Origin: Octopus vulgaris
Lineage: Eukaryota
DNA length: 64,000 bases
NCBI GenBank assembly: GCA_951406725.2
Contig: OX597819.1
Coordinates: forward strand, 109,120,001 to 109,184,000
Direction of reading: 5' to 3'
Both the position numbers and the translations under genes were made by a program. The notes under the pieces were generated by a model that was not told the origin of the DNA, made no database searches, and was given only the letters and a program-made list of their open reading frames with translations. Shown here piece after piece: positions 1 through 64,000 of this stretch (position 1 is the stretch's first letter; every line of letters starts with the position of its first letter).

Positions 1-481
1 AAATGAATAATTTACGTCCTAATGTGAACATTACGCATCGGCAACTTTCTGTTTTTATGGCCAATACATCAGAATGGTGTGTCAGTGTATGTGTTGACTG
101 ACATAACAAATGGCTGGAGGTGAAACTCTTGACAAAAAACAATGAGATGGCAGGTCTAAGGTATATAAAAATGCACATTTACTGTTCAATTACCAGTTAA
201 TCACTATCGCAGCAGTTGCAAGGTATTTACATATTTACCCTCAAATTAACATTTAATACATGTGCTTAATATATATATATATTAAGAAATTTACCTATAA
301 TAATTATTGTGGTATTTACCGTTAAATTAGCAGTTCATACATGTGCTTCTCTTTGGTTAATTTATACTGCATACAAAAAATAAAAACATACTACATATAT
401 ACAACTGCTTACAAAAATAGGGAACAATGTGTGATTTTTTTTCTATGTTCATAATTTTTCTTTTACAATATTGAAAAAAGT

Positions 482-1474
482 ATGCCACCAAAGAAAAGAT
501 GTTATCTCTCCAGAAACAAGTATAATGCAAGGAGGATTGTAGAAAACCAAAGGGATGTTACAGGGATGCTCAAGAGAGAAGGGAGATAAAACTTTCCCAA
601 GATCAGCAAATGCATGCTGCAGCACTTAATGCTGGATCATTAAATCAATGTTTCAATGATTAGACAGAGCTCCAATAGAATAGCGCTCAGAAACAGATTA
701 TGTACAAATTCATTCTTCACAACTCATGGCACTGTTTTCAGATATGATCCATCCCATTCTTATCAAAATGATAACTCTGTTCAAACTGGTGTGCTAAATA
801 CAAATTGTCGTTTCTGTAGAGCTTTAAAATTTTCAAATGAAACAAATGGCATGTGCTGCTCAGGCGGTTAGGTAAGATTGCCAGCACTACCAATTCCTTT
901 TCAACCTCTTATGGATCTTCTAGAAGGCACTTACATCTAGTCAAAGAATTTTCTGAACAATATCAGACAATACAACTCTGCATTTCAAATGACATTGTTT
1001 ACTCCATCTAAGAAGATACTTAAACATGAATTTACGCCGATGTCAAAGTTCAAGGGCAAGTCTACTACCTTATTGGTTCCCTCTTACCCACAAATGAACA
1101 ACCACAGTTCCTCCAAATTTATTTTATAAGTGATGTAGGACATCAAACCCGAAGGAGGCGTCAAAATTTCAGATGATGGGTCATGTTAGACACAGCGCAG
1201 ACTACTGCAAAGGAGAGTATATCCACTGACAGATTTTCGGTGCGTTCAAAAATCACATAACCCTCACCCCCAATTTTCCACGACAGGCTAAGGCCTGAAA
1301 AACTCCAAATGGACATATAGCATGTTGCTTAGTCGAATCAGCCCATCATTTACTCCAGAAATATTTTGTTGTCAATGCTGCACTTTCCCATATCATCTGT
1401 TTCAACATAACTGTAATATAATATATACAAACTATGACATTTTAATCCCGAGCAAAGCCAGGCATCTCAGCTAG
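482..1474 (+). mobile_element. Decayed Helitron (RepHel N-terminal fragment) with intact 3' end, in an FTSJ3 intron
   Basis: Interrupted frames give CRFCRALKFSNETNGMCCSGG*V, NFLNNIRQYNSAFQMT and KVQGQVYYLIGSLLP...PQFLQIYF, which are Helitron motifs. A hairpin CCCGAGCAAAGCCAGG (1447-1462) is followed by CTAG|T at 1471-1475. Confidence 0.85.
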
Positions 1475-1540
1475 TATATATATATAGATTATTCACACAC
1501 ACACACAAAACATACAAAGAAGGGAATGTACATGACTTAC

Positions 1541-1824
1541 TCTTCAATTCCGTCATCACCATCATCAACCTTTTTCTTCCCATCTAATTCCTCTAGTTCA
1601 TCATCATCAGATAATTCCGCCATGCTGATATCATCATCGTCATCATCAGCCTTTGGTTCTTCACCATCATCACTATCGATGTTGTAATCGTAATCTTCTC
1701 TCTCCGTTGGGTCACGGTTATAAGACACCTTTGTAACTATTTTAGGAATGAAAATGTCATCATCATCTATTAACGCTTCCTCATCAGCCAAGCTCAAATC
1801 TCCCTTTTGAATCTTTTCCAGACC
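1541..1824 (-). CDS. FTSJ3: FTSJ3 exon 11 (acidic region); gene continues left of the window
   Basis: GLEKIQKGDLSLADEE...DDGDDGIE; AAG acceptor and GTAAGT donor; in frame with exon 10. Confidence 0.85.
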
Positions 1825-2869
1825 CTTTAAATAACAAACAATAATTGTGAGATAAAGGCTTTGAGAATTATAAAGTTGCACAACTGAATAAAATACAGGT
1901 TCAAATCTTAAAACAACCACAATATCAACTTTACTACAAACATTAAAAAATATATTGTCCTACAAGGGATGTGAGGTTGAACTTATGAACATCATCTTAC
2001 TACAGTCATTTTGTTGCATCTCTGAACAAAGTACTCTAAATTGCTTTGCTCCAATTTGCTTTAATATGTAAATTGTAGGTTTCCAATCTTCTACTTCACA
2101 ATGGAGTGGCTAACAGTAGGTAGGACATTATCAAACCAAAAAAATCCCCAACAAATAAATCATCTCACATATAAAAGCTAGGGATAAATGAATGTAAAAA
2201 TAATAAAAGATTTAAAAAATGATTATTAGATACACTGACACAAGGTAACAAATTTGTGGTGGGAGGGAGTACAGTAAATTAAATCATTTAATTCTTTGCT
2301 CTTCTAACTTTAAATCAAAATCAAACCAGCAAGATTTGAACACAAAACATGGAAGAATACAAATAAATACTGCAACTTCATACTCATCTTTCATACTAAC
2401 AGAGATATCACAATGGCAAAGATATCTGCCATGCTAACTATAATTATATCTACCAGATAGTTACTGTATGCACACACATATATAACTCCTAAACTAAGAG
2501 AGCTACCACACAGCTATACATATCTGCTATGCTAATAGAACAGATACCACACAGCTTATATACTTATCTACCACACTAAACAAAATAAAGACACGGTACA
2601 GCTACATACACACCTGTAATACTAACAGAACAAAGACACCTCACAGGTCTATATATATATAGCTACTATGCACAAAACAGACATATCATTTCTGGTTAAA
2701 ATTTTCTACATGCAACAAAAGGCCCACTGGATGTCAGGGTAGGATGTAACAGGCTTTGTCATGAGATGGAGATATTCAACGTAAGAAAACAGGGAAAAAT
2801 AGATGAATTAGTTAGAATTATATGTGAAGATTATAGGAGAGAGAGGAATAAGAATTACAATAATTTAAA

Positions 2870-3153
2870 ATTCTGTTGTGTCTGGGGAGAGTCATTTTTT
2901 TTGTGCCTTATAATGTAACACACTCACCAGTAAAATTTCCACTTATTTCTTATTTTCCTAAAATTTTCGTTGTGTCTTGCAACCTTTTCAATAGTTTTGA
3001 CTCTTAGTCAAGAGTCAAGACTATTGAAAAGGTTGCAAGACACAACGAAAATTTTAGGAAAATAAAAACAAGAAATAAGTGGACATTTTACCGGTAAGTG
3101 TGTTACATCATAAGGCACAAAAAGAAAATGACTCTCCCCAGACACAACAGAAT
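2870..3153. repeat. Near-perfect ~135-bp-arm palindrome (foldback element)
   Basis: 2870-3005 is the reverse complement of 3010-3153 with few mismatches or indels; 4-nt loop AGTC at 3006-3009. Confidence 0.92.
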
Positions 3154-3276
3154 ATGCTTCAACGCACGAACTCATATAAAGAATCTTGCAAACCAAATCC
3201 AAAAACGAAAAATAATTTAAAAGATTTTGAAGACAAAAGATATATTAAAAAAAAAATCAGTAGATAGAATTAGAAC

Positions 3277-3412
3277 CTTTTCTGATTTGATCTTCTGCAA
3301 CTGGAAAAGGCCGATGTCATCAATTTGCTCAATCTCATCATCAGGGAAGGCCATCTTCATATCCATTCTTTGTGTGAGCTTAAGCTTTTGTTCTCGAATC
3401 TTCTTCAGGCGT
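3277..3412 (-). CDS. FTSJ3: FTSJ3 exon 10
   Basis: KRLKKIREQKLKLTQRMDMKMAFPDDEIEQIDDIGLFQLQKIKSEK; CTACAG acceptor and GT donor. Confidence 0.88.
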
Positions 3413-5121
3413 CTGTAGAGGAAGAGAGTTTATAACCAGTGGATCTTAGGTTTACAAGTGGCAGAGAATTTACAAACACAACAAATATACATTCTTTAGA
3501 TACACACACACACTTTTACTGGTTTCAGCTACTCTGCTGTGATCTACACATATCCACATCTAATCTGATATACATACATCTTCATACACAGTTAGTTACA
3601 CTCACAAAGATAGCAAAAAACATGCAAGAAAATTAAATACTATAGACATTCACGAAAAACAAAACAGCAATACATTATTCTTGGTCGTCTTGCAAGTCTA
3701 AGAAAGACAATTCCACAATTTCTTGTTGAACAACCTGCAACTGATGTTCAAATGTTTGTGTTGTACATTAGATCACTCCATAAAACTGACATCACCTGTA
3801 CAGGTGCAGTGCACCACATGTCAAATATAAAAATGATTGCAGGACATGAAATGCAGTGCTTGGTTCAAAAATACAATGCACCACCTGGTGTGGGAACTGA
3901 AACCACAATCTCACAGTCATGAGTGCAATGTCCTTGGCACTAGGCCACATGCCCTCAAGATGTCATATGCACTCACAGCCATACATATACAGACACATTC
4001 TCAGCTGAAGCAGCAGAGCTGAATACAATAAAAGTTTCATTTTCAATGTATACAACATTTTAGATTCAAATTAATGGTGAGCTATGAAAGTAAGATTCTT
4101 AAGAGAAACAATTACTCTGGTGGACTTTGTTAAAATCTGAGCAAAGATATGCAATAAAAAAAGAGTGAACTCAAAATGCAACATCCTATTTTAGTTTAGG
4201 AATATCTTGATCTGTGTGTGGCTTGATCAGAACCAGTAATAAATTTTCTAAAGAAACACAAAGTGGAGTGTCTTGTCTAAGGAAACTCAACACAACAGTA
4301 GCAGCAAGGAGTGATGATACCGATTATATAGCTATATAGATAACAACAAGAAGGCACAACACAGTTGTGGAAAGTGACAGTACCTTTTATGTAGCTAGGT
4401 AGACTGTGGTAAGTGGAGTGTCTTGTCTAAGAAGACAACACAATGTATATAGTAGTAGATAGTGGTATCTATTATGCAGCTAGATATATTGATATAAGTA
4501 GAGTAGTTTGTCTAAGCAAGCATAATGCAATAGCTGTTGTTGTTTAGCCCCAGGTCAACTCTGCTTAAGCAAACCTATGATTAAAGGCAATCCAGCTAAG
4601 GCCAAGCCATCCTTTTCATAGGTACAGTAGGCATCTAGGACTAAATTACTCAATGTGTCCTATTTCTAAGGTAGTAGGGAGTAATTTGAAAGTTGGCTTC
4701 TATCTCTGGTGGACTAAGCAACCATGCACAGGTTTAGTCTTTGGTTGCAACAGGATGTGGAGGTACCCATTTTACAGCTTGGTAGACTAAGATAAGTAGA
4801 GTATCTTGTATCTAGTGACAATGTACCAACTGTATAGAGAACAACGAATGATACCTACTAAAGAGCAAGATGAATTGTGGCTAAGTGCCTTGTTTAAGGA
4901 CACACAACATAACAGTTGCAGTAGGATATAGTGAAATATCATTATAGAACTACATAGTAAGGTAGGTAAAGTAACTTGCCTAATAAAACACAACTGATAA
5001 GCAAGGATTGCATTAAACAAAAAGGTTTGAGCTTGTTATCTTATGGATTGTAAAATTGACTATTTGGTCACTATCACATACACCAAAATATATACCAGTA
5101 ATTAATGAGGGACAAACTTAC

Positions 5122-5226
5122 TTTTTAATTGTCTTTCTCTCCTCCTCTTTGGCAGTGGCTAGCAATTCTTGAAGCTTTATTTCTTCATCTTCATCACTAT
5201 CAACCTTCTCCTCTTCTACTGGAGCT
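5122..5226 (-). CDS. FTSJ3: FTSJ3 exon 9
   Basis: QAPVEEEKVDSDEDEEIKLQELLATAKEEERKTIK; CAG acceptor and GTAAG donor. Confidence 0.88.
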
Positions 5227-5819
5227 CTGTCATAGAAAAAGAAATACTGTTAGCTATTAACACATTTGATGTCAACCCATTTGAGACCACCCCTGATTCC
5301 ATGACATGAATTTCCTGTTTGAACTCTTTAGCATTCAAATTACTCTGTCAAATGTGATATTTATATATTTACATTGTTCTTAATTAATCTTGTAGCTTTT
5401 GAGATATCAATGATGCAATTGTTTATTTTTAGAATGGCAATGCAGGGTAAGTGTGAGAGGCCAGATCTAGCTGATTTGAATATAAAACAAGTAGAATATT
5501 TAGGCTGGATGTGGCTAGCATAAATGCTAAAAAGCTAAAGTAATCTGAAATAAAAACCGTCCATCAAAATTTCATGTTAATTTGTTCCAAACAGTGGTTT
5601 AATATTGACATTAAATTCATTATAATTCTCTAAATTAATTGGAACAAAAGCAGTGAATTTCAACATTGGATAATAAAAGGGTTAATACTGTGAATACATG
5701 ATTTTCCAGCTTGGTGCTACTTTTAATAACAATATCTATATATGTACATGTAAACACACTTGATAACAGAGAAGAGGTGCAATGTTATATATATATAAAT
5801 AAGTTGAGATATTACTTAC

Positions 5820-5876
5820 TGAGGTGCATCTGCTTCCCTTTGTTTTAAAATGTGTTTCCTCCATCCAATAAGGCGT
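5820..5876 (-). CDS. FTSJ3: FTSJ3 exon 8
   Basis: KRLIGWRKHILKQREADAP; TTTTAG acceptor and GTAAGT donor; phase 2-2 fits its neighbours. Confidence 0.88.
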
Positions 5877-6341
5877 CTAAAATGATTAAAAAAAAATTTT
5901 TATTTATTTATTTTTTATTTATTTTGCCTTTGATGAATGAAAAGTTTACAGATTTCAATGAGCCGATTATTGATTCATCATATTTCCAATGGCAGGAACA
6001 ACAAAAGATTGTTTGTGTAACTTGGGCAGATCAGATATAATTATTATCATTAAACATCCATACTCTACTTTGTAAAAGTGGTTGGCATTAGGAAAAGCAT
6101 CCAGCCATAAAAGTCATGCCAAAACAGACAGTGGAGCTTGGAGTAGTCCTCTGGCTTGTTAGCTTCTGTCAAACCACCCAATCCATGCAAGCATGGACTG
6201 GAAGGTTTGAGAGGATCCAACAACCCAGAGGATTGTCTTCTGAGACTCAATGTCTGCTTTGGTAGTTTCTGTTGTTGGATGCCCTTCTAACGCCAACCAG
6301 TTTAAAGCATGCCCTGAGTGCTTTTCTCATGCCCCCTTCAT

Positions 6342-6877
6342 GGCATTGGTCAACTTGTGACTGGGCTAGAAGAGACATGCTCTAAATACTCTTGAATAGA
6401 CTTGAACCCAGAAACGCAAGATTTCAAATCAAATGTTTTAACCATACAACCATAGATGCTTCATCTTAACGTTCCCTTTTCTGTGTTCTCATGGGTTGGA
6501 CAGAAAAAGAAAAGTTGGGGACGTATTTAAAAGAGAGAGGTGGCTTTATGTCAGGTGTCTTACTATAGAGGAAATACATGGTTACTCTGCATTATCATAC
6601 ATGAGAATTTCTTTCAAAGCACTTGTTTATCAGTTTTCTTGTTAAAATATATTCACAAACATATGTACAGAATGGGCTTCTGTATAGCTTTCATCTTTTA
6701 AATTCCACCGTCAAGGCATTGGTCAACTTGTGACTGGACTAGAAGACACATGCTCTAAATACTCTTGAATAGACTTGAACTCAGAAATGCAAGATTTCAA
6801 ATCAAATGTTTTAACCATACAGCCATAGATGCTTCATCTTAATATTCTCTTTTCTATGTTCTCATGGTTTGGACAGA
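6342..6877. repeat. ~165-bp local direct duplication of SINE-derived sequence
   Basis: GGCATTGGTCAACTTGTGACTGG...TTGGACAGAA occurs at about 6342-6504 and 6715-6877. Confidence 0.75.
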
Positions 6878-9044
6878 ACTTGTTGAGGCAGAGTCTCTAC
6901 AGCAGGTTTCCCTTCCTGTTGCCAACCTACACTTGTTTCCAAGAAGGTAATAATTTTCTATAACCAGACATATTTTCACAGAAGATTGGAAATGAAGAAC
7001 ACTGCTTATATGATAGTGACATTTGTTAACAACTACCACATGATGTCAAGGCAAGGAGACATTAACACACACACATATACATGACAAGCTTCTTTCAGTT
7101 TCCATCAATCAAATCCATTCACAAGGCTTTGGTCAGCCCAGTGCTATAACAGAAGGCACTTGCCCAAGATGCCATGCAGTGGGACTGAATCCAAACTTCT
7201 CAACCACACAGCCACGCCTGTGCCTCATGTAGCATATTACATAACACTGACTGAATGGTTTAACAGACAACTGGTAGTGATTTTATAGATCTTGGTTACT
7301 TGAAAGGCAACTCAAATCATCGATGGACAGAACTAAATACAGCAACACATTTAATCCTGTGCGCTGCTGTGTCTGTCACTCCATTCATTCATTAACAACA
7401 GCCACCACCATTTTACATCCACTTTCCATGCTAGCATGATTTATGTGGGTTCACCATGGTCAGAATCATGACACATTTTGTAGTCCTACTATGGGGACCT
7501 TATCTTACATTTTCCTTTTTGGTTTTGTTTCTATGGTCAATACCTTTCCTAACACCAAACAAGGAGTATGAGACACATTTTTTTCCTGACACCAGTAATA
7601 AAGAGATGTCATGTCCTTGACAAAATGAATGGATCATCACAATTTCACATTTTACGGTGTATACTAGATGTCTTTTGTGACACCCTCACAAGAGAGGCAG
7701 CTATGTCCTCAACACAACTAAAGAGACTTCATTCATTTCTGTAAGTCAAGCTAACAAAGCCCCTATACGGCTGCTCAACTTGTTAAAAATAGCAAATTAC
7801 ACTTTACCATATTGGAAAAAGAACACATTGGATGTGGCCCCAAATCTCCTGACATGGGACACAAGCAAGATGATGTCTATAATGATTTTGATCGTAGATT
7901 TGCATGATCAGAACTGGCCTAGGGCTAAACAACGGCAATAATCTACTTAACTATATTTATCAAATCATGTTGTTTTTTCAGTCCCAGATCCAAGATTAAA
8001 GACATTCCAACCATGATCATCCCATCTTTTTTTTTTATTCTCAAGACAATATATCCAGGACAAGATTACCCAATGTCCTTCCTTTTTAGAAATATTCAGT
8101 TGTAGCTTCAGAGAGATTTGGCTGCAGCTTTGACTTATCCTACAGAGCCTTCAGACTTGTAGTGAGGAGAAAGAAACCACACTCCATGTTCCAGTATTCT
8201 GGACCGAATGCTTGCAACAGAGTGAATTCTACTAAAAGTCATCAAAGGGTCAAGTTATGGTGTTTAACTGGGTCATGGATTAAGTCTTGCTAATTAATGC
8301 ATTTGTTGCAGACAAGCTTCATCCTATGCATTAAGTTTTAACCAAATGTCTTCATACCTGTTCCTAAATACAAATATCTATCAAAGATAATTCAAACATG
8401 TTCAACATCAGCTTGCATGAAAGAGAAAATGCAAGTGAAATTTGTCGGCAGCAAGGCATTCAAAGTGTTGTCTAGGGTGCCTAAGTCACATAGCAGCACT
8501 GGTTGCTTTTAGAGTAAAAAACAAAAAAAATGTTGTCAGTGGAAGGTCCCTAAGGCAGAGACACATTAAGAAAGTAATAGGAAGGATGTGCTGAACTCAG
8601 ACCTCATGATGTGATGTTCACTATTATGGACAAAACAACACAGGACTTAAAAGAATAGCAGTTTGTTGTATTGTAGATCTTAGTTATTCTAACTTGAATA
8701 ACACAGTCAATGAAATGCTACAATATTAGCCTTCACTGTACAACAGTATAACCTACCATTCCACAATAAGATCTGCCACCACAATACAATATTATCTTCA
8801 ACTACAATACAACAGTATTATCTACCACATCAGTAAAGTATTAGCCATTATAATATTACTGATCACTACTAGGTTACTCAGCATCATCTACCACAACATG
8901 AAGTATTACTCACCAACCACCCTACAATATTATCTGCCACAGTATTCCAATGTTGCCCAGCATAATAGAGTATTGAATAACACACTTCAAGAGTGTACAA
9001 GGTACCCATTATAAATCCACTGTAATAGAGTACATATTACTCAC

Positions 9045-9145
9045 TTGATATCTTTCTTTCCCAGCACTCGAATGTCCTTACAACATATCTTTATTTCCTC
9101 TGTCGTCAGCGGATCTTCCAAAATGGACTGGTCATCAAACAATAG
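9045..9145 (-). CDS. FTSJ3: FTSJ3 exon 7
   Basis: LLFDDQSILEDPLTTEEIKICCKDIRVLGKKDI, matching the conserved TT.EI..CC.D.KVLG motif; GTGAGT donor. Confidence 0.92.
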
Positions 9146-9214
9146 CTGCAAACAACAAATAAATTTTTTACCAAAACATTAAATTTACAGGCAATCACAT
9201 AGTGTCAATTTTGG

Positions 9215-9390
9215 GGGAGGGGGCCAGTTGATTAGATTAATCGCAGTACACAACTGGTACTTAATTTATCGACCCTGAAAGAATGAAAGGCAAAGTCGAC
9301 CTCGGCAGAATTTGAATTCATAACATAAAGACAGACAAAACACCACTAAGCATTTCGCCTGGCATGTTAATGTTTCTGCCAGCTCACTTC
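9215..9390 (-). mobile_element. tRNA-derived SINE; related copies at about 17510-17640, 32240-32450, 37400-37545, 50345-50555 and 59872-60085
   Basis: Shared core GTCGACTTTGCCTTTCAT(C/T)CTTTCRGGGTCGATAAATTAAGTACC recurs across the window. Confidence 0.75.
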
Positions 9391-10941
9391 CTTATAATAA
9401 TATCAAATGCAGCTATTATGCCAACTCTAATTGTTTTTATCCAGTGTTCACAAGTTTAATGTTTGTATAAATATGCTAGGTAGCCAGCACTATATTTGTA
9501 TTAATTCAAGCTGAACAATGTGTGCATGATAGATACACTTGCAGATCACTGTGTGTGGATGTGCATAACAGTGATAGATCTCTCTTACATCCTAATGGTA
9601 TTTCAGAAGTTTGATGAAGAGGGTACTTATTCCTTATTTTATAGCATGAGTGGCCAACTAAGTGAAACTGGCTGGCACTTAAGCAGCATTGTTTGACAGG
9701 TGCGCTAAGGGAGCGATCTCATTAATTGCTTACCCTCCTCCTGGTTCAAAGGCTTGTACCACCAAACAGCTAGTCAGCTCTCGCTGCTGGAACAGAAACT
9801 AACAAGACACTGTTGGAAGGTAGGCTTAGAGAGGGTGCAGGCCAAAACTACATGTCCTTCCCTGCCATTGGTCAGTTAAAGCTTAGATAGTGTCATGTGA
9901 CAGTTAGCTGGTTTTACTGCTGGAGCCTATTGGCGAGTATTTGAAGGGAAATTTGGCAGGATGGTCATTCGCCCACTGACATTCATTGATGCTGCATCAA
10001 AGACACCAAAGAATAAAAGGCCAAAGAAAAAACGCACTCAAAACCAGAGCTGAAGACACCTCCAAAAGGAGGTTGGAGCCAAGTTGAAAATGGTAGAGGA
10101 GTAGGGGCCGAAACTGGACATGGTTCCTCCTGATGATGTCTTTAGCCACTGAATCCCATAAAGGAGCTGTTGAAGTGAACCACGAAACGTGGTTGGAATT
10201 CCTCCTTTTATGGAGAGATGAACTGTAAAATAATGTAGTGAGTGACAGGGCTGAGCTCTTTGCATTACAGTGTCAGTCAGTCTTCTATAATAGTGCATGT
10301 AGTTGCGTGACTGACAGATACTCGTGTCTCTAAATGTAATCCTCATGTAGATTCTATAATGACAAGGAGCGGATATATATATACACACACACACACACAC
10401 ATGTGCAGGCATAGCTGGGTGATTAAAAAATTTGCCTCCTAACCATGTTATTTCAGCTTCAGCTTCCAATACATGACACCTTGTCAAGTGTCTTTTACTA
10501 CTCTCCTGGGTTGACCAAAACCAGGTGAGTGAATCCAGTGGACAGAAACCAAATAAGCTCATCACGTGTGTATCTGTGTATGTTTTTTTTCTTTCATTTG
10601 TGCTCTACAAAAGTCACAAGTTAGAAACTGGTGTTATCATCATTTCTCTTGTCAACAAATCACCTGCCTGGTTTGCACCTTCTGAAGATGTGAAATAAGA
10701 GATCCCTTGCTTGGAAAGCATGTAAGGGTTGGTGACAGGAAGGGCATCCAGCAGTAAATATATATATTGTCATAATGATAAGGAGTTTTCTTGAAAATTT
10801 ACTCTTTTAATACTTGCTGCCTGCCCTAAGTATTTACTGACGGTACATGTCATCAGTAAATAGTGTGTGTGTGTGTATACATGTGAGTGTCAAAAGTATT
10901 TCAGGCCAGAAACAGCAACAAATACCCAAAATATAAATTAC

Positions 10942-11050
10942 CTCTGTGCAAGAAGCAAGAATCTTCAAATAATCTTGGTTGTTAATGAACTCTGATACAT
11001 TTTTAGGGAAGTATAAATTGGTGAGTCCATCAGCATAACCTTCTCGGTTT
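10942..11050 (-). CDS. FTSJ3: FTSJ3 exon 6
   Basis: RNREGYADGLTNLYFPKNVSEFINNQDYLKILASCTE (conserved REGY); TTGCAG acceptor and GTAAT donor. Confidence 0.9.
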
Positions 11051-12030
11051 CTGCAAGGAAAGTTGAAAAGAATTTAGAGAAAGCTACAAAGAACAGAAGT
11101 AAGAGTGTTTTGGCAATGAGATGAATATTGCCACAAAAGAGGAAGATAATCAATTGCAAAGAATGATGGGAATAGCACTGGTGATGGATGTTATGATGAG
11201 AAATTAGATGATATAGTTATATCATGTGTTGAACAACACCAAATCTCATCTGGATTACATCCTACTATCTTAAATAAAAAAATCATTAGATATTATTATC
11301 ATCATCATTTAACATCCATTTTCCATGCTGGCATGGACTGGACATTTTGACAGGAGCTAGAGTGCTGGCAAACCAGAGAATAGTGCCAAGCTCTACTGTC
11401 AGCTTTGGCATAATTTCTACAGCTGGATGCCCTTTATGACAATATCCTAGATATATTGTGTGAATAAGAGACAGGATAGCCATAGCTGGAACATCTTTAA
11501 TCATTGCTAACATGGGCTAAACAACAGCTTCACATCCTCAAATCAAGCATTATTATCTTAACAAAAAGACAATAGATAATGTAGTCTTAGATCCATTATT
11601 ACATGATCACATGACCAACCAGGCTATCAGATGTTACACATCACTGGTGACAATGCATTTTGCACTGTTTTAGCCTTCAAACGGCACCACCCTGCTGGTT
11701 AGGCGAGCACAGGCCAACATTCCACCAGAGCAATGTGAAATGAAGTGCTTTGGCTCAACACAATATGTCGCTCAAACAGGAACTCAAACCCACAATCAAG
11801 CGATCATGAGTGCAACAGCCTAACCACTAGGGTATGCACCGTTAAGATCCATTATATCTGAATAAAAGAAACAGGAGACACATGATTGGAAGAGATTGAT
11901 TATAGATCTGTGGATCAGGGCTGATCTGGAGCTAAACAACAACAACTAGGCATCTATTAATTAGTGAATTCATTCACTCCAACAAACCTAAACAAATAAC
12001 TAAAAAGAAAAAAAAAATTTGCTGTTTCAC

Positions 12031-12340
12031 CTCTGTTTCTGTTCTGGCTTAAATGTATTCAGGAGCATTTTTGTGTCCTCAACTTCTTTGAAAACATGTT
12101 TTGGATCAAAAAATTTTGGGTCCAGCTTATCAGGTGCCAAATAGCTCTCACACACCACAAAGATCTCAGCAGACTCAGTTCTTGATGCTTGGGGTTTCGT
12201 GGCATGTACCTTCTTGAACAGCTGGTTAAATACCCAGATAAGTGAGTTGTAGTCTTTCGAACGGAATACCTTTGTCACAAACCAGCCTCCTTTGCGAAGA
12301 ATTCCGGCTGCCAACCTCAGAGCAGAAAGTGTTAACTGGG
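12031..12340 (-). CDS. FTSJ3: FTSJ3 exon 5
   Basis: [31 protein letters not shown]...[18 protein letters not shown]...[11 protein letters not shown]; CAG/GT boundaries. Confidence 0.95.
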
Positions 12341-13332
12341 CTGCACAAGGAAATGGAGATTAAGTAATTATTAGAAATATATTTTTCAATTCCCCATTTT
12401 TTTTTTTTACTTTAGCATTTGTTTCAAAAAATTGGCATAAAAGAAAAAAACATTACACAAAGAAAAAAAAATTACAATGACAAAAATGGTGTAATGAGAT
12501 ACATCAAAGTGTACACATGTACTTATAAACACACACACTGCCACAACTATACATATATATTCTTACACACACACATACATACACATATATCATTTCCATC
12601 ATCTAAACTAACCATATTAGGCCCAAATATTCTACCTTGTTTTATGTTCAAGCATGCCAGAACAGGCCTCTCACACATACCCTACAATACCATTCTAAAA
12701 ATAAACAATTAGATCATTGAAATCTCAAAGCTACAAGGTGACACTTGATTAATTCAAAACAATGTGAATAAATAAGAATTACATGTAACAGAGTAATCTG
12801 GATGCCAAAGGGTTAAATTTGTTTTTGTGTGCCTGCATGGATGGAAGAGATCTACAGCATTGCATTTTGCCACTTATTGTAGTCCTTTCTCTCCTTCACA
12901 ACATTCAGTATTCTGAGATTAGCCTTCACATCTTCCCACAATTACCTTCCACAGGCTCCTTCTATTTGGACTACCTGGCCTTTCTTTAACAATCATACAT
13001 GATATGCATCTCATGTCTTTACCAGCTCAGTCCCCTCTCTTGCACACATCAGATTTCTCTAATACATGATTTTTGTTCAGTTCATCTGTCTTTCATTTGT
13101 GAACACTAACAAATTACACATTCAGTGGAGCATACTTGCCTCATTTCTCTCCAACCTACACACATCCTCTAGTTTATAGACTCATCTTTCATACAATGCA
13201 ACACTGCATTTCATACACAAAACATCATACAATTGTCACCTTTGAATATGCACATAAATACACATATATAATAATGGATTTAATCCTAGATTACAACCTA
13301 TTAACAAAAGAGAGAGGGAATATAATACCAAC

Positions 13333-13432
13333 CTTGCTGAAAAGCATCATGTACCCATGATTTACCCACATTAGGTGCTCCATCATTAAGGACACTATCA
13401 GCTTTCCAGTCCTGGAGTTCTTTTTTGATGGC
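13333..13432 (-). CDS. FTSJ3: FTSJ3 exon 4
   Basis: [33 protein letters not shown], with the catalytic DGAPN motif; TAG acceptor and GT donor. Not in the ORF track. Confidence 0.93.
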
Positions 13433-15444
13433 CTATAAATGCAGATAAGAGAGAGAGAGAGAGAGACATTACATAGAGGGAGAGGCAGAAACCTGTTACA
13501 GAGAGAGAGAGAAATTAGAGATGAATGTGAGCATTAACAGAATAACAGAGAAGGAAAGAGTTCTGTAATACAAAGAGTAAAAGAAAGTAATCATTATCAA
13601 TGTAAAAATGGAGACGAAAAGTGAACTTTCCTTTATGTCCCCGCTAAGTTATAGTAACATAAACAAGCTAACACCTGGTGTCAAATGGTGATGGGAGACA
13701 AACACAAACAGACACATATATTTATATATATACAATGCGCTTCCACACAATTTCCATCTACAAAATTCACTCGCAAGGCACTGGTCAGCCCAGGACTATA
13801 GTAGAAGACACTTGCCCAAGGTACTGTGCAGGAGGACTTAACCCCAAACTATGTCATTGCAGAGCAAGTTCTTAACTACACAGCTATACTTGCACCTATA
13901 TAGATATGTACATATGTGTGTGTATATCTTTATATATAGATATGTACATATAAAGATATACACACACATACACAAAGTACTTTTCTTGTCTGATGGTAGG
14001 AAGTTCTCCTTAGGTAGGGGATTGACCTGAATGTTGCTTGCAACAGAGTGGACAGAAAAAGTCTACTCCTAAATTCTGTGTGTCTGTACGTGTATAGTTG
14101 CTTCTTGTACATAAAATGTGTTGTACCAAGTGACACTATATAGTATAATGTGTGTAGATATGCTTATGTATTTAGTTCAAATAGAACTCTTCATAAAATG
14201 TGTGTTATACTTAGTATTGTTATGTGTGTGTGTGTGTGTGTGTGTGCAAATGTCTCGTGTTGAATATACCAAACCCTTTCATTATTAAACTGCCCCAAAT
14301 TTTTCACTGTCCTAGATTTTCGACCCACCCAGCACCGGTTATAATTTGTTGTTCCTATTTAAATGAGAACATCAATGTTGATCTCATTACTACATTAGGG
14401 ATAACATGTAACCTATCAATATTTGCATGAACAAGACACCAGTGGTGCATTACTATGTAGAACATTGCGATACATTAGAAATGCATGTATTTTTGGCATT
14501 TTATCAAGTGAATCTCTTTGGATTTTTTTCTCCCTTTGATTTTCAAGTATCATAGCAATTAATTGTTTGACATGTGCATAACAATTCAGCGATATCTATA
14601 AATTTATCTACCATTTTTTATAAATAGAAAAAGAAAGCTAGGATTTGGGAAAAATAATCGGAACAATATAAGTGATATCAGGATTTACTGATTCTAAGCA
14701 GAAGAATTATCACATAGTTAATTATTTCACCAATGATTTTGTAAGTGATGTAGGCCTTGCAAAACTTCTTAACTTAGAAGCAAAACTCATTGAGTATTTT
14801 CTTAAATTTTTTCCTGAAGAAATTAGTGTCAAGATGAATAATGAATCTTCAAGATATGTACATCACCAAGGCAATGCAACTTTCTTTGGATCAAGAGAGG
14901 AAAGGAAAACATCTTGGAAAGCTTCAAAGTAACAGAGACTAATGGAACAAATTCATCACCGAGACAATAAATCAATGCCCAGGAATTGATATTTTGTAAA
15001 TATATTTAAAACATTTATGTATAATCAACCTAGCTGGGCAGGTGAACATGGCATGACAACAAGTAAAATCAACAATAAATAAAACCACATTCACAATATA
15101 CACCAACAGTTATATTCTATCAGCAAGTTTCATCCAAATTCATGCATCGTCATCATTTAACATCCATTTTCCATGCTGGCATGGGTTGGACTTATGATTT
15201 TTATACTCTAGTATATAACCTCAACAAGCATCTCTAGTTTCTAACCAGACTGAGAGATTTATATAGAGAAAGCACAATAAGACTTTAAGAGTTAATTCTG
15301 TTAACACACTCTATTGTTTAAAAGTAATTATCTAATTTAATGATTAACGATGAATGCTTGTGGGAAGCTTTAGCTCTTGATCTATGGTACTTAAAACAAA
15401 TATATGAAATAAAATATATAGAAGATAAATAAATACAAACTTAC

Positions 15445-15524
15445 CACTCGACAACTTTCAGTGGTGATGTCATTTTGTAGACACGTGGTTCGAGGGATAG
15501 GTCTGATTGGCACAAGGTCCACAC
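15445..15524 (-). CDS. FTSJ3: FTSJ3 exon 3
   Basis: [27 protein letters not shown]; TTACAG acceptor and GTAAG donor; phase consistent. Confidence 0.93.
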
Positions 15525-16107
15525 CTGTAAGTATAAACAAACATTAGCATATAATCCATACATGTATATACATGCACACACATATCTGAAACCAGTGTAC
15601 CACATCTGGGTGGTCTATATTTCGTCTTTTTTTTTAATGTTCTAGTCAAAAGAAAAGGACAATAATAATGATCCCTGCAGAGTCTAAGATTGATGAGAGC
15701 AATGGGGCTTATGTTTGGACACAGCATCCTCCCTCCTTCGGTTTGCTGATTTGCAAGCTACATAGTAACTTCAATAGTGCCAGTGGCATGAAAAAAGCAC
15801 CCAGTACACTCTGTAAAGTGGTTGGCATTAGGAAGGGCATTCAGCCATAGAAACTATGTCTAAACAGACACCAAGCACAATGCAGTTCTATGTCTCATTG
15901 GATCTTTGTCAAACTGTCCAACCCATGTCACCATGGAACATGGACATCAAATGAACAAGTCTCTAATACAGGCATGTGAAGAGGGAATAACTGATTAAAT
16001 CAACCCTAGCATTTCACTGATGCTCATTTTATTAACCACAAAAGAATTAAAGTTGGCCCAGGCAAATTCCAGCTTAGAATATAAAAGGACACATCTGAAT
16101 CCCTTAA

Positions 16108-16328
16108 CCCTTTAGCATTCAGATCATTCTGACAAATGTAATGTTTATTTATTCATAAGGTTTTGAATTAATCCTGCATTATCACATACTTTTGAGATTT
16201 CCATTAAGTGATGGTTTATTTTTTGAAATGACATTGTAGGGTAGGTGTGAGAAACTGTATCTGGTCAGTTTGAACATAAAACAGGTCCAATATTTGGGCC
16301 GAATATGGCCAGTTTAAATGCTAAAGGA
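16108..16328. mobile_element. piggyBac-like MITE; related copies at about 5325-5535, 12600-12812 and 43466-43675
   Basis: TTAA flanks on both sides; termini CCCTTTAGCATT...AATGCTAAAGGA. Confidence 0.75.
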
Positions 16329-16420
16329 TTAAGACAGTTTGACTGTCACTCTACTGATCCTAACAGTTAGCCATCATTTTGATAATGATTTATTTAATTG
16401 ATAAATAAATAATAACATAC

Positions 16421-16573
16421 CAACAACCAAAGCAGAAACTGGAGTATTTTCAACACATACTTGCAGCCATCCACCTGGAGCTGCACATAAATCAACAACA
16501 ACTCGAGACTTCTGTAAAAACTCAAATTTTCTGTTTAACTGTATGAGCTTGAATGCAGATCGAGCTCTGTAAC
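16421..16573 (-). CDS. FTSJ3: FTSJ3 exon 2
   Basis: [39 protein letters not shown], the FtsJ SAM-binding motif; CAG acceptor and GTATG donor. Confidence 0.95.
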
Positions 16574-17644
16574 CTGGTAAAGAAAGAAAAAAATGAGAAA
16601 AATTAATTAAAACATAAATAAGACATTTTTTTTTTTGTAAATCATTTCTATTTGTTTCAGCCATGCAGGGGCAACACTGGCAAGGGTTTTAATTATATCA
16701 ATTCCATACTTAATCTGGTACGTATCTTATCAATAATCCCTATTTATGAAATGGTTAAGTTTTCCATAGCAATTGGGGAAATAATTCAATACCTAAATCC
16801 AACAAGATACTTTTGTTTGATACACTGATTTACACACACATACAGGTGTGAAAAAAAGGATTATATTTTATTCATATACACAATCGGGTACCTGTGAGAG
16901 CAATTACCACTTATTCAGGAGTTCAAATCTTACAGCTGCAATAACTTTGCCCCCAGAGCTAACAATCTCTTCAATTTCTCTCTCCCCACAGAGATCTATC
17001 ATGATTTTGGTAGCACACTACAGCATGTCCCATCCCTAAGAAAGGTAACTTCTCTGACTCTGCAACTACTGCACTCTCTTGTAATAACTGTAAGGTAATA
17101 GAGACACCCATTAACAACATTGCCCTTCAATAGCTTGAATCACTTTATTTAATGACTGCCAGTAGTTTCTAGAAAACCAAATTGTATTGGTGATCTACTC
17201 TCTTCTGTTACCTGTCAGCGAGCTCTTGCCTTTGAGGAATTTGGTAAAAACAATGTCGTCATCTTTGACATAAAAAAAAACCTTTCCATCATATCTGGCA
17301 TGTAAATCTATTGATATTTTCCACCTCTGGGCTCCACGTATCTTTCTTCTTTTAGATCAGAAGCTTCAACACATTATTGCTGCATATGTTGGCTGTGCTC
17401 TTTCTCTCTTTTATTCTATCAACTCCAGTATGTCCAGAGATCAGTTTTGATCACCACTATCCTCCCCCTACATTCTCCAACCATGCATTGTCTACTTGCA
17501 AATGTCACCAAGGTTGACTTTGCCTTTCATCCTTTCGGGGACGATAAATTAAGTACCAGTTACACACTGAAGTTGATGTAATCTACTAGCCCCCAACCAC
17601 TACCAATTTCAGGCCTTGTACCTACAGTAAAAAGGGTTGTCTAT

Positions 17645-18968
17645 CATCATCGTTTAACGTCCATTTTCCATGCTAGCATGGGTTGGACGGTTCGACCGGG
17701 ATCTGGGAGGCCAGAAGGCTGCACCAGGCTCCAGTCTGATCTGGCAGTGTTTCTACAGCTGGATGCCCTTCCTAACGCCAACCACTCCGTGAGTGTAGTG
17801 GGTGCTTTTTACGTGCCAGACGAGGCTGGCAATGGCCACGATTGGATTGGTGCTTTTTACATGCCAGTGGCACGGAAGCCAGTCAAGGTGGCGCTGGCAT
17901 CGGCCATGTTCAGATGGTGTTTTTTATGTGCCACCGGCACGGAAGCCAGTCGAGGCGGCGCTGGCATCGGCCACGTTCGGATGGTGCTTTTTACGTGCCA
18001 CCAGTACAGGGATCACAACTACAATTTCCATTGATTTTTGATGTTGATGTACTTGACTCAATAGGTCTCTTCAACCACAGGGTCGAAACAGTGTTTCTTT
18101 ACATGCCACCTTCACAGGAGTTAGTCCAGCGGCACTGGCAACTGCCGAGTGCCAGTCATAGGATTGGTTCAATTTCGATTCCAATTTCACTTGCCCCAAC
18201 AGGTCTTCACAAGCAGAGTTTAGTGTCCAATGAAGGGAGGTTGGCATGGGTGCCAGTCGTCGGATGAGGTTCGATTTTGAATTCAATTTCGACTTCACTT
18301 GCCTCAACAGGTCTTCGCGTGTCCAAGGAAGGAAGACATGCATAAGTGGGTTGGCTACATCCCTGGCAAAGGACACGGGATGGACTCACTTGTCCTGCCG
18401 GGTCTTCTCAAGCACAGCATATTTCCAAAGGTCTCGGTCACTAGTCATTGCCTTGGTGAGGCCTAATGTTCGAAGGTCATGCTTCACCACTTCGTCCCAG
18501 GTTTTCCTGGGTCTACCTCTTCCACGGGTTCCCTTAACCGCTAGGGATTGGCACTTTTTCACACACCTATCTTCATCCATTCTCGCTACATGACCATACC
18601 AGCACAATCGTCTCTCTTGCACACTACAGCTGATGCTTCATAGATCCAACTTTTCTCTCAAGGTACTTACACTCTCTCGAGTATGTACACTGACATTACA
18701 CATCCATCAGAGTATACTGGCTTCATTCCTCGTGAGCTTATGCATCTCCTCAGCAGTCACAGCCCATGTTTCACTGCCATGTAGCATGGCTGTTCGTACA
18801 CATGTGTCATACAGTCTGCCTTTTACTCTGAGCGAAAGGCCTTTTGTCACCAGCAGAGGTAAGAGCTCTCTGAACTTTGCCCAGGCTATTCTTCTAGCAG
18901 TTACACTTTCAGCACACTCAGCCCCGCTATTGACTTGGTCACCTAGGTAACGGAAGCTATCAACTACT
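17645..18968 (-). mobile_element. 5'-truncated RTE-clade LINE in FTSJ3 intron 1
   Basis: RRLCWYGHVARMDEDRCVKKC...GTRGRGRPRKTWDEVV (RTE C-terminus), 3' UTR tandem units and (GAT)n tail; same family as 23472-24813. Confidence 0.9.
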
Positions 18969-21375
18969 TATCACCTGGTTAACTATACGGGTGACTAGGC
19001 TACAGCTGACACTGCCAGATATTTTGAGCATCTCTGCAGTAATTCCTGATGGGCCTGGGGCTTTCCCTGTCTACTTGCAAACTAAACACATACTAACTCC
19101 ATAAAGAATTCTCAAAAGCATCCTTCAATGGGAATATGCCAATTTTATCTCTTTTAACAAGAAACCAGAAATGCCACTCCCATCAAGAAAACATCACACC
19201 ACACTCCCTTAATCATAAGCAGCACTCGAGCCCTTGAAACTGCTCCAATTGTTGGACCTCACTATCACCCAGGATCTCTTCTTGTGAAAGCACAACATTA
19301 ACACAACTAAGTGCGCATCCCAACATCTGGCTCTTTTCTTCAAAGCCAGAAGATACTTCAGGCCCCAACAACTATAAATAATTCCCAAAACTCAGATGAG
19401 GTTCTCAATGGAGTATTGCTCTCACAACTGAGGTGGTGTTGCATACAGAAACACAGAATACCACATCCTGAAAAGGGCATGTTGTCTCCTTTCTTTACCA
19501 CTATAACAGCTTCTGCTTGAGCTCATGCAAGCTCTACTTAGGCATTTCAGCACCACTTGTCTCTCCTCTTCTCATTACCCTTGTATCCAACTCCATTCTC
19601 CCCAGCCCCACACTAATTACTGTGTTTGGCCCTTCTTTCTAAAAATGTCAGCCTCTTGAATTCCTTCCTCCCTACTCATATCTTTTTCTCAGGTGTTAAT
19701 TTACAAAAATTTCAGAGGAACATTAATGGCAAGTCTCACTGGTCTAGGATGCGTGAAGGCCATAAGCACTGCCCTTACATTTGGACCCAACAAATGATGT
19801 CATCCAGAGGCTTTCATCATTAAGTCAACACCATGTTATTATTTAACCCCAAGTCATCCCTGATTCATTGAACCTATGATCAAAGACATTCTCTTTGTGA
19901 CCCCTGTGTTTTTAGGAACATCTAGGATTACATTGTTGAATATGCCCTTGTTTATAAGACAGACAGTAGAATGTGATCATCATCATTATTTAACGTCCGT
20001 TTTCCGTGCTAGCACGGGTTGGACGGTTCGACTGGGGTCTGGGAAGCCAGGGGCTGCACCAGGCTCCAGTCTGATCTGGCAGTGTTTCTACAGCTGGATG
20101 CCCTTCCTAACGCCAACCACTCCGTGAGTGTAGTGGGTGCTTTTACGTGCCACTGGCACAGGTATCACGACTACAGTTTCCATTTGAAAAGGATTTTGTA
20201 GCAGATCCAGTGGTCGAGTAGAGACTCCTTAGCATAGTTTGTCTTCCAATCCCATGTTTGAGTTGGCAATGGCATTGATGCCACTGTGAGGAAAAGCAGG
20301 ACATTAAAGCTAATATCATATTGACCTTATGTTCAGGTATCTGCACAGTTGGAGACTAATCCATTAGCTTCAGATCTGACCTGCTCAGGTAGAGACAACA
20401 GAGTATAGAGGATGTGTGTGTGTGATCAAGTCAGATGAAGGCTCTAAACCAGCAATTGGACCCTTGAGGATCCACATGAGATTTTTGGAGTTCCATGCAA
20501 CAAAAATTGGGGATCCAGAATAGTGTTTCATGGTCGCCTGAAAAAATTTTTGCTTTACATGTATGTAATTGCAAGAAACTGCTAGGTTTCTTTCTCTAGC
20601 ATTTTACATAGTTAAGCTTACACAGGGTAATGTGTGAGTAAAACAAGGAATTTTGAAAGAAGTTTCTATAAAATTAGTTTTTAAACGTCGAATAGCTATG
20701 GGGGTCCACCTCAAAAAAATAATAAAGGGGTCCATAAGAAAACGACACATTGGATCGTGCAGTCCTGTATATATTATTGTCATGGCTGGAGTGTCTTTGA
20801 TCATTTATCATTCAATTAGGCTCATATCACAAGCAATCGGTAATTTAAAAAAAAAAATTTTTTACCAAATAATTGGATCACTTTTCATTTCCATGAAAAC
20901 ATAATAATTTTTAACAAACACCGTACAATATGTTAACAAAAAATTGTTATAGAATCATATTAGACTAGAGATAAAATGGAACCGCTACGTGGATCTGCTT
21001 GAAATAATAGTCAAAGTTTCTTAAAATCATCCCTGCCACCCTAAAAGTAATATCTAAGACTATATCGGATAAAATTATTATTACAAGTATCGGCGAGATA
21101 CTTGTAATGGTGGAAACGCTTTTAATCATAGTTGTGCTCAAATCAGGGTTGACCTGGGGCTCAACAACAACATAAAATTATATTACGATATTTATTGAAA
21201 TCAGGAAATTAGTTACATTAAAATATTGGCGATAAACCTAAAGGTCTTGCTACAGTGCAAGCATGCCACGTGCTTGCTAAAATTATACATGCTGAAAATT
21301 ATATATATTAAGTAACTAAAATACAACGTATGTTTTTCGTGAACAATATAAATAATATTGAAATAGTTCTCTCAC

Positions 21376-21442
21376 CTGTCTCCTTGGCTAGTTGATAAAA
21401 TCGATCTTTACGAGCCTTTCCAACTTTTGCCTTTTTCCCCAT
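21376..21442 (-). CDS. FTSJ3: FTSJ3/SPB1 pre-rRNA 2'-O-methyltransferase, coding exon 1
   Basis: Translates MGKKAKVGKARKDRFYQLAKET(G), the conserved SPB1 N-terminus; donor GTGAG; phase matches the next exon. Confidence 0.95.
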
Positions 21443-21650
21443 CTTTTTCGTTAGTGAAGTAGGTCACTTCACTATATCATAACGATAGGCGGTGTTAGGT
21501 GAAGCACTAGGTTTCCACAGAAAAAAGTTCCGGATGTTAACAGAAATGTTTTAGTGTGTGTTTTGTGGTTAAAACTGATCTCGAATCTTTTCTGTTTTGC
21601 CTTGATTCAACTCTTCATGAAGTCAAAATGAACGTCGGATGTCACCAATA

Positions 21651-22057
21651 GGATCTTTTCGATTTGACCGGCAGTTTTTAAAAATAATTTCCTCATAACT
21701 AAACACTTTTAAACTTCGTATACTGGTAGAATGTGTTTATAAAACATCTTTTTCTCTTGGCTTTATTGAGGAAATTCTATAGTTTGTAAGATATTTGTTG
21801 TTTTTTTCTTCAATTTCTGCAATTTCAACCAATCAATGACGTCTATTGAGGTGAAAACATTCTGTGCCGTATGAATATGTCCCTCGTTTAAGAAACAGAT
21901 TGGGTTTTATTTACATTTCTGAAGAAAAAAATATACCCTCCCCTCCCTAACCCTAAAACAGATTGAAATGCAATAGATCAATACTAGGGTCATAATTATG
22001 GGTGACAATTTCATATGACACCACTAGAAAAAACTGCCGTTCAAACCAAAAAGATCC
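21651..22057. mobile_element. MITE with ~30-bp TIRs and 8-bp TSD (Merlin/MULE-like)
   Basis: GGATCTTTTCGATTTGACCGGCAGTTTT...AAAACTGCCGTTCAAACCAAAAAGATCC; flanks CACCAATA/CACCAATG; second copy at 56080-56482. Confidence 0.88.
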
Positions 22058-23439
22058 CACCAATGTCCCAAAGTGTGCTTGTTGCTTAAATTGATCTATG
22101 ATGATACATTTCGTCGGCTACATATATAATAACTGAAGCAAGCTCACAAAGATTTGACTTGATATTTATTGTGGGATATAATGATATTTGGTGTTAGCTA
22201 ATCACAATGAACAATATTAATAATTGCTGATTGAGAGAAGAGGAAAACTGCTCCAAAAACATAGAAGGTTATCTGTGTGACATCATGCGGTCAGTCCAAA
22301 AATACATGGTCATCTGCGCAAATCATTGAGGGGATCTGTGGCGTCAGAGGTTCGTTGACTGTCTGCCCGCAGTGAGTTAGTCAGTTGCTTTCAAATATGT
22401 GATTAATAGAGCGCAAAAAAAACGGGATTTTATAGGGAACAAGAAGTCATATTTTCAAATAATTGAGAAAACCCTATCACGCCACATCCTCATGCTTGGT
22501 TTATCGACTGATCACTTAAAGCTGCAATGGTTCACTTGAGGTATCTGACTGAGTATCTAGCAGTTAGGTTTCAAATCCTCGCTACACGCTTATTTCATGA
22601 CCATGACAGGAAAACAACAAAATATATATAGTATGTTCATCACTTAAAATTTCCAAATGAATTCTCTGTAAATTATAATTTGAAATGAAAGTTTATTGAC
22701 AGTTAGGTCATGTCAAGTGATGAGTATAACTACAAGGATAGGGGTGGTACAGGAAATGCTTCTATGTTGAATGGAACTTGTCCTGCTACCCAAAATGCTT
22801 ACCTACCCAGCTCCACTACAAATGGAGTGATGTTCAGACACTTAGAGTATAGTTTCCTAAGTTGTAACCACAAAACTCCCACGGAATACTCTCTGGTGAG
22901 GTGACACTGCGTTCAGACCAACATTATGTATAAATGCAAGGTTGAATTTCATTATTATTGCAAGTTTTACATAGGGGCCACTGTAAACTGCATTGCCATG
23001 CATCTGTATAAAAGACAAGATGTGTGTGTATGTGAATGTAATTTATGCATATCCATAAATTAGAACGCATGTCGCTCCAATTTTAGGAGGACATTTGTCA
23101 CAACCCTAGCTGTATTTTCGTCAAATTATTTCCCCCGAGTCACAAGCGAATAGCGGTGAAAATAAATTTTCGACCATAACTTAACAATTTTCACAGCGGA
23201 GAAATCAACCATTGTTTACAAACATGAGTTAAGTCCCCTTCTAGCGACTGTGTAAAGAGAAGGAGAGAGAGAGATAACAGATTTTTTAAATTTCATCTTT
23301 TTACTGAGTGATTGACAGGCAAAAGCAGACAGACAGGTGTTGTTATGTATGTATGTATGTGTGAATGGCTTCAGTCACACACACAAACATGTATGCATAC
23401 AAAACACATGTATGCAATGTGTGTGCGTGTGTGTTGCCC

Positions 23440-23471
<32 letters not shown>

Positions 23472-23476
<5 letters not shown>

Positions 23477-24813
23477 CAAAGGGCCTTAGAGTCAACCTAG
23501 CTAAAACCAAAGTCCTAATAAGTAGGAAGGTAGACAAGTCACAAACGCCTTCAGGTAGATGGCCTTGCTCGATCTGTAGGAAAGGTGTAGGTAGAAACTC
23601 TATAAGATGCACCAAGTGTAAGCTATGGACACATAAGAGGTGCAGCAACGTCAAGGGAAGGCTAACTAGGAAGATAGTTTTTGTATGTGGCAGATGCTCA
23701 GGAGCAATAAACACTGAAAATGCGCAGAGAGCAACTTCCGTCACATTCCAGGGAGAAAAACTAGAAATAGTTGATAGCTTCCGTTACCTAGGTGACCAAG
23801 TCAGTAGCGGGGGCGGGTGTGTTGAAAGTGTAACTGCTAGAGTAAGAATAGCTTGGGCAAAGTTCAGAGAGCTCATACCTCTGCTAGGGACAAAAGGCCT
23901 CTTGCTCAGAGTAAAAGGCAGACTGTATGATGCATGTGTACGAACAGTCATGCTACATGGCAGTGAAACATGGGCCGTGACTGCTGAGGATATGCGTAAG
24001 CTCACAAGAAATGAAGCCAGTATGCTCCGATGGATGTGTAATGTCAGTGTTCATACTCGACAGAGTGTAAGTACCTTGAGAGAGAAGTTGGACCTAAGAA
24101 GCATCAGTTGCGGTGTGCAAGAGAGACGTTTGCGCTGGTATGGTCATGTGGCGAGAATGGATGAAGATAGTTGTGTGAAAAGTGCCACACCCTAGCTGTT
24201 GAGGGAACCTGTGGAAGAGGCAGACCCAGGAAAACCTGGGATGAGGTGGTGAAGCACAACCTTCGAACTTTAGGTCTCACCGAGGAAATGACTAGAGACC
24301 GAGAATTTTGGAAATATGCTGTGCGTGAGAAGACCCGGCAGGACAAGTGAGACCATAACCCATGGCCTCAGTCCACTTATGCATACCTTTCCTTCTTGGG
24401 ACACAAAACTCTACTCGTGAAGACCTGTTGAGGCAAGTGAAAATCAAAATCAAAATCAAAATCAAAAATCAAAATGGATCAACATGAATGGAAATTGTAG
24501 ATGTGATACCAGTGCCGGTGGCACATAAGAGAACCATCCGAATGTGGGCGTTGCCAGCCCCGCCCTGACTGACTTCCGTGCCGGTGGCACGTAAAAAGCA
24601 CCATCCGATCGTGGCCGTTTGCCAGCCTCGCCTGGCACCTGTGCCCGTGGCACGTAAAAAGCACCCACTACACTCATAGAGGTGTTGGCGTTAGAAACAT
24701 TGCCAGATCAGACTGGGCCTGGTGCAGCCTTCTGGCTTCCCAGACCCCAGTTATACCGTCCAACCCATGCCAGCATGGAAAGCGGACGCTAAACGATGAT
24801 GATGATGATGATG
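23472..24813 (+). mobile_element. 5'-truncated RTE-clade LINE (RT C-terminal part, PHD-like finger, 3' UTR)
   Basis: GLRVNLAKTKVL...DSFRYLGD...LLRVKGRLYDACVRTVMLHGSETW...RRLRWYGHV; 1-nt frameshift near 24180; (GAT)n tail; starts after (TA)n. Confidence 0.92.
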
Positions 24814-25030
24814 TATATATATTATGTGAAATAGAAAGATGAATAATCTTGTAGCAGATTAATCAAAAGTTTAACCGATACCTTGGTAGCAAAAATCACA
24901 GCAGAAGACAGCACGGTTGGAGGTACAACCATATGGTGTTGCAACTGTGCGTTGGTGCGGATAATTGAATTTTAATATTATTGGTGAATTGAAGAAATGG
25001 AGCTGAACGAAGATTGAACAGAAATCGTTT

Positions 25031-25123
25031 TATTTCATTCTACACGTGTTTCGAAAGGCACAATTTACCAAAATCCAATTGAATAATGAGACCATATTGT
25101 GTCTTTCTCTTCAGGAAGAAATA
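25031..25123 (-). ncRNA. Type I hammerhead ribozyme in the inverted 5' pLTR copy
   Basis: Reverse-complement copy of 27845-27937, with the core and all stems retained. Confidence 0.85.
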
Positions 25124-25430
25124 GGAAATCCGTTGGAAAAAACAAAAACAGAACAGAGGCGGAGCAAAACAAATCGAACTAGGCTCCTAAGAGCCCATGG
25201 CAAAACTGTTTATCAGTGTATGTTGAGAACTGGTGGTTGAAGATTTTAACGGGTCAGGCAGCGGTCATTCCTGTGGGTGAAGGTGTGTAGATGTTCTTTG
25301 TGACCGGGAATAAAGTTCTGACTATTTAAGGAATATTGGATGTATTATAAGGGGCGAGAAAAAATCTACTTAGAGACATGTGTGTGTTTACTGTGTGTTT
25401 AAAGGAAATAATATTTAAACACGGAATTCA

Positions 25431-27230
25431 AATGAGAACGCAGCCGCTTAGCCCTAAGCAACCCAGATTTATAGTGAAGGACCATAAACCGAACTTCCAC
25501 ACCAACCCAGCGCTAAGACTCATATGCCCTGCTAGCTCTGATATCGGGATAATCAGTAAGTACATTTTAGATAAATATATCCCTAGTTTAGTAAACAACC
25601 TGCAAAACACCACGAACAGAATAGTGCAGAAAACTAAGAGCAGGTTAGCTAGGTTTTTTAATAGAATGGGCATGAATATAGTTTTTGATAATGAACTCAC
25701 CAAGGCTAATTTCCTAGACGTTACACTTAACCTTAATAGCGACTCATACTGCCCTTACCATAAGCCTTCCACTAATTTGAAGTATGTCAGTGTCTTCTCA
25801 AATCATGCCAAAGCCGTAACAGACAATTTGGTTAAAAACATCTCTCTAAGATTGTCTGGCTTGTCCGCCAGTGCCGATATTTTCATGCAGAAAGCGGAAT
25901 TTTATAACGCCGCACTATCCAAGGCCGGTTATAGGCAGAAGGTAATTTATATTGATCCGGCCCTTCCGATGCCATCATTCGGTCATCAGGATAGGGCCGT
26001 CTATAATAACATAAACAATTTAAGTAGGGACGGGAGCGCAGCGGGTGCTGGGGCAGTCGCTCCCGCATTTAATTTAGCGAACAAGGATAATTATCGGTCC
26101 GGGAGATCTCACACTAACCCAAAACCCGTTATTCATCCGAGAATCACCCACCCGAATGCGAGAGCTGGCGTCCCGACCCATCACACAGATAGGAATAAGC
26201 ATATATGGTTTGTAATTCCCTTTGGTAAGCAGATTAGAATTAACCTCCCCCTCATGTTTAGACAAGCCATCGCCAATAACTTCCCCAGAAATTCCAAATA
26301 TTACTCCACGGTTAACTCGCATAAAGTTAGGATAGCTTTCTCCAACACTAAAAACCTCGCCCAGATAATCGCCTCCCATAATAATAGGCTGCTTACTAAG
26401 ACCCTATCACCTTTTTCCGGAGGCACAGCCTCTTCCGCTCCCGGTTTAATGCTCAGTAGGAATAATTATAGTAGTAATAATGATATAAGAGCCAGTACAG
26501 TGACTCATAGTCTCAGCTCCAGCCAGGGATTACACACTAGGGGTATAGTTTTAAATAGGGGTGTTGTAGTTGACGGTAACAATGGGAGTAGGGTAGAGAG
26601 TCCCAATAGCAACCCCAGCATCATTTCCTGCAATAGCAGCACCACGGGCACTAGCAATGACAGCACTCTGATAGATAGTGGAGAATCAGGGGTTATTCCG
26701 TTAGTTAATAGTGACGTAGTGGAAAATAAAGTAGTAAGCGGCTGCAGTTCTCATAACAAATATAGTGACAGTAACGCAGTTCTAATTTCAGAAACTAATC
26801 CTAGCAGAATAAGATTCACGTCGGCAAACTCCAAGATCAGAAACGCCGTCTACCAATGCAAGGTCAGACTCAGATGTCTACCAATGCAAGGTCAGACTCA
26901 GATGTCTACGCTTATGTAGGGGCCTCATCGTCAAGATTGGCTTTGCGAATCTCCAATCATTACGCAACTTTTCGGGACATGAATAAACGCCAGACCACGG
27001 GACTCAGCAAGCTAATATGGCGATTGAAGGATATGAACTCAAGATATAGGCTGGAATGGTCAATTTTGTCGGTGGCCCTCCCATTTGATAGGGGCAGAAG
27101 GAAGTGCAACCTTTGTGTCTCCGAACTCTTCCATATTTTGTTCGCCAGAGACCGGATGGTAAACGGACTTTTACAGTCGGCTTTTCGATGCCCCCATTGG
27201 CGGCGTTACACTTATCTGGCTTATAAATAA
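25431..27230 (+). pseudogene. Penelope-like RT/GIY-YIG ORF, RT core deleted and frameshifted
   Basis: The RT N-terminal motifs join directly to the thumb region with no YxDD. GIY-YIG AVYQCKV/YAYVG..R..NH...CNLC...RCPH is split by a frameshift at a 28-bp tandem duplication (26848-26903). Confidence 0.85.
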
Positions 27231-27844
27231 CGCTGATAAATAATACCTGCACCCATAGCCCTTGGTAATAAATTCTGAAATAGCCTTTAAGATAATTACG
27301 ATTAACCACTGCAAGGGGAATTACTCCTGTAAGATAAACGGGGCTTTGTTTTTGACGACGGGGGTTTCTTTGACAAGGCATAATAAGACGAACACACGCA
27401 CACATAAAACATAAAATATTTTTCTACCACCCAACGGTTCTTACTGCAGTAGCCATTGTGTAGAGCTGCTTAACAACTGACAGCCGAGCGATCAAACGCA
27501 CACACGTACACAAAAAATGTTTTCTACCCCTTGACGGAGTTCTTGCCAACCTGCGCCAGCACACATATATAGAACAGTAAACACACACATGTCTCTAAGT
27601 AGATTTTTTCTCGCCCCTTATAATACATCCAATATTCCTTAAATAGTCAGAACTTTATTCCCGGTCACAAAGAACATCTACACACCTTCACCCACAGGAA
27701 TGACCGCTGCCTGACCCGTTAAAATCTTCAACCACCGGTTCTCAACATACACTGATAAACAGTTTTGCCATGGGCTCTTAGGAGCCTAGTTCGATTTGTT
27801 TTGCTCCGCCTCTGTTCTGTTTTTGTTTTTTCCAACGGATTTCC

Positions 27845-27937
27845 TATTTCTTCCTGAAGAGAAAGACACAATATGGTCTCATTATTCAATTGGATTTTGG
27901 TAAATTGTGCCTTTCGAAACACGTGTAGAATGAAATA
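27845..27937 (+). ncRNA. Type I hammerhead ribozyme in the 3' pLTR
   Basis: Stem I TATTTCTTC/GAA(T)GAAATA; core CTGAAGA (27854-27860); stem II GAAAGACACAAT/ATTGTGCCTTTC; GAAAC-ACGT-GTA; predicted cleavage after 27927. Confidence 0.85.
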
Positions 27938-29625
27938 AAACGATTTCTGTTCAATCTTCGTTCAGCTCCATTTCTTCAATTTCTTCAATTCCCCAATAAT
28001 ATTATATATATATACACACAATATAAATGATATTCTCCATTTCTCTACGACTAATTTCCAAATTAGCTGAATCCGTTGCTCTACTCATAGCGATATATAT
28101 GATCATGTGTGAACATGGGAGAGAGCAGAGGTTACTAGAGCAAAAGACCTACGTGTTGATTGTAGACACGCTCCTTCGCAAACGATCAGCTATTATTTTG
28201 TAAACAATGTTTCGATACTGTTCATGTTTTCGAAAGGTGAGATCTGACTCTCACATCTCTATGGGAGAAGGTAGGCCTCTATTCCCCTTACAAAGCTTAT
28301 GTCTGGGTGTTTACAAATTTGCATTTTGTAAACAATGTTTTGAAACTGTCCATGTTTTCGAAAGGAGAGATCTGACTCTTTTCAACCATAACATCTACCA
28401 ATTTTGATGTATTTTGTTCAAACTTGATGCCAGCATTACTTAGGTCTCATGGGATCTTTGAATGCTTTAAGTTCTCCAAAGATGAAAAAAAAAACAATCG
28501 ATGAGTGGAAAAAAATCGATAAACCGATTCCTTATGAGATTTCCCAATCAAATTGTCTACAAAATTTCAGCCAAAAGTTTACGGATTTCACTCAAATTTG
28601 ACGTCGATGTTACTTAGTTTGCTTTGAAATAAAGAGCTTGATTAGCTGAATAATCCTAACTTAATCCCAAGCAAAGCCAGGCTATACTGTTAGTAATCAT
28701 TATTTTGCCAAGCCAAGTATAGGGTTCTTTACATTCATATTCCAGATTAGAGAATGGTTAACTATAGTTGGAAGATGTCAGTGCATGGGTGCACCTGGCC
28801 CTATCAAGGACAGGGAAACATCTCTGTGAACTTTGCATCAAAGAGGGGTTGGAAATTATATTATCTAATAGTTACCACTTTTTTAATATATGTAATATAG
28901 AAGGGATATTTTGTCACACAGAAACTCTTGAATGTCCTGACAGTACCAGATGGATCTTAACCATTATTACAATGAGATAGGCTTGTCTTCAGCTTTTACC
29001 AAACACGTTATGGAGGTATCTTTGCAACCTTGTTGCCCAAACACAATGATTAAATGTGTCCTGTATCCCATATTGGAATCAGGCTTGTCACCAGATTTTG
29101 GTGCCTGATGATGCTTCAGAATATTCTGGGTGGACACTAATTTGTAGTAATGCTAAAGTGAAGTTTCAAAATAAGAGTATCACTGTAAATCTGAGGGTGC
29201 ACCATTGAATATTAAGGAGGGTAGTACCATCCAATGCACCCACTTAGTGACAGGTATGATTGGAATACCTCTGTTGTCTACTCTGCTGCATTTGCACCTC
29301 TGTCATCCTCTCCCCTAATATGTGTCTCCTTGCCATGCATGTCCACTGGAGCATGTATGGAGAAGCAAAATGGAGAGATGGTGGAAGGAGTTATAGAATA
29401 ATGAGAACATATGAAGTAAAAAAGGCAGGTACATTTTAAAGAATTGATTGAGGTTGACAAAGTTAAGAGTGGGCGAAGAGGTACAGTCAAGAATAGATGC
29501 TGGGGGACAATAAAGGTGATCCAGAAGAGAGAATTTGCTAGCAAAGATAGAATGTACTGGACAAGAGGATGGGTGTGATTCATTACAGCTTCTTGTATAT
29601 GAGCATAGTGAAAGTTGAGTAGGGG

Positions 29626-29791
29626 CACTAGCGTAGCTAGAGTGTGTGCCACTCGGGGCAGCCCTTCTGTTTGCTGCCCCCGGACTCCACAGAAAACACA
29701 TATTGCCTACAGCAGACACAAAAGTGTCACCCCTTTAAAAGTGCTGCCTGGGGTGGACCACCCCTACTTCCCCACCCTAGCTACGCTAGTG
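29626..29791. mobile_element. hAT-like MITE
   Basis: TIRs CACTAGCGTAGCTAG/CTAGCTACGCTAGTG; 8-bp TSD AGTAGGGG/AGTAGGGT. Confidence 0.8.
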
Positions 29792-30871
29792 AGTAGGGTA
29801 AGAGACTGGTTCAATGCAACCTCTTAAATGTGGGCCTAGTGAAGGACAAGGGGGTAGGGGTGAGAGTGATGTGGATGGTGCCATCAACACAGGTAGTGGA
29901 GAGGTGAGAAATGGAGGGCTATGAGGGATAAGGAGACAGGAGGTAATATGGAGGTGTGTGTTTATATGTATGTGCATGAATGTTGACATTTGCTTTTTCA
30001 TTATTTAAGTCAAGAGGTAATAGGATATCTATTCTTTGTTGATATTACAACCAGCTACAAGGCAGCAAGCTGGCAGAATCATTAGTATGCCGGGCAAAAT
30101 GCTTAGCGGCATTTCCTCTGTCTGGTCATAATATGCTGCCTGAAATAAATTCTGATCTAACTTATGCTAGCAGTTCTGGGGAGTAAGGATTAGGGGATTG
30201 TTTTGTGCAGTATCTAGGAGTTATGGCACAGTAAGTGTATTGGGAGGAGCAGAGGCAATGAACCAGGTGGAAAGGGTAAGCAACCAGTTATTTCAGAAGA
30301 GTAGAGACTGTTCGGTAGTAACAAAAGGCAAAGAGAAGAAATTGTATGTCTAAGGGCCAGATAGAGATTATAATAGGCTGATGAATGAGTCTTCACTAAT
30401 CAGTCAGAGAGCCTCTTGATTTGGTCTAGAATATGTGCATGTCATAGAGAATCACCATCATATATATGTGAACAAAACTCCATTGTGTATCCTACTTGAA
30501 TTTTGTAGTATCTTCTAACTTTGAATTGCAGTCTTTGCAATGCAGTTTTAGCAGTATTATATATGGCATCAGTGAGGGTATTTGGCTCATGATCAAAAGG
30601 TCATGAGTTCATTTTCCAGCAGTATATTGTATCCTTGAGCAAGACACTTTATTTCTTGTTACCCCAGTCCACCCAGGATGTAAAAGTAAGTAGTATCTGT
30701 AATTTCAAAGGGCCAGCCTTGTCACATTCTTTGTCATGCTGAATCTCCCTAAGAACTATATTAAGTGCTCAGCCACTTGCATGTTAATATTACAAGAAGA
30801 CTATTCTGTTGATTGAATCAATAGGAACTCTTGTCGTCATAACCAACCAAGTGCCAGTGCAAGTGCACACG

Positions 30872-31178
30872 GCATCCTTCCTTCTCAAGCCATGCCTGGC
30901 TCATAAGGGCCAGTTTCCCGGTTTCCTTGGCGTATAGGTTCCCCACCTGGACAGGATGCCGGTCCGTCACAGGTGAGCTGCAAGATGCAGGAGGAAAGAG
31001 TGAGAGAATGTTGTGGCGAAAGAGTCAGCAGATGTTCGCCATTACCTTCTGCCGGAGCCGTGTGGAGCTTATAGGTGTTTCGCTCATAAATACACACTTC
31101 GCCCGGTCTGAGATTTCGAACCCGTGATCCCTCGATCACAAGTCCGCTGCTCTAACCACTAGGCCATGTGCCTCCACA
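30872..31178 (-). mobile_element. tRNA-derived SINE, V-SINE-like
   Basis: A box TGGCCTAGTGG and B box GGTTCGAAAT, then CCTGTGACGGACCGGCATCCTGTCCAGG...GGAAACCGGG, resembling the V-domain. Confidence 0.7.
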
Positions 31179-31649
31179 CATGGCATAACTATAAGAGCTC
31201 TTCAAAAATTGGGAACCCTGGCAAGAAACCAGATTGTCATGTCTCCATTGAGGAATGTTTGTGAAGTCATTCTTTACAGAAGCAGCAGTGTTACCTGGAA
31301 AGAAGAGATTATGTTTCTTGTGGATGATGCTTGTGCTGAAAAAAAGTTAAGGGCGGTATTATAAATCTTGCAATGTGTGTGGCCGGGGGAGGAGGGGTAA
31401 AAAAAAATGACAGCAAGTAGGTGGGTTTTCTTTTTTATTTTAATGGCTTAGTCAGAAGAAAAAAGGAAGTATCTGTGTCTCACTTCAGAGCCTCTGTGAC
31501 TGGTGGGAGGAAGGGAGGATGTTACTTTCAAAGTGAAGACATGACCCAAATACATGCAACAGAGTGATGTCTGCTAAAAGCACCCAAAGGCCAAGTGATG
31601 CCATTAAAACTGGCAACAGATCAAGTTTTTGTTAATGTACAGAATACTC

Positions 31650-31937
31650 TCTTTACTCTTTTGCTTGTTTCAGTCATTTGACTGTGGCCATGCTGGTGCA
31701 CCACTTTTAGTCAACCAAATCGACTCCAGGACTTATACTTTGTAAGCCTAGTACTTATTCTATTGGTCTCTTTTGCCGAACCGCTAAGTTACGCGGACGT
31801 AAAGACACCAGCATCGGTTGTCAAGTGATGTTGGGGGGACAAACACAGACACACAAACATATACACACACACATACATATATACATATTTATATACGACG
31901 GGCTTCTTTCAGTTTCCATCTACCAAATCCACTCACA
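31650..31937 (-). mobile_element. SINE (same family as about 45830-46175, plus strand)
   Basis: Shared GTAACT(T/GT)AGCGGTTCGGCA...AAGTACTAGGC...CCAGCATGGCCRCAGT...ATGACTGAAA. Confidence 0.7.
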
Positions 31938-32740
31938 TGGGAGAAATTATAGAATTGAATAGAATATGGGTTGAAGAGATCCTTATTAGAACATTCTGCT
32001 ATGGTGGGAGTCAAACAGGATACTTTCAATCCACATGAGAGACAAATAAAGGAAAATATGGACAACTTAGCAGGAAGGCCCTTCTGCCAGATAAGATTTT
32101 AACACAATGAACGTTTTGTGCCTTAGCACTCATCTAGAATATTTCCCTTCAAAGAAAATAATAACATGAGTTACAAGCAACTTATAAAATCATGTTTGAG
32201 AAATGGAGGGTGTATCTGTTGACTCTCTATCAGATATTAGTTCCAAATTTTGGTACATGGCTAGAAATTTGGGTGGAGAGGGTAAGTCCATTAACTCGAC
32301 CCTGGTGCTCAACTGGTATTTATTTTACCAACCCCGAAAGGATGAAGGCAAAGTCAACCTCGACAGAATTTAAATTCAGAATGTAAAGATGGACAAAATG
32401 CCACTATGCATTTTACCCTGTGTGCCAATGATTCTATCAGCCCACTGCCTTACTTTCTATTAGACATTAACAGAATAAACAGTTAAATGTCTGACATGCT
32501 TTGAGCTGGCCTAGTTCTGTAGGTTTCTGAATGGTATGCCTAACAAAAAATTACCTTAATTTTTTCTGAAGTGTGGCCCGCCAGATAACGAGCCATGTTT
32601 CATGCAGCTTGCATTTCAGAAAGGGTTGCTCAAGCTTGGTTCAATCCATAGGAAGTCAAGAGTATGAGAGATATTGTGGTACAAGGGAGGTAATTCTGAT
32701 TTCCTCGCGTGTTTTGCTACCATATTTCAAAGCGTTATTT

Positions 32741-33600
32741 ATAATAATAATAATGAAATTATTGTATACAGTGCTCAGGTGCACCACAACTTGTCAGAAA
32801 GTGCGTATAAAGTATATGCAGTAATGTACAAATGTCTGGAAAGCGAACAGTGTATGAGTCAGACACATGCTTGTGTGTGTATGGAAGGGAGAAAATCAGG
32901 TGTAGTGTTGGCGAATCTCAGGAAGCATGGAAGTTTTGAAGGATGCAGTGCTCCGACAACTAACAACCGATGCCGGCAGTTTGTTCCATGCTTCAGCAAC
33001 TCTCAGCGTGAAAAAAATGTTTCCGAAAGTCATGGGAGCTGTGCTGTTTTCTGACTTTGGAAATATGTCTACGGGTGTTAGACGGGTGGAGTTTGAAAAG
33101 GTGCTCAGAGTTATTGTTTCTAAGATGGTTAATAATTTTATGGGTGTCTGCCAAGTCAGCTGCCAAACGTCGGAGTTTCAATGTGTCCATGCCGAGGAAA
33201 GTAAGGCGTTCAGGATATGGCAAATGCCCGATGGAGGGTATTCTTTTGGTTGCACGTTGCTGAACGGCTTCCAGACGATAAATATCCTGGGCAAGATAGG
33301 GGTTCCAGACCGGTGATGTAAATTCCAGGTGAGGTCTTACCATAGCTATATAAAGCCGCAGATAGATAGCCGGAGAGCGGCTCACAAAGGACTTGGTGAG
33401 TGATGCCAAGACACCCTCAGCCTTCTTGGCAATTTTAGCGATGTGTTTTGTCCAACGCAAATCGCTGTCGACAATAACACCCAGGTCACGTTCACACGAA
33501 GACTTTTTGAGATTAGTGTTGTGGAGGGAGTAAGTAGACTCTGGGTTTTTCCTCCCAAAATGCATGGTGGTACATTTGTCCACAGCCAGCATGAGTTGCC
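32741..33600 (-). mobile_element. CR1/L2-like LINE 3' fragment
   Basis: ERDLGVIVDSDLRW..H...LYIAMVRPHLEFTSPVWNPY...LEAVQQRATKRI; (ATT)n tail near 32741. Confidence 0.88.
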
Positions 33601-33622
33601 AAGCTTTTTAAAAGCTTTTTAA

Positions 33623-33845
33623 CCCTTTCATTACCGTATTTGTTTTGAGATGCTCTCTGCTTCTTTCATTTAATTTTAAATATAACAAAGAATTTAATAA
33701 AATAACTTAGATATCATTAAGCTAGTGTTAAGAACATATGTTGTGACTAAGGTTTGGTGGAAGATTTTAATTCAAAACTTATGAAAACAAAACATTTGTA
33801 CTACCAGAGCCAGAGGCGGTTTCAGCTGGGTTGGTATTGAAAGGG
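33623..33845. mobile_element. piggyBac-like MITE, second family (degenerate copy at about 5260-5685)
   Basis: TTAA|CCCTTTCATTACC...GGTATTGAAAGGG|TTAA. Confidence 0.78.
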
Positions 33846-35732
33846 TTAATACCTGCTGAGAGAGAAACTAAACTAGTCGGAATTACAGGGAACTAACGAA
33901 GAAATTAATAAATAAATAAATAAAAAGGAAATATATGAATAATTAGCCGTTTGGTTAAGATTACTTTACTACATTGTTTTAAGTTCAGTCACTTGACTTT
34001 GGCCAGTGCCTTCTTCTGTCATCTTATGTCATCAATATTTTGTGACAGGAATTTTGGTAAACAGTGAGTGTGTAGGATCGCGAGAGTAAGAGGAGAAAGA
34101 GACTGGTGAGTGTTTGTGCTTACATACAAACAAAAAGTACTCAATACATAATGTAACGTCTTAGAGACTGAAGCTTCATGAATCATTACTCAGAGTCACA
34201 TTACTGATCATTCAGACAATTAATGTAGAGAAACAATATGATGATATGTAAGTAGAAATGACCTGTCCACCATGCCAGCAGGATGGGAGCCTTTGAAGGC
34301 GACAATAATGTGAGGAAGCGCACTGTGACTAGTGGTGCATAACCAGTGATAAATCGAAATATTCATGAAGTCTCTGAAATGGTGTTTGAAATTATGTCAT
34401 GCTTTTATCTTTTCAATTAACATGCATGTAGTCAGGAAGTTTGATTTGCAACCACAGTTTCATATTCAGTCAGACAATATGGCGCTTTGGGCAAGGGCAA
34501 GTGACTTACAGATGCCTTGTGAGTGAATTTGGGAGAAGAAAACTGTAAATGTGTGCGCGTGTGCGTGCGTGTGTGTACATGCATGTGTGTGTGTGTGTGT
34601 GCATCTCTGTCTGTGCATGTGTTTGTTGTTTCAATTATACCATGCTTCCATCTAGTTGAGACCAATACTGCACATACTAATAAGCAGTGATGAATTATGT
34701 AGAGACAAGTGCAACAGTTTGTCTAATGGGTGGGGTCTCTGAGTACACATGAGAAGACAAGTTAAGGTGTTGAATGAGGCTTGTAGATACTCTGATAGTG
34801 AGTGCTTCTAGTAATTTCTTTAAACACAGTAAATGTTTGAAACTAGTGTACTGGAAGATAATAAATTAACTGACATATATAGATTGCTTTTCCTCCATCA
34901 AGGATGATTGTTTTTCGTCCAGGCCCATTGTTAGGTGGAATAGGCCATCTGAAAGTTTGGTGCTTTTGTTATGTACATAGTCATTCCTCTTAAAGCAAAT
35001 TTACTTGGTTATGAGTTCTGTTAATCTTCTGAATCTGTGAGTTTCTGTCAAATTGCACTGTTGTAAGCATGTACAGCAGGAGCTCTCTTAACCACACTCC
35101 ATCAACTCTTGTATGCAACAGGGCTCAATTTTACCCCACTTACTCTTCATTTTATATATCAATGACCTACTGACCATCTTTCACCAGTGTCCACCCCAAA
35201 ATACTGATTTCATGATACTGCCACTCAGGCATCTTTAGTTCATTTCGTCTTGCTTCCTCTTATTACCCATGTTGTGTCTATTCCCTTCAGGCCCTGCACT
35301 AACTCCTACATGTAATTTTTCCTTCTCAGAATTTTGCTCCCTTGAAATTCCTTTCCTGTACTTGTTCATCCTGTTGCTGTTGACTTATAACTCTTCGTAA
35401 GAAACACTAACTGCTCAATTGTGACAGTCCTGCAGAGGCGATGGGTACAATGCCTTCCACCTCACCCAACCAAAAGCTGGAAGAAAAAATCCCAATTCTT
35501 AGTGTTCATTTTTTATTGCTAAAAAATATATGTGACACCTCTAAAGTTCTCTCTGCTGACAGTCCTATGATCAATATGAAGCAATTATTCAACTTTTGTT
35601 ACAGAGACTTGTTAGAAGTTAGACATTTCTCACCAAGGGAAAATTATATATTACGTTGATTAATTTGGCGGCAACTGTCAGTAATTACAATCCAGCCAAT
35701 AAAAATCTTCGGCTGTTGCGTTCACGTTATAC

Positions 35733-35791
35733 ACCGGATATAATCACTCCGCTTATAGTCACTCCTTTTATACTCACCATGTTTATAGTCA
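35733..35791 (+). repeat. Four ~15-bp tandem units (consensus like CCGNTTATAGTCAC) upstream of the TIGD ATG
   Basis: CCGGATATAATCAC T CCGCTTATAGTCAC T CCTTTTATACTCAC C ATGTTTATAGTCAC. Confidence 0.75.
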
Positions 35792-35836
35792 CATACTTGG
35801 TACTTTGAAGTTTTATATGTATTATTCACTGCCACA

Positions 35837-37366
35837 ATGTCAGAGAGCAGACAAAAAAGAAGGCAACTATCGTTGGGACAGAAAATTGAAATTCTTGACT
35901 TTATAGAATCAGGTAAGAAATTAGCTGACATAGCGTCTTTATTTACATGCGACAGATCAACCATCTCTAAAATTAAGAAAAATGCCAAAAAGCTCAGGGC
36001 TGCAAATGTTAACAACAGAAACTCGAAGAAGATTAGAAATCGGAAAAGCAACTTTGAAGACGTCGAAGAAGCTCTACTTAAGTGGTTTACCCAAATGAAG
36101 TGTGTGAATGCTTCGGTAAACGGCCCTTTGATGCTACAAAAAGCATCTCAGTTTGCAGCATCTTTGGGGATAAAAGAGTTTTCGGCTTCCAGTGGGTGGC
36201 TAGAACGATTTAAGAACCGACACAATATTAAATTTTCTAGACTTCACAACGAACAAACGCCAGGTGAGGAATTCGTAGCAGCGGACAGGTGGCTTGAAGA
36301 CAAACTGAAGGAAAAAATTAAAGGATATAAGCCCAGAGATATTTTCACTGCTGCTGAAACATGTCTACTATATAAAGCATTGCAGCCGGGAATAATTACA
36401 TTCCAAGGTGGGAAAACCAATGCAAATAAAGTACCAAAGGAACAGGTTACTGTCCTGGTTTGTGTTAATTCAGATGGCTCGGAAAAAGACCTTCACATCG
36501 TTGGCAAACATCCAAAACCTGCGTGTTTCGATCGAGTGCAAAAATTGCCCCTCTCCTATTACAGCAATCAGAAATCCTGGATGACCAACGATATATGGAA
36601 GACGATTTTGTGGGAAATGAACCAACAGTTCCAGGCGCAGAACCGCAAGATAATTTTGTTTGTTGACAGTGCTGCATGTCATCGATGTGCTAATAATACA
36701 ACGCCGGCTATCAGAGTTGTTTATCTGCCAAAGGGTACTCATTTCATCCAACCTTGCCGCCAGGGAATTATCAAATCTCTAAAAACTCATTATCGGCGTC
36801 ATATTAACCGAAGAATGCTCACTGCGTTCGAAAACGGCGTGGCAACCCAAGAATTTACTAGATCCCTCTCCGTACTAGATGCCATGTTTATGTTGAAACG
36901 GGCCATGGTTTTAGTAACACATCGGACAATCCGAAACAGCTTTCTAATATCTGGTTTTCCTTTTGAAAGCGATGAAACCGCCTGGTCAGAGCAGGGGGTT
37001 AAAGATGACGAAGAAGACGAAGAAAATGAGACATTTAATAAGTTTGTCAGTATCGACGACGAATTACCGACATATGGCGAGCTTACAGACGTCGACATCT
37101 GCAAACAAGTAGCAACTCCAATTGATAAACGCTATCTTGTGGACGACGATGAATGTGATGTAGATAATAAAGAGAGAGTGGAAGAAAAGCGACAGTTGAC
37201 GAGAACAGAAGGTCTGGCAGCTATGTACACCTTCAGAGCCTACCTCGAACAGAAGTTCGAAAACTTTGATGATTTGCCTTTTGTAAAATTAGAAGAAATG
37301 GTCGAAGATGATGCTTCCAAAGGACGCAATCAAATGTTGATTAAGAATTCTTTAGAAAAGAAATAA
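35837..37366 (+). CDS. Tigger/pogo transposase-derived CENP-B/TIGD-like protein (HTH_psq, HTH CENP-B, DDE_1), likely domesticated
   Basis: Intact 509-aa ORF: RRQLSLGQKIEIL, DVEEALLKWF, FSASSGWLERFKNRHNI, YYSNQKSWMT, ILFVD, acidic tail. Catalytic D1 is A (TAAET) and D3 is R (QPCRQGII). No flanking TIR pair seen. Confidence 0.88.
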   Translation: MSESRQKRRQLSLGQKIEILDFIESGKKLADIASLFTCDRSTISKIKKNAKKLRAANVNNRNSKKIRNRKSNFEDVEEALLKWFTQMKCVNASVNGPLMLQKASQFAASLGIKEFSASSGWLERFKNRHNIKFSRLHNEQTPGEEFVAADRWLEDKLKEKIKGYKPRDIFTAAETCLLYKALQPGIITFQGGKTNANKVPKEQVTVLVCVNSDGSEKDLHIVGKHPKPACFDRVQKLPLSYYSNQKSWMTNDIWKTILWEMNQQFQAQNRKIILFVDSAACHRCANNTTPAIRVVYLPKGTHFIQPCRQGIIKSLKTHYRRHINRRMLTAFENGVATQEFTRSLSVLDAMFMLKRAMVLVTHRTIRNSFLISGFPFESDETAWSEQGVKDDEEDEENETFNKFVSIDDELPTYGELTDVDICKQVATPIDKRYLVDDDECDVDNKERVEEKRQLTRTEGLAAMYTFRAYLEQKFENFDDLPFVKLEEMVEDDASKGRNQMLIKNSLEKK

Positions 37367-38724
37367 TATATATTCTGATAATAGTTAGATTTTCGACCAT
37401 AGGAACACGGCCTGAAAGTTGGGCTAATCGATTACATCCACCCGAGTGCGCAACTGGTACTTATTTCATCAACCCTGAAAGGATGAAAGGTGAAGTCAGC
37501 CTCAATGGAATTTGAACCCAGAATGTAAAGACAGAGGAAATGCCACCTTTTATTCTCATAAAAATAATTTCAAAATACTTTAGGTTTTGTTTAAAAATAA
37601 AGAACTTAAGTGGAAAAGAAAAGGACCCAAGAAGTGAAAAAATATTTTTTAAATTTGCAATTATTGAATAGTCTTTGAAATTTGACTTCAAAATCTTACA
37701 AAAGTACAAGAATGCCTTTTAATGACAGAAATCATTGACAGACATGATTTTGATGACTAAATTAAATGTTCAAAGCAAAGAATTCTCTGAAATATTCCAA
37801 TTTTTTAATCGATCACATGTGCTGGAGTTGGCTATCTTTTTAAGTTAATCTGCTAAAATTAGTCTGTCATGATGTTTTTGTTAGGTTGCAACTCATAAAC
37901 TGGAACCATGCTGCATATATTATAGGTCACTCTAAAATGAATTTTATAAAAAATTACTGTGGACCCTCTTGACTAAGCATATTCCTCTTCTCGAATATTA
38001 ATCATCTGATCTTAGAAGAAACTAAGTATAACTATAATAATAAAACCATTAATAAATATATAGCCAAATTTCCATCTCATCACACCACTTTGCCTTAAAA
38101 GAAGGAAAAACATTCAACAATGTGATCCTAAATATACAAAAACGCAGGATGATTATTATTGAGGTAACTTAGATTATAGATCAGGTAAAAATCTACTTTA
38201 TGCAACACATCTATCCTTTAAAGTAGATTTTTACCTTAAGACTGCTTCACTTATATTTAATTATATAGAACTTGATGTTTATTTTACCTGTAAATATTAA
38301 ACATATTTTTATAAGTGACCAGAATCCAGAGCAGGTTAAAGATTGAAAAGAAATATATTTTAAAGTATATTTAACATATGTATATACTATACATGTATAT
38401 TTTTGATATATAAAATATTATCATTTCCATCTTATCAGATGGCATATTCAGTTAAATTGTCTTATGGTTAATTCATTCTCTACAACTTTCACTGAAATAA
38501 AAAATTATGTTTGCTACTAAAGTGTTAACCTGAAAATCAATAACTCATAGAACTATTATTCATTCACATATACACACACATACATACATGTGTATATACA
38601 TACATATATATAACTTGGAAAATATGTAAGGGTTAGTGATAGGGAAGGCATCCAGCTATAGAGCAAAGCTTCAATAACAAAATGTTCATCTGGCCTATGT
38701 TAGCATGGAAAAATAGACATAAAA

Positions 38725-38771
<47 letters not shown>

Positions 38772-38812
38772 AATATTATATATGTATATATATATAAATT
38801 ATATATATATAT

Positions 38813-39902
38813 GGGTACAGGACGTCACCAACAGTAACAGTAAACAACATGAAATACAAAAACAAATAAGTTAAATATACAAATAATGAGAGAAAAAAGA
38901 CAAGTAATACAAAGAATGATCTTTCATCAGTTGCCAGCTGTCTATCTACTCCCCATTTTGAGCAATCAACGAAAATATGAGTCTTCGAAGACAGTTGTTC
39001 CCATAAATACCAAAATAAAATTGTGGATTTATGTAGGGTCAAAGTTTTGAACAAAAACAGGATAGTGGAGACATACAGGGAAACCAGACGAAAACAAATA
39101 TGGAGGGTCGTTAGGCCTAAATAAGGGGAAAATAGGGAACGCTGAGAAATATTTTCTTTGCAAAGAGAAAAGACAGAAGAGAGAGATAGAAGACATCCAG
39201 CCCTTAGAACATCCATGCAGGAAAGAAAGATGGACGATGGTCATGTGTGAGCAACAAGAGATAAAAAAAAAGGGGGAGAGAGAGAGACTGATAGAAAATG
39301 GTGAAAGGGAGAAAAAGTATAGAGTAGAATTACATCAAAAAGGTTAAGATAAACCTACTTGGAAATGGATGCATGGCATTCAATTAAATAATAATATAAA
39401 TGATATATATATATGTATGAATATATGGGTACAGGATGTCACCAACAGTAACAGTAAACAACATGAAATAAGAAAACAAATAAGTTAAATATGCAAATAA
39501 CAAGAGGAAAAAGGACAAGTAATAGAAAGAATGACCCTTCATCAGTTGTTGGCTGTCTATCTACTCCCCATTTTGAGCAATCAGTGACAATATGAGTCTT
39601 CGAAGACAGTTGCTCCCATAAATACCCAAATAAAATTCTGAATTTATGGAGTGTCAAAGTTAGGAACAAAAACAGGACATTAATCCAAAATTTTATTTGG
39701 TATTTATGGGAGTAACTGTCTTCGAAGACTCATATTGTCATTGATTGCTTGAAATGGGGAGTAGATAGACAGCTGACGACTGATGAAGGGCCATTCTTTG
39801 TATTACTTGTACTTGTCCTTTTTTTCTCTTGTTATTTGCATATTTAACTCATTGGTTTTCGTATTTCATGTTGTTTACTGTTACTATTGGTAATGTCCTG
39901 TA
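38813..39902. repeat. Three copies of a ~230-250-bp unit (two direct, one inverted) set in (TA)n; Penelope pLTR-like layout
   Basis: GGGTACAGGAYGTCACCAACAGTAACAG... at 38813 and 39427; reverse-complement copy at about 39683-39902. Confidence 0.8.
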
Positions 39903-39908
39903 TATATA

Positions 39909-40232
39909 GGAGCACTCCGTCGGTTACGACGATGAGGATCCCAGCTGATACGATCAATGGAACAGCTTGCTTGTGGAATTAATGTGCAAGTGACTGAGTA
40001 ATCCACAGACAAGAGTACCCTTAACGTAGTTCTCAGGAAGATTCAGCGTGACACAGAGTGTGACAAGGCCGGCCCTTTGAAATACTGGTACAACTCATTT
40101 TTGCCAGCTGAGTGGACTGGAGCAACGTGAAATAAAGTGTCTTACTCAAGGACACAACGCATCGCCGGGAATCAAACTCACGACCTTACAATCGTCAGCC
40201 GAATGCCCTAACCACTAAGCCATGCACCTTCA
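39909..40232 (-). mobile_element. tRNA-derived SINE (copies at about 30575-30855 and 43956-44263)
   Basis: Head TGGCTTAGTGGTTAGGGCATTCGG...GAGTTTGATTCCC, then TTGTGTCCTTGAGTAAGACACTTTA. Confidence 0.75.
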
Positions 40233-40234
40233 CC

Positions 40235-40278
<44 letters not shown>

Positions 40279-41234
40279 CACACACATATATCTATTTATT
40301 TTATTATTTAATTGAACACCAAGTTAGTATATATATATATATATATAAGCACCGCCCCGACTGGCCTTGTGCCGGTGGCACGTAAAAAGCACCATCCGAT
40401 TGTGGCCGTTGCCAGCCTTGACTGGCCCCCGTGCTGGTGGCACGTAAAAAGCACCCACTACACTCACGGAGTGGTTGGCGTTAGGAAGGGCATCTAGCCG
40501 TAGAAACACTGCCAGATCAGACTGGGCCTGCTGCAGCCTTCTGGCTTCCCAGACCCCAGTTGAACCGTCCAACCCATGCTAGCATGGAAAGCGGATGCTA
40601 CACGAAGATGATGATGATGATACACATATATATACATGTATATATAAAATGTAATTAAGATTCTGTTGAATTAGGTACTTAAATTGAGGCACCTTGCTAG
40701 GTTGGTATCATCTGCACACCCAAGCAATATTAATTGAATATTGAATATCAAGACTCCCTGCAGGCAGATAATGCAACCCAGCTAAGTGAAGATATCGACT
40801 CTTGGTAATTCAGACATGTACTTTTTATAAAGGTTCTTTCTATAATATTTCCGAAGTGCAGATTCCAAGTCATGTGAATAAAATATGAGTAACAAAGATG
40901 TACAGGTGTCAATTCATTACAGCCTTTTCAAGCAACTCCTTTAATTGATTAATGGAAACATTACATCATTTGAAAGTAGGTAGGGAGGGCTCCGAAAGGG
41001 GTCTCAGAGAGTAGCATCCCCGTTTTCTTGAACTAGTTTTCCACTACATTTCTTAAAAATCATGGTAGAGGCCTTGGTCTCAGGATCACTTGTTTCTAGA
41101 AACTGTGGGTAAGCAAGGGCATGCTCTCCATAGAAGATCCAGCTCCAAATAAGCCTCATGATAACAAAGGAGAATGGGCACCAGCCAGCCTGCACCTCCC
41201 TCCCGCAGTTGCTATGGCATTGAGGTAGATCTGG

Positions 41235-41670
41235 CTACCCCTATTATCTTGGAAATCCACTGGCCTAATGGTTTTCCTTCATGGCAGAATTAATAGTCAA
41301 GTCTGTTTAAGCGTTTTATCTGATCAAGTTCATCCTATGGTCGCAGAACTGTTTCCAGAGGGAAACACAATCTTTAAGGGTGATAATGAACCAATTCCCA
41401 CTGCTAAAATTGTTACTGAATGGCACGAGGAACATTCCAGTGAAGTTGAACATCTTATCTGGCCACCACAGTCCCCAGATCTCAATATTATTGAACCTTT
41501 ATGGTGCATTTTAGAAAAACAAGTAAGGAGTTGATATCCTCCACCATCATCACTACAAGAACTGGAGACTGTTTTAACTGAAGAATGGACAAAAATTCCT
41601 TTGGAACCAATTCAAACTTTGTACGGTGCATTGAAATTTTAAGGTGTTTCCATTATTTTGTCCAACCCCT
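41235..41670 (+). mobile_element. Tc1/mariner transposase C-terminal fragment with probable right TIR
   Basis: GDNEPIPTAK...WPPQSPDLNIIEPLW, the Tc1 DDE motif; ends TTATTTTGTCCAACCCC-TATA. Confidence 0.82.
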
Positions 41671-41859
41671 ATATGTATGTATATATGTTAATATGTAATC
41701 TGTTCAAAATTTATTTTTGTTCTGAATTATCTCCCCTTGCTTTGTTTCTGCAATGAACGTGAGAGGTCTGAGAGACTTACGGAAACGGATGATGTAAAGG
41801 GGTTTAACATACATGAAATGAAATTTGCAGGGTCAGGGTGTATTGAAAGAAGTTTAAGG

Positions 41860-42775
41860 TAAGGGATATAGCCTAGTCACCCAGTTTGTCCATGAGGGAA
41901 TCATACCAGATTGGTGTAGCAGCATTATAGTCAACTGCTACAAAGGCAAAGGTGATGACTTAAGGCTAATAACTACAGGGGCATCAAATTGCTGGACCAG
42001 GTGATGTAAGTCACAGAAGGGTCATAGCTCAATTAATTAGAGAGTTAGCATAGATGAGATGCAATTCAGATTTGTGCCAGATAGAAGTAAAACTGATACT
42101 AGGTTAGGCACTACAGAAGTATTTAGCCAAAAATAAACCTCTGTACTTGGCTTTTGTTGACATGGGAAAAGCCTTTTATTAGGGTCCCCACTCTCTTATC
42201 TGGTGGTCAATGTGGGAGCTAAGGATAGATGAGTGGTTAGTGAGAGCTGTATAGGCCATGTACAGGGATGCTGCCAGTAGGGTCATATGATGCATATGGA
42301 TGAAGACAGTTGCATAAAGAAGTGTCAAGCTTTAATTGTGGAAGGAATCCGTGGAAAGGGTAGACTTGAGAAGATGTGGGTTGAAGTGGCAAGAGAGGAT
42401 CTTCAGATGCTGAGCATCATTGAGGAAATGACAAGGGACCAAGAGTTAAGGCAATTTGCTATACTTGAGAAGATATGTCAAGCTAAGTAAAAATCGCTGT
42501 TATCCATACATACAGGCCTTTCTTTTACAGGTGCTGGTGCTACATAAAATGCCCACATGCCAGTACTGTGTAGTTGCACCCGTGTTAGTGGCATGTAAGG
42601 ACCCAGCACACACTGTTAAGTGGTTGATGTTAGGAAGGGCATCCAACCATAGAAACGATGCCACAACAGACAATTGAAGTCTGGGCAACTCCCTGGCTGG
42701 CCAGCTCCTGTCAAACTATCCAACTCATGCCAATATGGAAAATGGACGTTAAATGATGATGATGATAATGATGAA
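41860..42775 (+). mobile_element. Internally deleted, decayed RTE LINE
   Basis: Fragments NYRGIKLLDQVM, LAFVD and EGIRGKGR plus the family 3' UTR and (GAT)n tail. Confidence 0.75.
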
Positions 42776-45324
42776 AAACCCTCAACCATATCTCCCAAAT
42801 GACACTGCATAAATTTAATGATCTGAGCTGTGAAACTACTTTACCTTGCTTACTTTTCAGGTCTCACATAAATTATTATTTTTTCAAACATTTTAATAAC
42901 TTGCTACAAAAATACATAGCAACTCAAAAAACCTTTGAAGAATTCAGCAGTTCTAGGACTCAAGAATTCTATGTTTTCAGAATAAATATTCTTGTTCCTT
43001 GTTTCCAAAAATCTGCAGCTTCAAATTTTAAACAGTCACTGGTTTAATTGATAAAATTTAGTCTGAGATGTATGCATAAAAACTACGGTCTGATATGGCA
43101 TTGTATCACTTTCTTATAATGAGAACCAGGATATAAAAACAGATGAATAAATAGGTTTGCTTGTGGAATGACTTTTCATCTTTAGAAAAATGAATGAAGG
43201 TATATTTCATATTTTACAGATATGTTCTCTCTGGATTTCATAACATCTGTTTTCCATGGGTTGAACAGTTTGACCGGGGTCTGGAAAGCCAGGAGGCTGC
43301 ACCAGGCTCCAGTCTGATCTGGCAGTGTTTCAACAGCTGGATGCCCTTCCTAACGTCAACCACTCCGTGAGTGTAGTGGGTGCTTTTTACGTGCCACTGG
43401 CACAGGGGCCAGAGGAGGCTGGCAATGGCCACAATTGGTGTGTTTTGACAATGTTTTCAGTTTAACCCTTTAACTCAGATTACTGTCATATGTAATGCTT
43501 ATTTAGTCACGTAGTTTTGAAGTAATCATGGATTCTCTAATAGTTTTGGAATTTCAAAAATGTGACTTTATTTTTAGACTGACAGTATATGGTAGGTGTG
43601 AGAAACTGGAACTGGCCGGTTTGAACATAAAATAGAATATGTGGGCTGGATAAAACTGGTTTCAATGCTAAGGAATTAAATGATAACCAAGTACATGAAT
43701 GTATTTCATTTCCATTTAAGTCCACAAATATGTTGTCTGTCAAATGTAATGCTTATTTAGTCACACAGAAATGACTGTGTGGCTAAGAAGCTCACTTTGC
43801 AACCATGATATGTCAGTCAGTCCCACCACAAGGCACCTTTGGCAAGTGCCTTCTACTATAGTTCCACATTGACGGATGTTATGCTTTGTAAATTTGAAAG
43901 ACAGAAACTGTGTGGAAGCACCCCCTCACTCTGTATGTGTGTATGTATGTACATAGGAGCACTCCATTGGTTACGATGACGAGGGTCCCAGCTGATACAA
44001 TCAACGGACCAGCTTGCTTGTGATATTAACATGCAAGTGGCTGAGAACTCCACAAACATGTGTACCCTTAATGTAGTTCTCGTTGATTCAGTGTGACAAG
44101 GCTGGCCCTTTGAAATACAGGTACTACACATTTTTACCAGCTGAGTGGACAGGAGCAACATGAAATAAAGTGCCTTGCTCAAGGACACAACACGTTCCGG
44201 AATTGAACTCACGACCTTATGATCATGAGCCAAATGCCCTAACCACTAAGCCACGCACCTTCACTATGTGTGTGTATGTGTATTCTTTTATTTGTTTCAG
44301 CCATGCTGGAGCAGCGCCTTCAGTCAAGCAAATCTTGATGTTGAAAGTTATTGAAATAAAGTGATAGAGATTAAAAATTAAGCCACAACTAAAATGAAAT
44401 TATTTTTGGATCATGAATTGTTTTAATTATTTAATTATAAATGTTAACAGGTGGCAAGTTGCCTGAACACACATGTGTGAAGGTAACAGATCAATCACTG
44501 CTAAAATTTTGATTTCCTAGAACTTGCACCAAATGGGCCCTAATCACAGTAACAGGCACAGTTAATGTAGAATGACAGCGTTTCCTTGGAAATAGGGGAT
44601 TTGAAAGTTGTCCGGAGATATTTTCACTTTATGAATTTGGGACTGAAGTTGTTGGGTTTATTGGAGGAATTCATAGGGGTAGCATAGCTGCTCGAAAGGC
44701 AGACAACTCGGCTTGTACAGTTACTTCTGTTACTGTCAAAACATAATTCATAAACAGATTTCATCATCGCTTAACGTCCACTTTCCATACTGGCATGGGT
44801 TGGACTGTCTGATAGGAGCTAGCCTGCCTAGGAGACTGCACCAAACTTCTGTGTCTGTTTTGGTACGGTTTTGTTTTGTTTAATAATTACTATTTCGTTA
44901 TATTTGGGGATGGTCACATCATAAATCTTGGAAAACAAATACATAAACGTAATAATTATTATTTGGACAAGATTTAGCTTTTCCAGACGAATATGAAAAA
45001 ATAAAATAAAGTAACTCATCGAATATGTAGACAAAAACCTCCGGTACAAGACGGAAGGGACCACATAGAAAAGACATGCTGTAACCTGTGAGTATCTAAA
45101 AAAAATTCCAACGCATAATTGTTTATAAAACGGTCAGTGAGTTAGTTTAATTAGTCTTTGTAATCACTAGCTCCCCCAATGATTCATAAATTATTATTTA
45201 TATTACTCGTGTGAAATCCCCGCAAAAATTCTAAGGTTGCTGAATAAAACACCAAACAATTCATTCATTTTCTACACAGTTGTTAACACCAGTAGGCTGG
45301 ATTTTTGTTTGTTTTTATTTTATA

Positions 45325-45824
45325 CTAGCAGTATCGCCCGGCGTTGCTCGGATTTGTAAGGGAAATAACTATATAAGCATTTTTAGAGAGTTACTTCTCT
45401 TATAGATGCCAATTCGGGCTTTCTTAGCCATTTCTGTTTTGGTGTCTTCAAGCCATGAAGTCGTTGTTCTAAAAGAACGCTGGTCTCCTTGACAACGCTT
45501 TACGACGTTGATTTCCTTACACTCCCTTCCCCACAGCTTCACGAGGGAGGGAAGAAGGGGGAGAAGCAAACAGGTGCAGGTGTGACCATGGACGCCAACT
45601 CCGCCGCCATCGACACACGAAAAATTATGCATTAAAATGGAATAAAAAATTGTTAAATTATTTTTAAAATCGTAGACGCGCGCTAATACTCAGACGGGCT
45701 CGATATGAATCACGACTATAAGATACCCGAATTTGGTTAAACTGCACCGCAAAATGTGGGAGTAGTTAGGAATCTAAATCGAAGGGGACAGACACTCACA
45801 CAACTAGAGTTTTATATATATAGA
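45325..45824 (-). mobile_element. Non-autonomous Helitron (~500 bp)
   Basis: On the minus strand: A|TCTATATATATAAAAC...CCGAGCAACGCCGGG hairpin...CTAG|T, i.e. canonical termini at an AT target. Confidence 0.8.
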
Positions 45825-47039
45825 TTAACCAAAGTGGTTAATCGAAGTTTGCTTTCCAACACACATGGTTCCGAGTTCAGCCCCACTGCGTGGCACCTTG
45901 AGCAAGTATCTCCTACGATATCCTCGGGTTCACCAAAATCGTGTGAGTGAATTTGGTCGACGAATACTGAAAAAGCCCATTGTACGTGTCTCGCTACCGC
46001 TTTACAACCGGTCTGGGTTTGTTTACGTGCCCGTAACTGTAGCGGTTCGGCATAAGTGACTGATAGAACAAGTACTAGGCCTTCATAATTCAAAAAAGTA
46101 CTGAGGTCGATCTGTTCGACTAAAACCCATCAAGGCGGCGCCCCAGCATGGCCGCAGTTCAATGACTGAAAAGAAAAGTGATATGTGAATTGGATGAAAG
46201 TAGCGTGTTGCTTGTGTGGTCACCACCGTTTTTACTGGGTGATGCTATTTCCGTACACCTTCGACAACTTTATCCAAAACAATAAACATTTCTAGCCAAG
46301 AATTCAAAAGTAATTAGAATCGGTTTCTACGTCACAGGGTTTAAACACACATAATGAACTGCATTCTCTCACAAAATGAAGTTTTAATTACTTTATAACA
46401 AATTAACGGCAAAACTGACGTGGTAATGAGTGTCTATCATAGCAAATTACAGCCTTTTTGTCGTGACTTAATTAGAGTTGACTTTGGGTTAAACAATAGC
46501 CGCTATTCCTGGGTTGATGGATATGCTAGAAATACCAGCCAAATCCAACTGGCGGAGGTAAAGAATACGTACACCACCCGTTTTCGGCGTAACAAAAACC
46601 CTAACCCTAAACACGGGGTGTACGTATTCTTTACTTTCGCCATCCAACCCATCCCTATCGTTTAAGGGAAATTGGCAAATTTGGATACTGTAGTTCAGAG
46701 TACACGATAACTGAAAAAGAAAAACGGTGTGGTTTCGGTTTTGAATACTTTTCATTCTAAATGTATTTGGTCATGTCATACCTGGAATTAAAAACAAGAA
46801 AGAACACCAATAGCAAGAATTTTTGTTATTTTACATAAGACATTTGTTCTGAAATTTATATAAAGGATTACTGGGATACAATTGTAACATCCCTGGCAAT
46901 TTCAAATACTAATTAATAGCAACAGATTTATAAATAAACACCATTAAGGTTTCGGCGGTCAGGTGGGGTGGTTGTAAAAGAGGGGCAAAAGAGCGAGAAT
47001 CATGACTAGAACACTAATCATGACGAAAGCATTGCATAG

Positions 47040-47561
47040 TCAATCCAATTCCTCCGGTCGTACCGGATGCAATAAGGGTATCACAGATTTTTTGTCCTTG
47101 TCTCTCGATAAAGCTTTCCGCATATCAAACGCATCCTCGTCGTCCAGTCCAGAGTAATATTCCAGTACACGTCTATAGACTGTATAACCCAATTTGTTGT
47201 ACATGTCGACGGCAACTTTATTCGATACTCGCACAAACAAGTCGACGAAGAAACACTTCTTACGTTCGGAAATCTCCTCCAGTGTGTGCATAAGTTTGGC
47301 AGCAAGTCCGAGACGTCTGTGTTCGGGCGAAACGGACAGAGCTGTAACGTGTCCGTGCCAGTTCTCGGCTCTGCCTTCGGCTTTACCCATGATGTAACCC
47401 ATGATTTCGCCCGAGGGTGATTCGGCAACCTGAAAATACTCGGGCCATTGTGCTAAATACTGCATATAGAAGGCCAGGCCATATGTTTCGGTAAGTGGAT
47501 CTAAATTGACGTTGTTGAACTTGAATAAATCCGAACAAGTAAACGGACGAATGGTAGTCAT
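47040..47561 (-). CDS. NAA20: N-alpha-acetyltransferase 20 (NatB catalytic subunit), single-exon CDS
   Basis: MTTIRPFTCSDLFKFNNVNLDPLTETY...WPEYF...GKAEG..ENWHGHVTALSV...FVDLFVRVSN..A..MY..LGY.VYRRVLEYY...EDAFDMRKALSRD; complete 173 aa. Confidence 0.97.
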   Translation of the reverse strand: MTTIRPFTCSDLFKFNNVNLDPLTETYGLAFYMQYLAQWPEYFQVAESPSGEIMGYIMGKAEGRAENWHGHVTALSVSPEHRRLGLAAKLMHTLEEISERKKCFFVDLFVRVSNKVAVDMYNKLGYTVYRRVLEYYSGLDDEDAFDMRKALSRDKDKKSVIPLLHPVRPEELD

Positions 47562-47686
47562 TATATTCTTATAATAATTAATTAAACCAAAGAAATGCGT
47601 TGATGATAAATGAAAGAGGGAAAAATAACAAAGTAAAGAAAAACACCGCCGAACAAGACAAAAATCTACAAGTTCTGAGACATTTA

Positions 47687-47738
47687 CCGGAAGTTAAGGT
47701 TTTATTTAACTTCAGACAGTAAAACAGCGGCTTCCTGT
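47687..47738. promoter_or_regulatory. Putative NAA20 promoter with ETS-like sites
   Basis: CCGGAAGT at 47687-47694 and GCTTCCTGT near 47730, about 130-170 bp upstream of the ATG; motif-based only. Confidence 0.4.
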
Positions 47739-48041
47739 TGCGACTTAATTATTAGGTTTGAAAATATTTAAGGGATGATGTTTACATTATGTTCACCATA
47801 ACCAGCCTCTCCTTACAGGGTACTACTAGCGAACAGTGGTCCCGGTGCGCGCACTCGCGCTAGCTAGTTGTAAGTAGTCGATCCTACGACTTTTTAACCC
47901 TAACTTTTGTTTATAAATATAATTTTGTTTTCTTAGTTTAAAAAATTATTTACTTTGTGTTTTATTTACTTTGTTCGAAAAATATTTAATTTGTGTAAAA
48001 AAAAAAAAATTATCTATATTGTTTTAAAAAATAATTTATTT

Positions 48042-48173
48042 ACAATTGCAGCGCGGAAGGTGTTGTTTGTAAGCCATTTAAGAAACACAAATTAAACTTA
48101 AATGTTGAAGTGAATCGAACGGCTTTTGTGTGTTTCTTAAATAGCTTACAAACACCTTCCACGTTGCAATTGT
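48042..48173. repeat. Short foldback element inside AT-rich tandem repeats
   Basis: ACAATTGCAGCGCGGAAGGTG...TTTGTAAGCCATTTAAGAAACAC pairs with GTGTTTCTTAAATAGCTTACAAACACCTTCCACGTTGCAATTGT. Confidence 0.75.
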
Positions 48174-48661
48174 TTTCCTTTCAGCACACGATCTCAGATC
48201 AAATCACTTGCTATGCAAGTACAACTCCGTAATAATTTATATACTTAGTTTAAAAAATTATTTACTTTGCGTTTTATTTACTTTGTTCGAAAAATATTTA
48301 ATTTGTGTAAAAAAATTATATACATTGTTTTAAAAAATAATTTATTTACTTAGTTTAAAAAATTATTTAATTTGTGTAAAAAAATTAGGATCTTTTCCTT
48401 TTGATGGACAGAATTTTCTAGTTAACTAAACAATTTGAAACTTCGTATACTGGTAGAATGTGTCAAAAGAAAACATTATTGTAAAACAAAATTGAAATTT
48501 GTAAGTTTAACGTAGTTTAATTCTTCGAATTTTAACCAATGAAATGCCAGCATTTGAGCTCAATTCATTTTCTGCGTCTAAAAACTCAGACACACGTGTT
48601 ATTCATCCTTCTCTCTTCTGTCTGTCTTCTGCATGTGCTAGAAATAACAGCCATATCTCTT

Positions 48662-49735
48662 AACAGGAGTTCAGCATAAACCTACATTTCAGATATCTCT
48701 GGGCACTGGACAAGAGCATGAGAGACAGTTTCCCTATCCCACCCACATCTTGGACAGGTTGGAGAGTGAGTCTTTCCATGTCTTGCGAGTTTATCCCAAA
48801 CGGGCAAGGCACCCTTGTAACATTGCCCGGTCAAGGACTTTTGGAAATTGTCCGACGTTCCCAACCCGAATGTACGGTGGAACAGGCTGTCAAGTTGAAT
48901 ATACCTGAGATGTAGAGTCGCTCCCAGGTCATCGTCACATTCAGACTCTACCAATCTACTATATAAAAAAATGTGTAGAACCCCCACAGCTGGTGTTGCC
49001 CAAGCACCGGAATAGCAAGAGGGCCTTATGACACTCCATATACCACTTACTTGACCTCCGTCTATGAGAACACCAGGTTTCCTGTTTTCAAAAACTTTTG
49101 AACTCGGGGAACATTTGTCTGGCTAGCAGAGACCACACCCATTCACCATCCAGGAGAATCCAGAGATGCTTCAACCTCAACACATGCCTGCGCATCATTA
49201 ACCAAGGCATCCCTAAACAACAGATAGAGCATTTCACAAGTGGTGACTTGCCTTTCCACAAGATATGAAAGAGCATCTTGCTCACGAATCTGGACAGGAC
49301 ACAACAGTCAGGCGGTCAGTAATGATCGATGCAATAAACATATTCAAGGATAGCCACCGCCAAGACCAGGTCTTGAGTATCACAGCCACCCTGCTTGAAA
49401 CCTCCGTCCAGATCTTCTCTATCTGGAGGCCTAGTCCAAACCAGACTCCCAGCAATTTAATTGGTCTCTCCGTCCAGTGCCCAACAACGCTGTCTGAAGG
49501 CATCAATTTGCCAACCCAGGTGCTGAGCTGCAAGCCGACCGACTCTTCCAGGTTGATCTTTGCTCCTGCCGCTGTCTTGTAAATCTCAATAGCATTATCC
49601 ACTTCATGTAGGCGTGCTGCTGTGGTAACGCTAATAGTGATACCATCTGTATAAGGCAAAACAAACTCCTCTAAACCTGGTTCTCTTGGGATGTCACTCA
49701 ACTTTCACAGTAGGGGCTCAAGAGATCCTCAGAAG
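48662..49735 (-). mobile_element. L1/Tx1-clade LINE fragment (copy A)
   Basis: LPYTDGIT..., AAGAKINLEES, IKLLGVWFG, CPRCGWDRETVSHALVQCP (CCHC knuckle); many frameshifts. Confidence 0.8.
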
Positions 49736-51052
49736 AATGGGAAAGTTTTTCATGTTTCAAGCATACACTTTTCGAGAGAAAGGGGTGAGAGGAAACATGG
49801 AGAGAGAGATTGAGAAGTAAAGGGGCCAGATTAATGGTTCACATGTTAGAATGATATATATGCATCAATTAATTGTAAAGATTCACCAATTGTGAGATAA
49901 GTGCCCTATGAACTAAGCCACACCACTTCACATGTGAAGCAAGGAAGACAAAGAAAAGAAAGAAAGGTAGAAATGATTCCTCTATATACCTCATCATCAT
50001 CATCATCCTCGTTGTTTAACGTCTGCTTTAAATGCTGGGGTAGGTTGGACGGCTTGATTGAAGGCTGCACCAGGTTCCAAACTGATCTGGTAATGTTTCT
50101 ACATTTGAATGCCCTTCCTAACATCAACCACTCTGAGAGTTTACCGTGTGTTTTTTGCGTGGCAGTGGCTTGCGGTCAGTCAGTCAGCACTGGCATCAAC
50201 CACACTCGAATGCTGCTTATTATGTGCCACTGGCACAAGATCCAGTCAGGCAGTAAACCTTTCCATGCCTCAATGGATTCTGACCAGTGGAAACATGGAC
50301 ATTAAATGAATGACAGTGTCGATGTTGTAATATTTGCAATGTTGAAGGCAGCGAGCTGGCAGAAACATTAGCATATCGGGCGAAATGCTTAGCAGTATTT
50401 CGTCTGTCTTTATATTCTGAGTTCAGGTTCTGCCAAGGTTGATTTCTGTTTTATCCTTTCGAGGTCAATAAATTGAGTACCATTTATATACTGGGGTCGA
50501 TCTAATTGTCTGGCCCCTCCCCATAAATTTTGGGCCGTGGGCTTAGAGAAGAAAAGAATATTTGCAATGTTGAATTGCTAAGTCATTTAACTATCCTCTT
50601 TATCTCACTGACTCATTTTTACTATTTCAGAATATCACATCCTGTTGACATAAAAGAAATTACTTCATTCAGATGTGCCTTTGATAGTTTTATCAACTTT
50701 TATTGACTAAAGAAAGACGATATATTTATAAGGAGCATTCATCAATACATCTACCTTTTTACTATAAAGAAAATCTATGACAAAACATGGCAAAATATTT
50801 CTTCTGGACGATGGAATTAACAGCAACAATTTGAAGTCCTTGCTATCTGGAATATAGAGGAGATGATTGTTTTATAGGTTAATTAAGCTTGGATAACTTT
50901 ACAAAGGCGTAGACAATTGTCACCTCATGATTTAGATATTAAGCAAAATCTCAGAGGAAAGAAACGGCATTAAATTATTCCCTAAAAATAGTGACACAAC
51001 TGAACACAAACATTCTCATAGAAATGAAATACACACTATCATTGTGATATGT

Positions 51053-52443
<1,391 letters not shown>

Positions 52444-52830
52444 CCGTATCAATATCAAAATTTATTACATGCCTACAATTATGAATATTTTGTCTGCTAA
52501 AAGACAGGGTTTATTCCTCTTCAAGCTTGACATTATCAACTTCAATTCCATTACTGTTACTATGAAATTCATGAATTACAACTTCAATATCATTTATATA
52601 TCTAAATATATCAACACAGTGATGACTTTGATTGCCGATGAGGAATTTGTTATAAGAGAATAAAGGAATGGGAATAAGGAATAAAAGTTTTAAGTGACAT
52701 TCATTTTGTCTTTATTGTGTTTTCATTATCATCATCATCATCATCTTTTAACCTTAGTGGTCCTACCCTGTTTAAATAGTAAAACATCAATATAGAGCCT
52801 ATATACCCATAGTTTACACTGACATATGTA

Positions 52831-53644
52831 CTGTAAATCCTCTGGCAATGTTTATTCAGATGCATTTTGTGATGTTGCATGTGAAAATACCTTAAGCTAA
52901 GCCTGAAAGCAATGAAATCATAAATGAATCACCCATAACTTATAGTAAGCAACATTTATTAAAATAAAAGTATTCAGACACACAGAATAACATGTAACAA
53001 AAACAATTTGCAAACCTATTTACTAACATATTCGCGCTCCCGACCTGACTTTGATATGCAAATGGATTGTGTATGCATGGAATGAACTTGATCCCCAGAT
53101 TATTGTGAAAAGTTCTATCAAATGTTGTATATCGTCTGCACTGGATGGTACTGAGGATGACGTTGTATGGAAAGATGAAATAAATGAAAGTGAATCTTCT
53201 GATTTTGACTATGAATCTAATGATGACGGAGATTTACATTACAATGATGCTGATATGTTTACGGAGGAACAAATGGAACAGTTATTTGATGCTGAAAGTG
53301 ACGTTGAATTTGAAAGATTTGAATAAATGTTTTTGCTTTTGCTTTTGCAACTGATAGTGATAAATATGTAAAGGCTATTTATTTTTCCCTGACTGTTATT
53401 TCTTTATTTTATGCAAACAAAATGCACAAAAAAGCTACACATTTGCATTATGTTATATATATACAATAATAAAGAACGTTACTGTATACATTTTTACAAA
53501 CCAAGGACTTTATATAGACCTCCTTGACTCAAGTTTGAGAAGGGGTATGTATTATACACAAGGTTTAGGTTTTCCAGCGGTACAGCCCCCTAAAAATCCC
53601 CTGCATATTATACTCAAGGTCAGACTATACTCGAGGATTTATGG
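52831..53644 (+). mobile_element. Internally deleted Tigger/pogo DNA transposon
   Basis: TA|CTGTAAATCCTC...GAGGATTTATGG|TA; ORF ICKWIVYAWNELDPQIIVKSSIKCCISSALDGTEDDVVW matches a pogo C-terminus. Confidence 0.82.
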
Positions 53645-53714
53645 TACTTACTAAAGCAAAAAGGGATTTATCATTCTGGTTATGAATATATCCACAAGCA
53701 ACTGTCATTGCTGA

Positions 53715-55180
53715 TCCCCAACAGAAGGACCAGCGATCCATATTGAGAGTACCTTGGTAGATAAAGTAGTTAAGGGTATGAAGACAGGGAAAGCCCTTGG
53801 CCCATCAAGAATCACTGCAGAGATGCTCACAATATTTGGTGGTGTTGGCTATAGCCTAGTCACCCGTATAGTGAACCAGGTGATACATGAAGGTGTCAAA
53901 CCCAATGACTGGTGTAGCAGCCCCATAGTCAACTGCTACAAGGGTAAAAGTGACGAATTAGATACAAATAATTACAGGGGTATCAAGTTATTGGATCAGG
54001 TAATGGAAGTAATGGAGAGGGTCATAGCCCAACTGATTAGGGACAGATTCAGTCAAGATGCAGTTGAGCTTGTGCCAGGGAAAAGCACCACGTGCTATAT
54101 TTCTGCTAAGACAGCTGCAGAAGAAATAGCAAGCCAAAGATAAACCTCTGTACCTGGCTTTCGTTGACATGGAGAAAGCCTTTGACAGGTCCATCGATCC
54201 CTTATTTGGTGGTCAATGAGAAAACTAGGAATAGATGAATGGTTTGCGAGGGCTGTACAAACCATGTACAGCGATGCTGTCAGTAAGGGGAGGGTTGGCA
54301 ACGAGTACAGTGAAGAATTGAGTAGGGATAGGGGTCCACAAAGGATCAGTCCTCAGCCATCCTCTTATTCCTCCAGGCAATAACAAAGGAATTCAAGACA
54401 ATATGCCCCTGGGGCTTCTGTATGCTCTAATTGCTGAGTGACTATCAGACCTAGAGGAGAAGTTTCAGGTGTGTAAGCAAGGATTAGAATAGAAGGGCCT
54501 TTGAGTCAACCCAGCAAAAAAAAAACAAGTCTTCATAAGTAGCAAGGCAGACAAACCACAAATCCTGCTCAATTTGTAGAAAAGGCGTCGGTAGAAACTC
54601 CATAAGATGGATCTGGTGTAAGCTTTGGACAAATAAGAGATGCAGCAATATCAAAAGAAGGCTAACTGGGAAGATAATTTTTGTGTATGGCAAATGCTTA
54701 GGAGCAATAAACACTGAAAATGTGCAGAGAACAGCTTTCACACATTCCAGGGGGAAAACTACAAGTAGTTAATAGCTTCTGTTACCTAGGTGACCGAGTC
54801 AGTAGCGGTGCCAGATGCTCTGAAAGTATGACTGCTAGAATAAGAATAGCCTGGGCAAAGTTCAGAGAGCACCTGCCTCTGCTGGTAACAAAGGGCCTCT
54901 CGCTTAGAGTAAAAGGTAGACTGTATGATGCATGTGTGTGAACAGCCATGCTACATTGCAGTGAAACATGAGCCTTGACTGCTGAGACATGTATAGGCTT
55001 GCAAGCAATGAAGCCACTATGCTCTGCTGCATGTGTAATGTCAGTGTTCCTTCATAACAGAGTGTAAGTGTCCTGAGAGAAAAGTTGGGCTTAAGAAGCA
55101 TCAGATGTGGCGTGCCAGAGAAATGTCTGTGCTCATATGGTAATGTGTTGCGAATGGATGAGGACAGCTGCTTGAAAAAG
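53715..55180 (+). mobile_element. Decayed RTE LINE (RT region)
   Basis: MKTGKALGPSRITAEML, NYRGIKLLDQVMEV, LAFVDMEKAFD, and a thumb region matching 23472-24150. Confidence 0.85.
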
Positions 55181-56079
55181 CTCATGGTTGCAGGTCAATT
55201 TAAGAACACAGAATGCTTGTGTCACAATTCTTCCTTTCCTAAGACTGCAACATTATGTTGGCAAGAAACCATCACTTTATTGTGCTGCTACCGTATAAGA
55301 GTCTCTGAGAAATTTAGAAATGCAGTATTTCTAATCTCATATGAATTAAAATAATCAGAAAATGGAGAAAACTTTTGATAACAATCAAACAAATTGGACC
55401 ACATCGGTAGATTAGTTTTTAGTACAAAACAGGACATAACATTTCTTATGGCCGTTTCTGCTTCTAATATTAGCATGTGTGAAAGAATTTCGAAAATAAT
55501 ATTCGTCATTTTCATAGCCCAATCCATCTAGTACATGAAGCTTCATCAGAGTGAATACATATGTGTACAAAAAAAAAAAAAGGAAAAAAAACAGGGCAAG
55601 AGGAAATAGGAAAAAACTAGACCTCGAGAAGAGGCCAAAAGGCTGAATATATTAAAAATCATACCATTTTCCAGTGTGAAGCTTTGAAGTTGATAGGAAA
55701 ATGAGTGAACAAGCAATGGCCTAGGGAAATATTTATGCGTCATTTCCATGTAAAGGGGAAACCAGAGTGTTAGAAGAGTATATATATATATAACACAAGG
55801 ATTTAGTTTATAGGTGATGTACACGACTAAGTACGCTAGGTAAGTGATATAATGGATTACTAGGGCTCCAAAGTTATATCCAAGACTCTAGGGCCAATAT
55901 AAAGATCCTCACCCGGGAACCAAAAAAAAAATGAAAATTAACCAGCCTGCAGGGTGTTAATGAGTATATGGAAAACGAATATTCTATCATCAGAGACAAA
56001 TAGGGAAAATGAGATGGGTAGAGATGAATGAAATGACGACAGGAGCAAAGGAATGAGATGAAGAAAGAGAAGAAAGTTT

Positions 56080-56482
56080 GGATCCTTTCGGTTTGAACGG
56101 CAGTTTTTAACATAATTTCTAGGTAACTAAAAAATTTTAAACTTCATATACTGATAGAATGTGTTTATAAAACATCTTTTTCTCTTGGCTTTATTGAGAA
56201 AATTCTATAGTTTGTAAGATGTTTGTTGGGTTTTTTCTGCAATTTCAACCAATCAATGACGTCTATTGAGGTAAAAGACATTCTGTGCCGTATGAATATG
56301 TCCCTCGTTTAAGAAACAGATTGGGTTTATTTACATTTGTGAAGAAAAAAAAAGATACCCTTCTCCCACCCCTAACCCTAAAACAGATTGAAATGCAATA
56401 GATCGATATTAGGGTCATAATTATGGGTGACAATTTCATATGACACCGCTAGAAAAAACTGCCGGTCAAACCGAAAAGATCC
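56080..56482. mobile_element. MITE, same family as 21651-22057
   Basis: TIRs GGATCCTTTCGGTTTGAACGGCAG/CTGCCGGTCAAACCGAAAAGATCC; perfect 8-bp TSD GAAAGTTT. Confidence 0.9.
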
Positions 56483-57454
56483 GAAAGTTTTTTGTACATT
56501 GCGTTTCATTTAATTGGAGAGATGCGAGTCTGGAGAAGCTCCGAGTAGAATATATGAGTACACTTCGCTAAAATAATCTGGTGGAAATTGGAAATAACTT
56601 GAAGGGAAGATATTTACAGAATGAGACAAAAACCAAAACGGGAATGGAGCCAAACAGTTACTAGAATCATCTATTGGAGAATTGAAGAAATACAATCGCA
56701 TCAAGGGAAATAACTGCTACATCACTTAAACGAAGTCCAATTAAATTCTTAATTAAGGTGATCGCTGACTCGCTGTTTATATCTTAACGTGGTAAGTTGA
56801 CAAAGATTTTCTTAAGGCTGTAATGGTGATAATAGTATTACTAATAGCAATGTAAATAATAGAATTATGTGAACCAGTTACAGTAATTATTTTTTGAAGC
56901 GAAAACATTCGGAAAATATATTTCCTTGTCTTAAATAATAACTTGCAAAATGAAATGTTGGTCGGCTGTTTATGAAAACCGATGACCGACAGTTACATGT
57001 GATTGGTTGATTAAACGAGAGTAAAACAGCGTAATCAATTAGTAAAATGAGAGGAAACCGATTGAAGAATGCCACATTCGTATATGTTGTCCTGTTCTTT
57101 AGGAGTCACTGATAAAACGGTAAGTTGACAAAGATTTTCTAAATAACAGTAATGATGATTGTGGCTTCCAATTTTGGCCCAGGGCCAGCGCTGTTTCATT
57201 CAGGCGGGAAATGAGTATTTCTCGAAAAGGATAAAAGACGAATTCGGCCTCGGTCTTATTTGAGCTTGCCGCCGAGTGAATAAAATAATGACGGAAGCAC
57301 ATGTCCTCGACTTTGGGGGAAGGGATTAAGTCGATCCCATCGACCTCAATGCGAGCCCAGAAGGATGAAAAGTCGACCTCATCGGAATTTGTACACGTAA
57401 CATAAAGACGGGCGAAATACCAATTTTTTTATTACCCACAGGGACAAAACAACC

Positions 57455-57676
57455 GTACTATTTAAAAAGAGTGGTCCCAGTGCGCGCACTCGCGCTTCTG
57501 CGCTAGATAGTCGTGACTAGTCGATCCTACAATGACTAACCTAGCGAAGTAAATAAAACACAAAATAAATAATTTTTTTAAAACAAAGTAAATAAAACAC
57601 GAAAACAAAGTAAGGATCGACTAGCTAATGCGGATGCACGAGTGCGCGCACCGGGACCGCTCTTCTTAAATAGTAC
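57455..57676. mobile_element. MITE with ~40-bp TIRs (related half-copy at about 47820-47890)
   Basis: GTACTATTTAAAAAGAGTGGTCCCAGTGCGCGCACTCG / CGAGTGCGCGCACCGGGACCGCTCTTCTTAAATAGTAC. Confidence 0.75.
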
Positions 57677-57879
57677 CTTACATAAATATGAATATAAAAA
57701 TTATATAAGATATATAAGAATCGAATGAAATACACAATACAAATATGACACACCTATTACACACATTTTTTTTTTGATTTTCTGATAATCGTAACGCCCT
57801 ATATTAACCAAGATGATTAGGCCACGTTCCGACTCCATAAGTCCCGATCTATCGCTAGTACTTCCTTCATCTCTTATTT

Positions 57880-59260
57880 TTCTTCTATAGCCTATTCACA
57901 TGGTCCCTTGCACGCACAGCACTCGTGCAACATGCTTCCATCTTTTTGTGAACACACTCTCTGACAGGCGTCTCTTCTCCGGTCACACTTTACTTTTCAA
58001 ATGAAAAGTGAAAAACGATCTTAAGTCATGGCCGGAGATTAAGTTACCCGTCTTAATCCCTTTTATCCTAGTCTTCCATACTGCCTTTTTCGCTGTTACA
58101 AATACAGTGAGAAAACAATTCTTACCTTCGTTCGTTAAAAATTCCTGTGGGTCAATTTTTATAATTGACCCAGTCGACAGCTGTACTCTCCCTTCGCCGG
58201 ACAACAGGAGTTCAGCATAAACCTACATTTCAGATATCTCTGGGCACTGGACAAGAGCGTGAGAGACAGTTTCCCTATCCCACCCACATCTTGGACAGGT
58301 TGGAGAGTGAGACTTTCCATGTCTTGCGAGTTTATCCCAAACGGGCAAGGCACCCTTGTAACATTGCCTGGTCAAGGACTTTTGGAAATTGTCCGACGTT
58401 CCCAACCCAAATGGACGGTGGATCAGGCTGTCAAGTTGAATATACCTGAGATGTAGAGTCGCTCCCATGTCATTGTCACATTCAGACTCTACCAACCTAC
58501 TATATAAAAAAAAAGTGTAGAACCCCCACAGCTGGTGTTGCCCAAGCACCGAAATAGCAGGAGGGCCTTATGACACACCATATGCCACTTAATTCACCTC
58601 CGTCTATGAGTACACCAGGCTTCCTGTTTGCAAAAACTTTTGAACTCGGGGAACATTTGTCTGGCTAGCAGAGACCACACCCATTCGCCATCCAGGAGAA
58701 TCCAGAGATGCTTCAACCTCAACACATGCCTGCGCATCATTAACCAAGGCATCCCTAAACAACAGATAGAGCATTTCACAAGTGGCGACTTGCCCTTCCA
58801 CAAGACATGAAAGAACATCTTGCTCACGAATCTGAACAGGACACAACGGTCAGGCGGTAAGTAATGATCGATGCGATGAACACATTGGCCACCGCCAAGA
58901 CCAGGTCTTGAGTATCACAGGCACCCTGCTTGAAACCTCCGTCCAGATCTTCTCTATCTTGAACCTAGTCCAAACCAGACTCCCAGCAATTCAACTGGTC
59001 ACTCCGTCCAATGCCCAACAACGCTGTCTGAAGGCATCAATTTGCCAACCCAGGTGCCGAGCTGCAAGCCGACCGACTTTTCCAGGTTGATCTTTGCTCC
59101 TGCCACCGTCTTGTAAATCTCAATAGCATTATCCACTTCATGTAGGCGTGCTGCTGTGGTAACACTAATACTGATACCATATGTATAAGGCAAAACAAAC
59201 TCCTCTAAACCTGGTTCTCTTGGGATGTCACTCAACTTCCACAGTAGGAGCTCAAGAAGA
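57880..59260 (-). mobile_element. L1/Tx1-clade LINE fragment (copy B, extends further 3')
   Basis: Near-identical to 48662-49735 from 58203 onward; extra C-terminal AKKAVWKTR segment. Confidence 0.8.
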
Positions 59261-60579
59261 ATGGGAAAGTTTTTCATGTTTTAAGCATACACTTTTCGAG
59301 AGAAAGGTGTGAGAGGAAACAACATGGGGAGAGAGATTGAGAAGTAAAGGGGCCAGATTAATGGTTCACATGTTAGAATGATATATATGCATAAATTAAT
59401 TGTAAAGATTCACCAATTGTGAGGTAAGTGCCCTATGAACTAAGCCACACCACTTCACATGTGAAGCAAGGAAAACAAAGAAAAGAGAGAAAGGTAGAAA
59501 TGATTCCTCTATATACATCATCATCATCATCATCCTTGTTGTTTAACGTCTGCTTTAAATGCTGGGGTAGGTTGGACGGCTTGATTGAAGGCTGCACCAG
59601 GTTCCAAACTGATCTGGTAATGTTTCTACATTTGGATGCCCTTCCTAACATCAACTACTCTGAGAGTTTACTGTGTGTTTTTTACGTGACACTGGCTTGC
59701 GGTCAGTCAGTCAGCACTGGCATCAACCACACTCGAATGCTGCTTATTATGTGCCACTGGCACAAGATCCAATCAGGCAGTAAACCTTTCCATGCCTCAA
59801 TGGATTCTGACCAGTGGAAACATGGACATTAAATGAATGACAGTGTCGATGTTGTAATATTTGCAATGTTGAAGGCAGCGAGCTGGCAGAAACATTAGCA
59901 TATCGGGCGAAATGCTTAGCAGTATTTCGTCTGTCTTTATATTCTGAGTTCAGGTTCTGCCAAGGTTGATTTCTGTTTTATCCTTTCGAGGTCGATAAAT
60001 TGAGTACCATTTGTATACTGGGGTCGATCTAATTGTCTGGCCCTTCCCCATAAATTTTGGGCCGTGGGCCTAGAGAAGAAAAGAATATTTGCGATGTTGA
60101 ATTGCTAAGTCATTTAACTATCCTCTTTATCTCACTGACTCTTTTTTACTATTTCAGAATATCACATCCTGTTGACATAAAAGAAATTACTTCATTCAGA
60201 TGTGCCTTTGATAGTTTTATCAACTTTTATTGACTAAAGGAAGACGATATATTTATAAGGAGCATTCATCAATACATCTACCTTTTTACTATAAATAAAA
60301 TCTATGACAAAATATGGCAAAATATTTCTTCTGGACAATGGAATTAACAGCAACAATTTGAAGTCCTTGCTATCTGGAATATAGAGGAGATGATTGCTTT
60401 ACAGGTTAATTAAGCTTGGATAACTTTACAAAGGCATAGACAATTGTCACCTCATGATTTAGATATTAAGCAAAATCTCAGAGGAAAGAAACGGCATTAA
60501 ATTATTCCCTAAAAATAGTGACACAACTGAACACAAACATTCTCATAGAAATGAATTACACACTATCATTGTGATATAT

Positions 60580-61743
60580 ATGACAAATTATCCTCTCATG
60601 ATGAATCATTTAACTAAAGCAAACAACCCTGATACAGGTGAGAAAACATATCACTCTAATACCTGCAGTAAATCATTCTGTCAGAGTGGTGTATTGGCTA
60701 GACACAAACGTACACATAGAGGGGAGAAGCCCTATCATTGTGATATCTGTGGTAAATCGTTCTCTCAAACTGGTAACTTGACTACACACAAACTAACGCA
60801 TACAGGAGAGAAGCCATACCATTGTGATATCTGTGGTAAATCATTCTCTCAAATTGGTAACTTGACTACACACAAACTTACGCATACAGGAGAGAAGCCA
60901 TACCATTGTGATATCTGTGGTAAATCATTCTCTCAAACTAGTAACTTGACTACACACAAACTTACGCATACAGGAGAGAAGCCATACCATTGTGATATCT
61001 GTGATAAATCATTCTCTCAAATTGGTAACTTGACTACACACAAACTTACGCATACAGGAGAGAAGCCATACCATTGTGATATCTGTGGTAAATCATTCTC
61101 TCAAACTGGTAACTTGACTATACACAAACTTACGCATACAGGAGAGAAGCCATACCATTGTGATATCTCTGGTAAATCATTCTCTCAAAGTGGTAACTTG
61201 ACTACACACAAAACTACGTATACAGGAGAGAAGCCATACCATTGCGATATCTGTGGTAAATCATTCACTCAAAGTGGTAACTTGACTACACACAAACTTA
61301 CGCATACAGGGGAGAAGCCATACCATTGTGATATCTGTGGTAAATCATTCACTCAAAGTGGTAACTTGACTACACACAAACTTACGCATACAGGGGAGAA
61401 GCCATACCATTGTGATATCTGTGGTAAATCATTCTCTCAAACTGGTAACTTGACTACACACAAACTTACGCATACAAGAGAGAAGCCATACCATTGTGAT
61501 ATCTGTGGTAAATCATTCTCTCAAACTGGTAACTTGACTACACACAAACTTACGCATACAAGAGAGAAGCCATACCATTGTGATATCTGTGGTAAATTAT
61601 TCACTCAAACTGGTAACTTGACTACACACAAACTTAGGCATACAGGAGATAAGCCATACCATTGTGATATCTGTGGTAAATTATTCACTCAAACTGGTAA
61701 CTTGACCACACACAAACTTACGCATACAAGAGAGAAGCCATAA
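60580..61743 (+). CDS. C2H2 zinc-finger protein copy B with homogenised 84-bp finger array
   Basis: 12 near-identical [23 protein letters not shown] units in frame before a TAC>TAA stop at 61741; degenerate fingers continue to about 62583; AATAAA at 62801; acceptor at 60157. Confidence 0.85.
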
Positions 61744-61929
<186 letters not shown>

Positions 61930-63488
61930 TAAACTATTCTCAAAGGAGTGACTTAACTAGAAACAAACGTACATCTACAGGAAAGAAGCCATTGAGCACC
62001 ATTGCGATATCTGTTGTAAATCATTCTCTGACAAAGGTACGTTGATAAAACACAAACTTACACATATAGCAGAGAATCTATATCATTGTGATATTTGCGG
62101 CAAATTCTTCCTTCAGAGTGGTGTCATGACTAAACACAAACGTGTACATACAGAAGAGAAGCCATATCATTCTGACATTTGTGATAAATCATTCACTCAA
62201 AGTTGTACCTTAACTAGAGACGAACATACAAATACAGGCAAGAAGCCATACCACTGTGATATCTGTAGTAAATCGTAGTCTTGTAATAGTCAGTTCACTA
62301 CTCATAAACGTACACATACAGGCAAGAAGCCATACCACTGTGATATCTCTGGTAAATCATTCTCTTTTTGTAGCGACTTAAATAAACACAAACGATGTAC
62401 ACAGACAGAAGAGAAGCCGTATCATTGTGATATCTGTGGTAAATCATACTTTAGAAATAGTCAGTTGACTATTCACAAACGTGTTCATACAGGAGAGAGG
62501 CCATATCATTGCGATATCTGTGGTAAATCATTCCCTCAAAAATGTCAATGAAGTAGACATTTGAGTATTCATACACAAGTGTAAAAATATCAATATCAAA
62601 ATTTATTACAACATATCAACAATTATGAGTTTTTTGTCTTCTACAAGACAAGGTTTATTCCTCTTCAAGCTTGATGTGTTCAACTTCAATTTTATAAATA
62701 TCAACTTCAGTATCATGGATATATCTAAATATATCAACACAATGAGAACTTTGATTTTTGATGAGGATTGTGCTGGATTTTGAGGAATTTGTTAGGAGAG
62801 AATAAAAGAATGAGAATAATGAATAAAAGATTTAAGGGAAATTGATTTGGTCTTTGTTGTGTTTTCCTCATGGTTGACTTTGTGTTTCATCCTTTCGAGG
62901 TCAATAAATTGAGCACCGTTTATATACTGGAGACAATCTAATTGCCTGGCTCCTCCCCATAAATTTTGGGCCTTGGGCCTAGAGAAGAGAAGAATATTTG
63001 CTATGTTGAATTGCTAAGTCATTTAACTATCCTCTTTATCTCACTGACTCTTTTTTTCTATTTCAGAATATCACATCCTGTTGACATAAAAGAAATTACT
63101 TCATTCAGATGTGCCTTTGATATTTTTATCAACTTTTATTGACTAAAGAAAGACGATATATTTATAAGGAGCATTCATCAATACATCTACCTTTTTACTA
63201 TAAAGAAAATCTATGACAAAATATGGCAAAATATTTCTTCTGGACGATGGAATTAACAGCAACAATTTGAAGTCCTTGCTATCTGGAATATAGAGGAGAT
63301 GATTGCTTTACAGGTTAATTAAGCTTGGATAACTTTACAAAGGCGTAGACAATTGTCACCTCATGATTTAGATATTAAGCAAAATCTCAGAGGAAAGAAA
63401 CGTCATTAAATTATTCCCTAAAAATAGTGACACAACTGAACACAAACATTCTCATAGAAATGAAATACACACTATCATTGTGATATGT

Positions 63489-64000
63489 ATGACAAATAAT
63501 CCTCTCATAATGAATCATTTAACTAAAACAAACACATCTGATATAGGTGAGAAACCATATTACTCTAATACCTGTAGTAAAACATTCTCTAAAAGTGGTG
63601 TCTTCACTACACACAAACAGACACATAGAGGAGAGAAAGCATATCATTGTGATATCTGTGGTGAATCATACTCTTATAATAGTCAGTTGACTATTCATAA
63701 ACGTGTTCATACAGGTGAGAAGCCATATCATTGTGATATCTGTGGTAAATCATTCTCTCAAAGTGGTGCCATGACTATACACAAACGTACACATACAGGT
63801 GAGAAGCCCTATCATTGTGATATCTGTGGTAAATCATTCTCTATGAGTGTTGCCTTAACTAAACATAAGCGTACACATACAGGAGAGAAGCCCTATTGTT
63901 GTGATATTTGTGGTAAATCATTCTCTCGGAGTGGTCACTTGACTAAACACAAACTTACACATACAGGAGAGAAGCCATATCATTGTGACATTTGTGGTAA
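63489..64000 (+). CDS. C2H2 zinc-finger protein copy C (open to the window edge)
   Basis: MTNNPLIMNHLTK...[47 protein letters not shown]...; no stop before 64000; acceptor TTTCAG at 63066. Confidence 0.85.
   Translation, partial: MTNNPLIMNHLTKTNTSDIGEKPYYSNTCSKTFSKSGVFTTHKQTHRGEKAYHCDICGESYSYNSQLTIHKRVHTGEKPYHCDICGKSFSQSGAMTIHKRTHTGEKPYHCDICGKSFSMSVALTKHKRTHTGEKPYCCDICGKSFSRSGHLTKHKLTHTGEKPYHCDICG

Follow-up and report, generated by a model that had tools for sequence, protein, structure and literature searches.

A stretch of Octopus vulgaris contig OX597819.1, 64,000 nt long and referred to here as the window, contains at 24816-28004 an insertion of a Hydra-type Penelope-like retroelement that belongs to a young family; the copy is dead and has an internal deletion. 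The two arms, each bearing a hammerhead, are probably two cDNAs for which opposite strands of a nicked (TA)n target served as primers, at two fixed positions of uncut element RNA, and which were then joined head to head. More tentatively, and as a possibility to which we do not yet give the greater weight, we propose that one target strand is always primed at a site A and the other at a site B about 155 nt away on one uncut RNA, and that this recently active lineage, lacking the linker zinc finger of its relatives, nevertheless targets (TA)n.

The insertion and its decay

Taken by itself, this locus is a dead copy of the ordinary kind, and its layout, in which inverted pLTRs carry hammerheads and a tail is present on one side, has been published before. 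Its features, with the basis of each assignment in brackets, are:

24814..24821, unstranded: (TA)n target, left junction at end site A, ~+222 from the ribozyme cut (sequence; family A-ends in TA runs)
24822..24972, minus: one-sided tail of ~155 nt, bounded by end sites A and B (comparison with family copies)
24973..25394, minus: left inverted pLTR arm, 5'-truncated, 5' end at -354 (sequence)
25031..25123, minus: left type I hammerhead motif, core 25114-25108, predicted cut between 25041 and 25040 (sequence)
25395..25401, unstranded: filler of 7 nt where the inversion is joined, repeating 25384-25390 (sequence)
25402..26838, plus: ORF remnant from ORF nt 487, with the KDHK region, then thumb and linker (sequence)
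25598..25602, plus: join of an in-frame 396-nt deletion, with 5 nt of microhomology (comparison with intact copies)
25978..26193, plus: insert 1, of low complexity and predicted to be disordered, intact-protein residues 487-558 (model, sequence)
26413..26772, plus: N/S-rich insert 2, predicted disordered, residues 632-752 of the intact protein (model, sequence)
26773..26838, plus: cysteine-free conserved segment (NAVLISETNPSRIRF...) replacing the CNCx(n)CPxxxxC linker finger of relatives (alignment)
26839..27230, plus: GIY-YIG endonuclease remnant with CxxC and CxH (sequence, structure model)
27574..28004, plus: right pLTR arm, ending at site B, ~+66, shifted here by a 9-nt duplication (sequence, family comparison)
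27759..27764, plus: initiator-like ACAGTT, A = 27761 (-167), mirror at 25207 on the minus strand (5'-end pile-up, conserved motif)
27845..27937, plus: right type I hammerhead motif, predicted cut after A27927 (sequence, covariation, folding)
28003..28014, unstranded: (TA)n target, right junction (sequence; anchored family ends near TA runs)

A preliminary description of this DNA had reported inverted arms of ~420 bp, each with a type I hammerhead, and this was borne out: 24987-25394 and 27574-27981 form a 408-nt inverted repeat identical at 407 positions (mismatch 25231/27737), beyond which ~14 more nucleotides match, broken by the 9-nt duplication on the right arm. The left arm continues to ~24816-24822 through a stretch that is missing from the right arm and that corresponds, in tandem units of the family, to the sequence preceding the ATG. 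The internal ORF is not intact. It has neither an ATG nor an upstream direct pLTR, marking a 5'-truncated copy; the 396-nt deletion takes out the RT motifs FDIASFY, PMGSSDS and YRDD, leaving the copy without an RT catalytic core; and a 28-nt duplication at 26848-26903 (net +23 nt) shifts the frame before the endonuclease. The undeleted form was found on a contig of sequencing run X1.

A young Hydra-type family

The same genome holds many intact frames of the family (899 codons, 0.3-2.9% apart) as well as tandem units of 3625 bp, and the family is a young Hydra-type Penelope-like lineage. Motifs, folds and family insertion sites all uphold the earlier assignment to Penelope-like elements of the Hydra clade with a (TA)n target. 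The Hydra hallmark DKT stands in place of DKG at residue 126, and RWL is found at the RWK position (RWK in 87 of 120 homologs, RW[KRL] in 108). Penelope-like elements are the closest retroelement relatives of telomerase, and the top five Foldseek matches of the intact-copy model (pLDDT 78.7) were telomerase RTs (E 1e-8 to 1e-7), so the modelled intact copy carries a telomerase-like RT. The models likewise give the family a C-terminal GIY-YIG endonuclease (EN), nearest to I-TevI (Z 8.9, rmsd 2.5, 89 aligned residues), then T4 EndoII (Z 8.1) and other GIY-YIG folds, with a Foldseek E of only 0.02. In sequence, the EN is without CCHH, and has CNLCVSE (CxxC) and RCPH (CxH) around the conserved E and N and no cysteine between YVG and the CNLCVSE CxxC. 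Pfam and NCBIfam searches recognised neither RT nor EN, a sequence search of solved structures gave no match, and a word-limited, weak homolog search scored on residues 745-899 gave no relative at E<=0.001 among 171 candidates. In a midpoint-rooted FastTree tree of 127 unnamed sequences, built without named reference or outgroup, ten lineage members formed one clade (support 1.0), with the linker-bearing sequences P0001 and P0003 as nearest sisters.

Loss of the linker finger and (TA)n targeting

The linker motif CxCx5C, present in 106 of 120 homologs (116 with looser spacing) and in other families of the same genome, is absent from all 11 long frames of the lineage. This zinc finger, which has been proposed to guide such elements to TA repeats, has been lost from the lineage, but insertions still fall in them, with 97 of 98 A-ends in TA runs and all 100 anchored ends near them. 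A linker-bearing relative might act in trans to bring a finger-less family to (TA)n, in which case the finger would still be the targeting device, and one linker-bearing Hydra-type family is abundant in this genome (8165 exact matches of its ribozyme 26-mer). However, the finger-less lineage keeps its many, closely similar intact frames and its own end sites, and between its subfamilies the EN codons show 10 silent versus 5 replacement differences and the finger-replacing segment 1 versus 0, this segment being 0.89 conserved across 10 members; we regard steering in trans as distinctly improbable. A literature search of non-subscription sources found no linker-less Hydra element; the family may have an entry in Repbase or Dfam.

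Two end sites, one for each arm

Relative to the ribozyme cut, the family has two end sites, A at ~+222 and B at ~+66, and inverted partners of arms ending at A end at B in 77 of 77 cases (junctions were BLAST-mapped to within a few nt, and the ends blend into the TA runs). All 37 pairs in an overlapping sample, the first 100 of 355 matches in genome order, were also A+B. Divergent subfamilies use the same two sites, and a second, linker-bearing family has its own, with 9 of 9 anchored pairs at +21/+92. A conserved bulged hairpin lies ~15-20 nt before A, with none clear before B. The literature search, in non-subscription sources, did not find strict A+B pairing described. With 77 of 98 arms having an inverted partner, the family usually inserts in this shape, and the paired outward ribozymes are not a special design, the layout being in print (PMC3846280, PMC8557442).

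The two arms of one insertion share 22 variant sites, against 1.7 under random re-pairing (50 pairs), and tend to fall on the same side of the 5' wall described below (OR 8.5, P 8e-5). Two RNAs of one active source locus, or later conversion between arms, could alternatively account for the shared variants. Joins are direct in 52 of 77 pairs, with overlaps of -10..+1. A stop downstream of B is seen in just 11 of the 77 A arms; the two RTs therefore do not block one another, unlike in L1-type twin priming. Both the shared variants and the strict pairing would also follow if a cDNA, or an antisense RNA as in the self-priming preferred by Arkhipova et al. (2013, PMC3846280), folded back at its 3' end, was copied into a second arm and was trimmed or resolved at B, and many joins have short palindromic overlaps. 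Snap-back of an A-primed cDNA, however, is possible only if the B arm begins at the 5' end of the A arm or downstream of it, whereas in 36 of 77 pairs, including this locus, the B arm extends >20 nt further 5'. A longer antisense template trimmed at both sites would fit; taken together we consider snap-back unlikely.

5' ends and read-through of the ribozyme

The 5' ends of A arms form a wall at -172..-160 (12 ends in 13 nt versus 2.1 expected, P 3e-6). At this wall, in 17 of 18 loci, nCA(G/T)T lies 9 nt before ATGGGCTC, and TATAA is present at -28 in 3; in the subfamily of the present copy no TATA box precedes the wall. We infer that the initiator-like motif at -167 is the transcription start. 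In the second, linker-bearing family, 13 of 30 5' ends fall at -43..-45, with TATAAA at -74.

The predicted cut itself is read through by 67 of 72 arms. The preliminary description had a transcript from either strand ending at a self-cleaving site; the geometry stands, but genomic copies derive mostly from uncut templates. An early idea of a 5'-end pile-up at the cut was not upheld once a downstream anchor was used. There is a small excess of ends just past it (4 versus 1.4 at +1..+10, P 0.055), so that cut RNA may serve as template in some cases. Ribozyme-cut RNA, as monomer or circle, was put forward as the transposition template by Cervera and de la Pena (2014, PMC4209133). The conserved hammerhead fold, the tandem units and the slight excess of ends at the cut would agree with this, and reading through the cut site would be expected of a religated circle as well; but the strong wall is at -167 and not at +1 (stop rate 0.31 versus 0.058, typical bins 0.01-0.08), and a circle would have no 5' wall, which makes a cut template quite unlikely in our view. 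Family sequence is present on contigs of sequencing runs (14 runs guessed to be RNA; 4 aligned to an intact copy, 4 to the locus). Among the matches listed, no piece crosses copy-specific junctions and none gives a start, end or editing signal, which is uninformative either way.

The hammerhead motifs

By sequence, both arms contain a type I hammerhead core with three stems. On the right, the core CUGAAGA is at 27854-27860, GAAAC at 27916 and ACACGUGU at 27919-27926, and stem II pairs 27861-27872 with 27904-27915 with one A-C mismatch. Across 16 copies from several subfamilies the stems covary, the outcome on which the earlier reading had been made to depend: 87.7% of cells pair, a level reached by 0 of 500 shuffles (a test inflated by the relatedness of the copies), 10 of 31 pairs are changed on both sides, and slid controls are 32-50% paired. 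The core CUGANGA / GAAA / UH is invariant in 16 of 16, with N7 (A/U) and H17 (A/C) varying. The extension of stem II, described before as a loop of ~31 nt, has that length but probably contains a further helix (82% paired, only 1 two-sided change). In stem III the change CG>UG>UA keeps the palindrome in all 16 copies, which is weak support, CpG decay being another possible source. Rfam gave no hammerhead match at E<=5, and a bulge in stem I caused the first descriptor search to miss the motif.

Folding agrees with the minimal, dimer-type hammerhead suggested previously. Stem II pair probabilities are 0.85-0.99 and those of monomer stem III <=0.04, and in a cofold of two copies an 8-bp intermolecular stem III forms, at -44.7 kcal/mol versus 2 x -15.9. 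Cleavage probably requires dimerisation of the ribozyme or assistance from protein, and the ribozyme is likely to be dispensable for insertion. The preliminary description also proposed that the outward ribozymes end transcripts from either strand and that a read-through duplex, 408 bp long, masks the ribozyme and feeds ADAR or Dicer. Both cores are intact and the arms would form a very stable duplex if co-transcribed (-765 kcal/mol); passive editing of long hairpins is plausible. The paired-arm layout is, however, the default insertion product, so no locus-specific function is needed. Moreover, monomer stem III is unstable, and single minimal motifs did not cleave (PMC4209133). Since the element's inferred starts (27761 on plus, 25207 on minus) fire outward and exclude the other arm, a host read-through transcript would be required, and we find this reading very unlikely.

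A proposed insertion mechanism

In the two-site priming that we favour, the element RNA would start at the initiator-like motif at -167, and the element protein, possibly as a dimer by analogy with Frangieh et al. (2024, PMC11167929), would nick both target strands. One target 3' end would prime at A and the other at B via short TA matches, and both cDNAs would run 5'-ward through the uncleaved hammerhead until drop-off or the RNA start, their ends then being connected through microhomology or filler. Short fold-backs would result from priming in the start-proximal pLTR, and long arms as at this locus from priming in the downstream pLTR. If the more tentative proposal of one fixed site for each strand on one RNA is true, the Penelope 'tail' and the inverted pLTR would be products of one event, two-site concerted priming by an asymmetric RT dimer, with this family its widest-spaced test case.

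Comparison with known systems

The family shares DKT, KDHK, YRDD and, at its C terminus, a GIY-YIG with CxxC and CxH with the Hydra clade of Craig et al. (2021, PMC8557442), which includes Hydra-1_Obim of Octopus bimaculoides (by eye a different family), as well as the hammerhead in the pLTR and the (TA)n target; for Penelope-13_HM, too, an inverted 5'-truncated copy and hammerheads on both strands are listed there. The present family differs in its 3625-bp unit of 895 aa (Hydra elements are generally <3 kb), in RWL instead of RWK, in the absent linker CxCx5C, and in a 12-bp stem II with a 31-nt extension, where the listed Hydra motifs have stems of ~3-7 bp and loops of 3-10 nt. The minimal hammerheads of PMC4209133 are also type I with a long helix II, its arm longer here, and a palindromic minimal helix III; opposite-strand pairs are mentioned there, and the dimer-dependence described there is predicted here. 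Penelope insertions of Adineta vaga (PMC3846280) have the same inverted pLTRs with a tail on one, an internal microhomology deletion, N-rich inserts between RT and EN and an initiator-like motif in the pLTR. Their tail, 31 bp and called optional (published Penelope tails are 30-40), contrasts with ~155 nt on exactly one end in 77 of 77 pairs here.

For Poseidon_Ac in vitro, the accessible text of PMC11167929 describes two internal RT start sites flanking the tail, nicking and extension of both strands, an AT-rich target, and uncut RNA as the dominant substrate with a dispensable ribozyme, as we infer here. Its start sites lie inside the ORF, 30-40 nt apart, whereas here they are upstream of the ATG and ~155 nt apart. 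As the start site in that text is equal on both target strands, strict A+B pairing is not by itself predicted, and those parts of the report do not describe a one-site-per-end assignment of inverted insertions. How Penelope-like elements make tandem or inverted insertions, and why they prefer microsatellites, are open questions (PMC8557442). In the present family the intact frames are young, the two end sites lie far apart, a candidate RNA start has been mapped, and a natural variant that lost the linker exists beside a linker-bearing family in one genome; because of these features, both questions become testable with the existing in vitro assay.

The window copy and its family

The Penelope-like element at 24816-28004 of the window is bracketed by the long inverted arms of the preliminary description, 24987-25394 and 27574-27981 being complementary over 408 nt with a single mismatch. 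Each arm also carries the full hammerhead motif claimed there: CUGAAGA, a stem II of 12 bp that includes a single mismatch, GAAAC, palindromic ACACGUGU and the GUA triplet. By the standard hammerhead core numbering, the predicted cut lies after 27927 (+) and between 25041 and 25040 (-). The other features of the window are as follows.

Other features of the window
23365-24350, retroelement fragment just left of the insertion, with PHD/C1-type finger matches; presumably RTE-like by its motifs
24480-24790, very high-copy repeat, next after the retroelement fragment
35789-37366, pogo/Tigger-type DDE transposase in an open frame of 525 codons (DDE_1, HTH_Tnp_Tc5 and CENP-B_N matches)
47040-47693, uninterrupted 217-codon frame with a GNAT acetyltransferase domain
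51172-52400, 60632-62540 and 63473-64000, tandem arrays of C2H2 zinc fingers with a period of 84

Compared with L057, an intact copy of the same family in the same genome, the window copy begins with an inverted pLTR arm and 7 nt of filler, continues with ORF nt 487-687, a deletion and a frameshift, and finishes with the 3' pLTR. The deletion, 396 nt and in frame, occurred at a 5-nt microhomology and took away the RT motifs including YRDD, and the frameshift (net +23 nt) lies ahead of the endonuclease. There is neither an ATG nor an upstream direct pLTR, and the window copy is therefore dead. In the 2.8 Gb genome at least 40 arm copies (40 scored out of 1558 candidates) show 98-100% identity, and a 64-residue query matches many open 899-codon frames. 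A natural tandem array gives a unit of 3625 bp, with the ATG 267 nt downstream of the cut. Judged from the 0.3-2.9% divergence among eight intact frames, the family is young; the intact protein is modelled as a telomerase-like RT plus a GIY-YIG domain.

In stem I of the window hammerhead a bulged U separates 3 bp from 6 bp. Folding predictions leave stem III nearly unformed in the monomer (pair probability at most 0.04), and two copies are predicted to cofold into a double hammerhead, in which a stem III of 8 bp forms between the molecules. The stems, whose covariation was one of two criteria named in the preliminary description, do covary across 16 genomic copies picked to span subfamilies: the core is unchanged in 16/16, 87.7% of the alignment cells in the stems pair and 10 of 31 hammerhead pairs have two-sided changes (slid controls far lower), and RNAalifold marks 5 of its 10 pairs as compensatory. 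An Rfam search did not detect the hammerhead motif.

A lineage without the linker finger

The DKT, KDHK, YRDD, CxxC and CxH motifs of the family agree with the Hydra definition in the covered text of PMC8557442. The earlier assignment to the Hydra clade holds for KDHK, CxxC/CxH and the (TA)n target. The linker finger, a CxCx5C zinc finger between RT and endonuclease, was found in 106 of 120 homologs and is absent from all 11 long frames of the window lineage. A cysteine-free segment in its place has a conservation of 0.89, versus 0.60-0.68 for two inserts predicted to be disordered. Since the finger is retained by other families of the same genome that have N-rich inserts, and also by the sister sequences closest to the lineage in an RT tree (built without named references), loss rather than gain is the likely direction of change. 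At three further loci (L233, L237 and L246) the Hydra-type frame combines the two N-rich inserts with an intact finger; these are possibly intermediates preceding the loss.

According to PMC8557442, Hydra strengthens the link between linker and (TA)n targeting, and linker-less Chlamys target repeats too. In the window family, which lacks the finger, 100/100 and 97/98 insertion ends (two overlapping samples) fall in TA runs. With the finger absent and (TA)n ends persisting, we label the family, on its sequence, Hydra-type and not a full Hydra member by published features.

Paired end sites and the putative RNA start

Insertions of the family end at two fixed sites, A and B, numbered from the predicted ribozyme cut (+1 = 27928). 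A 30-mer had 355 exact matches; of the first 100 in genome order, 47 ended at A (~+222) and 53 at B (+51 to +72), and all 37 inverted pairs were A+B, for which independent choice would give ~0.5^37. A second sample was taken with an anchor near A, from the first 100 of 250 matches after removal of two anchors within tandem units; it shares loci with the first sample, the window copy is part of it, and it had an inverted partner in 77 of 98 arms, ending at B in 77/77 (+36 to +81). Both sites are retained in divergent subfamilies. A conserved bulged hairpin precedes site A by ~15-20 nt (24835-24861 (-) in the window; ~+177 to +203 in L057).

A second Hydra-type family (L263, L264, L273-L302) has 718 codons, an intact finger and a stem III whose 8-nt loop includes ACTAGT or TCTAGT; its ribozyme 26-mer has 8165 exact matches, many of them ~200-bp fold-backs. 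Its end sites are +21 and +92, with A+B in 9/9 anchored pairs (first 30 of the 8165 matches), and 13 of 30 5' ends (five of the 30 alignments being unreliable) fall at -43 to -45, ~30 nt downstream of TATAAA. The ATG follows site A at a distance of 40-45 nt both here and in the window family.

In the window family, A-arm 5' ends spread evenly from +180 to -159, pile up at -172 to -160 (12 versus 2.1 expected) and are sparse beyond; at the cut there are 4 versus 1.4 expected (P 0.055), and most arms (67/72) read past it. Of 20 loci, two lacked the conserved landmark ATGGGCTC; in 17 of the other 18, nCA(G/T)T stands 9 nt upstream of it, at the pile-up, and three loci have TATAA at -28, initiator and TATA spacing being judged against the consensus. 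Both arms tend to end on the same side of the pile-up (43/9/9/16, P 8e-5). A conserved ATGGGCTC...GAGC hairpin lies at 27770-27781, 9 nt past the putative start, together with a 3-codon upstream frame; this hairpin may serve as a downstream promoter element or in translation control.

Proposed origin of the inverted arms, and known elements

We infer from these sequence patterns that two-site priming of uncut RNA from opposite strands yields the inverted arms. The RNA would begin at -167 and the (TA)n target would be nicked on both strands, one priming at A and the other at B; both cDNAs would copy across the uncut ribozyme, and their ends would then be joined to each other. Direct joins are seen in 52 of 77 pairs. 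A simple snap-back, in which the A-primed cDNA folds back to give the second arm, fails in 36 of the 77, where the B arm extends further 5'. In 50 pairs with at least 60 nt of arm overlap, the arms have 22 variant sites in common versus 1.7 by random re-pairing, and 38 unshared, which falls short of proof for a single RNA molecule. The arm duplex suggested earlier is indeed computed to be very stable, but both inferred promoters of the element lie within an arm and point outward. An RNA containing the two arms would therefore have to be a host transcript.

The covered parts of PMC3846280 and PMC8557442 describe inverted pLTRs of which only one bears a tail, together with internal deletions at microhomologies and N-rich inserts; those of PMC4209133 describe minimal dimer-type hammerheads, some as opposite-strand pairs. 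The window locus is real, dead and of an already known architecture. PMC13282606 puts the number of recently active Penelope-like families of Octopus vulgaris at 31, with no clade names in the text covered, and octopus is absent from the covered text of bioRxiv 10.64898/2026.07.22.740005. Our literature search found no linker-less Hydra-type lineage, no 155-nt tail and no strict A+B rule.

The proposed two-site priming builds on what was seen in vitro with Poseidon_Ac, for which the covered text of PMC11167929 gives two internal starts flanking the tail, extension of both strands, a dominant uncut RNA and a protein-assisted ribozyme. In that text the start site did not differ between strands, which counts against the two-site reading. 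The family differs from known ones and offers useful mechanistic signatures.
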